A stretch of DNA of 48,290 nucleotides from Candidatus Poribacteria bacterium. Lineage in GTDB: Bacteria; Poribacteria; WGA-4E; UBA9662. Positions 1 through 48,290 of the stretch are shown here, one piece after another. How positions within the stretch are numbered: position 1 is the stretch's first letter; each line of letters begins with the position of its first letter. The stretch lies in assembly GCA_036339735.1 (NCBI GenBank), contig JAYZAL010000015.1, positions 1 through 48,290 on the forward strand. The letters run 5' to 3'. Both the position numbers and the translations under genes were made by a program. The notes beneath the pieces are model-generated. The model was not told the origin of the DNA. It did not search any database and saw only the letters and a list, made by a program, of their open reading frames with translations.

Positions 1-58
1 CCGAAGACATGCCGCTTCTGAACAAATAAGTTAAGTCGTTGTACGTAAACTAACTATC

Positions 59-703
59 TTATTCTTTTCCTTTGGTTGTAAACTTGATAGTTCCACCTTC
101 TAGAGCGTTACCAGCAGCATCCTTAACACCACCAATGGTAATGACATAGGTAGTTTCGTTAGCCAACGTCTTTCCAGCCAACATAGTCAGAGAGACTTTC
201 TTGCCTTCCCAGGCGGCTTCGGTTCCAATTACGTCTCCGCCTTCCGGCTTCAACTCAACTGTACCCTGACTAACTTCTTCACTAAACTCGATCACGATAC
301 CTTTTTCGTTAAGCGGTGCAGGGTCGACGTCTTTTGCGCCATTCTTTACGTTACCACCAGACACCTTAGGAGCGGTCTTGTCGGCAGCCTTGAGCTTGTA
401 GGTCAAAGCTTGTGGCCCGCCATCAGAACCGTCTTTATTTTTCCACGTAATATTCAAACTGGCGGCTACTGGGATGGTCCAGTTTTTACCACTTCCGGTG
501 GCTCCTGCTACGGACTCAACAGGCTGGTCGAACGCTAGAGCGATCGTCGCATTAGCAGCAACTTCGCTACCAGATGGAGGGGTTGCAGTAACGGCCGTGG
601 CCGGGGCTGGACCCTCGTCTTCTTCATCGTCTCCACAGCCTAGGGAGAATGCGGCAATCAAAACCGCCATCATCAATGCCAAAGCTCTCAAAGTTTTTTG
701 CAT
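59..703 (-). CDS. Lipoprotein with bacterial Ig-like (Big_5/SbsA-like) domains
   Basis: Signal peptide ending in lipobox-like SLGC, then an acidic linker. Two Ig-like repeats ('IALAFDQPV', 'IVIEFSEEV ... TYVITIGGVKDAAGN ... FTT'). Confidence 0.75.
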   Translation of the reverse strand: MQKTLRALALMMAVLIAAFSLGCGDDEEDEGPAPATAVTATPPSGSEVAANATIALAFDQPVESVAGATGSGKNWTIPVAASLNITWKNKDGSDGGPQALTYKLKAADKTAPKVSGGNVKNGAKDVDPAPLNEKGIVIEFSEEVSQGTVELKPEGGDVIGTEAAWEGKKVSLTMLAGKTLANETTYVITIGGVKDAAGNALEGGTIKFTTKGKE

Positions 704-851
704 CTTTGCTAATACTCCTTACAAAAAAATACAAATAGTGTTATAGAAGTGAAATCGTTAGGTTGATACGTCTGTTCTCAAACCGGAACCAGCCGGGGAC
801 TATGCCTCTGAGAACCTCCAATTGTAAAGCACCGTAAGAATTTCGATGCAT

Positions 852-880
852 AGTCTAACAGGGTTAGTTTCTTTTGTAAA
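852..880 (-). promoter_or_regulatory. Sigma70-like promoter for the lipoprotein gene
   Basis: Minus strand TTTACA-17-TAGACT, with TG one base upstream of the -10. Confidence 0.4.
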
Positions 881-961
881 GGTAAAACTTCAGTTTTTTT
901 TTAGAAAAAAATACAAGCTCTGTATTTTCAATCATTAAAAGCTCCACAACGACATAATGAA

Positions 962-1936
962 CTAAAACAAGCCCATCTGTTCACCTTGTATATAAGTGGC
1001 CTGAAATTCGGAAGTAGTAGCGGAGTTAGTGAATGACTCTACAAATTCTGCTAACCCGTTAAACGGGACCGAAATAGCTCCCGATTTGATCAACTGGCTA
1101 CAGCCCTTTGCCAAATAATCGGCCCGGTCCCCCCAGTCGACAGCACAAACGAACCGTCCTTGCTCACGTGCAAAACTGGCAGCTCTTAGTATCTCCTCGT
1201 CATCTACCGACGATTCAACAACGATAGTCGCGATTGATAAACCTGTAGTCATTCGGTGCCGAGCTAATAAATTAGCTGTAGATAATGAGGCCGGAAAAAT
1301 ATGCTCTGAAAATAAAACTCCTCTTCTTTGAATTTGAAGGGATAAGGACTCATTTTCTGGCGGGTAAACCGATAGGAGGTCGGTTGGTAAAACAGCGCAT
1401 GTCAGACCATCGCAAGCCAAAGCAGTAGTATGAGCAGTCAGATCAACACCTTTGTCTAGACCACTTGCAATCGTATATCCTGATTGCACTAGTGAGTTAG
1501 TCAACTCTAAAGTGACAGCAATACCCTCAGCGGTCGGCGTACGGGTCCCCAATATAGCTACTGTTGGCTTCTGAACGGACTTCAAGTCTCCTTGGCAAGC
1601 TAAAGCGATCGGAGCATTCGAAATCTGTTTGAGTTGCTCAGGATAAGCAGTCTCCTGCCAAGTGATGACCTGAATCCCTTGAGATTCATACCAATCAATA
1701 TGATGGCGCAAGTCGGATAAACCGATTCGAGCCTTTTGTACTTTGGCTGCTAATAACGGATCGAACAGAGGCAATCGAGCAATTTCCGTTAAATCAGCCG
1801 AGAACGCGGCTTCAAGGGTTTCAAATTGTCGCAAGAGGTAACGAATGCGAATTGGTCCAATACCTTCGATACCCGCCAAAGCTAACCAGAATTCCTTACC
1901 TGTTTGTCTAGTTTTTTTTTCTGCTGATTGTGTCAT
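962..1936 (-). CDS. dprA: DNA-processing protein DprA/Smf-like (divergent)
   Basis: N-terminal HhH/SAM-like 'GIEGIGP', then 'YPEQLKQISNAP', 'VAILGTR', 'IASGLDKGVDLTAH', 'YPPEN', 'TIVVES'. Start taken at ATG 1936, which avoids overlap with the upstream gene. Confidence 0.8.
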   Translation of the reverse strand: MTQSAEKKTRQTGKEFWLALAGIEGIGPIRIRYLLRQFETLEAAFSADLTEIARLPLFDPLLAAKVQKARIGLSDLRHHIDWYESQGIQVITWQETAYPEQLKQISNAPIALACQGDLKSVQKPTVAILGTRTPTAEGIAVTLELTNSLVQSGYTIASGLDKGVDLTAHTTALACDGLTCAVLPTDLLSVYPPENESLSLQIQRRGVLFSEHIFPASLSTANLLARHRMTTGLSIATIVVESSVDDEEILRAASFAREQGRFVCAVDWGDRADYLAKGCSQLIKSGAISVPFNGLAEFVESFTNSATTSEFQATYIQGEQMGLF

Positions 1937-1952
1937 CTTGACAATTTTGCAT

Positions 1953-3497
1953 CTAGTCAGAATTATACTGCTCAATAACCTCCGTGACCTGATCAAATTT
2001 TGGCTTCAAAACAGGATAAAGATCGCGGTAGATTCGGTAGTATTGTTCGTAGATTTCTACATGATCTGAAATTGGATCAGTCTGAGAAGTAATCTTAACA
2101 ATTTGGTCGGTTGCGGATTCTACACTGGTATAGACACCTGTACCAACACCGGCGAGAATCGCAGCTCCGAACGCTGGCCCTTCTTCGATATTAATCGTGA
2201 CAATCTCCGCTTGATAGATATCGGCTTGCATTTGTCGCCACAGAGTAGACCTGGAGCCACCACCAGTTGCGTAAATTTGGTCAACGGTCGTTCCCAAACC
2301 TCTAATTAATTCAAGTGAGTCTCTCATACCATAGGTAACACCTTCCATTACCGATCGAATTAAGTGTGAGCGTTGATGACGAAGCGTCAAACCAAAAAAA
2401 TTGGCTTTTGCGTTAGCGTCCGCATGTGGTGTTCGCTCACCGGTCAAGTAGGGTAAAAAAATTAGACCTTCACTTCCCACTGGGGCATTTTCTGCTTGTG
2501 CCCCAAGCAGATCGTAAGCATCAGTGCCATTTGCTTTAGCTTCGACTAACTCTCGTTGGGCTATTGTATCCCTAAACCAACGATATGCACCACCAGCGGA
2601 TAGCATTACCCCCATTATATAGCACTTATTCGGAACGGAATGACAAAAACTATGCAGCCTTAAATCAGGATCCACTCTAACTTGATCACTATGAGCTAAC
2701 ACTACTCCCGATGTTCCTAAACTAGCGGAAACACGCCCTTCTTTGACAATCCCATTACCGACTGCACTACACGCATTATCTGCCCCCCCTCCAACAACCG
2801 GAGTACCTGCTAGCAAACCGGTAATTTCGGCGACACTCGGTGTGATTTTCCCACACACATCGATTGACTCGTAAGTGGGCGGTAAGAGATCGGAGTTGAG
2901 ATCTAATTTATCTAAAACAGCTTGAGACCATTGTCTTTCTGCGACATCAAACAGCAAGGTTCCGGCTGCATCAGACACCTCCATCGAAATTTCCCCAGTC
3001 AATCGAAACCGGACGTAATCTTTGGGTAGAAGAATATTCGCAGTTTGCTCGTAAATCTCAGGCTCTTGGTCTCTTACCCAAATTATTTTCGGCGCTGTAA
3101 ATCCTTCTAATACCGGATTACAAGTGCTTTGGGTCAGAATCTTGGTGCCAACAGTTTCCCTAATGTATTCGCACTGATCACTTGTACGCACATCGCACCA
3201 GAGTATGGAAGGCCTCAAAACTTGATGTTTTTTGTCCATAATTACCAAACCATGCATTTGACCGGACAAACCAATACCTTTAATATCTGCGTTATTGATT
3301 TCAGCCTTTTCTATCACTTCTCTAATTGTGTTAACTGTAGCTTTCCACCAATCTTCCGGCTCTTGTTCAGCCCATTTGGGGTGAGGGGTATACAACGGAT
3401 ATTCTTCTAACGCGCTAGCTAATTGATTCCCTTTCTCGTCGACTAAAATTGTTTTTGTTCCAGTAGTTCCAATATCAATTCCAATCAGATAAGACAT
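1953..3497 (-). CDS. xylB: Xylulokinase (FGGY carbohydrate kinase)
   Basis: Motifs 'GIDIGTTGTK', 'GLSGQMHG', 'LLPKDYVRFRLTG', 'GGGADNA', 'SLGTSG', 'FLPYLTGERTPH'. ATG 3497 is preceded by GGAGG. Confidence 0.9.
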   Translation of the reverse strand: MSYLIGIDIGTTGTKTILVDEKGNQLASALEEYPLYTPHPKWAEQEPEDWWKATVNTIREVIEKAEINNADIKGIGLSGQMHGLVIMDKKHQVLRPSILWCDVRTSDQCEYIRETVGTKILTQSTCNPVLEGFTAPKIIWVRDQEPEIYEQTANILLPKDYVRFRLTGEISMEVSDAAGTLLFDVAERQWSQAVLDKLDLNSDLLPPTYESIDVCGKITPSVAEITGLLAGTPVVGGGADNACSAVGNGIVKEGRVSASLGTSGVVLAHSDQVRVDPDLRLHSFCHSVPNKCYIMGVMLSAGGAYRWFRDTIAQRELVEAKANGTDAYDLLGAQAENAPVGSEGLIFLPYLTGERTPHADANAKANFFGLTLRHQRSHLIRSVMEGVTYGMRDSLELIRGLGTTVDQIYATGGGSRSTLWRQMQADIYQAEIVTINIEEGPAFGAAILAGVGTGVYTSVESATDQIVKITSQTDPISDHVEIYEQYYRIYRDLYPVLKPKFDQVTEVIEQYNSD

Positions 3498-3498
3498 A

Positions 3499-6400
3499 TT
3501 ATTCCTCCTTGACTCTACTTGTTTCCGACAATTTTTCAAGTTGTTTTAATGTTTTTTCTAACTGATTTAATTTTTCCCCGTAGGTCGACCAATTCCCCAA
3601 CCGCTGAGCTTCCACAGCCTCTTGGAAAACCAGATTAGCACGCTCTACTAAATGAAATTGGTTATCAAAAATTGACGCATCATTATCTAATTTAGTGGAT
3701 ATATCTCCTAAAACTGGAGTTGGTCGTACTAACTCCTCAGTATTGACATTGAACAATTTTCGTAAAGCTAAATCTAATGTCTGTCCCCATTCTACTTTTT
3801 CTTTGTAGCCAACTACCACTTGCCTAAGTTCTGGGATTGCTGATTCTTCGTTTTCCGATTGAATATAAATTGGTTCTACATACAACAGAGCATCACTAAT
3901 TGGAATGACTAGTAAATTTCCCCTTAGCACTCGTGAGCCTTGTGTATTCCACAAACTAATCTGTTGTGAAATTTCACCTTTTTGATCGATAAAACTCTCC
4001 ACCTGCATGGGACCAGAAGCTAATTTCCCTTTAGGAAATCGGTACAAAAGTAATTGCCCGTAATGCTCTTGGTCACAACGAGCAGCCATCCACGCAGTCA
4101 AGTTCGGTTTGTCTTTGGGGGTAAATGGTAACATTAGAACAAACTCTGCTGCCTCTTCTCCTGGCACTTTGACTATAACATAATATGGGGCAACTTCTTG
4201 AGTGTCGCTGGATGCCACCGGCTGAACAGGCATAGTTGGAATCCCAAACTGGGAAGGCAATTGGGGCTGTGTATTTGGTGAGCGTGAAGTCCGACTATAA
4301 ATTTCCTGGCCAACTTGCCATTGATCTTCTTTCGCATAAAACGTAGTAGGATCCTTCATATGATAATCTAAATAGGCTTTTGCTTGGATTGAAAAGAGTG
4401 TCATCGGATAACGGATGTGCTCTTGTAAGTCGGGCGGCATCTCACTTATCGGTTTCAGCAAATCCGGAAAAATTTGATCATAGCAAAGAGCCAGTGGATC
4501 CTCTTTATCGTCCATTAAATAAAAACTGACCACACCGTCATAAGCGTCAACTGTGACTTTCACTGAGTTCCGAATATAATTACCCCAAGGGGTTTCTCCT
4601 GCTGGCGTACGTAGCCGACGCGCTTGACCAGTACCCTGTCGTTCAGCAATAGCTGATCTGATTTGGTGTTGCATGGGTGTTGCATATGGATAAAGATGAG
4701 TAGTAGTATAGGCATCTAACATCCAAACCAATCGATCGCCATGAATAACTAAATACGGGTCTTGGTCATAGTGAAGAAACGGAGCAATCTTTCGAACTCG
4801 CGCCATAATATTACGATGGTATAAAACCCGACTTTTAGGGCCAATTCGTCCCTTCAACACAAATTTAATTTCATTATCAAATTTGAGCGCGTAGATGACT
4901 TGTCGCCAGATCGAAGACAATTCCACTCCACCGACCCCTTGATAGGTATATTTTTGGTACCGCTGCTGGTCAAGAGGATAATCGAACTCGAGATCTTCAT
5001 TCTGACCTGGATGAACGATGATGTAGTGTTCATTTAGATTATTGTTATAAAAGCCACCCTCACCATAGTAAATTCTGGGTTCAAAATCCGTAGAAAATTG
5101 ATCAGACCATTCTGATTCAAAGTTAATTGGATTCATGTCTCGAATATACATTTTTGGCTTTCCATCGTCGTTAATTCCATCGCTATCCGTTTCTGATACC
5201 GGACTCATCACTAACCCATACCCATGTGTATAAACATAGGTCCGCTTGAACCAATCCGTTGCAATACCAGGCATATCATCGACATTTAGCTCACGTGCCG
5301 ACAGCATCACTTGTTTGAGACCATCACCCATTCTGTACCGGTCAACACCAACTCTAATGAAATCGTATTGTGGTCGAAGTTCTTGCAATTGTCGATAGGT
5401 TCGGCGAAGTGGACGCCAGTCCCACAAGCGTATGTTTTGCATAACCTCGCGATTAACCGAATGATAAAGTTGATCGTAGCCCAACCGGCTTTCCAACGGA
5501 CGTTCTTGTTCAGAAACAACATCATCTTCCAAATTGTAAGCATGAAGTGTCGCTTTGATATTGTAGTTGATATACTCTGTTTCCAAATCTTGAGCATTTG
5601 GATTGACTCGAAACTCTTGTACAAATGATGGATACATGTTACCAAGAAAGCCGATAACTAACAGAAATGCTAAACCAATTAAGGCATACCGTCCTAGCTT
5701 TACAAATAGACTAATAAAGAAACTTAAGCTACTGACTACTGACAGCACCATCATAATCCGCAATACAGGAAGGCGAGCATGAATATCCGCATATCCGCCA
5801 CCACCTTTAAAGTTTTTGTTACTTGCCAAATAGAGTAGATCGTACATCATAAACTGGTGTTGCCAAGCATAGGCAGCCAGTGCTAGGCCAACCAAAGTAA
5901 ATAAGTGGAATTTAACTTTTGCCGGTGGTTCCAGCTGGTTTCGATCGCTAAACAGTGAACCATGAAAGAAATAGATTATGCCTGTTACCAAAGTCATTAA
6001 AATCAACAACCCAAGTATATTGCCACAGATATATCTTAGAAATGGAAGACGAAAGATATAAAAGCTAATTGGTTTACCGAATACCGGGTCCCGAGTTGGA
6101 GCATATAGAATAGTCCGATCAGGTTTGTCGATACTCTCGATTGGTCGATCAAGAGCAATACGACACACATCGGTGGATGAATCGAGATCTTCGATGGTGG
6201 CGGTTTGTTCGTCGGTTCCATTGGTTATTTTGACGACATCACCACTTTGTATTCCTTTAGCCTTAAGGTCATTTGTAGGAATGATGATCGTTGATTGATT
6301 ATCCGGGTCTATTTCTAATTTCGTTGCTGAATGAAAAGTAAGGGAATTGACATCAAAATAGCGAAGGAAAATCTCCCAACGGTCACTAGCAGAATAACCA

Positions 6401-6753
6401 GACAATAGACTATAAGCTACGGAAAAAACACACAGTACACCGTAGACCAACTTCCGTAAATCAAAATCAATTCCGCTACCTATAGGAATAGCATCTAGGA
6501 TTTCAGGGTTAAATCGACTTGGTGAAAATCGCCAGATTAGGTAAAGATTACCCAAGGTGATGATGAGAAAAATAAGTGTAGTCAGACTACCAACCGAGAT
6601 TTTAGTAAAAAGAATTTTACTAAAAACAGTTGAGTAACCAACCATTTCGAACCAGAGCAAATCTGGATAAATTTTGACCAAAACTGAGACTAGTCCTATC
6701 AGGAATATCGCGGCACACAGAAAAATTAGGCTTCTAAAATTACTTCGTTCCAT
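3499..6753 (-). CDS. UPF0182 family membrane protein
   Basis: N-terminal TM helices, then 'DLLWF', 'DPVFG', 'NIRLWD', 'YTHGYG', 'PRIYYGE', 'NYIRNSVK', 'RGNLLVIP ... YVEPIY'. Confidence 0.9.
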   Translation of the reverse strand: MERSNFRSLIFLCAAIFLIGLVSVLVKIYPDLLWFEMVGYSTVFSKILFTKISVGSLTTLIFLIITLGNLYLIWRFSPSRFNPEILDAIPIGSGIDFDLRKLVYGVLCVFSVAYSLLSGYSASDRWEIFLRYFDVNSLTFHSATKLEIDPDNQSTIIIPTNDLKAKGIQSGDVVKITNGTDEQTATIEDLDSSTDVCRIALDRPIESIDKPDRTILYAPTRDPVFGKPISFYIFRLPFLRYICGNILGLLILMTLVTGIIYFFHGSLFSDRNQLEPPAKVKFHLFTLVGLALAAYAWQHQFMMYDLLYLASNKNFKGGGGYADIHARLPVLRIMMVLSVVSSLSFFISLFVKLGRYALIGLAFLLVIGFLGNMYPSFVQEFRVNPNAQDLETEYINYNIKATLHAYNLEDDVVSEQERPLESRLGYDQLYHSVNREVMQNIRLWDWRPLRRTYRQLQELRPQYDFIRVGVDRYRMGDGLKQVMLSARELNVDDMPGIATDWFKRTYVYTHGYGLVMSPVSETDSDGINDDGKPKMYIRDMNPINFESEWSDQFSTDFEPRIYYGEGGFYNNNLNEHYIIVHPGQNEDLEFDYPLDQQRYQKYTYQGVGGVELSSIWRQVIYALKFDNEIKFVLKGRIGPKSRVLYHRNIMARVRKIAPFLHYDQDPYLVIHGDRLVWMLDAYTTTHLYPYATPMQHQIRSAIAERQGTGQARRLRTPAGETPWGNYIRNSVKVTVDAYDGVVSFYLMDDKEDPLALCYDQIFPDLLKPISEMPPDLQEHIRYPMTLFSIQAKAYLDYHMKDPTTFYAKEDQWQVGQEIYSRTSRSPNTQPQLPSQFGIPTMPVQPVASSDTQEVAPYYVIVKVPGEEAAEFVLMLPFTPKDKPNLTAWMAARCDQEHYGQLLLYRFPKGKLASGPMQVESFIDQKGEISQQISLWNTQGSRVLRGNLLVIPISDALLYVEPIYIQSENEESAIPELRQVVVGYKEKVEWGQTLDLALRKLFNVNTEELVRPTPVLGDISTKLDNDASIFDNQFHLVERANLVFQEAVEAQRLGNWSTYGEKLNQLEKTLKQLEKLSETSRVKEE

Positions 6754-6768
6754 ATTCTATATCCAATG

Positions 6769-9717
6769 TTAAAAGGTTTGACCTAAGCCAAAGTGGTAAA
6801 CGGGTTTTGCTTGAACCGTCAGCAAGTTAGTTCGTTTAGCAATGGCAAAATCGAGTGAAAAGTACCCTAGCCTGAGCCTCATTCCTAATCCTAACGAGCC
6901 TTTAATATCGTCGAGGTAGTAACCATTCCGTCCTTTTTGGAATGGTTGATAAGTATTCTGTTTGTTGAATTCGAACGGAGACCATACGGTCCCAAAATCG
7001 GCAAAAGCCATGCCACGGACTCCACCGATTGAAAACAAAAAAGGCCAGGCTAAACGTATTTCATCAATTAAAGGGACGCGCAACTCAAAGTTTATCAAGC
7101 CCATTCGAGTACCGATAAAAGCCTCATAACTATACCCTCGCAGAGTATCGATACCACCTAGATAGAAGAGCGATTGATCTTGACCGAAACTGCTCCCTAA
7201 GAAAGTCCGCATGGCAAAACTAGAACGACGACCTAGCCTAAAGTATTTCCGAATATCAAAGACGATCGTTGTAAGATCGAGGTCGCTACCAACTTGGTTA
7301 AATGATTTCTCTAGAGTTAATTTCATCCGATGACCGGTAAAAGGACCAGCCGAGTTCCATATCGTAGTATCACTAACAAGAGATGCAATACCTAAAAACA
7401 GTAACCCCCTCTCTTGATCGTGAGAATTAAAGCTTGGTCTAGGGAGGTAATAGTTGTAGGAAAAAGGGGTCGTATAAATCTGGGTTTGTAGATCTAGTCG
7501 GTGATAACGATTAAATGGGTAACTGACATAACTTCCTAAGCCTGTGATACGTTGAAATACACCACCTCGGCTGCGAGTTGATCCAAACAGATGATATTGA
7601 TGATAGTTGAAAATGGAAACACCAAAATCAGCTTTCCTCGGAAAGTAACCGTAATTAGCGACAAAATCAGGCATATAAAATTGGGTTTCACCATAGACTG
7701 ACTGTCTTATTGTTGAATGATTAGACATGCTGACAGCGAAACGATGATTCCCCATCATATCACTAGCAATCATATCAGTTGTGTTTCGTAGAATACCATC
7801 AGCGCCTAAATTGAAATCACTAAAAATTGCATCTACCGCCAAGTTAGTTTTGTACTTCCGTTTTGCTACACGCTTAGTTTTTTGTGTTGGGGATATTTCT
7901 CCGGTCGGAGTTTGAGTGATAACAGGTAGGGCCAAATCATCCACAAGTTTTGTGTTCTCTGGTAATAACGGATTATCCGAAGCCAACATGTAAATATCTC
8001 GTTTCCCATTTTGGTATGCCGAGAAGATAATTTTTTTTTCATCAGATGAGAACTGAGGTGTAGAGCAACCTGCCAGTAATTGGCTTAACCGAACTAGCTT
8101 AGGGCTTTCGGCTGCTTGTTCGTTTTTGCAAGATAAATCAAGTGTAAACAAGTCGAATACACCACTTATATCAGCACAAAAAAGTAGTTTTTCGCCTTCT
8201 ATTGACCAACTTGGTGTTGCCACATTGTGCTGCCCAATATCAACTAATCGCTTTGTTTTACTTTCAATATCCAAGATTACAAGTTGATCTCGCCCAGACC
8301 GCTCTGAGACGTAGGCGATCAATCCCTTAGTTGGGTGCCAAACTGGTGATTGGTCATTAAAGGGGTCTTTGGTAAGATAATCAATTTTATGTTTAACCAA
8401 ATCCAATACAAAAAGGTCCGTCTGCCCATTTTTAAGTGCAGAAAATACAATCTTTTCGCCTGTCGCATTGTAGCTAGGAGACTGAACTGAATCAAATTCC
8501 AAGCGAATACGAGTTTCCAGTTTTTTAGTAACCACATTGATAATCAGAATATACATCTCAGACCGATGATTAACAAAAAATGCAATTCGGTTACCATCTG
8601 GGGACCAAGATAATGCGCGCCCCTCCGTTCGGATTTCTTCGTATTTGCTACGAAAGAAAGATCTACTAACTCGGAATAGCTGTTTCCCATCCTTAGTCGA
8701 AGATAAAACAATTTCACTGAAACCAGCGTTACCAGTTATACAAGCCACTAAATCACCGCTTGGTGAAAAAGCCGGCTGGATACTGTGAGAATACTTGCTA
8801 TCTTTTGTCAAATTCTTAGCCACATCTTGCGGATAAGCTCTGCTCTGTACCAGAGGGAAATATTGTTTTTTAATCGATCTCTGCCATTTCTCGTCGAATT
8901 CTTCTAGGGATATCCCTATCACCGTTTTCATTGATTGGTTCAGGTCTTTGGTACGACTTTGACGAAGTTCATGCATTAATTCACCAATCTTTTCTCGACC
9001 ATAATTATCGACCAAGTAACCAACGGCTGATTGCCCGATTTTATAACCCAAGTAAACCTGCGGGCCTAAAATGTAAAAATTTTCCAAATCAGTAAGGGAG
9101 GGAATTTGATTGTTCACACAGGCATCTCGAAGGACCATTTTGCCTACTGCGTCAACATCATTAGCCAAATAATCAGCAGCTCCTTCAATAAACCAGATTG
9201 GGGCACTGTATAGAAATTCTCCACTGTAAATACGAGCGAATGGCTTTTGATAAATGATATCATATTGGAAAATGTGGACCAGTTCGTGGAATATAACCTC
9301 TCGGAAGTCTCGTAATGAGCCAGTAAAAGGGATTACCACTCGTCTTTTGAATATTTCAGCGAACCCACCTACCCCTTCACTTAACTCATCCAGAATGATG
9401 TTAGTATCGCGAAAGTCAACGTGAGACTGATATAAAATCAGTGGTGTTCTGCTGGAGAGTTGGTGCTGAAGGTCTTGGCTATGTTGCTCGTAGGCTTCTT
9501 CAGCGATGTTTGCCATGAGAGTTACTAGGCGCGAAGATCCTTCATAGTAGTAGATGTCAAAATGATCGGTTCGGTGTATCTGCCAATCGTACTGCTGACG
9601 AGTTACTTTGTTCTTACCGAAGTACTGAGCTACAGCCGGATTATAAGTTAGCAGAAACAGAACGGCTAGAACAAAAAAAAACAGGTGGGAAAGTATGGGT
9701 CTAATCGTTCGAACCAA
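6769..9717 (-). CDS. Omp85/BamA-TamA family outer-membrane protein with N-terminal HExxH peptidase-like domain and TolB/PD40 propeller
   Basis: Signal peptide, 'FGKNKV', 'HELVH ... WFIEG', repeated 'P(S/A/V)(W/F)S' PD40 motifs, 'LGGIDTLRGY' (Omp85 loop 6) and terminal 'FGLGQTF'. Confidence 0.85.
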   Translation of the reverse strand: MVRTIRPILSHLFFFVLAVLFLLTYNPAVAQYFGKNKVTRQQYDWQIHRTDHFDIYYYEGSSRLVTLMANIAEEAYEQHSQDLQHQLSSRTPLILYQSHVDFRDTNIILDELSEGVGGFAEIFKRRVVIPFTGSLRDFREVIFHELVHIFQYDIIYQKPFARIYSGEFLYSAPIWFIEGAADYLANDVDAVGKMVLRDACVNNQIPSLTDLENFYILGPQVYLGYKIGQSAVGYLVDNYGREKIGELMHELRQSRTKDLNQSMKTVIGISLEEFDEKWQRSIKKQYFPLVQSRAYPQDVAKNLTKDSKYSHSIQPAFSPSGDLVACITGNAGFSEIVLSSTKDGKQLFRVSRSFFRSKYEEIRTEGRALSWSPDGNRIAFFVNHRSEMYILIINVVTKKLETRIRLEFDSVQSPSYNATGEKIVFSALKNGQTDLFVLDLVKHKIDYLTKDPFNDQSPVWHPTKGLIAYVSERSGRDQLVILDIESKTKRLVDIGQHNVATPSWSIEGEKLLFCADISGVFDLFTLDLSCKNEQAAESPKLVRLSQLLAGCSTPQFSSDEKKIIFSAYQNGKRDIYMLASDNPLLPENTKLVDDLALPVITQTPTGEISPTQKTKRVAKRKYKTNLAVDAIFSDFNLGADGILRNTTDMIASDMMGNHRFAVSMSNHSTIRQSVYGETQFYMPDFVANYGYFPRKADFGVSIFNYHQYHLFGSTRSRGGVFQRITGLGSYVSYPFNRYHRLDLQTQIYTTPFSYNYYLPRPSFNSHDQERGLLFLGIASLVSDTTIWNSAGPFTGHRMKLTLEKSFNQVGSDLDLTTIVFDIRKYFRLGRRSSFAMRTFLGSSFGQDQSLFYLGGIDTLRGYSYEAFIGTRMGLINFELRVPLIDEIRLAWPFLFSIGGVRGMAFADFGTVWSPFEFNKQNTYQPFQKGRNGYYLDDIKGSLGLGMRLRLGYFSLDFAIAKRTNLLTVQAKPVYHFGLGQTF

Positions 9718-9743
9718 TTTATAGGCTCCACGGATCTGTGCCT

Positions 9744-9772
9744 ATTCTACATTTGGCCGTTGAGATTATCAA
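9744..9772 (-). promoter_or_regulatory. Sigma70-like promoter for the Omp85/UPF0182/xylB/dprA run
   Basis: Minus strand TTGATA-17-TAGAAT just upstream of four tightly spaced minus-strand genes. Confidence 0.55.
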
Positions 9773-10004
9773 GCCAAAAGCTATTGTCAGTCTGGCTTAC
9801 CAGACAGCATGTCATCTGGCAAACTTATACCTGATCAAGATATAATATCCGTTCATTCTCTGTTCCAAAAATAAATTCATTCAACTCGGTTACTAAACTG
9901 ATTAATTTAGATAGGGGTCAGTCATCGACAGTTTAATTTTTCCCGACCGACAGAGCCAACTCCAGAGAAACCGTAATCGATCTCTGTCAGCCATTCTGAT
10001 TTCC

Positions 10005-11180
10005 TTGAGTGTTCATTTGCTCATCATCAATATAATGGTATTTATCCCAAAAAGAGTTCTGGAAAGGCAAGTGGATCCTATACAGATCGATTGGTTTAAG
10101 GAACAGCCAAAAGAGAAACTACGTATCTCTCGCAATAAACCGACACTGGTACAGAGAATAAGAAAACCGGATCAGGATTTAGCGAACCTCGCAAAATTGA
10201 AAATGGCCGAAAGTCCCAAAAACAAAGTGACCGAGGTAGTTAAACTAAAAGATAGGACTATCTTTGAAAACAAAGACCCAAATAGAGCTCCTAGAGCAAA
10301 TGAAATACCGAATTTAATGACAGCAGCTAAGTTGCGTGACGCAGAAGCTTCTAATTTGGAGCACTTGGTCACAAAGTCTGGTGAATTTGGCGGGCGTGGG
10401 AAAGTCACGGGACGAGACCGAATGAAAGGCCAAAGAGACGGAATAGACTTGGTCGATTCTTTTGGGGACTCTACAGATGGCTTGCTTGAAGGAGGTGGAA
10501 ACCCTGGCATTGCAGATCCTCTTGATATTATTGATTTCCTGAATGATTTGGATGGGCCTCAGCGAGTTGCGTTTTGCCTCGATATTTCTGCGAGCATGCA
10601 AGTACCAATTTTTGTTGATGATAAAAGCGCTGTAAGTAAAATTAAGTTAGCCACTAACTCACTTAAGGATGCACTACTCGCTCTAGACGATGATGATGAA
10701 TTTAATCTGATTACTTTTTCATCCAATACAACTCAGATGGAAAGAGAAATGATTCCGAGTTCGATGAAAAAGGTTATGGATGCGATGACTTATTTAGACC
10801 GTTTTACTCCAAATAAAATTCAAGATAACGTTGGAACAAACCTGTTGGCGGCTATTGAAAAAGGGCTAGATCTTGGAGCGTCTGTAGTAGTCGTCGTTAC
10901 AGACGGTTTACCTACTTCATCAAAAAATAAAAGTCAATACATCGAAACTGACCCGAGTAAAATCTTACAAACCGTGAAAAAGAAAAACGAGAACCAGTCG
11001 AGCATATTCTTGGTTGGTCTTGAAATTGATCTCAAGCATACTCCTCACGCTAAATGGCTATTGGACTTAGCACAACAAAACCGTGGGAAAACAAAGTTTA
11101 TCCAAGCTGGGGATGCACAACAGACTGCTGAACGAAAGAACAATTATCCTAGTGTTAATGACAATACTAGCATAAATTAA
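10005..11180 (+). CDS. Membrane-anchored VWA-domain protein (true start probably upstream)
   Basis: MIDAS motif 'LDISASM', 'GTNL', 'VVTDG'. N-terminal hydrophobic SxxxH anchor. Confidence 0.8.
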   Translation: MSVHLLIINIMVFIPKRVLERQVDPIQIDWFKEQPKEKLRISRNKPTLVQRIRKPDQDLANLAKLKMAESPKNKVTEVVKLKDRTIFENKDPNRAPRANEIPNLMTAAKLRDAEASNLEHLVTKSGEFGGRGKVTGRDRMKGQRDGIDLVDSFGDSTDGLLEGGGNPGIADPLDIIDFLNDLDGPQRVAFCLDISASMQVPIFVDDKSAVSKIKLATNSLKDALLALDDDDEFNLITFSSNTTQMEREMIPSSMKKVMDAMTYLDRFTPNKIQDNVGTNLLAAIEKGLDLGASVVVVVTDGLPTSSKNKSQYIETDPSKILQTVKKKNENQSSIFLVGLEIDLKHTPHAKWLLDLAQQNRGKTKFIQAGDAQQTAERKNNYPSVNDNTSIN

Positions 11181-11189
11181 ATCAAACCA

Positions 11190-11675
11190 ATGCCTGTTAA
11201 ACTGATTGCCAAGGTGGCTTCACACCACCTTGCTGATTCTCCAATTTTTGTGATCTTATTTTGCTTAGTTGTCGCCAGTGCTGCGCTGATAGTAACAGTA
11301 GGACCAACGGTAGCTCAACAGCATAGAAAGCGCAAGGAACCGCTAAAGATGTGGTTGAGTTTACAAAACGTTCAAATTGGTATCAATGGCATTAGCGTAG
11401 ATGCAGACCTAATCGTCAAAAATAACAATCAAAAAGTGGTTACACTAGAAGAAATCACTCTCTACTTTACGGAAAACAGTGAAATACACGCTTTAGAAGT
11501 CAGCGTTTATGGGGCAACACTACCATCTGAATTGAAGCCGTATCAAGAATTGGATTTAGGTTTAAACGGATTAGCAGACCGACCACTAATGGAAGGCATA
11601 GAGGCTGAAGCGTGGATTGTTTGTAATATTGATGGGCAATCCATTGAGTCTCGTCATACGCTCTTCACCATGTAA
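11190..11675 (+). CDS. Hypothetical exported or membrane-anchored protein
   Basis: 161-aa ORF starting 9 nt after the VWA gene, with a hydrophobic N-terminal segment and beta-rich remainder. Confidence 0.6.
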   Translation: MPVKLIAKVASHHLADSPIFVILFCLVVASAALIVTVGPTVAQQHRKRKEPLKMWLSLQNVQIGINGISVDADLIVKNNNQKVVTLEEITLYFTENSEIHALEVSVYGATLPSELKPYQELDLGLNGLADRPLMEGIEAEAWIVCNIDGQSIESRHTLFTM

Positions 11676-11943
11676 GATAGAAACTGAGTTTATATAGTCG
11701 ATACATTTGCAAATAGAGACGCTTGACCTGCCCACTTATATTTTCCGCATACGGGTGTATTGCTTGATCATGAAGATATACTTGGCCTAGGTGTGAATCT
11801 TCAAAGCCTTGTTTTTAATGTTTAATCACAGCTGAGTGTTTCTTACTAGCCTTCATAATAACTTCACCTAGTTGGTATTATCGTATTGTTCATAAGATCG
11901 ATGATTTTTACTGACTTCTCAGTTTAAACAATCAAAGTTTATA

Positions 11944-14900
11944 ATGCTTTTTACAACCAACCAGAAGAAGGCGCACGACTTTAGCCGCCACATCAGTCTT
12001 AGTTCTGGAGCTGGTTCTGGAAAGACGGCGGTATTAGTTAGTCGATATTTGCGTGTCTTATTGGAGACATCGGCAAAAACATCGAATATTGTTGCTATTA
12101 CCTTTACCGAAAAATCAGCAGCAGAACTCAAAAACCGGATCAAACATCAGATTGATAGCTATTTGGCTGAAGGCTTGGCGCCGATTGGCTTAGAACAGAT
12201 AAAATCAGAAATAAATCAGTCAAACATTTCAACTATCCATTCATTTTGTTCTCGTATACTACAAGAGTTCCCTACTGAGTCGGGTGTACCCGTTGGTTTT
12301 ACTGTAATTGAACCTTTTGAACAGCGAAAAATGTTGAGTGAGGCCATTCAAACTCGAATGGCTGAAATAGCAGAGGATTCAAAAAAGAATCACAATCGTA
12401 AGGATTTGGCTGTACTGCTTCGGAATTTGGGTCGTTCAAAATTAGAAACCATGCTTCTGCGCTGCTTTGAACAATTAAACATCATGGGGCAGATCATCAA
12501 TCTCTACGAGACTTGCCCAGATGACAGTCAAATTATCGAGCGATGGCAAACTGCAATAGACAATGAAATTTTCTGTCAAGTTGACATACAAAAATTTATT
12601 GACGATTTAGAACAATTAACAAAATATACAACTGGCAAAAAAGCTAACCGAGTAAAAGAGATTATCTCAGAATTGTCATTAGATACTAGGTTGAGGTTAG
12701 AACAACTTCGTACTGCCAGCCACTCTATATTGACTAGATCCGGTAGTATTTCCAAACGAGATTTTTTAGGAGTAGCTGCCCAAAACAGTGAATTAGAGCT
12801 TTTGATTGAACAAGTGGAAGTTGCAGCTAAAGTCATCAACATGTTGTCTTGTACCAATGAAACTGATCAGTTTTTGATAAAAATCATTCGTTCTTTGCTT
12901 AATCTTTTCCGGCAGACTGAGTTTCAATATGAACTTCAGAAAAAACAAAAGTACTCGCTGGATTTCTCTGATTTACAAATTTACTTTCGCAATCTCCTGA
13001 GAAATAACCGCTCGATTCGAAAACAATTGCAGCAGCGTTACCAATACATTATGGTCGATGAATATCAGGATACTAACCAAATTCAGTTTGAGATATTGGG
13101 TCTACTTTCAGATAACTTTCAGTCAGGTAATTTATTCATAGTTGGGGACCCTAAACAAAGTATCTATGGGTTTCGAGGTGCCGACGTCAGCGTGTTCAAT
13201 CAAACCACCGGGGCTTTGGGTGATTTTCAAAAAAAGCTCAACCGTAATTTCGTATGGCGTGATTTGCAATCAGTTACCACACAATATTTACCTGCCACCA
13301 AAAAGGAAAAATCTGGCCAATTGTCTTTAGTTGACAACTTTCGATTAACTCGGAATTTGGTTGGGTTTGTTAATTTGGTCTTTTCCTATCTGATGAAGGG
13401 GCATCCAGAAATGCCTTATCAGCCACTTGTTTGGGGACGAAAGAGTAGCTTAGAAGGGAAAATTGAGGTGTTAATCGGAGCTAACAAACGAAATGAAGAT
13501 GAAGCTGAAATACTAGACGAGAACCGATTAATTGCAAGGCGAATCCGTCATTTAATTGCTACAGGAATACTCGTTGCACAAGAGAGGGCAGACCGAGATT
13601 GTCGTCAGCCAATCGGTTACAAAGATATCGCCATTATTATTCGGAGCCGTACTCATCTACCTGATATTGAAAATGCCTTGTTAGAAGAATCTGTACCCTA
13701 TCAGATCACCGGTGGCATCGGATTTTATCAACGGCAAGAGATATATGACCTAGTCAATTATCTTCATTTTCTAGAAGACCCAACTAATAGCTTGGCTTTG
13801 GTCGGCATTTTGCGTTCTCCATTTTTTGGTTTGTCTGATGGGGACTTGTTTTCTATCTCACAGGTTGAAAATGTAGAGGAATTTTGGAACAAGTTTCTAG
13901 TTTACCAATCTGAAATTGCTTCTTCTAATACCCTTAACTATGTTTCCAAGATCCTAAAGAGCCACCTATCTATTTGTCATCGAGTACCAATATCTACCTT
14001 AATACGCAGAATTGTCAATGAAACGGGAATGATTGGTGTTTTATCAGTTGGCAGGCAAGGTCAGCAAAAATGGGCGAACTACCAGAAATTACTACAAATC
14101 GCACGTGAGTTTGATAAAAATGACAATGCCAGTTTATCCAGCTTTTTGCACCAATTAGACTTACTAATGGATACGGAAAACCAAGAAGAACAGGCCAAAA
14201 CAGACAATGAATTGGACCGAGTGCAGATTATGACTATTCATGCTTCCAAAGGATTAGAGTTCCCTGTGGTTTTTTTACCACATCTGAGCCGCCGACTTCG
14301 ACCAGAAAATGAACCCTACTTTCATGCGGAATACGGTATTGGTTTTGACGTTTCCAGTAAAGATAGTAAAAGTGAATTTTACTCAGAAGATAATTTAACC
14401 CCAGCGATTTTGAATTTGATGAAAAAGAAAGCAACTGCTAGAATGATTGCGGAAGAAAAAAGGCTTTTTTATGTGGCTGTGACTCGTGCTAGGGATAGGC
14501 TGATTTTAGCAGGTACATCTCAGAAAAATTCTAATTCGCTTAACTATTTGAATTGGCTTTTTGATGCTCTCGACCTGCACGAGACACCAACTGATTTTAC
14601 AAAGGTTTGGCCAGTTACTGTAACCGACCTTGAAGGCAGAGATCATCAGTTTGAACTACCTATTCAATTCACAAAACACATCGATTTGGAGACGACAAAC
14701 CCAGAAACCGGATTAGTACATACGTTAGTTGATTTAACTCAGAGCGAAATCGATCTAGAACCTGTTGTAACAGAATCTGAAGAACGGTTTTACACTGTTT
14801 CTGCACTAGCAACTTTAGCTCAATGCGAAACCAAATTTTATTTGCGGCATCATGTAATCGGTTCTGATTTGACTGATTTTTCGGTTGATTCAGCGAATAT

Positions 14901-15498
14901 TTTAAAAAATGAAACCGGTTTCGAAAATCAAGTACAAAAAGCATTCTCACAACTACGAAGCTTAAGAGATATTGAGATTTTACAAAATCAGTTGCCCTCC
15001 AATGTCTGGTTACATCTCGAAACATTTACTAAGTCGGAAATTGGTAAGGCCGTCCTAGACGCTCAAAATGCCAAGACTAAAATGCCAATTCAGGCAAAAA
15101 TCGGTTCGTACATTGTCCATGGAATGTTCGATCGGCTATATAAAAAGACCAACGGTTTTTGGTCGATAATACAATACAAAATAGATGCCTTAGAGTTAGC
15201 TCCTGATCTGAGTGAGTCAATAGATCATTTATGCTATAATCAGCTTCAAATGGAGCTGTACGCAATCTGCTTACATAAGCTATATCCCGAACAACATAAC
15301 GTATCTACTACCCTATTCTTCACGAAAACAGGTGAAGTGGAAGTGAAAAATTTTTCTCAACTTCAATTGAAAAATCTCGAAAAAAAATGGGTTTGTCATA
15401 TAGACCAACTTGATTTTTCTGATCTTAACCAAAATCATAATCATTGTCCAAATTGCCCTTACCATCTTTCCGGAAATTGTCTTATGAATTCGATATAA
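11944..15498 (+). CDS. UvrD/AddA-like ATP-dependent helicase with C-terminal RecB-family nuclease domain
   Basis: SF1 motifs 'SGAGSGKT', 'ITFTEKSAAEL', 'STIHSF', 'VDEYQD', 'VGDPKQSIYGFRGAD', 'MTIHASKGLEF', 'EEKRLFYVAVTRA'. C-terminal 'GMFDRL ... IIQYK ... QMELY' and four Cys. Confidence 0.9.
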   Translation: MLFTTNQKKAHDFSRHISLSSGAGSGKTAVLVSRYLRVLLETSAKTSNIVAITFTEKSAAELKNRIKHQIDSYLAEGLAPIGLEQIKSEINQSNISTIHSFCSRILQEFPTESGVPVGFTVIEPFEQRKMLSEAIQTRMAEIAEDSKKNHNRKDLAVLLRNLGRSKLETMLLRCFEQLNIMGQIINLYETCPDDSQIIERWQTAIDNEIFCQVDIQKFIDDLEQLTKYTTGKKANRVKEIISELSLDTRLRLEQLRTASHSILTRSGSISKRDFLGVAAQNSELELLIEQVEVAAKVINMLSCTNETDQFLIKIIRSLLNLFRQTEFQYELQKKQKYSLDFSDLQIYFRNLLRNNRSIRKQLQQRYQYIMVDEYQDTNQIQFEILGLLSDNFQSGNLFIVGDPKQSIYGFRGADVSVFNQTTGALGDFQKKLNRNFVWRDLQSVTTQYLPATKKEKSGQLSLVDNFRLTRNLVGFVNLVFSYLMKGHPEMPYQPLVWGRKSSLEGKIEVLIGANKRNEDEAEILDENRLIARRIRHLIATGILVAQERADRDCRQPIGYKDIAIIIRSRTHLPDIENALLEESVPYQITGGIGFYQRQEIYDLVNYLHFLEDPTNSLALVGILRSPFFGLSDGDLFSISQVENVEEFWNKFLVYQSEIASSNTLNYVSKILKSHLSICHRVPISTLIRRIVNETGMIGVLSVGRQGQQKWANYQKLLQIAREFDKNDNASLSSFLHQLDLLMDTENQEEQAKTDNELDRVQIMTIHASKGLEFPVVFLPHLSRRLRPENEPYFHAEYGIGFDVSSKDSKSEFYSEDNLTPAILNLMKKKATARMIAEEKRLFYVAVTRARDRLILAGTSQKNSNSLNYLNWLFDALDLHETPTDFTKVWPVTVTDLEGRDHQFELPIQFTKHIDLETTNPETGLVHTLVDLTQSEIDLEPVVTESEERFYTVSALATLAQCETKFYLRHHVIGSDLTDFSVDSANILKNETGFENQVQKAFSQLRSLRDIEILQNQLPSNVWLHLETFTKSEIGKAVLDAQNAKTKMPIQAKIGSYIVHGMFDRLYKKTNGFWSIIQYKIDALELAPDLSESIDHLCYNQLQMELYAICLHKLYPEQHNVSTTLFFTKTGEVEVKNFSQLQLKNLEKKWVCHIDQLDFSDLNQNHNHCPNCPYHLSGNCLMNSI

Positions 15499-15529
15499 TC
15501 AGTATGAGACTGCCGATTAAAAGATCGTA

Positions 15530-16960
15530 GTGATAAAAAACAAATTCGTTCAAGTTTGCTTTTTTGGATTCATCAGTTTAGCGTTTTCTGTTTTTTTAGC
15601 AGCCGAAAATGACCTGTTTCAGGAAGCTAAACTAGCATTAGCTAACAAGGATTTGAACCGAGCCTTTGGTATTTACAAGTCTATTTTAGATAAAGATGCT
15701 ACCTCGGCTAAAGCCATTCGTGGTCTAGGGTTAACACTATGGATGGATGGCCGAAACGAAGAAGCGATCATCTGTTACAAAAGGGCCATCGAAATTGATC
15801 CTGACTTTATTTCTGCGTATGCTGATTTAAGCGTTATTTTATCTGACCAAAATCTGCATCAGAAAGCTATCGAGTATGCGCGACGTGCCAGCCGACTGTT
15901 TCCAAAAGACACACCTCTCCAATTAAACTATGCTGATATTTTATGGCATGCTGAATGCTACGATCAAGCAGCTGATCAATATCGGAGTATCTTGGTAGAA
16001 CTACCTAATCACCTATCAGCTAACGTTGGATTGGCTAGTAGTCTAATTGCCATCGGTAAACTTAACTCAGCTTTACCCCCTATTGCAAAAGTCGTCAGTA
16101 TTGATCCAAAACACATAATAGCTCGTTACAATAGGGCAGTTGTATATGTTAAACAAGGCAAAACCGAGTTAGCAATTAAAGATCTTAAATTCATTTTAAG
16201 ACAGGAACCTAAACACGCCAATGCTCAATTTGAGCTTGGGTTTGCTTATCAACAAGAGAAACAATTTGAGCTGGCGGTTACTACCTACCGAGAAGCTTTA
16301 ACAAATAACCCAGATGACTCAACGATTTATTACAATTTAGCCCAATGTTACGCCCGAATGGGACAAAAGGGACAAGCTAAAGCTGCATACCAGAAAGCTA
16401 AACAACTACAAGAACTGCAGCAAGAATTATCCGAAACACAGGCTTATTTGGAAAAACACCCGAACGAGCCTAAGGGTTATTTGTACCTGGGGGACCTCTA
16501 CGTTAGATACAACAAAACTGAACTCGCCCAAAAATCATATGAAAAAGCCTTACAAGTCTCCGCTGATTTTTTACCGGCTTACAGTCGGCTCGCTGATTTT
16601 TATATCCAACAAAAACTTTTGCACAAAGCAACTAAGGTTTATCAAAAAGCCATTGAACACTTCCCAAAAGCTATTGAGATACGAGTAATGCTGGGCTTAT
16701 TACACAAGGAACAAAAAAACTTTGAGGTTGCAAGTAAACATCTGAAGATTGCTGAGAAAACAGCGACTGATCGAGTTGAGGCCAGGGGACAAGCTGAAGA
16801 CGTAGAACAGTTATCTTTCGTTTACTACGCACAAGGTCGATATGATGAAGCGGAATCATTATTGGTTAGCTTGCTAACCTCTGAACCAGAAAACAAAAAA
16901 TATCTGGACCAACTCAAAACTGTTCGTTCAGCAAATACTCAGCCAAAAGATATTGATTAG
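15530..16960 (+). CDS. Exported tetratricopeptide-repeat protein
   Basis: Signal-peptide-like N-terminus and many 34-aa TPR patterns, e.g. 'AIICYKRAIEIDP' and 'YREALTNNP'. Confidence 0.85.
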   Translation: MIKNKFVQVCFFGFISLAFSVFLAAENDLFQEAKLALANKDLNRAFGIYKSILDKDATSAKAIRGLGLTLWMDGRNEEAIICYKRAIEIDPDFISAYADLSVILSDQNLHQKAIEYARRASRLFPKDTPLQLNYADILWHAECYDQAADQYRSILVELPNHLSANVGLASSLIAIGKLNSALPPIAKVVSIDPKHIIARYNRAVVYVKQGKTELAIKDLKFILRQEPKHANAQFELGFAYQQEKQFELAVTTYREALTNNPDDSTIYYNLAQCYARMGQKGQAKAAYQKAKQLQELQQELSETQAYLEKHPNEPKGYLYLGDLYVRYNKTELAQKSYEKALQVSADFLPAYSRLADFYIQQKLLHKATKVYQKAIEHFPKAIEIRVMLGLLHKEQKNFEVASKHLKIAEKTATDRVEARGQAEDVEQLSFVYYAQGRYDEAESLLVSLLTSEPENKKYLDQLKTVRSANTQPKDID

Positions 16961-17021
16961 CGTAGCCTCTCTTGTTATGAATGCTGGATCTAGATAACTA
17001 TACGTCATTAAAGGAGAAAAA

Positions 17022-17933
17022 ATGAGCACTAATGGGTTTACCCTAAGGGATGAACAAAATCAATATATCGACATTCTACAAGATGATACGATTGTCAGTC
17101 GATACATGTACGCATACGATAATTCAACTAAAGAACGTTTACAACAGACTTATAAGCCTTATCTTCATGTATTCAACACAGAGGGTACAGCACCAATTAC
17201 CAAAGGAGCTGGTGGACATTTCACTCATCATCGTGGTATTTTCATCGGCTGGAACAAAATTGAGTATAAGAACCAATCTTATGACCGCTGGCACATGACA
17301 GATGGAGAGATTATTCATCGTAAATTCGCTGAGAAAACAGCAACGCAAGATTCTGCTATTTTAATCTCAAATACCGACTGGAATGACGAAAAGCAACAGC
17401 CTATTCTTCGAGAAGATCGACATATGACTTTTAGTCAACCATCTGAGGATGACTTTCGACTGCAGATCGATTTCCAGTCCAAACTAACAGCCGTAGCCGG
17501 GAACCTAGTTTTAAATGGGGATCCAGAACATGCTGGAGTACAGTACCGACCTGCAGACGAGTTAATATTAGAAGATACGACCTACACCTTCCCTCAAGTG
17601 AAGGCCGACCCGAGAGTAGATATCGATTATCCATGGGTTTCCGAAACCTATACACTGAATGGGAAAAGGTATACAATTGTTCAGCTTAATCACCTAGGTA
17701 ACCCTAAAGAAACAAAATTCTCGGCCTACCGAGATTACGGACGATTTGGAGCTTTCTTTGTTTCCCCTATAGCAGATGGAGCGACTCTTACTATTAATTA
17801 CCGATTCCTAATTGGTGAAGGCGAATTGAATTCTATAGATCAGGTACAAGCTAACTGGGATCAATTCGTTGGTTGTTCAAAACCTTCTGATATTCCACCT
17901 GTAACCATAAGTGGTGGCGGTCGGAAGTCGTAA
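17022..17933 (+). CDS. DUF6807 / 'PmoA-like' family soluble protein of unknown function
   Basis: 'KPYLH', 'HHRGIFIGW', 'RDYGRFG'. Strong AAGGAG RBS. Confidence 0.7.
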   Translation: MSTNGFTLRDEQNQYIDILQDDTIVSRYMYAYDNSTKERLQQTYKPYLHVFNTEGTAPITKGAGGHFTHHRGIFIGWNKIEYKNQSYDRWHMTDGEIIHRKFAEKTATQDSAILISNTDWNDEKQQPILREDRHMTFSQPSEDDFRLQIDFQSKLTAVAGNLVLNGDPEHAGVQYRPADELILEDTTYTFPQVKADPRVDIDYPWVSETYTLNGKRYTIVQLNHLGNPKETKFSAYRDYGRFGAFFVSPIADGATLTINYRFLIGEGELNSIDQVQANWDQFVGCSKPSDIPPVTISGGGRKS

Positions 17934-20900
17934 TAAGAACATCAGGTCCTATTCCATCGTGTCAAACCATAAATTACTCTCAACTTCGACTCGTCGCCTG
18001 AGTCTATTTGGAGTTATCTTCTTCTTTTCTGGTGCTAGCGGATTAATATATCAGGTCACTTGGGCCAGGCAATTACAACTAATATTCGGTAGTACTATTT
18101 TTGCCACCAGCGCAATATTAACAACCTTTATGGCTGGACTAGCCTTGGGAAGTTATCTTCTTGGCCGAATAGTGGACCGGTTGGGTAGGCCACTTCGGAT
18201 TTATGCTGTGTTGGAATGTGGAATTGCCATTTTTGCTCTGTTGTCCCCCTTTTTCTTGGATTTACTTAAAGCAATTTATATTTTGATTTACCGAAATTTA
18301 TCGGTGAATTTTTACTCTTTGACAGTTATCCGATTGATACTTTCTTTCGTTGTTTTACTGGTCCCCACAACCTTGATGGGTGGAACTCTTCCTGTTGTTA
18401 GTAAATTTGTTGTAGATCAAATTCAGAAAAGAGGACGTAGAGTTGGTCTGTTTTATGCGCTCAATACCTTTGGGGCTGTGATAGGTACTATCGCCACGGG
18501 CTTTTTCCTTATTCGATACTTCGGGGTTGTTGAAACTATAATTTTTAGTGCTTTTATTAATCTATTATTGGCAGTGCTCTCTTTTTGGCTTGATTTACGA
18601 TGGGAATTTAGCAATGAGGCAATAATAACTGCCATATCAGATCTTCAAGAGTCAGTGTCCAACGAACCATTGAAGACTGAGGGGGGAGCCAAGCTTAATC
18701 ACAAATTGTTACCAGTTTTACCACCAGCAGGGTTGCTAGCATTTGGCATTTCAGGTTTTTGTGCACTATCTTACGAAGTACTTTGGACTAGAATACTAGT
18801 ATTTTTTCTCGGAAGTACGACCTATGCCTTTTCGACGATGTTAGCAGCATTTCTATTTGGAATTGGTTTTGGAAGTCTGGTTTTTGCTTGGTTATCCGAT
18901 CAAATTGACTCTAAGAATGATTTGCAATCTAATTTGAGTCTTTTTTCTCTGATGCAAGTTGGCATTGGTCTCTCTAGTATTGTTTTACTACCTGTATTTG
19001 GCCGTTTATTTGAGATTAATCAGGCTTTCCAGCTACTGCCTGGTACACGTTTTTGGACTTTCATAGCTTGCCTGATAGTTATGTTGATCCCAACCACCCT
19101 GATGGGGGGGTGTTTCCCCGTCGTGACACGTATCTATACTTCGACCAAATCAGCACTTGGGCGAGATGTGGGGCAGGTTTATATGGTCAACACGGTAGGT
19201 TCCATTCTAGGTGCCTTGATAGGTGGTTATATCCTAATCCCTCTACTTGGTATTCAACGCAGTATCGGTTTGATTTCCTTGCTAAATATTGGTGTTGGAT
19301 GTTGGATAATTTTACCTATACCGAATTATCCTGGGTCGATTGCTCAATCGTTTAAAAAAGGATTAGCTATTTGTGGCTCAATAGTGACTATAGTTGTGGT
19401 CATTCTGTCCGTAGGCTGGTCTGTTACGCCTTTATTCCTGAAAAGTGCAATCTTTAAGATTCAAAGGCCAGGAGATGACCTAGTAGCTTATCAAGAGGAA
19501 GTTGATGCCAGTATTACTACCCTGAAAGATGATGAAGGAGTGTATCGGCTTTATGTAGATACTAACCAAGCCGCGGATGCTTCGCGCTGGGACTCACCTT
19601 CACACCGAGTAATTGCTCATCTTCCTTTATTACTTCACCCTAACCCGAAAAAAGCGTTGGTAGTTGGTTTTGGAATGGGTGTGACATCCCATTCAATCAT
19701 TCAACACGGAGTTGCGGTGGATGCTGTTGAAATTTCTCAGGGCGTGATTGAAGCATCTCAACAGCATTTCACTCATGTCAATCAAAATGTAATCGAACAT
19801 CCACTTTTCAATTACTTTATAAACGATGGTCGTAACTACATTCTAATGACGGAAGAGAAGTACGATATGATATCGACTGGAATCATACACCCACTTGTTA
19901 GTGCTGGGAGTTCCAATATTTATACCGAAGATTTTTACCGACTGTGTAAGAAGATTCTCACCCCTGAGGGTATTATGTGCCAATGGGTTCCGCTACACCG
20001 AGTTCCAGTGGACCATTATAAAATGATAGTTCGTACATTTTTGAATGTTTTCCCTCACACTACCATCTGGTACAAATACACGCCTGATTTTGTTATCTTG
20101 ATTGGTACACCCAATAAACTGCGGATTAACTTCAACGATTTTATGTCTCGTGCACAAATTCCTAGTATTCAAGCAGGCCTTCATCATGACGATTTGGATG
20201 GGTGGTCTCTCCTTGATTCATTTATGATGGGAGAAGAAGCCGCTCGATCGTATGTCGGTCAGGGACTAATTCATACAGATAACCATCCTCACCTAGAGTT
20301 TTTTAGCGGGCAGTCGATTGTTAATACAACTCACCAAAATGTATCAACAATGGCTCCTTATAGAGAAAAAGTTTCGTCAATTCTGGTCAACTATGGATCT
20401 ACTTTAGAAGAAAAAAAACGGGTGAGAAATACACTGAAATCTTACTTTTCTGCAACCCAAGACTTAATTAGTGGACATATTTCTTATGCTAAAGGTGAGC
20501 TAACACGTGCAGCTGAACTTATGAACCAAGCTGTAATTGGAAACCCTAGAGACATGACAATTCGATACAATCTTGGGGTGGCAATCGGCTTAGTAAGGGA
20601 AAATGCACAAACTGAGTTTGCTGAGTTGGAAGCCGAAGCACGACTTGCCATTCAGGAAAATTCTAAGGACCCACAAAATCACTTTCAGTTAGCAGTCAGT
20701 TTAGAAGCACAAGGCAAATTAGATGAATCTGCTCAAACGATGGAACAAGCCTTAAAATTAGCCCCAAATCGAATTGATTTCTATATTTTTTTGGGTCCAC
20801 TTTATGAGCGATTAGAAAGATTCGATCAAGCATTGAGGACTTACAAAAGAATGGAATCTGTAGAAGCAGACCTACCAGCTGAAATTTTTGCTGTTATAGC

Positions 20901-21129
20901 TTCACTTTATCAATCTATAAAAAAAACTGATTTAGCAGTAGAGTACGCCCAAAAATCTATTACTAAGAATCCTGATTCTTGGCATGCTAATTACGTGCTT
21001 GCGGAATTGTACTCTGATCAGGCAAAATATGTACAGGCTAAGGAAGCAATAGAACGGGCTATTATTGCTATGCCTGACAATTTGGATTTGCGGCAACTAA
21101 GAGCTGAAATTTTAGAAAAACTGGAATGA
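17911..21129 (+). CDS. Fused MFS-like membrane domain / spermidine-synthase-like SAM domain with C-terminal TPRs
   Basis: Two repeats of 'SG..L.Y(Q/E)V.W.R.L ... GST', 'LVVGFGMGVT', 'DGRNYI', 'QWVP', 'TDNHPHLEF', then TPRs. Start may be GTG 17959. Confidence 0.85.
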   Translation: MVAVGSRNKNIRSYSIVSNHKLLSTSTRRLSLFGVIFFFSGASGLIYQVTWARQLQLIFGSTIFATSAILTTFMAGLALGSYLLGRIVDRLGRPLRIYAVLECGIAIFALLSPFFLDLLKAIYILIYRNLSVNFYSLTVIRLILSFVVLLVPTTLMGGTLPVVSKFVVDQIQKRGRRVGLFYALNTFGAVIGTIATGFFLIRYFGVVETIIFSAFINLLLAVLSFWLDLRWEFSNEAIITAISDLQESVSNEPLKTEGGAKLNHKLLPVLPPAGLLAFGISGFCALSYEVLWTRILVFFLGSTTYAFSTMLAAFLFGIGFGSLVFAWLSDQIDSKNDLQSNLSLFSLMQVGIGLSSIVLLPVFGRLFEINQAFQLLPGTRFWTFIACLIVMLIPTTLMGGCFPVVTRIYTSTKSALGRDVGQVYMVNTVGSILGALIGGYILIPLLGIQRSIGLISLLNIGVGCWIILPIPNYPGSIAQSFKKGLAICGSIVTIVVVILSVGWSVTPLFLKSAIFKIQRPGDDLVAYQEEVDASITTLKDDEGVYRLYVDTNQAADASRWDSPSHRVIAHLPLLLHPNPKKALVVGFGMGVTSHSIIQHGVAVDAVEISQGVIEASQQHFTHVNQNVIEHPLFNYFINDGRNYILMTEEKYDMISTGIIHPLVSAGSSNIYTEDFYRLCKKILTPEGIMCQWVPLHRVPVDHYKMIVRTFLNVFPHTTIWYKYTPDFVILIGTPNKLRINFNDFMSRAQIPSIQAGLHHDDLDGWSLLDSFMMGEEAARSYVGQGLIHTDNHPHLEFFSGQSIVNTTHQNVSTMAPYREKVSSILVNYGSTLEEKKRVRNTLKSYFSATQDLISGHISYAKGELTRAAELMNQAVIGNPRDMTIRYNLGVAIGLVRENAQTEFAELEAEARLAIQENSKDPQNHFQLAVSLEAQGKLDESAQTMEQALKLAPNRIDFYIFLGPLYERLERFDQALRTYKRMESVEADLPAEIFAVIASLYQSIKKTDLAVEYAQKSITKNPDSWHANYVLAELYSDQAKYVQAKEAIERAIIAMPDNLDLRQLRAEILEKLE

Positions 21130-21180
21130 AAGAAACGAGGAGAATTTGGTTCTGCTAACATTGAACCAAACAAGGAAACT

Positions 21181-22941
21181 ATGAAGCGAACACACTACTG
21201 CGGTGACCTTCGTCGCCAGCAAATTGGAGAGGATGTGCAGATCGTCGGCTGGGTTTCCCGTCGGCGGGACCACGGAGGCGTTATTTTTGTAGATCTTCGT
21301 GATAGAACAGGAATTGTTCAGGTTGTTTTTGATCCGATTATTGACAAGGCTGCTCACCAATCTGCTGACCGGCTGAGAAATGAATTCGTCATTGGTGTAA
21401 CTGGTAAAATTCGGGAACGAGGCGAAGGCGCTCAAAATCCAAACTTGGACACAGGTGAAGTTGAACTAGCAACTGAAGAATTGGAGATTTTGAATGTAGC
21501 CGAAACACCAGTTTTTCCCATTGAGGATGAAGTTGATGTTGCAGAGGATGTAAGACTGAAACATCGATACCTAGACTTGCGTCGTCCGAAAATGCAGAAA
21601 ATAATTCAATTGAGGCACAAATCCATGTTGGCTTGTCGCAATTACATGGATGAACAGGGCTTTCTAGAGGTTGAAACTCCAATTCTGATGAATAGTACAC
21701 CTGAAGGGGCCAGGGACGTATTAGTTCCCAGCCGGTTGAATGCTGGTAATTTTTACGCTATGCCTCAGTCTCCCCAGCAATTCAAGCAGATCTTAATGAT
21801 GAGTGGTGTTGATAGATATTTTCAAATCGCTCGTTGTTTCCGTGATGAAGATACCCGTGCAGACCGGCAATTAGAGTTTACCCAAATTGACTTTGAGATG
21901 TCATTTGCTACTGCAGACGATGTAATGACAACTGCTGAAGGGTTAATAAAGCGAATTTTCGAAGAGGCTGGTGGTATTCCGGTTGAGACACCGTTCAAAC
22001 GGATGACCTACGACGAAGCAATGGAGCGGTATGGAAACGATAAACCGGATACTCGTTTCGGTATGGAATTAGCAGACATATCCGATTTAGTGGCTGATTG
22101 CGACTTCAAGGTCTTTTCCAGTGTCTTGAAAAATGATGGCCAGGTAAAAGGTCTAGCTGCTCCCGGAGGAAGTAATTTCACTCGGCGCGAAATCGATAGC
22201 CTAACCGATTTTGTGGCCACCTATAAAGCAAAAGGATTGGCCTGGATCAAAGTCACTCAAGATGGATTCGACTCAAGTATTGTGAAATTTTTCACTACTG
22301 AGCAACTGAAAGCCATATCAGAAAGAATGGGCGCTCAAGCAGGTGATTTAATGCTGTTCGTTGCAGATCAACCTAAAGTGGTCGCTGATGCTTTGGCTAA
22401 TTTGCGACTGCATTTAGGAAAGAAGTTGGATTTAATCGATGAAAGCCGGTTTGACATGTTGTGGATGATTGATTTTCCTTTATTTGAATGGGACGAGGAT
22501 GATAAACGTTACCAGCCGGCCCACCATCTGTTTACCTCCCCAACTGCGGATACTATTGACCTGATTAGTGAAAACCCAGGACAGGTAAAAGCTCAACATT
22601 ACGATATGGTTATCAACGGAAACGAAGTTGCTAGTGGTAGCGTACGGATCCATCAATGGGCTGTTCAACAACAAATTTTAGAAGTATTAAACTTGGCACC
22701 AGAAGATATTAAAACCCGGTTTGGTTATTTTATCGAAGCCTTACAATATGGTACTCCACCCCATGCTGGTATTGCTCCCGGGTTAGACCGATTGGTTATG
22801 TTAATGTTGGGTGAAGACAATATCCGCGAAGTAATAGCTTTTCCAAAAACCCAGAGAGGTGCATGTTTAATGACTGGTGCGCCCTCTGTAGTTTCAAAAG
22901 CACAATTAGAAGAATTATCGATACGTATAGACGACGTTTAA
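21181..22941 (+). CDS. aspS: Aspartate--tRNA ligase (probably non-discriminating)
   Basis: 'RRRDHGGVIFVDLRDR', 'STPEGARD', 'PQSPQ', 'RCFRDED', 'YGTPPHAGIAPGLDR'. Confidence 0.97.
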   Translation: MKRTHYCGDLRRQQIGEDVQIVGWVSRRRDHGGVIFVDLRDRTGIVQVVFDPIIDKAAHQSADRLRNEFVIGVTGKIRERGEGAQNPNLDTGEVELATEELEILNVAETPVFPIEDEVDVAEDVRLKHRYLDLRRPKMQKIIQLRHKSMLACRNYMDEQGFLEVETPILMNSTPEGARDVLVPSRLNAGNFYAMPQSPQQFKQILMMSGVDRYFQIARCFRDEDTRADRQLEFTQIDFEMSFATADDVMTTAEGLIKRIFEEAGGIPVETPFKRMTYDEAMERYGNDKPDTRFGMELADISDLVADCDFKVFSSVLKNDGQVKGLAAPGGSNFTRREIDSLTDFVATYKAKGLAWIKVTQDGFDSSIVKFFTTEQLKAISERMGAQAGDLMLFVADQPKVVADALANLRLHLGKKLDLIDESRFDMLWMIDFPLFEWDEDDKRYQPAHHLFTSPTADTIDLISENPGQVKAQHYDMVINGNEVASGSVRIHQWAVQQQILEVLNLAPEDIKTRFGYFIEALQYGTPPHAGIAPGLDRLVMLMLGEDNIREVIAFPKTQRGACLMTGAPSVVSKAQLEELSIRIDDV

Positions 22942-22963
22942 TCTTTTGCTAGAGGAGAATTAG

Positions 22964-24178
22964 ATGAGCGATATTAAGTACGAAATTTTAGCCGAAGACT
23001 TGGAGAAGCAAGGTGTTGATGTTTCAAAAACGAAAGAATTATTAAAACAGCAACACATCGAGACTCCTTCATGGGGCTATGGTAATTCAGGAACTCGTTT
23101 TGGCGTTTTTTATCAAGAAGGAGCAGCTCGAAATGCTACAGAACGCTTGGAAGACGCTGCGACAGTTCACAAATATACTGGTGTGTCACCCACCGTTGCT
23201 CTACATATACCATGGGATATAACAGATGATTGGGAAGGTCTGAAGCAACAGGCATCTGACTTAGGGATTGGTATTGGGGCTATTAATCCTAACGTTTTTC
23301 AAGACCAAGAATACAAGCTAGGATCTGTCTGTAGCCCAGAAGAAAGTATTCGTCAAAAGGCGCTTAATCATTTGTTAGAATGCGTTGACATTATGAAAGC
23401 CACTGATTCTCAGGATCTTAGTCTTTGGTTCGCTGATGGCACCAATTTTCCGGGACAAGCCAACTTCCGTCAACGTAAGAAGTGGATGTATGATGCTCTA
23501 GACTCGGTATATCAAGCCTTAGCACCTGACCAACGAATGCTTATCGAGTATAAATTTTTCGAGCCATCTTTCTATCATACGGATTTAGCAGATTGGGGGA
23601 CAGCTTATTTACTTGCTGCTAAACTGGGACATCAGGCTCAAGTACTGATTGACTTGGGGCACCACCCACAAGGTACCAATATCGAATTCATTGTTGCCTA
23701 TCTGATAGACGAAGGTAAACTAGGAGGATTTCACTTTAATTGTCGTAAATATGCCGATGACGATCTTACTGTAGGCTCGGTCAACCCACAAGAGTTGTTC
23801 CTGATTTATCACGAGTTGGTAACAGCTGAGCTCGATCCCAACACCGAAACTAACATTGCCTACATGATTGACCAGAGCCACAACCTGAAGCCAAAAGTTG
23901 AAGCTAGTATTCAGTCAGTGTGCAATTTGCAAACCGCCTACGCCAAAGCGCTCATTATTGATAGGGTGCAACTAGCTGACGCTCAAAATGCTAGTCAAAT
24001 CATCGATGCAGAACGGATATTGCAACGAGCAGCAGAAACAGATGTTCGACCACTATTAGAACGTGTTCGAATCGAAATGGGAATCGACCCTGAACCACTG
24101 ACAGCCTACCGAAAAAGTGGCTACTACGAGCAAATTTGTCAGGCTCGTGTTGGTGGTGGTGGACAAGGGTGGGCATGA
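22964..24178 (+). CDS. rhaI: L-rhamnose isomerase (RhaI type)
   Basis: '[14 protein letters not shown]', 'LHIPWD', '[11 protein letters not shown]', 'EYKFFEP', 'DLGHH', 'DQSHN'. Confidence 0.88.
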
Positions 24179-24226
24179 ATTAGGCCATAAAAGAAATACG
24201 CTTTAAAATTAGGAGACACCTCAGCT

Positions 24227-24847
24227 ATGAATAACCAAATGCCAAAAAATGCAATACAAGTTTTCAATAATCGGGATGTCAGCAATTGGACACAAAGAGA
24301 TGGACAGGCGGCCAATTGGATTGTTGAAAACAGTGTTATGTCGGTTAATAAGGGCGACATTATGACGCAGGATAGATTCACTGATTTCATCCTGCATCTT
24401 GAGTTTATGACTCCTCACATGCCAGATGCCACGGGACAGGCTCGTGGTAATAGTGGTGTTTTCTTGCAAGGCAGATACGAAATTCAAGTCTTAGACTCTT
24501 ACGGAATTGAAAATCCAGGTAAGGGGGATTGTGGATCAATTTACAACCAATTTGCTCCGTTGACTAACGCTTGTTATCCACCCTTAGAATGGCAAACATA
24601 CGATGTCTATTTCCGAGCGGCTCGAGTAAAAAATAAAGGAGAAGTTGTAGATCGAACCCGATTAACTGTACTTCAAAACAATGTTGTGATTCACAATAAT
24701 ATTGAACTGCCAGGTGTAACTGGGGCTGCTATCGACGAACAGGTTGGAGAGCCAGGGCCACTACTACTCCAAGATCATGGAGATGATGTTAAGTATCGAA
24801 ACATCTGGATACTACCATTACCTTCAAGCGGTTCGGACCAGTATTAA
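24227..24847 (+). CDS. DUF1080 (3-keto-disaccharide hydrolase-like) protein
   Basis: 'DFILHLEF', 'GNSGVFLQGRYEIQVLDSYG', 'LLLQDHG .. VKYRNIW'. Confidence 0.9.
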   Translation: MNNQMPKNAIQVFNNRDVSNWTQRDGQAANWIVENSVMSVNKGDIMTQDRFTDFILHLEFMTPHMPDATGQARGNSGVFLQGRYEIQVLDSYGIENPGKGDCGSIYNQFAPLTNACYPPLEWQTYDVYFRAARVKNKGEVVDRTRLTVLQNNVVIHNNIELPGVTGAAIDEQVGEPGPLLLQDHGDDVKYRNIWILPLPSSGSDQY

Positions 24848-24852
24848 AATAA

Positions 24853-24884
24853 GTGGCGGTTTCAGTACTCACCAAAACCGCCAC
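24853..24884. terminator. Hairpin between convergent DUF1080 and AKR genes
   Basis: 10-bp inverted repeat gtggcggttt/aaaccgccac with a 12-nt loop. It overlaps the AKR 3' end and has only weak U-tracts. Confidence 0.45.
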
Positions 24885-25791
24885 CAAGTTGGATGCCAAA
24901 TTCGGATTCCAGTTCTAGCCAAATTGAACTAGGCACTTGACTTGTGGCCGCTTGATATGCTGATTCCACATGTTTGACACTAGATGGTCCAAACATGACA
25001 ATACCATCAATTGGTGCATGAAGGCAGAATTGCATAGCCAAGCTACGTATATCAATCTTTCGTTTTTGGCACCATTGCCAAAGTTGGTGGGCAGTCGGCC
25101 GTTGATTGGGGTTTTTCCTTTGGTCTTCCTCCTTGTCGGGTTCAATTCCTGTCAATAATCCCATTCCAAAAACACTGGCAAGGATGATGCCTACATTGTG
25201 CTGTCTGGCCAGTGGAAGCGTGGTTTTAGCTACTGATTGGTTTAACAAAGTATAATCCAAAAAAGTCAAGATAATATCCACTTGACCAGTTTCAATCGCT
25301 TGACGATGAAAGTCATGAGAACGCACACCCAAGCCAATGCTACCGATTTGACCAGCTTCCTTCATTCGAATTAGCTCATCTAACGCTCGATTGGGGCCAA
25401 TAGCATCTTCAATCCTAATAGGATCGTGAATCAAGACTGCGTCTAGATAGTCAGTCTCAAGACTTCTTAAACTTTGTTCAATGCTCCAACGCGTAGCTTC
25501 CACTGAAAAGTCTTTGGGCTTTTGTGGATGTGTACCCACTTTGGCTTGTAGGTAGACCCGATCTCTCAGGCCCTTTCTCAAGGCTTGGCCCCATCTTTCT
25601 TCACTATGACCAGGGTAAGTATCAATGTAGTTTATCCCTAATTCGATTGCTCGATGAATAGTTGAAACGGTTTCATCTAAAGGGCCAGCATGCAACCAAG
25701 CTGCGCCCAACCCGAGTATGGAAGGATTCATCCCCGTTCGGCCCATTCGCCGAATGGGTAAATCTCCTTTAAGCCGTTTTGAGTTGCTCAA
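24862..25791 (-). CDS. Aldo/keto reductase
   Basis: 'RRMGRTG', 'LGINYIDT', 'AKVG', 'SLRSLETDYLD .. LIHDP'. Confidence 0.88.
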   Translation of the reverse strand: MSNSKRLKGDLPIRRMGRTGMNPSILGLGAAWLHAGPLDETVSTIHRAIELGINYIDTYPGHSEERWGQALRKGLRDRVYLQAKVGTHPQKPKDFSVEATRWSIEQSLRSLETDYLDAVLIHDPIRIEDAIGPNRALDELIRMKEAGQIGSIGLGVRSHDFHRQAIETGQVDIILTFLDYTLLNQSVAKTTLPLARQHNVGIILASVFGMGLLTGIEPDKEEDQRKNPNQRPTAHQLWQWCQKRKIDIRSLAMQFCLHAPIDGIVMFGPSSVKHVESAYQAATSQVPSSIWLELESEFGIQLGGGFGEY

Positions 25792-26560
25792 CTGTCAGTG
25801 CCCCCTCACCAAAAATACGAGGATACATGCCTCCGCTACGAGTTTTTGTGTCGCCGTGCATGTAGCAGATGCTGAATGCTCTCCGAGGGGTTTCGGTTTG
25901 GTTAATACCTGAACTATGTAGCGTCCAGTTATGCAAAAGGACAACCTCACCTGCTGCTAGCTCTAAGGGTAGTGGGTCTGCTTGGCTGACAATTTCCTCA
26001 ATATGAGCTTCTGTCAAAAAACCAGAACCATGGGATGGATTGACCAATTGTCGGTGTGAGTGCGGAATAATATGAACACAACCATTCTCAATAGATGCTG
26101 GATCCAGAGCAGTGTAAATAGTAATTTGCGGATCTCGGTCCAGATTACTCCAACGATCTTGATGCCAGACTAAGTAGGTACCTTCCTGAGCAGGCTTATT
26201 CATAAACATAGCTCTAAAACAGCTAATTGGAGCATCATCTCCGTAGGTTCGTCGACAGACTTCCTCAAAAACGGGGTTAATCATGTAGTTCAAAAAAATA
26301 GGGTCGTATTCCAGTTGTTGAATTTTTCGATACAGTAGCGTTGCACCCTTATGCCCGTGGCTTTGTGGTCCAGGCTGATTAGTACCAGGTTCTCTGTCTA
26401 ACTGCATCATGATTTGTTCGTAGTCAATTGGAGCGACTCCCAGCATAATATCATCGATTCGCTGTTGCATATCGGCTAGTTGCTTATTCGTGGCAATCTG
26501 ACCTAACCGAACGTATCCTTGCTGGTCAAAATCCTCCCATTGTTTGGGGCTAATGTACAT
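25769..26560 (-). CDS. Phytanoyl-CoA dioxygenase (PhyH) family Fe(II)/2OG oxygenase
   Basis: 'WHQD', 'ENGCVHIIPHSH', 'LHSSGINQT..PRRA'. ATG 26560 is preceded by GGAGG. Confidence 0.9.
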   Translation of the reverse strand: MYISPKQWEDFDQQGYVRLGQIATNKQLADMQQRIDDIMLGVAPIDYEQIMMQLDREPGTNQPGPQSHGHKGATLLYRKIQQLEYDPIFLNYMINPVFEEVCRRTYGDDAPISCFRAMFMNKPAQEGTYLVWHQDRWSNLDRDPQITIYTALDPASIENGCVHIIPHSHRQLVNPSHGSGFLTEAHIEEIVSQADPLPLELAAGEVVLLHNWTLHSSGINQTETPRRAFSICYMHGDTKTRSGGMYPRIFGEGALTVEQLKTA

Positions 26561-26698
26561 CAAATATTCCTCCAAGGGTTAGATTGTTCTTAACTATCAA
26601 CGGCTAGTCTGACATCGAAATTTTTCTGAACGAACGGCCCCCCGTTCTTGTTATACTTATATCCACTGACTGCATAAATCTAACACCAATTAGGCGTC

Positions 26699-26727
26699 TT
26701 GACAATGACTTGACTGAGAACTATACT
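26699..26727 (+). promoter_or_regulatory. Near-consensus sigma70 promoter
   Basis: TTGACA-17-TATACT. Confidence 0.7.
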
Positions 26728-26915
26728 GACAGGTAAATTCGTCTCAAGAGGATAAGTAGGTATTAGCATGTACTGAAGAATTTCTGGCCAGACTCTTACT
26801 ATAAAAGTCTCGATGGAAAAAGACGAAACTCCGCCATGCGTTGAATGAAACTTAGATGTATCGGCCCCGACGTTTTTGGGAGTATAATCAATTAATATTC
26901 AAGTGTTTATAATAC

Positions 26916-27017
26916 AAAAAACTGGCGGTCATCAGTCAAAGTACTGGGCAATGTAGGATAATGTATCGCCGACACCCAACAATTAACTGATGGTTTACGA
27001 AAACTAGCCTAGACTAC
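26916..27017 (-). ncRNA. Candidate ~100-nt hairpin sRNA (unknown family)
   Basis: Lies downstream of a minus-strand promoter. 10-bp stem CAUCAGUUAA/UUGACUGAUG, an inner UGGG/CCCA stem, and a U6 run at the 3' end. Confidence 0.35.
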
Positions 27018-27022
27018 CCTTC

Positions 27023-27051
27023 ATTTTAAACCTTCAGGTTTTCTAGGTCAA
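27023..27051 (-). promoter_or_regulatory. Sigma70-like promoter pointing into the intergenic region
   Basis: Minus strand TTGACC-17-TAAAAT. Confidence 0.55.
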
Positions 27052-27191
27052 GACATACATTAAAACAAGAAATATGTACTGAATAACTCGTCAAACAAAA
27101 TAAAAATAGAATTATTGTTAACACCGTGCAAAAACTGATTCGTCTTCAACAAATTATCAACTATTTATCGACAAAAAGAAGAACCTGAGTT

Positions 27192-27776
27192 TTGAATGAC
27201 CTAGACATAACAGATCAGCGAGAAACCAATTCACCGCCTGATAGGCGTCCAACTAATATTGGATGGAAAGTTTTTTGGCGACGAGCTTTTGCTTTTTTAA
27301 TTGACGGATCGCTCATGTCGATCTTCACTATTCTTGCTTTAATTGCAACTGGGGTCCTACACAAAATAATGGGAAGTGACCTCACAGGATTTTTACAAAA
27401 TCTAGACGAACTCATGCCTGAGGAAAGGGTAGCTCTAATGCAAAAAAAGATAAACGAATTAGCCTTCGAAGAAAAACTAATCTTGAATTATTGTTATGGA
27501 ATTTTAAGTTGGCTTTATTTTAGCTTTTTAGAGAGTTCAGAAAGTCAGGCTACTTTGGGTAAACGTTTAATGAACCTGAAGGTTACCGACCTAGATGGTC
27601 GACCTATTAACCTAGTGCGAGCTTCTGTCCGACATTTTGCCAAAATAGTTTCTTCATTTCTGCTTTTTATTGGCTATTTGCTGGCATTATTCAACAAACG
27701 CCACCAAACATTTCACGATATGATCAGTGGTTGCCTAGTTGAACTCGATAGTGAAGAAACTCAATCCTTAAACTAG
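27192..27776 (+). CDS. RDD family membrane protein
   Basis: 'FWRRAFAFLID', 'QATLGKRLMNLKVTD', 'QTFHDMISG'. Confidence 0.9.
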   Translation: MNDLDITDQRETNSPPDRRPTNIGWKVFWRRAFAFLIDGSLMSIFTILALIATGVLHKIMGSDLTGFLQNLDELMPEERVALMQKKINELAFEEKLILNYCYGILSWLYFSFLESSESQATLGKRLMNLKVTDLDGRPINLVRASVRHFAKIVSSFLLFIGYLLALFNKRHQTFHDMISGCLVELDSEETQSLN

Positions 27777-27798
27777 TCCCACAGGAGTAAAATCAGAA

Positions 27799-28920
27799 AT
27801 GAAAATTGAAAGTATTCAGTCGTACTTAGTTGCTAACGGCTATATTGTGCAAATTCGGACCGACACTGGAATAACGGGATTAGGACAGACAGCTTACTGG
27901 GGTTACCCAGAGGCAATAGAAGCTATAGTCAAACGATTTGAAAATTACCTGATCGGTCAAAATCCACTTCGAATTGAACATCATTGGCAGTACCTATACC
28001 GTATGAGTCCATTCAAAGGAAATGCTTTGTCAGGTGCTATTAGTGCGATTGATATTGCGCTCTGGGATATTAAAGGGAAACACCTCGATGTTCCAGTTTG
28101 GGAACTTCTTGGCGGTAATTGTAGGGATAAAATCAGACTACATTTACTAGCTGATCAACCTAACCCAGAAGCTATGTACCAAGCAGCCAAGTCAGCAGTG
28201 AGTGAAGGGTTCACCGCCATTAAATTTGACCCTCTAGTGGATGGTTTTCAAAATATGACACAGGATCAGATGATTAGGTCCGTACGAGACATCGTTGCTG
28301 CGGCTCGTTCAGGTGGTGGTTCCGGTCTAGATTTGATTGCTGAAGTACATCGAAAACTAAGTCCGATGAACAGCATTGCATTAGCCGAACATTTAGCAGA
28401 ATTTAACTTGTACTTTATTGAAGATCCTATTCAAATTGACAGTATTACTACGCAAGGTGAAATGGCGAAACGGATCAATATCCCGATCGGTAATGGTGAA
28501 CGATTAACGACTATCTGGGAATTTCGTGAATTGCTTCACTTTGGCGGTCCACAATATGTTCGTCCTGATGTGGCTTTAGCTGGTGGGCTTACACATTGCA
28601 AGAAAATTGCTGCTATTGCAGAGTCTTACCATAGTGCAGTGGTAACTCACAACTTCTTGGGACCACTGATTACTGCGGCGTCGATTCACCTTGATACCAG
28701 TATTCCGAATTTTATCACTCAAGAATATACCAAAGACGACGAATCTGAACAGTATGATTTTTTTACTACTTGCTACAAAAGAGAAGGCGGTTATATTCCA
28801 ATTCCCACCGCTTCTGGCTTAGGGGTGGAATTGGATGCTAGCCGACTACCTCCGTTTGAGTCGATGAATACTGCGGAAACTTTACTACGTGAAGATGGAT
28901 CGGTTGCTTATTCAGTCTGA
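27799..28920 (+). CDS. Mandelate racemase/enolase-superfamily acid-sugar dehydratase (DgoD-like)
   Basis: 'SAIDIALWDIKGK', 'LLGGNCRDKIR', 'FIEDP', 'GERL', 'THN', 'QEY'. Confidence 0.88.
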   Translation: MKIESIQSYLVANGYIVQIRTDTGITGLGQTAYWGYPEAIEAIVKRFENYLIGQNPLRIEHHWQYLYRMSPFKGNALSGAISAIDIALWDIKGKHLDVPVWELLGGNCRDKIRLHLLADQPNPEAMYQAAKSAVSEGFTAIKFDPLVDGFQNMTQDQMIRSVRDIVAAARSGGGSGLDLIAEVHRKLSPMNSIALAEHLAEFNLYFIEDPIQIDSITTQGEMAKRINIPIGNGERLTTIWEFRELLHFGGPQYVRPDVALAGGLTHCKKIAAIAESYHSAVVTHNFLGPLITAASIHLDTSIPNFITQEYTKDDESEQYDFFTTCYKREGGYIPIPTASGLGVELDASRLPPFESMNTAETLLREDGSVAYSV

Positions 28921-29006
28921 TTTAACGTAAGTAGATTGTTAACCAAATTTTGGTATGTTACTCTTAATCTCCTTGGATTGCCTACCAAATCATATGAAAG
29001 GAAGAG

Positions 29007-29504
29007 TTGGTCAAAATGAAGCAACAAAGATATTTTTCTAAGATGTACCTAGCAAAGAAACTGTGTCTGTTAGCGGTATTTTTTTTGGCGGTGGTACCGA
29101 CAATTCTGGCTCAACCTAAGCGAGCAACAGTTCATGAGTTAAAAAAAATAATGGACAAACAGGAAAATTTCCTAATCGTCGATGTACGGGGCCTGAAGTC
29201 GTATGAGAAAAGCCATTTGCCTGGTGCAATATCTTTACCTATCCGTGAACTGGTCGATCGCCATCGTGAGCTACCAAGAAATGAGGTTATTGTTTTTTAT
29301 TGTAGCTGACCCGCTGAAAACTCAAGTGTCCGGGCGACACAGATTTTATTGCAGAACGACTTTGGGTTTCAGCCACAGTTACTCCAGGTTCTTAAGGGTG
29401 GTATCTCCGCTTGGCGAGATGCAGGTTTCACGCTGGAAAGTGGCTTAGCCGTTGAGTTCAAGAATAAGAAATTAGCGTTATGGGCCAAGTTAAAGTACAG
29501 GTAG
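29007..29504 (+). CDS. Exported rhodanese-domain selenoprotein (Sec at TGA 29307-29309, CxU motif)
   Basis: Rhodanese N-half 'IVDVR ... HLPGAISLP ... IVFYCS', then TGA, then an in-frame C-half 'PAENSSVRA ... VLKGGISAWRDAGF' to TAG 29502-29504. A SECIS-like hairpin follows the TGA. Start could be TTG 29007, ATG 29016 or ATG 29043. Confidence 0.85.
29317..29347 (+). promoter_or_regulatory. Bacterial SECIS-like stem-loop
   Basis: GUGUC(29326-30)-loop CGGGC-GACAC(29336-40), extendable by CU/AG and AAAA/UUUU. The apical loop starts 21 nt after the UGA, with G at loop position 2. Confidence 0.65.
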
Positions 29505-29533
29505 ATAATAATTTAAGTCAGGATTACGTATAG

Positions 29534-30448
29534 ATGTCTAACTATATTAACAGACCAGCTTACCGGCTGGGTGTGATCGTCGACGGAATTAGTCGAAACC
29601 TTGAACATACTCTGTCCGTCATGAACGAGTTCCAAATAAGCTACGCTGAACTCCAATATCTAACAATGCCTTCGGGTAAAGATAAAGAAGTCGGCGACAT
29701 GACATCAGAGGAAATTGATTGGATAAAGCGACTAGTCACAGCCCATGGAATTCAGATTTCTTGTATATCACGCCATATATTTAGTGGTTTAGCTGTAGCA
29801 GAGGTCACACTCAACGACAATGCATACCAGCAACAGATTACTGACCTTAAAAAGTGTATTCAAATGGCAAAGATGCTTGATTGTCAACTCGTTCGTATAA
29901 TGAGTTTTCGTAAAGAGATGATCCTTTTCGGTGCTCAAGGGGCAGAGGAGTGGATTGTAGCTAATGGAGCTTGGGACAAATTAGTGACTTTGCTAGAATT
30001 ACCAGTTCAAATTGCTGAAGACGAAGATATTACTTTGGTAGTAGAGACAGGTAATGGATCAATGATTACTTCAGCTTATTTAGCACGAAAATTGATTGAT
30101 CAGCTTGGATCTGATCGACTGAAGGTTCTTTGGGATCCGTGTAATAGCCTATATTGTACTGAAAAAGCATATCCAGATGGCTACCAATGTTTACGAGACG
30201 GATACTTGGGACACATACATCTCAAAGATGCACGAATTGATATTGCACAAGCGATGGTTGAATTTGTGCCGTTCAATACGGGTGATATGGCCTCCTACCT
30301 TTCTGGTTTGGCTGAAGCACTGAAACTAGACAATTACAGTGGGGTAATTTCCTTCGAGAGTGTGTATCGCCCCAAGCCTAATGCCAGTTTTGAGGATGGA
30401 TTTCGATCATCTATCAATGCTTTTCAGAATTTGTTTGCTACTAAATAG
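29534..30448 (+). CDS. Sugar-phosphate isomerase/epimerase (xylose-isomerase-like TIM barrel)
   Basis: Metal-ligand motifs 'LVVETG', 'LWDPCN', 'HIHLKD', 'YSGVISFES'. Confidence 0.85.
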   Translation: MSNYINRPAYRLGVIVDGISRNLEHTLSVMNEFQISYAELQYLTMPSGKDKEVGDMTSEEIDWIKRLVTAHGIQISCISRHIFSGLAVAEVTLNDNAYQQQITDLKKCIQMAKMLDCQLVRIMSFRKEMILFGAQGAEEWIVANGAWDKLVTLLELPVQIAEDEDITLVVETGNGSMITSAYLARKLIDQLGSDRLKVLWDPCNSLYCTEKAYPDGYQCLRDGYLGHIHLKDARIDIAQAMVEFVPFNTGDMASYLSGLAEALKLDNYSGVISFESVYRPKPNASFEDGFRSSINAFQNLFATK

Positions 30449-30582
30449 CCATTTAGGTAAAGTTATTCATTATCAAATAGCTCTGTTTGTCAGAAGAAAA
30501 ATGTTTCTTAAGTAACTAGTTCTTTAAGCTTTTGGAAAAATCATCCGTTAATCATTAGTTTGTTACAATTTGGAGAAATCAA

Positions 30583-31623
30583 ATGGAATTATTGAAAGAA
30601 CTTTGTGAGGCTTCAGGCATTCCCGGATTTGAAGGCCGGATTCGTGATATAGTCAGGCGAGAACTTGACCCAATAGTGGATGAGATCTCGGTTGATGCTA
30701 TGGGAAATATGATCTGTGTCAAGCGAAAACCTGGTGCTTTGAAGGTAATGATTGCTGCTCATATGGATGAAATTGGTTTTATGGTGAGCAACATAGATGA
30801 TAAAGGTTGGATTCGGTTAGTACCTTTGGGGGGACATGATCCTCGTAATATGGTCGCTCAACACGTACGGATTTGTACAGAAGATGGGGACCTAACTGGT
30901 GTATTATACCCAGGATTAAAACCTCCTCATATCCAAAAAGATAGCGACCGTAATAAGAAACCAGAAGTTAGCGACTTTGTAGTCGACCTGGGTTTGCCAG
31001 CCGATATAGTAAAAGAAAAAGTATCAATTGGTACACCAGTGACCATGAGGCAAAACTTTCTAGAGCTTGGTGATTGTGTTTCTTGTAAATCGATGGACAA
31101 TCGGGTAGCAGTCTATACCATGATTCGTGCAATGCAGTCCACTAGTGAATTTGGTTTTGAAACCTATGCGGTAGCAACCTCTCAAGAAGAAATTGGATTA
31201 CGAGGGGCTACGACCAGTGCAAATAGCATCAATCCAGATATTGGTATTTGTCTCGATACCACTCTGGCAACCGATATTCCGGGGGTTTCTGGACATGAGC
31301 AGATAACCAAACTGGGAGAAGGCGCTGCCATCAAAATATTTGATTCCTCAGCTATCCAGCATCCTCAATTGGTTAAATGTCTTCGACAATTAGCTGACAA
31401 AAGGGATATCAAATGGCAACACGAAATCCTACCACGTGGGGGTACTGATTCTGCTGCTATGCAAAAATCAGGGTCAGGAGTTCCGGTTGCCACAATCTCA
31501 GTACCGACTCGATACATTCATACTACTATTGAAACTGTTCACAAAGAAGATTTACAAGGGGCAGTGAATTTACTTACTGCATTTTTAGAGGAAGGACACC
31601 AAGTCCAAATTAATTTTGAATAA
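30583..31623 (+). CDS. M42 family aminopeptidase
   Basis: 'AAHMDEIGF', 'MDNR', 'QEEIGLRGA', 'GGTDS', 'PTRYIHT'. Confidence 0.92.
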   Translation: MELLKELCEASGIPGFEGRIRDIVRRELDPIVDEISVDAMGNMICVKRKPGALKVMIAAHMDEIGFMVSNIDDKGWIRLVPLGGHDPRNMVAQHVRICTEDGDLTGVLYPGLKPPHIQKDSDRNKKPEVSDFVVDLGLPADIVKEKVSIGTPVTMRQNFLELGDCVSCKSMDNRVAVYTMIRAMQSTSEFGFETYAVATSQEEIGLRGATTSANSINPDIGICLDTTLATDIPGVSGHEQITKLGEGAAIKIFDSSAIQHPQLVKCLRQLADKRDIKWQHEILPRGGTDSAAMQKSGSGVPVATISVPTRYIHTTIETVHKEDLQGAVNLLTAFLEEGHQVQINFE

Positions 31624-31639
31624 AAGTAATAGGTAAAAA

Positions 31640-33433
31640 ATGTGTGCCAATATCTCATCCCATAGTACTCCTTCTTGGGACTTAACTGATCTATACGCTG
31701 GGATTGATGACCCCAAGATCGAAGAAGATTTATCTCATATAGTTATTGACGCTGCTGCCTTCGAAACAAGGTACAAGGGTCGAATTGCACAACCTGAACT
31801 AACGGTTGAGCTGTTGCTTGAAGCTATTCAAGCATACGAAAAACTACTGGCCGACCAGTATCAGCCACAAGCCTTTGCCCATTTGCTGTTTAGTACTGAT
31901 ACTACAAAACCCGAAAGAGGTGCGTTACTTCAGCGCACACGTGAGATTAATTCTCAAGCTTCGACCCATCTGATTTTTTTTGATCTAGAAATAGGTAAGA
32001 TTCCAGCCGATACATTTAGTCGGCTTTCTGCTGATGTGCGCTTGTCTGACTACAACTACTACGTTCGGCACCAGCGAGATTTAGCTAAGCACAATCTTAC
32101 TGAAAGCCAAGAGAAAGTTTTAGAAGAGACTTCTAATAGTGGTGGACGTGCTTTTTCCCGCTTATTTACGGAAACCACCTCTCGTATTGTTTATCCAATT
32201 GACGGTCAGGAACTCACACAGAGTCAGTTATTGGTTCGTTTTCAAGAACCAGATAGAGAACGTCGACGTGTCGCTGCTCACGTTTTCTCGGAGCAGCTAG
32301 AAAATAATAGTCATTTGTTAACTTTTATTTTTAACACGCTACTGCATGAAAAACATGTTATAGATCGCTTAAGAAATTTTGAGCGACCAGAATCTTCTCG
32401 CCATTTGAGTAACGATATTGATCAATCGGTGGTCGACACTATGGTTGAAGTTACCGTTAACAACTTCGATATTGTCAGTAATTATTATCAACTCAAACAG
32501 CAATTGTTAAATATAGATCAGCTGACTCATTACGATCGCTATGCTCCTATTTCGGATACACAAACTGAATTTGATTTCGGTCAAGCACAAACGATTATCA
32601 TGGAAGCTTTTGCTGATTTTTCTCCTCAGCTAGCCAATATAGCTGAACCATTTTTCAGTCAAAATTGGATTGACGCGAAAGTTACATCAGGCAAACAGGG
32701 TGGTGCTTACTGCATGGGAGTTACGCCTCAACATCATCCTTACGTTTTTATGAATTACAACGGTAGTCTGAGAGATGTCACAACATTGGCGCATGAGTTG
32801 GGGCATGGAATTCATGACATTTTGGCCAATCAACAAAACCTACTAAATTATCATCCCGTTTTGCCTTTAGCTGAAACAGCCAGTACGTTTGCCGAAATGT
32901 TAGTTTTTGACAAATTACAAAACCAACTTACCTCCGCACAAGATCAGTTGGCACTACTGTGTAGTAAGACTGAAGATACGTTCGCCACTGTTTTCCGCCA
33001 AATTGCTATGTTCCGGTTCGAACGGTCTGCCCATGATTTACGACGGAATAGTGGTGAACAAACCGTTACTGCATACGGTGAATTATGGCAAAAAAAACAG
33101 CAGGAGATGTTTGGTGATTCACTAAAACTTGGCGCTGAGCATAGTTACTGGTGGCTTTACATTCCTCATGTATATCGGACACCATTCTACGTTTACGCGT
33201 ATGCCTTTGGCGAGTTATTGGTTTTGTCGTTATATGCTCAATATCGGAAGGAAGGAGACGCTTTTGTCTCCCGATATTTTGATTTGTTGAGAGCTGGTGG
33301 ATCCGATTCACCAGCTAAGCTGGTTTCAGCAGTTGGCTTCGATATTGAAGATCCCGACTTTTGGCAAAGTGGATTTGACCTGATACGTCGTCGTGTGGAT
33401 TTAGCCACTGAATTAGCCGGTGGTATTGAGTAG
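31640..33433 (+). CDS. M3B oligoendopeptidase F
   Basis: 'WDLTDLY', 'GKQGGAYC', 'TLAHELGHGIH', 'LAETASTFAE', 'PFYVYAYAFG'. Confidence 0.92.
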   Translation: MCANISSHSTPSWDLTDLYAGIDDPKIEEDLSHIVIDAAAFETRYKGRIAQPELTVELLLEAIQAYEKLLADQYQPQAFAHLLFSTDTTKPERGALLQRTREINSQASTHLIFFDLEIGKIPADTFSRLSADVRLSDYNYYVRHQRDLAKHNLTESQEKVLEETSNSGGRAFSRLFTETTSRIVYPIDGQELTQSQLLVRFQEPDRERRRVAAHVFSEQLENNSHLLTFIFNTLLHEKHVIDRLRNFERPESSRHLSNDIDQSVVDTMVEVTVNNFDIVSNYYQLKQQLLNIDQLTHYDRYAPISDTQTEFDFGQAQTIIMEAFADFSPQLANIAEPFFSQNWIDAKVTSGKQGGAYCMGVTPQHHPYVFMNYNGSLRDVTTLAHELGHGIHDILANQQNLLNYHPVLPLAETASTFAEMLVFDKLQNQLTSAQDQLALLCSKTEDTFATVFRQIAMFRFERSAHDLRRNSGEQTVTAYGELWQKKQQEMFGDSLKLGAEHSYWWLYIPHVYRTPFYVYAYAFGELLVLSLYAQYRKEGDAFVSRYFDLLRAGGSDSPAKLVSAVGFDIEDPDFWQSGFDLIRRRVDLATELAGGIE

Positions 33434-33570
33434 AAAAAGTTAAGTATATAGTACGCCAATTAATCTGGAATTCAAATGAGTGGTTGTGATTGATCGGCAT
33501 ATTATTCTCGTCAAATTATGAAAAATAAGGAATCCATTTTACCTATAAGCAGTGTTGTAAGAAAAACGTG

Positions 33571-33600
33571 TTGACTTCAATAATCTGCCTATTTTATAAT
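33571..33600 (+). promoter_or_regulatory. Sigma70 promoter of ftsZ
   Basis: TTGACT-18-TATAAT. Confidence 0.65.
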
Positions 33601-33685
33601 AGCCAGATCGTTCGCGTAGCAATTGCTTAGAGTTAAGTATTCGTTGTTATCATGAATTCCTTCCATGGAAAGAACGGGGATTAAG

Positions 33686-35029
33686 ATGATTGAGTTTGAA
33701 GATACCCAATTAAGTGGCCAGGCACGGATTAAGGTTATTGGTGTAGGTGGCGGCGGGAATAATGCTGTCAAACACATGATTGACGCGGAACTAGCAGGGA
33801 TCGATTTTTTTGTCGTCAATACAGATTTGCAAGCTTTGCAGCAGTGTCATACGGCTACCCAAATTCAGATTGGTGCTAACACGACAGACGGTCTTGGGGC
33901 GGGGGCCAATCCTGATGTTGGGCGCAAAGCTGCGGAAGAGAATATTGATGATTTGCAAAGGATTGTTTCCGACGCTGACATGGTGTTTGTCACCGCAGGT
34001 ATGGGTGGAGGTACTGGTACAGGTGCAGCTCCCGTAGTAGCCGGTTTAGCTAAGGACGCTGGTGCACTAACAATCGGTGTCGTCACTCGTCCTTTTCGAT
34101 TTGAAGGAAGAAGCCGGGAACTTTCTGCCGATCAGGGATTGGAAGAAATGCGGGAAAATACTGACTCAGTGATTGTGATCCCTAATCAACGATTAATGGA
34201 GCTTGGTGATAAAAAGCTTCCCTTATTAGCGTCTTTTCGTATGGTTGATGATATTCTGCTAAATGCAGTACAGAGTATTTCAGATATGATTCAGGTGCCA
34301 GGGGCTGTTAATCTCGATTTTGCTGATATTAAAACCATAATGCAGGATTCGGGTACTGCGTTGATGGGGGTTGGGTTTGGCACTAACGACGACAGAGCAC
34401 AGCTGGCGGCCCAAAGTGCGATTTCTTCTCCACTACTCGAGCAAAGTACAATTGAGGGCGCAACCGGAGTTATCGTCAACTTCACTGCATCACCTAATTT
34501 CGCAGCTCAGGAACTTGAAAATGCAATGGAGATAATTGGGGAAGCTGCTAATCCAGGACAAATTAACTCAAGCCAAGTCATTTTTGGTTTATCTTACAAT
34601 GAAGATTTGGAAGATGAACTGTACATTACCGTAATTGCAACTGGGTTTGATACTAATCAATCATCACTGGATGTTGGTAGCGACATGCCGTTCGGTGAAG
34701 CCGGTTATACTAACCCAATGCAAACTGACCGGCCAGTAAGACCCAGTGGAAACCCGTTTGCGCAAAACCCTCGACAGAGGTCTAATACGAACAGTATGAG
34801 ACAAGCAGGATTTTCTTCTGCCCCTACTCGAGCCCAGTCTACAAGAGCGGTAGCTGGAAACTTGAACCAAGACACAACCTATATGGATGACGACCAGACT
34901 TTTCTTTCTCAGCCCAAGCCACCAAATAACGATAACCGGGCTAAACAAGCCGGTTTGCCCAGTGATGAGGCCGAACTTGACAAACCAACTTTCCTTCGTG
35001 TTCGAAAACCGTCCCGCTCTCGCCGTTAG
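33686..35029 (+). CDS. ftsZ: Cell division protein FtsZ
   Basis: 'GVGGGGNNAV', 'GMGGGTGTG', T7 loop 'NLDFAD', disordered linker and C-terminal 'LDKPTFLR'. Start is ATG 33686 or 33665. Confidence 0.97.
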   Translation: MIEFEDTQLSGQARIKVIGVGGGGNNAVKHMIDAELAGIDFFVVNTDLQALQQCHTATQIQIGANTTDGLGAGANPDVGRKAAEENIDDLQRIVSDADMVFVTAGMGGGTGTGAAPVVAGLAKDAGALTIGVVTRPFRFEGRSRELSADQGLEEMRENTDSVIVIPNQRLMELGDKKLPLLASFRMVDDILLNAVQSISDMIQVPGAVNLDFADIKTIMQDSGTALMGVGFGTNDDRAQLAAQSAISSPLLEQSTIEGATGVIVNFTASPNFAAQELENAMEIIGEAANPGQINSSQVIFGLSYNEDLEDELYITVIATGFDTNQSSLDVGSDMPFGEAGYTNPMQTDRPVRPSGNPFAQNPRQRSNTNSMRQAGFSSAPTRAQSTRAVAGNLNQDTTYMDDDQTFLSQPKPPNNDNRAKQAGLPSDEAELDKPTFLRVRKPSRSRR

Positions 35030-35078
35030 ATGGTGAAAGCCTGACGTGCCCGCCATACTATCCTATGTAAATAACTCG

Positions 35079-35111
35079 AACGAAAGGAGTCTGGAGTAAT
35101 CCCTTTTCGTT
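35079..35111. terminator. Probable terminator between ftsZ and the convergent operon
   Basis: Imperfect inverted repeat aacgaaagg ... cttttcgtt. Confidence 0.5.
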
Positions 35112-35145
35112 TACATTGGCTACAGTTATTCTGCAATCTGGCTAT

Positions 35146-35772
35146 CTAGAATTTGGTTAGTTGAGTTTCTACCGGCTGGTATTCGATCAGACTTTTCACC
35201 TCAGTTACTAAGTGTTGACCGTATAATTCTCTTACAACATTTAAACCAACATCGACTCCCAGTGCTCCGCCAGCACACGTGATTACCCGACCACATTGTA
35301 CAATTTTGCCGGGGTATGGGACCAGGTCTTCCCTTCTCTGTAATTCCGCTAGTGATAGCCAATGCGTAGTGACTTGCCTCTGGCGTAAAACACCAGCTGC
35401 AGCCAAGATAAGTGTCCCGGTCGAAACGCCGAGAATAAAGTCACATTTATCTGCAACAGTACCCAATTTCGATTGAATCATTGGGTTAGAGACTGGCATC
35501 CGTCGGCCTTCACCACCAGGTACAACTAGGATGTTCATTTTCGTATCCATTTCCAAGTCCCCAAAAGTATATTGTGGCATAATGGTCAGTCCACCAGTAC
35601 AAATAACTGGTTGCAGTCGCAAGGCAAATGTAAAAATAGAGAATGATTCTGGCCGTATCCGCTCGACGGCAGAGAATACTTGATAGATACCAGCAAAATC
35701 TCCAACATCTACATCATCAAAAATGAATAGACCAACTTGATTGGCCGCTTGTTTAGCTGTCTGACTGACCAC
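35146..35772 (-). CDS. DJ-1/PfpI family protein lacking the nucleophile Cys
   Basis: 'ILVVPGGEG', 'GVSTGTLILAAAGVL', 'VTTHW', 'LIEY'. Confidence 0.85.
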   Translation of the reverse strand: MVSQTAKQAANQVGLFIFDDVDVGDFAGIYQVFSAVERIRPESFSIFTFALRLQPVICTGGLTIMPQYTFGDLEMDTKMNILVVPGGEGRRMPVSNPMIQSKLGTVADKCDFILGVSTGTLILAAAGVLRQRQVTTHWLSLAELQRREDLVPYPGKIVQCGRVITCAGGALGVDVGLNVVRELYGQHLVTEVKSLIEYQPVETQLTKF

Positions 35773-36277
35773 GACGCATCATTTGCCCAAGCCGAACGTA
35801 TTCTTCAACACCGTGTTTAGCCCTTGCTAAGTCGGCTTCATCAACCTGACGGCGAACTTTAGCTGGCACCCCCAAAACTACACTATCGGGTGGGATTTCT
35901 TGCCCTTCCAAAACTACTGCACCTGCTCCAATGACAGATCGAGCACCGATTTTGGCTCCACTTAGAATTATAGCACCCATTGAAATTAGAGCTTGATCTT
36001 CAATGATGCAACCATGAATAATCGCACCATGCCCAATAGTGACATCTTCACCAATTAAGCATGGTTGCCCCAAATCTAAGTGTACAATCGTTCCATCTTG
36101 AATATTTGTTCTTCGACCAACTCTAATTTCATCAATATCCGCTCGAAGCACGCAATTAAACCAAACCGAGGCTTCTTCGTCCACGGTGACAGCACCGATG
36201 AGTTTGGCACCTTCAGCCACATAAGCTGAATCGGAAATTTGGGGCAATTTTTCTTGAAAAGGAATCAACATCGTCAT
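35753..36277 (-). CDS. Gamma-carbonic anhydrase family (YrdA-like) protein
   Basis: Hexapeptide repeats, 'VLRAD', 'TNIQDG .. VH', 'VTIGHGAIIHGC'. Confidence 0.92.
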   Translation of the reverse strand: MTMLIPFQEKLPQISDSAYVAEGAKLIGAVTVDEEASVWFNCVLRADIDEIRVGRRTNIQDGTIVHLDLGQPCLIGEDVTIGHGAIIHGCIIEDQALISMGAIILSGAKIGARSVIGAGAVVLEGQEIPPDSVVLGVPAKVRRQVDEADLARAKHGVEEYVRLGQMMRRGQSDS

Positions 36278-37050
36278 TGACAGAACTCCAATCCATATTG
36301 ATTTTCTTCTAGTAAACAGTCAAGTGCAGTCGTCAGTGCTTTTAAATGAGCGTCCACCCGTTTCGACATTGACCAAAATGACGAGGGCGTTTCACAAGTA
36401 ATCGTACGACAAGCTTTTTTTCGCTTAAATAAGTAAACAGGCATTGGCCCTCTCACCCTTACTTCAGGTGTCGGTCGTAATACGGCCTCATTATTAGTGC
36501 GATATTCATCAACCAGTGCATTCTGGTGGAGTTTACCTATCAAACCAACAGCAGAAGTAACGTATTCTCCAAGTTGCAGCCGGTTTTCATTCAATTCAAA
36601 AAGGTAAAATCCATCATACTCCCAGTCTTCATGGAATTCGATGAACAGATCGTATTTAGAGTACTCTAGTACTGATTGCACAGCTCGGGCCTCAATTGTG
36701 GGCTCATCTTCAAATGTACGGTTAATATCGATCCCGTCCGAATTTTCACGAAGGTTGTGAACAAGACCAAAGGGGTTTAAACAAGGAAAAACGTCAAAAT
36801 GAAATTGGTTGCGCCATGGTGGCAAATACTGCTCTAAGAAAGTCAGCACAGCTTCTACACCCGCAGGCTCATCGCCGTGTATACCAGCCGAAATAAGAAT
36901 TTTTGGTACTGATTGACCAGAGTTTGCAGATAACACTTGCAGGAAGAAAATTGGCAGTTCTACTATTCTCTCAACGGTTTGTAAGATTACATTTGGTGAA
37001 TGATTGGAAAAAAACTCAATCCTTTCTACTACTGATTGATAATTTAACAC
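36274..37050 (-). CDS. M14 metallocarboxypeptidase / succinylglutamate desuccinylase-like protein
   Basis: 'ISAGIHGDEPAG', 'PCLNPFG', 'REN..GIDINR', 'FHED', 'TCETP'. Likely start GTG 37050, just after the sulfatase stop. Confidence 0.85.
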   Translation of the reverse strand: MLNYQSVVERIEFFSNHSPNVILQTVERIVELPIFFLQVLSANSGQSVPKILISAGIHGDEPAGVEAVLTFLEQYLPPWRNQFHFDVFPCLNPFGLVHNLRENSDGIDINRTFEDEPTIEARAVQSVLEYSKYDLFIEFHEDWEYDGFYLFELNENRLQLGEYVTSAVGLIGKLHQNALVDEYRTNNEAVLRPTPEVRVRGPMPVYLFKRKKACRTITCETPSSFWSMSKRVDAHLKALTTALDCLLEENQYGLEFCQ

Positions 37051-37054
37051 AAGC

Positions 37055-38569
37055 TTAGGCACCTGAGATACGTGGCATTGGTAAGGGCTCAGCCCCGAGT
37101 TGGGCGGATAGGAATCTAGCAATCAGTTCGGACTTTAGCTCGACAGAATTAGGATCATCCCAGAGATTATGTAGTTCTTCTGGGTCAGTTTCCAAGTCGA
37201 ACAATTCACCATAAGATTGATTGTAGTAAACAGTAATTTTATACCGATCCTCAATGTAGGTTTTTAGGTGGATGGTAGTTGGCTCATGTCGATTTTCGAC
37301 CATTACATGATCCCGTTTTAGAGTATCATCATAATTATACCAAACACCTGTTTGGTCTTTCCCTGTCATAGAATAAGGAATTTTTATATCGGCTGCGCTG
37401 AGAAAAGTGGGGGCGTAATCTACCAGTGTTTGTAAAGCTGTGGATGTTTTGCCGGCAGGTACTCTACCTGGCTGACGAACGATCATTGGCACTCGAATTA
37501 AATCTTCGTAATGGAATGGCCCCTTAGCTGTTAGTCCGTGGTGACCGTAAAAATGCCCATGATCAGAAGTAAAAACGATTAGGGTATTCTCAGCTAAGCC
37601 TAACGCATCCAAATGATTAACAATTTGGCCGATGTAATGATCCATCATGCTAACCATTCCATAGTAAATGGCAATATCCTTAGCCAATTCATCACGATTA
37701 TGAAGATGTGAGTGGCAGCCGTGAATTCCTTGTCCGCTTTCTCGATAGGCGGAGAAGTCTGGCTTTATCTCTTGAGTCATCTGAAAGTGAGGTGGGTTTT
37801 TTACATGTTCGCCAGACACAAGCGAAGGTACTGTTATCTGGTTTGGATCATACATACTATCCCAAGGTTCCGGTACCAGATACTTCGGGTGTGGATCGAA
37901 AAAACTAGACCACAGGAAAAAGTTATCTCCTGCTTCATGATACTGACTGAGCAGACTGTTAGTCCGTTCAGCAATCCAAGTATTGTAGTGATATTCCTCT
38001 GGTATTAGCCACTTTCGACGTTGAGTATCATTATTACCGGTTGGAGAGCGGAAATAGTCTCTCCAGTTTTTGCACCCCTTATTTTCCAGCCAGATGGCAT
38101 AATGCTGACCAACATGTGCTTCGTCTGTATGATTACGAGCTAACTCTATGTGTTCGAAACCATAAAAAGTTTCGTCAAATTCAGACCAAAAGTCTAAGTC
38201 CTGTAAAATAGGATAAGATTCCAGAGATGAAAACTCTTCACTCTCACGAAGTGGCTGGAAATGAGCTTTACCAATCAAACTAGTACGATAACCCGCTTGT
38301 AAGAAATCTTCTCCAACCGTATGACGACTTTCCAGCAGTTTAGTCCCTAGAGAATAAGCACCATGTTGACTTGGATATTGCCCTGTGATAATTGATGCCC
38401 TGGTAGGCGTACAAGTTGGATTAGGACAGTATGCTCTGCTGAAGGTAGTACCTGATTCGGCCAGCCGATCAAGATGCGGAGTTTGTATCTCCGGGTTATA
38501 TTGACCAAGTGTATTCCAATGCTGTTGATCGCTGGTAATCAGCAACACGTTGGTTCTGCGTACTGACAT
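37055..38569 (-). CDS. Formylglycine-dependent (Cys-type) sulfatase
   Basis: 'NVLLITSDQQ', 'CTPTRASIITG', 'GKAH', 'DPHP', 'FTSDHG', 'ELFDLETDPEELHNL'. Confidence 0.93.
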   Translation of the reverse strand: MSVRRTNVLLITSDQQHWNTLGQYNPEIQTPHLDRLAESGTTFSRAYCPNPTCTPTRASIITGQYPSQHGAYSLGTKLLESRHTVGEDFLQAGYRTSLIGKAHFQPLRESEEFSSLESYPILQDLDFWSEFDETFYGFEHIELARNHTDEAHVGQHYAIWLENKGCKNWRDYFRSPTGNNDTQRRKWLIPEEYHYNTWIAERTNSLLSQYHEAGDNFFLWSSFFDPHPKYLVPEPWDSMYDPNQITVPSLVSGEHVKNPPHFQMTQEIKPDFSAYRESGQGIHGCHSHLHNRDELAKDIAIYYGMVSMMDHYIGQIVNHLDALGLAENTLIVFTSDHGHFYGHHGLTAKGPFHYEDLIRVPMIVRQPGRVPAGKTSTALQTLVDYAPTFLSAADIKIPYSMTGKDQTGVWYNYDDTLKRDHVMVENRHEPTTIHLKTYIEDRYKITVYYNQSYGELFDLETDPEELHNLWDDPNSVELKSELIARFLSAQLGAEPLPMPRISGA

Positions 38570-38589
38570 TCTCTCTCCCTATTCTGGCT

Positions 38590-38618
38590 ATTTTAGCCCT
38601 TTCGTTTAGGCTTGTCAA
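38590..38618 (-). promoter_or_regulatory. Sigma70 promoter of the sulfatase operon
   Basis: Minus strand TTGACA-17-TAAAAT. Confidence 0.65.
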
Positions 38619-38647
38619 GATTGGGTGTTTATTCTGAAATTAGCCGA

Positions 38648-39613
38648 TTAGGTAGCAAAAGATGCAGAAACCTCATCCAATTCCTTCATAATCTGGCTGT
38701 CAATTTTCCAGCCAACAGCACCTATATTATCTTCAATTTGGCTGATGGAATCACTACCAGATATGAAAACCGTCACTTCAGGCTTCGACAGGATCCAGGC
38801 TTGTGCTAACTGAGCGGGTGTTTTGCTAATTTCTTTAGCCAGTTTGATTAGAGTTTCTATGACTTTTCCCTCGTTTCCCTGCATTTGTTTCGTAAATTGA
38901 TCGGGGTGTTGCGCCCAATAACTACCGATTGGTGGATTTTGGCGAGGTTGATAAATACCACTAAGCAGGCCAACGGCCAGTGGACTATAAGCCATCATAC
39001 CCAGTCCCATTTCAGCGAGTAGGCCAAACATTTCTAATTCTAATCGGCGATTTAGTAGACTATAAGAATTTTGAATACCAATGATTGGATCGACTCCAAG
39101 TTGATCTGCCACCCACAGAGACTGACATACTTTCCAAGCTGGAAAGTTACAGCAACCGACATAGCGAGCTTTACCTGACCGTACAATATCATCCATAGCA
39201 CGTAAAGTTTCAGCGAGTGGCGTTCTATCATCGGGTGCATGAATTAAATAAATATCGACATGATCAGTATCCAAACGCTTTAGAGATCGGTCAATCTCGC
39301 GTAGGATATGGTAACGTGACAGACCTGAATCGTTGGTACCACTGCCTATGGAAGAACAAACCTTGGACGTAACTACCAGATTGTCTCGCCGTTTTTTAAT
39401 AGCCCGACCTAAAATGATTTCGGATTGGCCAATGTTGGCCCGATCATCCATCGTGCCATAGATGTTAGCACAATCAATGAAGTTGATCCCCTGATCAATA
39501 GCATAGGAAATCATTCTTTCAACTTCAACAGCGTCATTCTGTCCTCTCAACCCTAGTCCAAGTGCAACTTGACTGACATTAACTCCTGCTTTTCCAAAAT
39601 TAACGTATTCCAT
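38648..39613 (-). CDS. Aldo/keto reductase
   Basis: 'GINFIDCANIYG', 'TSKV', 'SLKRLDTDHVDIYLIH', 'AYSPLAVGLLSG'. Confidence 0.92.
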   Translation of the reverse strand: MEYVNFGKAGVNVSQVALGLGLRGQNDAVEVERMISYAIDQGINFIDCANIYGTMDDRANIGQSEIILGRAIKKRRDNLVVTSKVCSSIGSGTNDSGLSRYHILREIDRSLKRLDTDHVDIYLIHAPDDRTPLAETLRAMDDIVRSGKARYVGCCNFPAWKVCQSLWVADQLGVDPIIGIQNSYSLLNRRLELEMFGLLAEMGLGMMAYSPLAVGLLSGIYQPRQNPPIGSYWAQHPDQFTKQMQGNEGKVIETLIKLAKEISKTPAQLAQAWILSKPEVTVFISGSDSISQIEDNIGAVGWKIDSQIMKELDEVSASFAT

Positions 39614-39724
39614 AATGATAACCTCTCAATTAATCGAATTAAATTAGTCAATTCTTCTCGATGTCAATCACTTTTTGTACTCTCTGGTACCTAGACCGGT
39701 CAGTTGAAATGTAACATTCAGACA

Positions 39725-39753
39725 TTGACGACTAACAATAGCTTTGCTATGCT
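39725..39753 (+). promoter_or_regulatory. Sigma70-like promoter
   Basis: TTGACG-17-TATGCT, with TG one base upstream of the -10. Confidence 0.5.
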
Positions 39754-39776
39754 CAGGTTGTTTGTGAGCTTATTCA

Positions 39777-41537
39777 ATGATAACTTCCTCACGTTTCTGG
39801 ATAATTAGCATTTTGAGTACTTCTTTCTTGACCATGCTAACTAACCTTGATCATACAGCTATCCATTATTGGGATGAAGGCTTTCATGCTATTGTTAGTC
39901 GCAACCTGACAAAACATCCTTTTCTGTTCACACTTTACGACCAGCCATGGTTAGCCTTCGATTATAAAAATTGGGGGGGGAATCATATTTGGTTGCACAA
40001 GCCTCCTTTAGCTATGTGGAAAATCTGTTTGTCATACTGGACATTTGGCTTTAATACTTTTGCTTTACGTTTTCCTTCTGCAATTCTAGCCACGGCTTCT
40101 GTCTGGATTACCTACCAGATTTCTCAACACCTTTTTGATCAGAAGACTGGCTTAATTGCAGCTTTTTTGCAAAGTTTCAATCCCTTTTTATTTGGTTCAG
40201 TGCACGGCTACAAATACTCAGATCATATCGATATTAGCCTCTTGTTTTGGGTTGAATTGGCCTGTTGGTTACTGTTGTGTGCCATACGAAGTGGTCGGTG
40301 GCAAACTTATGTTTTATGCGGTTTCGCTCAAGGTTTGGCTTATCTTTCTAAAAGCTATCTAGCTCTTATCACTTTTGGTATTGCTTCCGTAGTTTGGCTT
40401 TCCTATCGTATCAAATTTCTCCGGCCAGAGCCCAATACAATTCTACAAATCAGGCTTAAACATCTAGGTTACGTATTTTTGTCTTCATTAATTACTGTTG
40501 CGCCTTGGACGATTTATTGTCTAGTTCGTCATCCTAAGGAATTCCTCTGGGAACACAAGCGTGTGATAGATCATCTTTCAACTGATGTGGAGAGTTGGGG
40601 AGCTACATGGGATCGTCCCTTATTCGATTACATGACTTTATTTTATCCCGGTTTTTACGCCTTTTTGCTACTGTCAGTTCTATTTTTGATTGTGGTAATG
40701 ATTAGGAAACGTCGGTTGGGCGAGTTTTTTATTTTGGCTTGGTCAATTGGTGTGATTGTTCCACACTGTTATGCTTTAACAAAAACTCCATCAGCTACCA
40801 TGATTGGCTTACCACCATTATTGATTTGCTTGTCGGTTGTCATAAGTCGCACTTTCAACCATATGGATTTCATTTATACCAGTTGTCTAATTGCATCATC
40901 AATTAGCCTAAGAATAGTAAAAGGAGGAAAAAGCCTAGTCCAAGGCCGAGACCAATTTGATAGCTTAAATAATTTTGCTCCCTACATAGAGACCAATTTT
41001 TGGATCATTCAGCAAATAGGATTATCGCTGTTTCTATTTTTAGCTTTGTGCATAATTTATCACGGGTTAAGCAGATGGAAATTCAGGCAAAAAGCTTGGG
41101 ATTTAATGCGAATTATAGCAATCTTGGCGTCAACAACTTATATCACTAGCTATGTCGAGTCAGCAATTGCTGTCACACAGACTAACCGAAACGATTCATA
41201 CCATAAGGTCATCGGCGAGAAAATTCAGGCTACATATTCGAATAATTCTTGTTTCTTTATTGATGATGCTGGGCACGGAAGCCATTTCTTTTTAATGTTT
41301 TATGCTAACCGGTCTGTATATCAGAGTAGGTACAACGATCATAAAAAAGGTATAGTCGAACGTAATCTAGACCATCTAGCAAAACAATCTATAACGGCTG
41401 GTGCCAAGCCATACTTAGTGGCAACTATTGGTCAAACCTACAGTTATCCAATTGTAGAAGAAGGGAAAGTCTATGACAGACCATATATTATTTACCAGAT
41501 GCTGCCAAAGGGAGAAAATGATGAACACAAGAATTAA
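39777..41537 (+). CDS. ArnT/PMT-family (GT-C) glycosyltransferase
   Basis: 'WDEGFHA', 'HKPPL', 'ALRFPSA', 'LAYLSK' and multiple TM helices. Confidence 0.85.
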   Translation: MITSSRFWIISILSTSFLTMLTNLDHTAIHYWDEGFHAIVSRNLTKHPFLFTLYDQPWLAFDYKNWGGNHIWLHKPPLAMWKICLSYWTFGFNTFALRFPSAILATASVWITYQISQHLFDQKTGLIAAFLQSFNPFLFGSVHGYKYSDHIDISLLFWVELACWLLLCAIRSGRWQTYVLCGFAQGLAYLSKSYLALITFGIASVVWLSYRIKFLRPEPNTILQIRLKHLGYVFLSSLITVAPWTIYCLVRHPKEFLWEHKRVIDHLSTDVESWGATWDRPLFDYMTLFYPGFYAFLLLSVLFLIVVMIRKRRLGEFFILAWSIGVIVPHCYALTKTPSATMIGLPPLLICLSVVISRTFNHMDFIYTSCLIASSISLRIVKGGKSLVQGRDQFDSLNNFAPYIETNFWIIQQIGLSLFLFLALCIIYHGLSRWKFRQKAWDLMRIIAILASTTYITSYVESAIAVTQTNRNDSYHKVIGEKIQATYSNNSCFFIDDAGHGSHFFLMFYANRSVYQSRYNDHKKGIVERNLDHLAKQSITAGAKPYLVATIGQTYSYPIVEEGKVYDRPYIIYQMLPKGENDEHKN

Positions 41538-41559
41538 AAAACAAATCGGTAACTACAAG

Positions 41560-41595
41560 AAAAAGCGAAGGTCATCTAAATAACCTTCGCTTTTT
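41560..41595. terminator. Bidirectional rho-independent terminator (GT-C gene / tRNA)
   Basis: aaaaagcgaaggt ... accttcgcttttt. Confidence 0.85.
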
Positions 41596-41612
41596 AATAA
41601 ACACTGTTGGTA

Positions 41613-41695
<83 letters not shown>

Positions 41696-41753
41696 AAGTA
41701 GATCAGACCATTTCGTCATAGGGCACGAAACTATCTCCCGAAAAGGGCAGGGA

Positions 41754-41783
41754 ATTATAGTTGAACTAAAGCTTAGCTGTCAA
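41754..41783 (-). promoter_or_regulatory. tRNA promoter
   Basis: Minus strand TTGACA-18-TATAAT. Confidence 0.75.
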
Positions 41784-41839
41784 GACCAAATCTCTGTTAC
41801 ATTGCAGCATACCGAAACTCACTATTGTCATTTATGAGT

Positions 41840-44035
41840 TTAATGAAAGACTGTAATTTGACCGCTAAACGAAATCTTTCCAACAATTTGGGGGTTTAGT
41901 GTTTCAACATGATATATATACACACCGGGCGATATTAAACGACCATCCTTATTTCGTCCATCCCAAGTCGTTTTATCCTTGCCATCGATATGATCGATTC
42001 GATGTACTAAATCTCCATTTGGAGTGAAAATAGTGATTACCACCTGTCCCATTAGATTAGCGAAAGTTAATCGATCATATTTTAGTAGTTGCCAAGGACT
42101 CGGATAAGTAAATATTTTTAACAAATTGACCTGAGTTGAAAGCTCATTTTGATCGCTGATCAATAAGCGTTCAGTAGGAGTAGACGCTTGACTTTCTCGA
42201 CCTTCTTGATTTAATGCTGTGACCATGTAGTAGTAGGTTGATCCGTTATAAACATTGGGATCTACAAAATGAAGATCGATTTGGTCTAAGACTGAAAATT
42301 GACCCGTGGGTGGGACAGAACTACTAGGTTTCTCTCTCAGATTTTGTATTTCTGATTGTAAAATACTCGCAATACGCGTCCAAGGTTCTATCCCGTTGTA
42401 ACTTCTATAGACATTGTAGCCGGCAATACGTTCCGAAACCAAAGGCCAGTAAACTGTGATTGAGTCAGGTTTGGTCCTTCGTTCAGTATACAAACGGGAA
42501 GGTGGAAAAACTGGTAAGATGCGTACTTCGTTGGAATCGAAGGCCAAAGGTTGCTGCTTGGCATCTAGCGGACGAACCCGATAAACATATTCGACACCGG
42601 TTTCAACTTCAAAATCAGCAAAAGTCAGGTCTTTGACTATATCTGGTGTAATCTGCCTAAAGTCACTTTCGCCTTCAGCACGCCGAAAAACATAATAACC
42701 GGCTGGAACATATAGTGGTTCATTCCAAGTAACTAGAACAGCCTTATCCTGATCGGTGAGAATAACATTTTCCGGAGTAGAAGCAAGAGTAGTATCAATT
42801 GGTTTAGATGCTAATTCTTCTAGGGCAGTACCAACAACAGGTAGAATAGTATACCTATACCGTATCCCCCTTTCGACAGTTGCGTCGTCGTACCTTAGGC
42901 TGTTAAGGATTCTGGGTCCTAGTTGGTCTAGATTACTCTCACCTATTGTCAGGCGTCTAACCTGGTAGCCATCAACATAATTAATGGCTGGCTCCCATTG
43001 TAACTTGACTAATCCTTGCGAACGCTCTAGGGTAATATTTTGGGGGCTATAAGTGATCCATTTTGCCATCTGAGCATTATCTAACAGATCGGATTTGCTC
43101 TTTCCTGCTACTAACGCAAACGTTATTTGAATTGACTGTTTAGCTCGAATATCGTACCGACCAGCGGATAAGATCGCAACGTAGTCCCAAGCTGCCCACT
43201 TCAATTCGTCCAAATCGGCTTTATTTCTAGCACTTATCTTAGAACGATAAAAACGGTTTGGATCTGAGATCAACGGGGAACGGTAAGCAGGGGCAAATAC
43301 AGCAGTGTTCAACTGACCATTTTCTTGATTTTTTATAGGAAATATCTGGTGAGTCGCTAACTTACCGTCCAGCAGGATTAATCCAGCATGGACTGGATCA
43401 AGGCCATCCGAATCGTCTCCATCATAGGCATAAAGCATGGAAAGTTCTTTATTGTAGTCGAACCAGTCTTTACTAAAGTCGGTTTTGTCTGCTCCAACTT
43501 GATCCATATTCCAGTCAGCGCAAATGGAAACATATACACCTGTCAGATCAATGACATCACTATTGGTAATAGTCAACTGAATGACTACAAAATCGTCAGC
43601 ATCAGGGTGTGTAGATCTTCCCCAACTAATTACCTGTTGTGTAACTAACAGGTTTAAATCAACATCGACCGCTTCATACTCAACTGATGTGGACTGTTTT
43701 CCGTCCGGTATATCGGTTAGGCTAATTTCTTGTTTAGCAGCCCAGTTACTTTTACCGTTCAGATTCCAACCCCCAGCAACGAGCTCTTTGGCTGTACCAA
43801 TCCAAATATCAGAATACATACCTAAGTATTGCCGCTGACCATCAACAGGATAACGAAAGTTATCTGATAAGTTTCGACCATTCCAACCAGAAAGCCCTCT
43901 TAACATACCAGTTTTGCTATCTCGGATGAGGGAGAAGGTGACTTCTCCGTTGTCGTGAGTTCTAATTTGAGCCGGCAAAATGGAAACTAAACAAAAGAAT
44001 ACTAGGCAGAGGATATACTGGATAGGCTTATCCAT
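41840..44035 (-). CDS. Secreted fibronectin type III repeat protein with FlgD-Ig/T9SS-like C-terminal domain
   Basis: Signal peptide and three FN3-like repeats ('W...GY.V.R ... D..V..G..Y.Y'). C-terminal 'YPSPW ... ITIFTPNGDLV ... WDGRNKDGRLISPGVYIY'. Confidence 0.8.
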   Translation of the reverse strand: MDKPIQYILCLVFFCLVSILPAQIRTHDNGEVTFSLIRDSKTGMLRGLSGWNGRNLSDNFRYPVDGQRQYLGMYSDIWIGTAKELVAGGWNLNGKSNWAAKQEISLTDIPDGKQSTSVEYEAVDVDLNLLVTQQVISWGRSTHPDADDFVVIQLTITNSDVIDLTGVYVSICADWNMDQVGADKTDFSKDWFDYNKELSMLYAYDGDDSDGLDPVHAGLILLDGKLATHQIFPIKNQENGQLNTAVFAPAYRSPLISDPNRFYRSKISARNKADLDELKWAAWDYVAILSAGRYDIRAKQSIQITFALVAGKSKSDLLDNAQMAKWITYSPQNITLERSQGLVKLQWEPAINYVDGYQVRRLTIGESNLDQLGPRILNSLRYDDATVERGIRYRYTILPVVGTALEELASKPIDTTLASTPENVILTDQDKAVLVTWNEPLYVPAGYYVFRRAEGESDFRQITPDIVKDLTFADFEVETGVEYVYRVRPLDAKQQPLAFDSNEVRILPVFPPSRLYTERRTKPDSITVYWPLVSERIAGYNVYRSYNGIEPWTRIASILQSEIQNLREKPSSSVPPTGQFSVLDQIDLHFVDPNVYNGSTYYYMVTALNQEGRESQASTPTERLLISDQNELSTQVNLLKIFTYPSPWQLLKYDRLTFANLMGQVVITIFTPNGDLVHRIDHIDGKDKTTWDGRNKDGRLISPGVYIYHVETLNPQIVGKISFSGQITVFH

Positions 44036-44082
44036 ATGGTCAGTTAAGTTCGTAACGAGAAAATGATAGTCGTATCGACGAA

Positions 44083-44159
44083 ATCATAGCAAAGCCAATC
44101 TAGGATTGTCAAGTAACCACAATTGCTTTCTTGACCACTGGAAACGAGTTTGGTATAAT
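44083..44159. promoter_or_regulatory. Back-to-back divergent sigma70 promoters
   Basis: Minus: TTGACA(44112-07)-18-TATGAT(44088-83). Plus: TTGACC(44131-36)-17-TATAAT(44154-59). Confidence 0.65.
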
Positions 44160-44202
44160 GCGCGCGAATTGAAATACCTTATTTAAGGAGAAAATAAGTC
44201 AA

Positions 44203-44988
44203 ATGATGAAACAAAGTCGTCTCTTTGCGACTTCTATCTGTTTGCTTTGTATCCTCGGATTGATAGTCCTGCCAGTTTCAGCAGGCCTCAAAGATACGTT
44301 ACAAAGTGATGAATTTGAAGGTTCCAAATTAAGTGATATGTGGAGCATTGATAACCCTGACGTGGGTAAATTCCAGGTTAGTGGTGGGAAGCTAAATGTT
44401 ACTGGTGGTTTCAACGGTAATGTTTGGGGGAATAGCGACGCGTTGATCTTCTATCAAGAAGTAAGCCAAAAAAGCTTCGATATTAGCACTGATTTTGTTA
44501 ATACCTACAAGGGTGGTAGTACAGTCGCTGGTATCTTGATTAAATCCGAAACGACCAAGGACAGCAAAGATCGAGACGGTGAATGGGTCACCTTAAAATT
44601 ATGGGGCCGTGGTGGCAACGACAATAATGCTGTTTTGCAGTATCAGAGACGTGAAAATGACGCTGGAGACTTGGGTTATGTCGGTGTCACACCAGACTAC
44701 CTACCTCCAGCTGGTGAGATTGCTATCTCTTTGCGTGTAAAAAGAGACGGTGACACTTACGAATCTTGGTTCAAGCCCGAAGGTAAGGGCGATTGGGTTT
44801 CGGTCGGTAAGGTTAAAAGTGCCCTCAAAGACCCGATCAAGGTTGGTATTTATGCCGGTATTGCTGAAACTGACAAGGGAGAACTAACGGTTGCATTTGA
44901 TAACTTTATTGAAGCCTCTTCCCCAGTTACAGCTGTAGATCCCAAAAACCGGTTAACGACCACTTGGGGCATGCTAAAAACCAAATAA
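44203..44988 (+). CDS. Secreted ConA-like beta-sandwich protein with C-terminal TTWG tail
   Basis: Signal peptide, 'DEFEG ... W', 'LRVKRDGDTYESWF ... W ... VGIYA', and C-terminus 'AVDPKNRLTTTWGMLKTK'. Confidence 0.75.
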   Translation: MMKQSRLFATSICLLCILGLIVLPVSAGLKDTLQSDEFEGSKLSDMWSIDNPDVGKFQVSGGKLNVTGGFNGNVWGNSDALIFYQEVSQKSFDISTDFVNTYKGGSTVAGILIKSETTKDSKDRDGEWVTLKLWGRGGNDNNAVLQYQRRENDAGDLGYVGVTPDYLPPAGEIAISLRVKRDGDTYESWFKPEGKGDWVSVGKVKSALKDPIKVGIYAGIAETDKGELTVAFDNFIEASSPVTAVDPKNRLTTTWGMLKTK

Positions 44989-45041
44989 CTCCAATAGTAC
45001 GCTTAGAACCAGATCGAATATAAAATCTGGGATTGAACGTC

Positions 45042-45080
45042 AAAGAGCCCGACATCAAATCAATTGATGTCGGGCTCTTT
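45042..45080. terminator. Bidirectional rho-independent terminator
   Basis: Perfect 17-bp inverted repeat aaagagcccgacatcaa/ttgatgtcgggctcttt between convergent genes. Confidence 0.9.
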
Positions 45081-45109
45081 TAGTATTATCGAATTGTATT
45101 GGACTTATT

Positions 45110-45874
45110 CTACAGATTAGACTTAATTGCTCCCCAAGCTATTGGCAATTTGCCTAATGGTTTGACAGCTAAAAAATCGCCATCCATAATTTCTTTGATT
45201 TCCTGTGGGGTAACAGCTTTGCCAAACAAGAAAAACTCATCTAGTAACCCTTTGTACCAACGTCCATTTTTATGGTGGCCGATACCAGCGGTCACTTTCC
45301 AGTTTGTTGCTAACACTCCCTTAGCAGCTTTAGCTTCATGCGTTTTCTTACCATCTACATAGGTAGCAACAGCTCTACTTTTGGCATCATAAGTACCTGC
45401 AAAATGGTGCCACTTTTTACCTTTTATTACTGGACCAGGGTTAATATTAAAAACTTCTTGTTGAGCATCATTTCGGTGAAAGAAACGAAAACCAGCCGGT
45501 CGAATTTCAACGTGAAATAAGCCGCTACCATGCTTATCACCGATGGCATCGAAGAGACTTTGTGGCTCACCTGAATCTTCGTGATTAACCCAAGTAACCA
45601 GAGAAAACCCATCCTTAGGTAAATTTTTAAATTCAGCTCCGTTTATTTTGATCCAAACATTCTCTTTCAATTCAATGGATTGGCCATTTTGGCCTTTCTC
45701 AAATTTAGCATTACCGACGATTTCTCCGTCGTTGCCGGAAGTAGACCCATCCTTAATAATATTACCTTTTATATCATCAAAACTATAGTATATAGCCAGA
45801 GCCGGGTCTTTGAGATCGGCATTTGCTATAACACTAACGGCTAAAAACAAAATAATTAAACTTATATTTTTCAT
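45110..45874 (-). CDS. Secreted LamG (laminin G-like jellyroll) protein with C-terminal WG tail
   Basis: 'YYSFDD', 'FSLVTWV', 'WHHFAGTYD', 'YVDG', 'YKGLLDEF', and C-terminus 'AVKPLGKLPIAWGAIK'. ATG 45874 follows AGGAG. Confidence 0.85.
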   Translation of the reverse strand: MKNISLIILFLAVSVIANADLKDPALAIYYSFDDIKGNIIKDGSTSGNDGEIVGNAKFEKGQNGQSIELKENVWIKINGAEFKNLPKDGFSLVTWVNHEDSGEPQSLFDAIGDKHGSGLFHVEIRPAGFRFFHRNDAQQEVFNINPGPVIKGKKWHHFAGTYDAKSRAVATYVDGKKTHEAKAAKGVLATNWKVTAGIGHHKNGRWYKGLLDEFFLFGKAVTPQEIKEIMDGDFLAVKPLGKLPIAWGAIKSNL

Positions 45875-46152
45875 TAACTCTCCTAACAAATAATGATCAT
45901 GATTGTAGGCCGTTCTGGACTACAACAGAACTGAGAGTCTAGCACTATTTGGATCTAAAATCAATCTATCAAGTTCAGGATTTATCCGAAGTTTTTCAAA
46001 TTATATATCGTTACAACATATTTGACTATTCAAGCCAATAAACGATTGATATAATTGGACAGTTAACTTTTGTGTGTGTGCAAAAAGTGTTAGCATTACG
46101 CCTCTCTGGTATTCAATAAAGACAAATTAAGACCAAATTGAAAAGGTGACAA

Positions 46153-47301
46153 ATGGGACAGCAGGAACAGAAAACACGCCAACTAGATCAGCAAATCGAA
46201 CGATTGTGGGAACAAATATCAAAAAAAGATGAACAAATCAAGGATTTGCAACAACTGATTATTTCTACTCAACAGTCGTTTGACAAACTCTTGGAGCATC
46301 AATTAGCTGAGCGAGACACATCTTCCAGACGATCCAGCCGTTATAGTAGCCGAAAACCAGTTTATAACCGATCCTTTGTGAAGCAACTAATCGAACAGAG
46401 TTTTTCAATACAATCACCTAAAGACTTACGATTTTGTGGACAAGGATCCAGCTTTTGTACTTATGCTTTTCATCATAAACAAATGGGCCAAAACTATATT
46501 ATTAGGTGTGCTAAACACTCTGATTCCATTCGACGGCTCAGATGGGAAGAACAACTATTGCCTCAGCTAGGGCCTCAAATGCCAATTTCTATCCCACAAT
46601 TCGAAAAGATCAGTCATATGGATAACGGCTTGCCTTTTTGCAGCTATCCCATGATTGAAGGTGAGCCTTTTGAGGAAAAACACTACCGCCGTTTATCCAA
46701 TCAAAAAAAGGACGTTGTCATTGATCAGGTGGCTGGTTTTTTGCGGGTGTTGCACAACTTCCCAGTTGAAGAAGCTGTTTCCTTTGGTATTCCTTACCGG
46801 CAGTTTGAAGCAGTACCAATAAAAGATATAATTCAATTTGCTGAGAAACGACTTTATCTACATCTAAATTCGGATCAGCAGGAACGCTGCCAGTATTGGT
46901 TCGATTTTTACCGACGAAATTTGGACGAATTTGATTACCAACCGACATTAATTCACGGCGACCTTCAATCTCGTCACATTTTATTCAATACTAATACAAA
47001 CTTAATCGAAGGTATTATTGACTTTGAAGATATTAGAATTAGTGATGCAAGAGAAGATTTGTATCATCTACAAGAAAGCTACGGTGACGACTTTGGCCAA
47101 CGCTTATTCCAAGCTTATGGCATTGATCAAAGTAATTTTTCTCATCAATTTCAATTTCGTCGTTTAGCTGATCTTATTAGGGAAGTTTTTAGAGCCTTAG
47201 TGGACAAACGAGATAGGGAAACTGAGCATAGATTACGTGAACTAAGAGAATTTTTACTTCAACCCTTGCCAGACCCACAAAATATCCCCGTCAGTAAATA
47301 G
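46153..47301 (+). CDS. Aminoglycoside phosphotransferase (APH)/kinase-like protein with N-terminal coiled coil
   Basis: 'GQGSS', 'IPQFE', Brenner motif 'HGDLQSRHIL', 'IIDFED', 'EDL'. Confidence 0.82.
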   Translation: MGQQEQKTRQLDQQIERLWEQISKKDEQIKDLQQLIISTQQSFDKLLEHQLAERDTSSRRSSRYSSRKPVYNRSFVKQLIEQSFSIQSPKDLRFCGQGSSFCTYAFHHKQMGQNYIIRCAKHSDSIRRLRWEEQLLPQLGPQMPISIPQFEKISHMDNGLPFCSYPMIEGEPFEEKHYRRLSNQKKDVVIDQVAGFLRVLHNFPVEEAVSFGIPYRQFEAVPIKDIIQFAEKRLYLHLNSDQQERCQYWFDFYRRNLDEFDYQPTLIHGDLQSRHILFNTNTNLIEGIIDFEDIRISDAREDLYHLQESYGDDFGQRLFQAYGIDQSNFSHQFQFRRLADLIREVFRALVDKRDRETEHRLRELREFLLQPLPDPQNIPVSK

Positions 47302-47334
47302 GTTTTATTAGGATTAGTTAATAAGGGTTATATA

Positions 47335-48078
47335 ATGTCTTCTGAACAGCTAGAGCAATTCATCACACAGTTACGTAGGCAATTAGTCAACCTCGGTGGC
47401 ATCGCTGAATATATGGTACGAGATTCAATCGAATCAGTCGTTGAGCGAGATTCAGACTTAGCCCAGAGAGTCATTGAAAGAGATGACGAAGCTGACTTAC
47501 TGGAAAATAATATTCGCGAAAAATGTATCCATCTAATGGCCGAGCCTATAGCTAAACTAAAAGAAGTACAACAGTTGATGGTCATCAACGATATCAGCCG
47601 GAACCTTGAACGGGTAGCAGACAAAGCAGTTAATATTTCTAAACGAAGTTTGGAATTGACCGGATCTTCTCCAATAAAACCTTACATTGACTTACCGATT
47701 ATGGCTGACAAATCCCAAAAGATGTTAAAAGATGTGATTGATGCTTTCGTCAACCACGACTTAGTGATGGCACAAAATGTAGTCGAGCGTGACGCTGAGG
47801 TCGATTTTCTCCATGACCAGATGGTAGATGAAATTCAGTCAATGCTAGAAAATGAGAGGAAAGTACAACCCTGTATTAGCTTATTATTGGTCATTAGGCA
47901 CTTAGAACGAATTGCAGATCTGGCTGCGAGCATTGGTGAAGATATTTATTATTTGATTGATGGTAGACTAATTCGACACCAAAAACTGATTACCAGTTCT
48001 GTGTCTCTTGGTACAACTCCTAAGAACCAAAATAGTTATGGCGTAGTGGGACAAATATCTGCTAATAGAGCCGATTAG
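47335..48078 (+). CDS. phoU: Phosphate signalling protein PhoU
   Basis: Two PhoU repeats, 'RDDEAD ... LERVADKAVNI' and 'RDAEVD ... LERIADLAASIGE'. Confidence 0.92.
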   Translation: MSSEQLEQFITQLRRQLVNLGGIAEYMVRDSIESVVERDSDLAQRVIERDDEADLLENNIREKCIHLMAEPIAKLKEVQQLMVINDISRNLERVADKAVNISKRSLELTGSSPIKPYIDLPIMADKSQKMLKDVIDAFVNHDLVMAQNVVERDAEVDFLHDQMVDEIQSMLENERKVQPCISLLLVIRHLERIADLAASIGEDIYYLIDGRLIRHQKLITSSVSLGTTPKNQNSYGVVGQISANRAD

Positions 48079-48290
48079 TAATTCTTTGGGACATCATCTA
48101 GATTCCAGATCGTTTCCTTTTCAACTTAGTATTTAGGTCGAAATTAGTTAATCTCTCCAAGGGAGTTGTCTGGTTCAGCCATAAAATGCATCATGGCTAT
48201 CACTGCGGGGTATTCGATATTGTAGAAGTTTATCTAGAGTTCCGTTGCCACGAATTGAAGTCTGTTTGCACGACTATTTCATGCTAAGTA

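Follow-up and report, generated by a model that had tools for sequence, protein, structure and literature searches.

A rhodanese-like gene of a marine Candidatus Poribacteria lineage raises the question of whether the TGA codon in its active-site loop ends the protein or encodes selenocysteine (Sec). The gene lies in a window of 48,290 nucleotides, the whole stretch of DNA that was analysed, in which positions 29016-29504 of the forward strand constitute a single gene whose read-through frame includes a TGA at 29307-29309. The table-11 open reading frame, 29007-29309, finishes with ...IVFYCS and this TGA, after which 64 further sense codons follow in frame (PAENSSVRATQ...LKGGISAW...AKLKYR) before a TAG at 29502-29504. 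An initial annotation of this DNA had claimed this end point, this continuation and a C-terminal rhodanese signature past the TGA, and all three were reproduced, the last as LKGGISAW. Its figure of about 165 residues holds for a start at TTG 29007; the likelier start, ATG 29016, is shared with database proteins P0002 and P0003 and would give 162 residues. We consider it highly probable (approximately 0.86) from the comparative evidence below that this gene encodes a genuine Sec-containing rhodanese of 162 residues in which UGA codon 98 specifies Sec. As the internal stop most likely encodes Sec, the real protein would have 162 and not 97 residues. The features discussed are as follows.

28999-29004, forward strand: Shine-Dalgarno-like AGGAAG, 11 nt upstream of ATG 29016, read from the sequence
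29016-29504, forward strand: coding sequence with read-through, comprising 162 codons and the TAG; codon 98 is the putative Sec
29016-29111, forward strand: predicted Sec-type signal peptide MKQQRYFSKMYLAKKLCLLAVFFLAVVPTILA, proposed cleavage before QPKR, read by eye
29127-29420, forward strand: rhodanese domain extending across the TGA (Pfam PF00581, AlphaFold2, Foldseek)
29301-29303, forward strand: TGT, Cys96, the catalytic position of canonical rhodaneses (as judged by a profile alignment to solved structures)
29307-29309, forward strand: TGA, probably read as selenocysteine (Sec98), position +2 of the active-site loop (orthologue alignment, contigs)
29326-29340, forward strand: SECIS-like hairpin with a 5-bp stem, GUGUC/GACAC, and a 5-nt loop, CGGGC (conserved pairing, compensatory changes)
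29421-29501, forward strand: C-terminal tail past the domain with a conserved A-V-x-x-K-x-K-x-x-x-L-W (orthologue alignment)
29502-29504, forward strand: TAG, the apparent true stop, read from the sequence

Conservation of the TGA codon and of the downstream frame

A profile search of 176 genomes of the phylum found an in-frame TGA in 48 of 48 strong matches (at least 107 bits), derived from 47 genomes, with 20 of these 48 being sequences used to build the search profile. Two TGA codons, giving a U-S-U motif, were present in 39 of the strong matches and a single TGA in the other 9, while the best TGA-free match in these genomes, at 75.7 bits, was a different paralogue. In 61 related genomes, all 38 of the matches listed with an E value of 6.4e-26 or lower had the TGA, singly in 7 cases and doubly in 31, and were aligned on both sides of it. 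Orthologues aligned to residues 1-165 of the read-through protein, P0001, with the TGA inside the alignment, and 20 of 20 aligned orthologues had a TGA in the column of 29307-29309. At the Cys96 codon, the same 20 sequences had 14 TGA, 5 TGT and 1 TGC codons, the TGA codons being those of the U-S-U relatives. Identity to the protein encoded here was 39 to 89% upstream of the motif and 40 to 86% downstream of the TGA for 19 orthologues; as judged from these alignments, the sequence 3' of the TGA is conserved as well as the sequence 5' of it. The TGA and the downstream frame are, hence, kept in relatives, as a selenoprotein reading of this locus had anticipated.

These data bear on whether the TGA is simply a nonsense mutation in an ordinary Cys-containing rhodanese, either in a pseudogene or through an error of sequencing or assembly. 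A change from TGT or TGC to TGA needs only one base, and the assembly is a draft of 107 contigs. However, an error would have to recur in all 48 strong matches, which come from 47 of the 176 phylum genomes, and the codon was also examined in contigs from four independent sequencing runs, comprising three RNA libraries and one DNA run, all of which had an unchanged TGA at 29307-29309. The RNA-library contigs, from three studies, cover 29244-29521, 29275-29476 and 29231-29511, although such contigs are no proof of transcription. Variants in the run contigs (29243 C>A and 29477 G>A) were both synonymous in the read-through frame, and this pattern, together with the conservation of the downstream frame, makes an error or a decayed gene almost inconceivable.

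Another suggestion of the initial annotation, that the UGA falls at a Cys position of a CxC-P-x-E loop, was substantiated by homologues with Cys in this column: a protein of a Spirochaetota metagenome-assembled genome (L038) reads YCSCPAEE, and the database proteins P0009 and P0014 read YCSCPNE and YCACPNE, respectively. L038 was found in genome contigs with the motif back-translated as Cys codons, a procedure by which TGA forms are undetectable. One metagenome homologue (P0065) reads C-S-R with Arg at +2, and hence a relative without either Sec or Cys at this position may exist. A whole-library phmmer search returned mostly multidomain rhodaneses, with few single-domain relatives being gained.

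It could also be argued that a standard tRNA decodes the UGA as Trp or Cys, or that TGA is a sense codon in this organism, such that a full-length protein is made with no selenium. P0048 and P0058, both of them database homologues, are indeed written as W-x-W at the motif, but TGA occupies both positions in the DNA matching P0058 (locus L095, genome G008), indicating that the W stems from gene calling under another code. Of the 1,838 frames in the genome studied here that reach 300 codons, 404 end in TGA, which is thus otherwise a normal stop, and the U-S-U relatives also use a TGA as the terminator of this very gene. Homologues carry Cys and not Trp in the UGA column, and there is selenium machinery in the genome (selA, selB and selD), a tRNA-Sec in relatives and a SECIS-like hairpin common to this gene and selD. 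We regard decoding without selenium as a very remote prospect.

The SECIS-like hairpin and the selenium machinery

The hairpin GUGUC-CGGGC-GACAC, which had been noted 16 nt past the UGA, was recovered there (GTGTC at 29326-29330, CGGGC at 29331-29335 and GACAC at 29336-29340), with a spacing of 16 nt from the UGA to the stem and 21 nt from the UGA to the loop. Pairing was kept in 120 of 120 cells across 28 sequences, 24 of them distinct. Pair 2 was UA in 22 and CG in 2, while pair 4 was CG in 15, UG in 7 and UA in 2, such that two pairs exhibit compensatory changes (UA/CG and CG/UA). None of 500 shuffles matched the observed pairing or the covariation score with the 28 sequences; with the first 20 sequences, covariation was not significant, as 39 of 500 shuffles reached the observed value. 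Third-position identity was 0.79 in the 11 codons past the motif versus 0.42 in the other 109, and none of 100,000 random sets of columns was as high. The bSECIS model in Figure 2 of PMC13188914 has a loop of 3 to 9 nt, a stem of 4 to 16 bp and a distance of 16 to 37 nt from the UGA to the loop, and the model in that paper places a G within the first two loop positions. The hairpin fits the limits given there, with a loop of 5 nt, a stem of 5 bp, a G at loop position 2 and a spacing of 21 nt. All 28 sequences have a G at loop position 2 and either G or U at position 3.

Folding energies were less distinctive. Minimum free energies for the window sequence were -5.8 kcal/mol for the hairpin, -7.2 for 48 nt and -8.1 for 60 nt, the published threshold being -7.5; the orthologue medians, against the same threshold, were -7.8 kcal/mol for the hairpin and -12.2 for 48 nt. 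A 70-nt fold around the UGA had a z score of 0.22, with 102 of 200 shuffles being at least as stable, and the minimum free energy structure of these 70 nt did not contain the 29326-29340 hairpin. An Rfam scan of 28900-29600 at an E value of 10 or lower produced just two chance matches, to a miRNA and a lncRNA.

It is possible to imagine that termination is dominant, with the 97-residue product as the principal one and Sec read-through as a rare or selenium-dependent event for which the UGA would be a selenium switch. Release factor 2 is a competitor of Sec insertion in bacteria, and this competition, the weakness of the hairpin in the window (-5.8 kcal/mol) and the unanimity of gene callers for the 97-residue form all count in favor of termination. 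However, the shorter product would be an incomplete rhodanese fold, as it would be without the loop beyond C-S, the next helix and the GG..W strand, and purifying selection on the downstream half equals that on the upstream half. Moreover, 39 of the 48 phylum matches have a UGA in place of the canonical Cys codon, so that termination there would delete the catalytic residue. Dominant termination is, in our estimation, highly unlikely.

A comparison with selD of the same genome also favors Sec insertion. This selD contains one in-frame TGA (C70:27545), which is followed by AGAUC-CGGGC-GAUCU; the two hairpins have the same CGGGC loop and the same 9-mer, UCCGGGCGA. A motif search of relatives found a CGGGN loop behind the Sec codon of selD in 23 of 30 loci. 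On both strands of the 4.32-Mb assembly, only three hairpins combine a CGGGC loop with a 5-bp stem closed by a C-G pair, and two of them follow an in-frame TGA, namely, those of the rhodanese gene and selD. The third (C11:28002) was rejected as a Sec element as there is no open frame on its strand. Genome-wide scans for a TGA plus a hairpin likewise gave credible coding matches only for the rhodanese gene and selD; the other four matches look noncoding and were rejected as selenoproteins, and hence a wider selenoproteome was not obtained.

The machinery for Sec insertion was sought in the genome with partial success. Matches to selA (579 bits), selB (362 bits) and selD (359 bits) were all above the cut-offs, but this assembly, which is 92% complete, yielded no selC: the best match to Rfam RF01852, at 45.2 bits versus a cut-off of 47, was rejected as it is a tRNA-Ser, and ARAGORN detected 35 tRNAs in the assembly, none of them for Sec. 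Of 41 genomes, 40 had a tRNA-Sec above the cut-off, which covers every one of the 40 relatives; among these are both congeners, in each of which the gene sits at a contig end. In blastn searches of the assembly with this region of the congeners, the tRNA-Sec gene and the preceding 2 kb had no match and only the 3' flank was matched, at 80% on contig C49. Most likely, the tRNA-Sec gene is present but unassembled here.

For Sec to be inserted at this codon, SelB, with GTP and Sec-tRNA(Sec), would bind the hairpin at the time when the UGA occupies the ribosomal A site. In the U-S-U relatives, one 15-nt hairpin would have to serve both UGAs, which are 6 nt apart, at distances of 27 and 21 nt.

The active site, export and possible function

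In the read-through protein, residues 41-138 match PF00581 (E value of 4.3e-16; 59.6 bits versus a cut-off of 22.2), and AlphaFold2 with 20 orthologues predicts an unbroken rhodanese fold through the TGA position at a mean pLDDT of 89.3. The top Foldseek matches of this model are the single-domain rhodaneses 3nhv, 3ilm and 3tp9. The active-site loop, F-Y-C-S-U-P-A-E with Sec at +2, occupies model residues 65-70 between a strand (E60-64) and a helix (H71-82). The Cys96 column aligns with the catalytic Cys of 1yt8 (NCAGRTRS) and 3nhv (YCWGPAC). Within the tail, V115, K118, K120 and W125 vary little or not at all (alignment A2), and model residues 115-125 have a pLDDT below 50.

The N terminus has the layout of a signal peptide, with a basic n-region, about 17 hydrophobic residues and a small residue at -1, and the orthologues, also read by eye, have the same layout of x-x-A followed by (Q/E/N)P(E/K)R. 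Inspection by eye also suggested a small residue at -3 and neither a lipobox nor a twin-arginine motif. The protein is thus probably exported, with the predicted Sec-type signal peptide directing it to the periplasm, but the N-terminal segment may instead be an uncleaved membrane anchor.

The loop C96-S-U98-P-A-E could form a Cys/Sec redox pair, or a Sec/Sec pair in the relatives. One loop residue would accept a sulfane sulfur or a selenium, or else attack a substrate in its oxidised form, and its partner would resolve the intermediate by forming a selenenyl-sulfide (or diselenide) bond. Such a protein would act as a thiol/selenol oxidoreductase, or as a carrier of sulfur or selenium, and not as a plain thiosulfate:cyanide sulfurtransferase. 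We put this mechanism forward tentatively, as one that may well prove wrong. A more specific version, in which the Sec at +2 is the working nucleophile and the canonical position is interchangeable between Cys and Sec, the fold having been turned from a persulfide carrier into a selenol oxidoreductase, is more doubtful. It would involve a three-residue loop bridged by Se-S or Se-Se and extracytoplasmic action on, for example, polysulfide, selenite or arsenate. Neighbouring genes differ between families, with nothing conserved across them, and so the context lends no functional support. In a single genus, four loci (L027, L028, L030 and L036) have an FAD oxidoreductase next after the gene, which scores below every NCBIfam cut-off.

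Known relatives and the significance of the gene

The closest described family, which we take to be a sister family, is NF041203 (rhodanese_LYCAU); as far as its record describes, it resembles the protein studied here in having one rhodanese domain, about 125 residues long, that bears the canonical Cys and a Sec at +2 (C-x-U). It is the best NCBIfam match of our protein (62.8 bits over profile positions 8-124 of 126), which falls short of the curated 115-bit cut-off, and of 20 of 20 orthologues, all of them below the cut-off as well (best E value, 3.2e-21). The loop is Y-C-S-U-P-A-E here as opposed to the L-Y-C-A-U contained in the family name. A table in PMC13188914 gives CxU rhodanese form 3 as a one-Sec family, and this form also appears in PMC9312934. 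In 2007, a description of deltaproteobacterial symbionts of Olavius algarvensis mentioned a second Sec two residues away in a rhodanese-related selenoprotein (PMC1976440). From this description of the motif, the symbiont UxU is the same as that of the U-S-U orthologues in 39 of the 48 phylum matches, but it occurs in a different phylum and the gene examined here is itself C-S-U.

The rhodaneses with a CxC-P-x-E loop (L038, P0009 and P0014) have the same loop with Cys for Sec, an identity of 33 to 39% and the same best NCBIfam match, at 51 to 65 bits, but are without Sec. L038 likewise has an N-terminal hydrophobic segment, whereas P0009 and P0014 carry a fused DedA membrane domain in place of a signal peptide. 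BH2092 (3nhv) and Alr3790 (3ilm) have the same fold (Foldseek E values of 1e-9 to 6e-8; TM scores of 0.75 to 0.77), and the catalytic Cys of 3nhv is in the same column as Cys96, but the loops of these two proteins, and of GlpE and PspE, are without a second Cys or a Sec at +2. The GlpE and PspE models score 27 and 23 bits on our protein, against a cut-off of 102. PspE is also periplasmic.

As CxU and UxU rhodanese selenoproteins have already been published, this finding amounts to a corrected annotation and not a new kind of system, and the kinds of selenoproteins known are unchanged by it. Public records carry a 97-residue 'hypothetical' or 'rhodanese-like' protein, the truncation that the initial annotation had foreseen; the catalytic half and the selenium are, hence, invisible to users of these records. 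A literature search linking Candidatus Poribacteria to selenoproteins found only a paper on a hydrogenase. The clade is apparently an unreported selenoprotein group in this phylum, although the supplements of papers might already list it. The use of Sec is near-universal in the phylum, with selA above the cut-off in 163 of 176 genomes. The clade provides a natural series in which the canonical residue is Cys or Sec by lineage beside an invariant Sec, and such a series would be useful for understanding what Sec gains over Cys and how far SelB tolerates differences in the spacing from UGA to SECIS.

The read-through gene and its reads

Under translation table 11 the open reading frame begins at TTG 29007 and ends ...IVFYCS at TGA 29307-29309; beyond this codon the frame stays open through 64 further sense codons, up to TAG 29502-29504. 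The initial annotation had described this halted frame, its continuation and a hairpin just downstream, and all of its coordinates proved right when the sequence was re-read. We consider ATG 29016 a more likely start than TTG 29007; AGGAAG lies 11 nt upstream of this ATG, and database proteins begin with the corresponding MKQQRYF. The read-through product from ATG 29016 has 162 residues, including Cys96 (TGT 29301-29303), Ser97 and the TGA as codon 98.

Elements of the hairpin, which begins exactly 16 nt after the TGA
29326-29330, plus strand: 5' arm, GTGTC
29331-29335, plus strand: loop, CGGGC
29336-29340, plus strand: 3' arm, GACAC

The Pfam Rhodanese domain (PF00581) covers residues 41-138 of the read-through protein and spans the TGA (E 4.3e-16). 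An AlphaFold2 model from 20 orthologues has an unbroken rhodanese fold (mean pLDDT 89.3, pTM 0.83), in which the loop C-S-U-P-A-E lies between a strand and a helix (60-64 and 71-82 in model numbering), and its top Foldseek matches are the single-domain rhodaneses 3nhv, 3tp9 and 3ilm (E 1e-9 to 6e-8). This is one domain across the TGA rather than two genes, and a 97-aa product would be without most of the active-site loop and everything that comes after it. When a profile was searched against solved structures, the catalytic Cys of 3nhv and that of domain 2 of 1yt8 both aligned with the first loop Cys; this makes Cys96 the canonical catalytic residue and places the TGA at +2. A C-terminal tail past the domain (29421-29501; columns 113-127 of the orthologue alignment) conserves A-V-x-x-K-x-K-x-x-x-L-W-x-x-I/L-K, has low model confidence and matched no family.

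The expected truncation by standard annotation is indeed found: the public form is 97 aa long and is named 'hypothetical protein' or 'rhodanese-like domain-containing protein'. Public gene calls for the family vary, some stopping at the TGA and some placing W there; the C-terminal piece also occurs as a separate 51-aa call (P0043), and P0005 is an out-of-frame call.

The TGA itself is unchanged in reads. Metatranscriptome contigs from three libraries of three studies cover 29244-29521, 29275-29476 and 29231-29511, one DNA run spans the whole stretch, and 29307-29309 is identical in all of them. There are two variants only (29243 C>A and 29477 G>A), both at third positions and synonymous in the read-through frame, as judged by reading the codons by eye. 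RNA-library contigs start (28993, 29005) and end (29511, 29521) near the boundaries of the read-through gene, which hints only weakly at a transcript, since such libraries may also contain DNA. The stretch occurs in runs from marine or seawater metagenomes, and cluster relatives of the truncated rhodanese and of three window proteins bear the label Candidatus Poribacteria bacterium.

Conservation of TGA and hairpin

In a search of 61 related genomes, all 38 rows with E <= 6.4e-26 carry an in-frame TGA (7 single, 31 double) and align on both sides of it, and the rows that follow (E >= 3.2e-12) are TGA-free paralogues. A profile of 20 orthologues, run against 176 phylum genomes, matched 47 of them with 48 rows scoring 107 bits or more. 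The TGA is in all 48 (9 single, 39 double), of which 20 are the sequences used to build the profile and 28 are new. The best TGA-free row, at 75.7 bits, is a rhodanese of another kind (YCRGPYC), and one family comprising most of the phylum sample (112 genomes) gave weak paralogous matches only. The motif [C/U]-S-U-x-A-E is present in 20/20 fetched loci, and eight further loci have C-S-U, C-T-U, C-G-U or U-S-U. When 19 orthologues are compared with the window protein, the part upstream of the motif is 39-89% identical and the downstream part 40-86%. Most orthologues (loci L024-L037 and L090-L095) are U-S-U, with the first TGA 6 nt before the invariant one and a single hairpin downstream; a third TGA serves as the stop of these genes. 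One congener (G002) has two copies on separate contigs (C66, C80), with 86% and 62% identity to the window protein; both contain a single TGA, and the loop of the second is C-G-U.

The initial annotation suggested looking for homologues with either Cys or a conserved TGA at this column, and both exist. A 160-aa homologue in a Spirochaetota MAG has YCSCPAEE, a hydrophobic segment at its N-terminus and 39% identity, and further CxC forms are fused to DedA (P0009, YCSCPNE; P0014, YCACPNE). Two database proteins, P0048 and P0058, are written W-x-W at the motif; as the DNA matching P0058 (L095) has TGA at both places, its W is a product of gene calling under another code. P0065 has C-S-R, from its protein sequence alone.

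RNAalifold predicts the 5-bp helix from 20 sequences. With 28 sequences (24 distinct), 120/120 cells are paired; among the distinct ones, U-A (22) and C-G (2) occur at pair 2, and C-G (15), U-G (7) and U-A (2) at pair 4. The observed pairing or covariation score was reached by 0/500 shuffles, and slid controls were all far lower; the same test on the 20 sequences only was weak (39/500). The synonymous-site signal is stronger than the covariation signal: third-position identity is 0.79 over the 11 codons after the motif vs 0.42 over the other 109 columns, a value reached by none of 100,000 random 11-column sets. Within this stretch AGC, GAA, AGT and GCG are each used in 20/20 sequences, whereas Arg, Val, Pro, Ser and Gly residues that are invariant in other parts of the gene are each encoded by three or four different codons. 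The compensatory changes are not silent: the amino acid differs on each arm (GTC/ACA, for Val and Thr, vs GCC/GCA, for Ala and Ala), which points to selection on the RNA. In many U-S-U lineages (L024-L037), RNAfold predicts one more small stem-loop, with GGAA as its loop, after the second UGA and before the SECIS hairpin. Its sequence is GGC-GGAA-GCC in one family and CGC-GGAA-GCG in a second, a difference that resembles covariation. This stem-loop overlaps the invariant Ala-Glu codons, and the window's genus lacks it.

The published bacterial SECIS model, as given in PMC13188914 (Fig. 2 for the dimensions), requires 3-9 nt in the loop, 4-16 bp in the stem, a UGA-to-loop distance of 16-37 nt, a G within the first two loop positions (as a rule followed by G or U) and an MFE no higher than -7.5 kcal/mol. 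The window hairpin, with its 5-nt loop C-G-G-G-C, 5-bp stem and 21-nt spacing, lies within the size and spacing limits; the spacing from the first UGA in U-S-U relatives is 27 nt, and G then G or U occupies loop positions 2-3 in 28/28 aligned sequences. The window energies are borderline against -7.5 (hairpin -5.8, 48 nt -7.2, 60 nt -8.1 kcal/mol), and most relatives are at or below this value (medians -7.8 for the hairpin and -12.2 for 48 nt). A 70-nt fold around the UGA was no better than shuffles (z = 0.22) and did not contain the hairpin, and Rfam had no match at the hairpin region.

Selenocysteine machinery and selD

The Sec machinery sought in the genome was recovered in part: selA (579 bits), selB (362 bits) and selD all exceed their cut-offs, and selC was not found here, though it is present in 40/40 relatives searched, both congeners included (67.6-78.5 bits). 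The top RF01852 match in the window assembly, at 45.2 bits (cut-off 47), is a tRNA-Ser. ARAGORN found 35 tRNAs in this assembly; those for Sec, Cys, Glu, Ile and Lys are all missing, so the tRNA set is incomplete. The congeners' tRNA-Sec genes lie within ~25 and ~580 bases of a contig end (G001:C180, G002:C73; loci L058, L057), and these genes with their preceding 2 kb have no blastn match in the window assembly. We read the absence as an assembly gap; formally, it still counts against Sec decoding in this genome. Three other drafts (G003:C74, G004:C457 and G030:C78) also have tRNA-Sec within a few hundred bases or less of a contig end; together with the absence here, this suggests that the neighbourhood is hard to assemble, perhaps a repeat or an integration site. 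In the phylum, selA is above cut-off in 163/176 genomes. Of the 47 genomes with the rhodanese gene, 46 have selA, and the one without it is 79% complete. In the window genome TGA works as an ordinary stop: of 1838 frames with 300 codons or more, 404 end at it.

Judging from its sequence, selD of the window genome (C70:27515-28441, locus L009; 359 bits) is itself a selenoprotein gene; its single in-frame TGA, at C70:27545, forms the last position of C-A-G-U. Behind this TGA lies AGAUC-CGGGC-GAUCU, whose loop is identical to that of the rhodanese hairpin, and the two hairpins share the 9-mer UCCGGGCGA; the UGA-to-loop spacing, however, is 16 nt in selD and 21 nt in the rhodanese gene. Counting both strands, the assembly has 8 copies of the 9-mer, but a 5-bp hairpin with a CGGGC loop forms at only three sites: the rhodanese gene, selD and C11:28002, where that strand has no open frame. 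All 30 selD rows of relatives have one TGA, and the loop is CGGGN in 23/30 of their loci (those found by motif search), with stems GAUC/GAUC or GCUC/GAGC.

Export, possible function and relation to known families

The N-terminus MKQQRYFSKMYLAKK is followed by 17 hydrophobic residues up to I-L-A, before QPKR, and in the orthologues (Q/E/N)P(E/K)R is likewise preceded by x-x-A. This is the layout of a type I signal peptide, and the protein is probably exported, as initially proposed. A distant member (L088, G063:C368) has a lipoprotein-like N-terminus, ...M-S-F-G-C-G-K, instead of an A-x-A signal peptide; its hairpin is GCGCC-AGGUC-GGCGC.

Gene neighbours are conserved within families only and gave no functional clue; those of the window gene have no evident link to the rhodanese.

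Neighbours of the window gene
27799-28920: galactonate-dehydratase-like enolase-superfamily protein (275 bits, under the 311 cut-off)
29534-30448: 304-aa ORF, no NCBIfam match
30583-31623: M42-type aminopeptidase
31640-33433: 597-aa ORF

The first three are in the same order at congener loci L019 and L020. In one genus (L027, L028, L030, L036), a class-I FAD pyridine-nucleotide-disulfide oxidoreductase of 490 aa (GGDCLWTGCVPSK) begins five codons past the rhodanese stop; its top NCBIfam match is NF004991 (479 bits, cut-off 620), and it is under cut-off for every other NCBIfam model too, MerA and lipoamide dehydrogenase included.

Position +2 is Sec in every phylum member seen, while the canonical position alternates between Cys and Sec. 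On account of this pattern we tentatively propose that the loop residues might act as a Cys/Sec, or Sec/Sec, redox pair.

The top NCBIfam match of the window protein (62.8 bits) and of 20/20 orthologues is NF041203, 'rhodanese_LYCAU, rhodanese-related (seleno)protein', but all of them are under its 115-bit cut-off; among non-Sec homologues, the CxC forms score 51-65 bits and P0065 scores 70.6. A 2026 review (PMC13188914) lists five rhodanese-like selenoprotein forms, of which form 3 is NF041203 (CxU, one Sec); its available text mentions neither 'UxU' nor 'Poribacteria'. A UxU form of a rhodanese-related sulfurtransferase was described in Olavius symbionts in 2007 (PMC1976440), and 'COG0607 form 2 (CxU)' is among the selenoproteins of PMC9312934. 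Among the papers listed for Poribacteria with selenocysteine or selenoprotein, none is on this protein, and supplementary sequence lists could include the clade.

In summary, we put at about 0.86 the probability that the window gene is a genuine Sec-containing rhodanese, conserved among its relatives and cut short by standard annotation. The clade would then be a divergent sister of the already described CxU/UxU rhodanese selenoprotein family.
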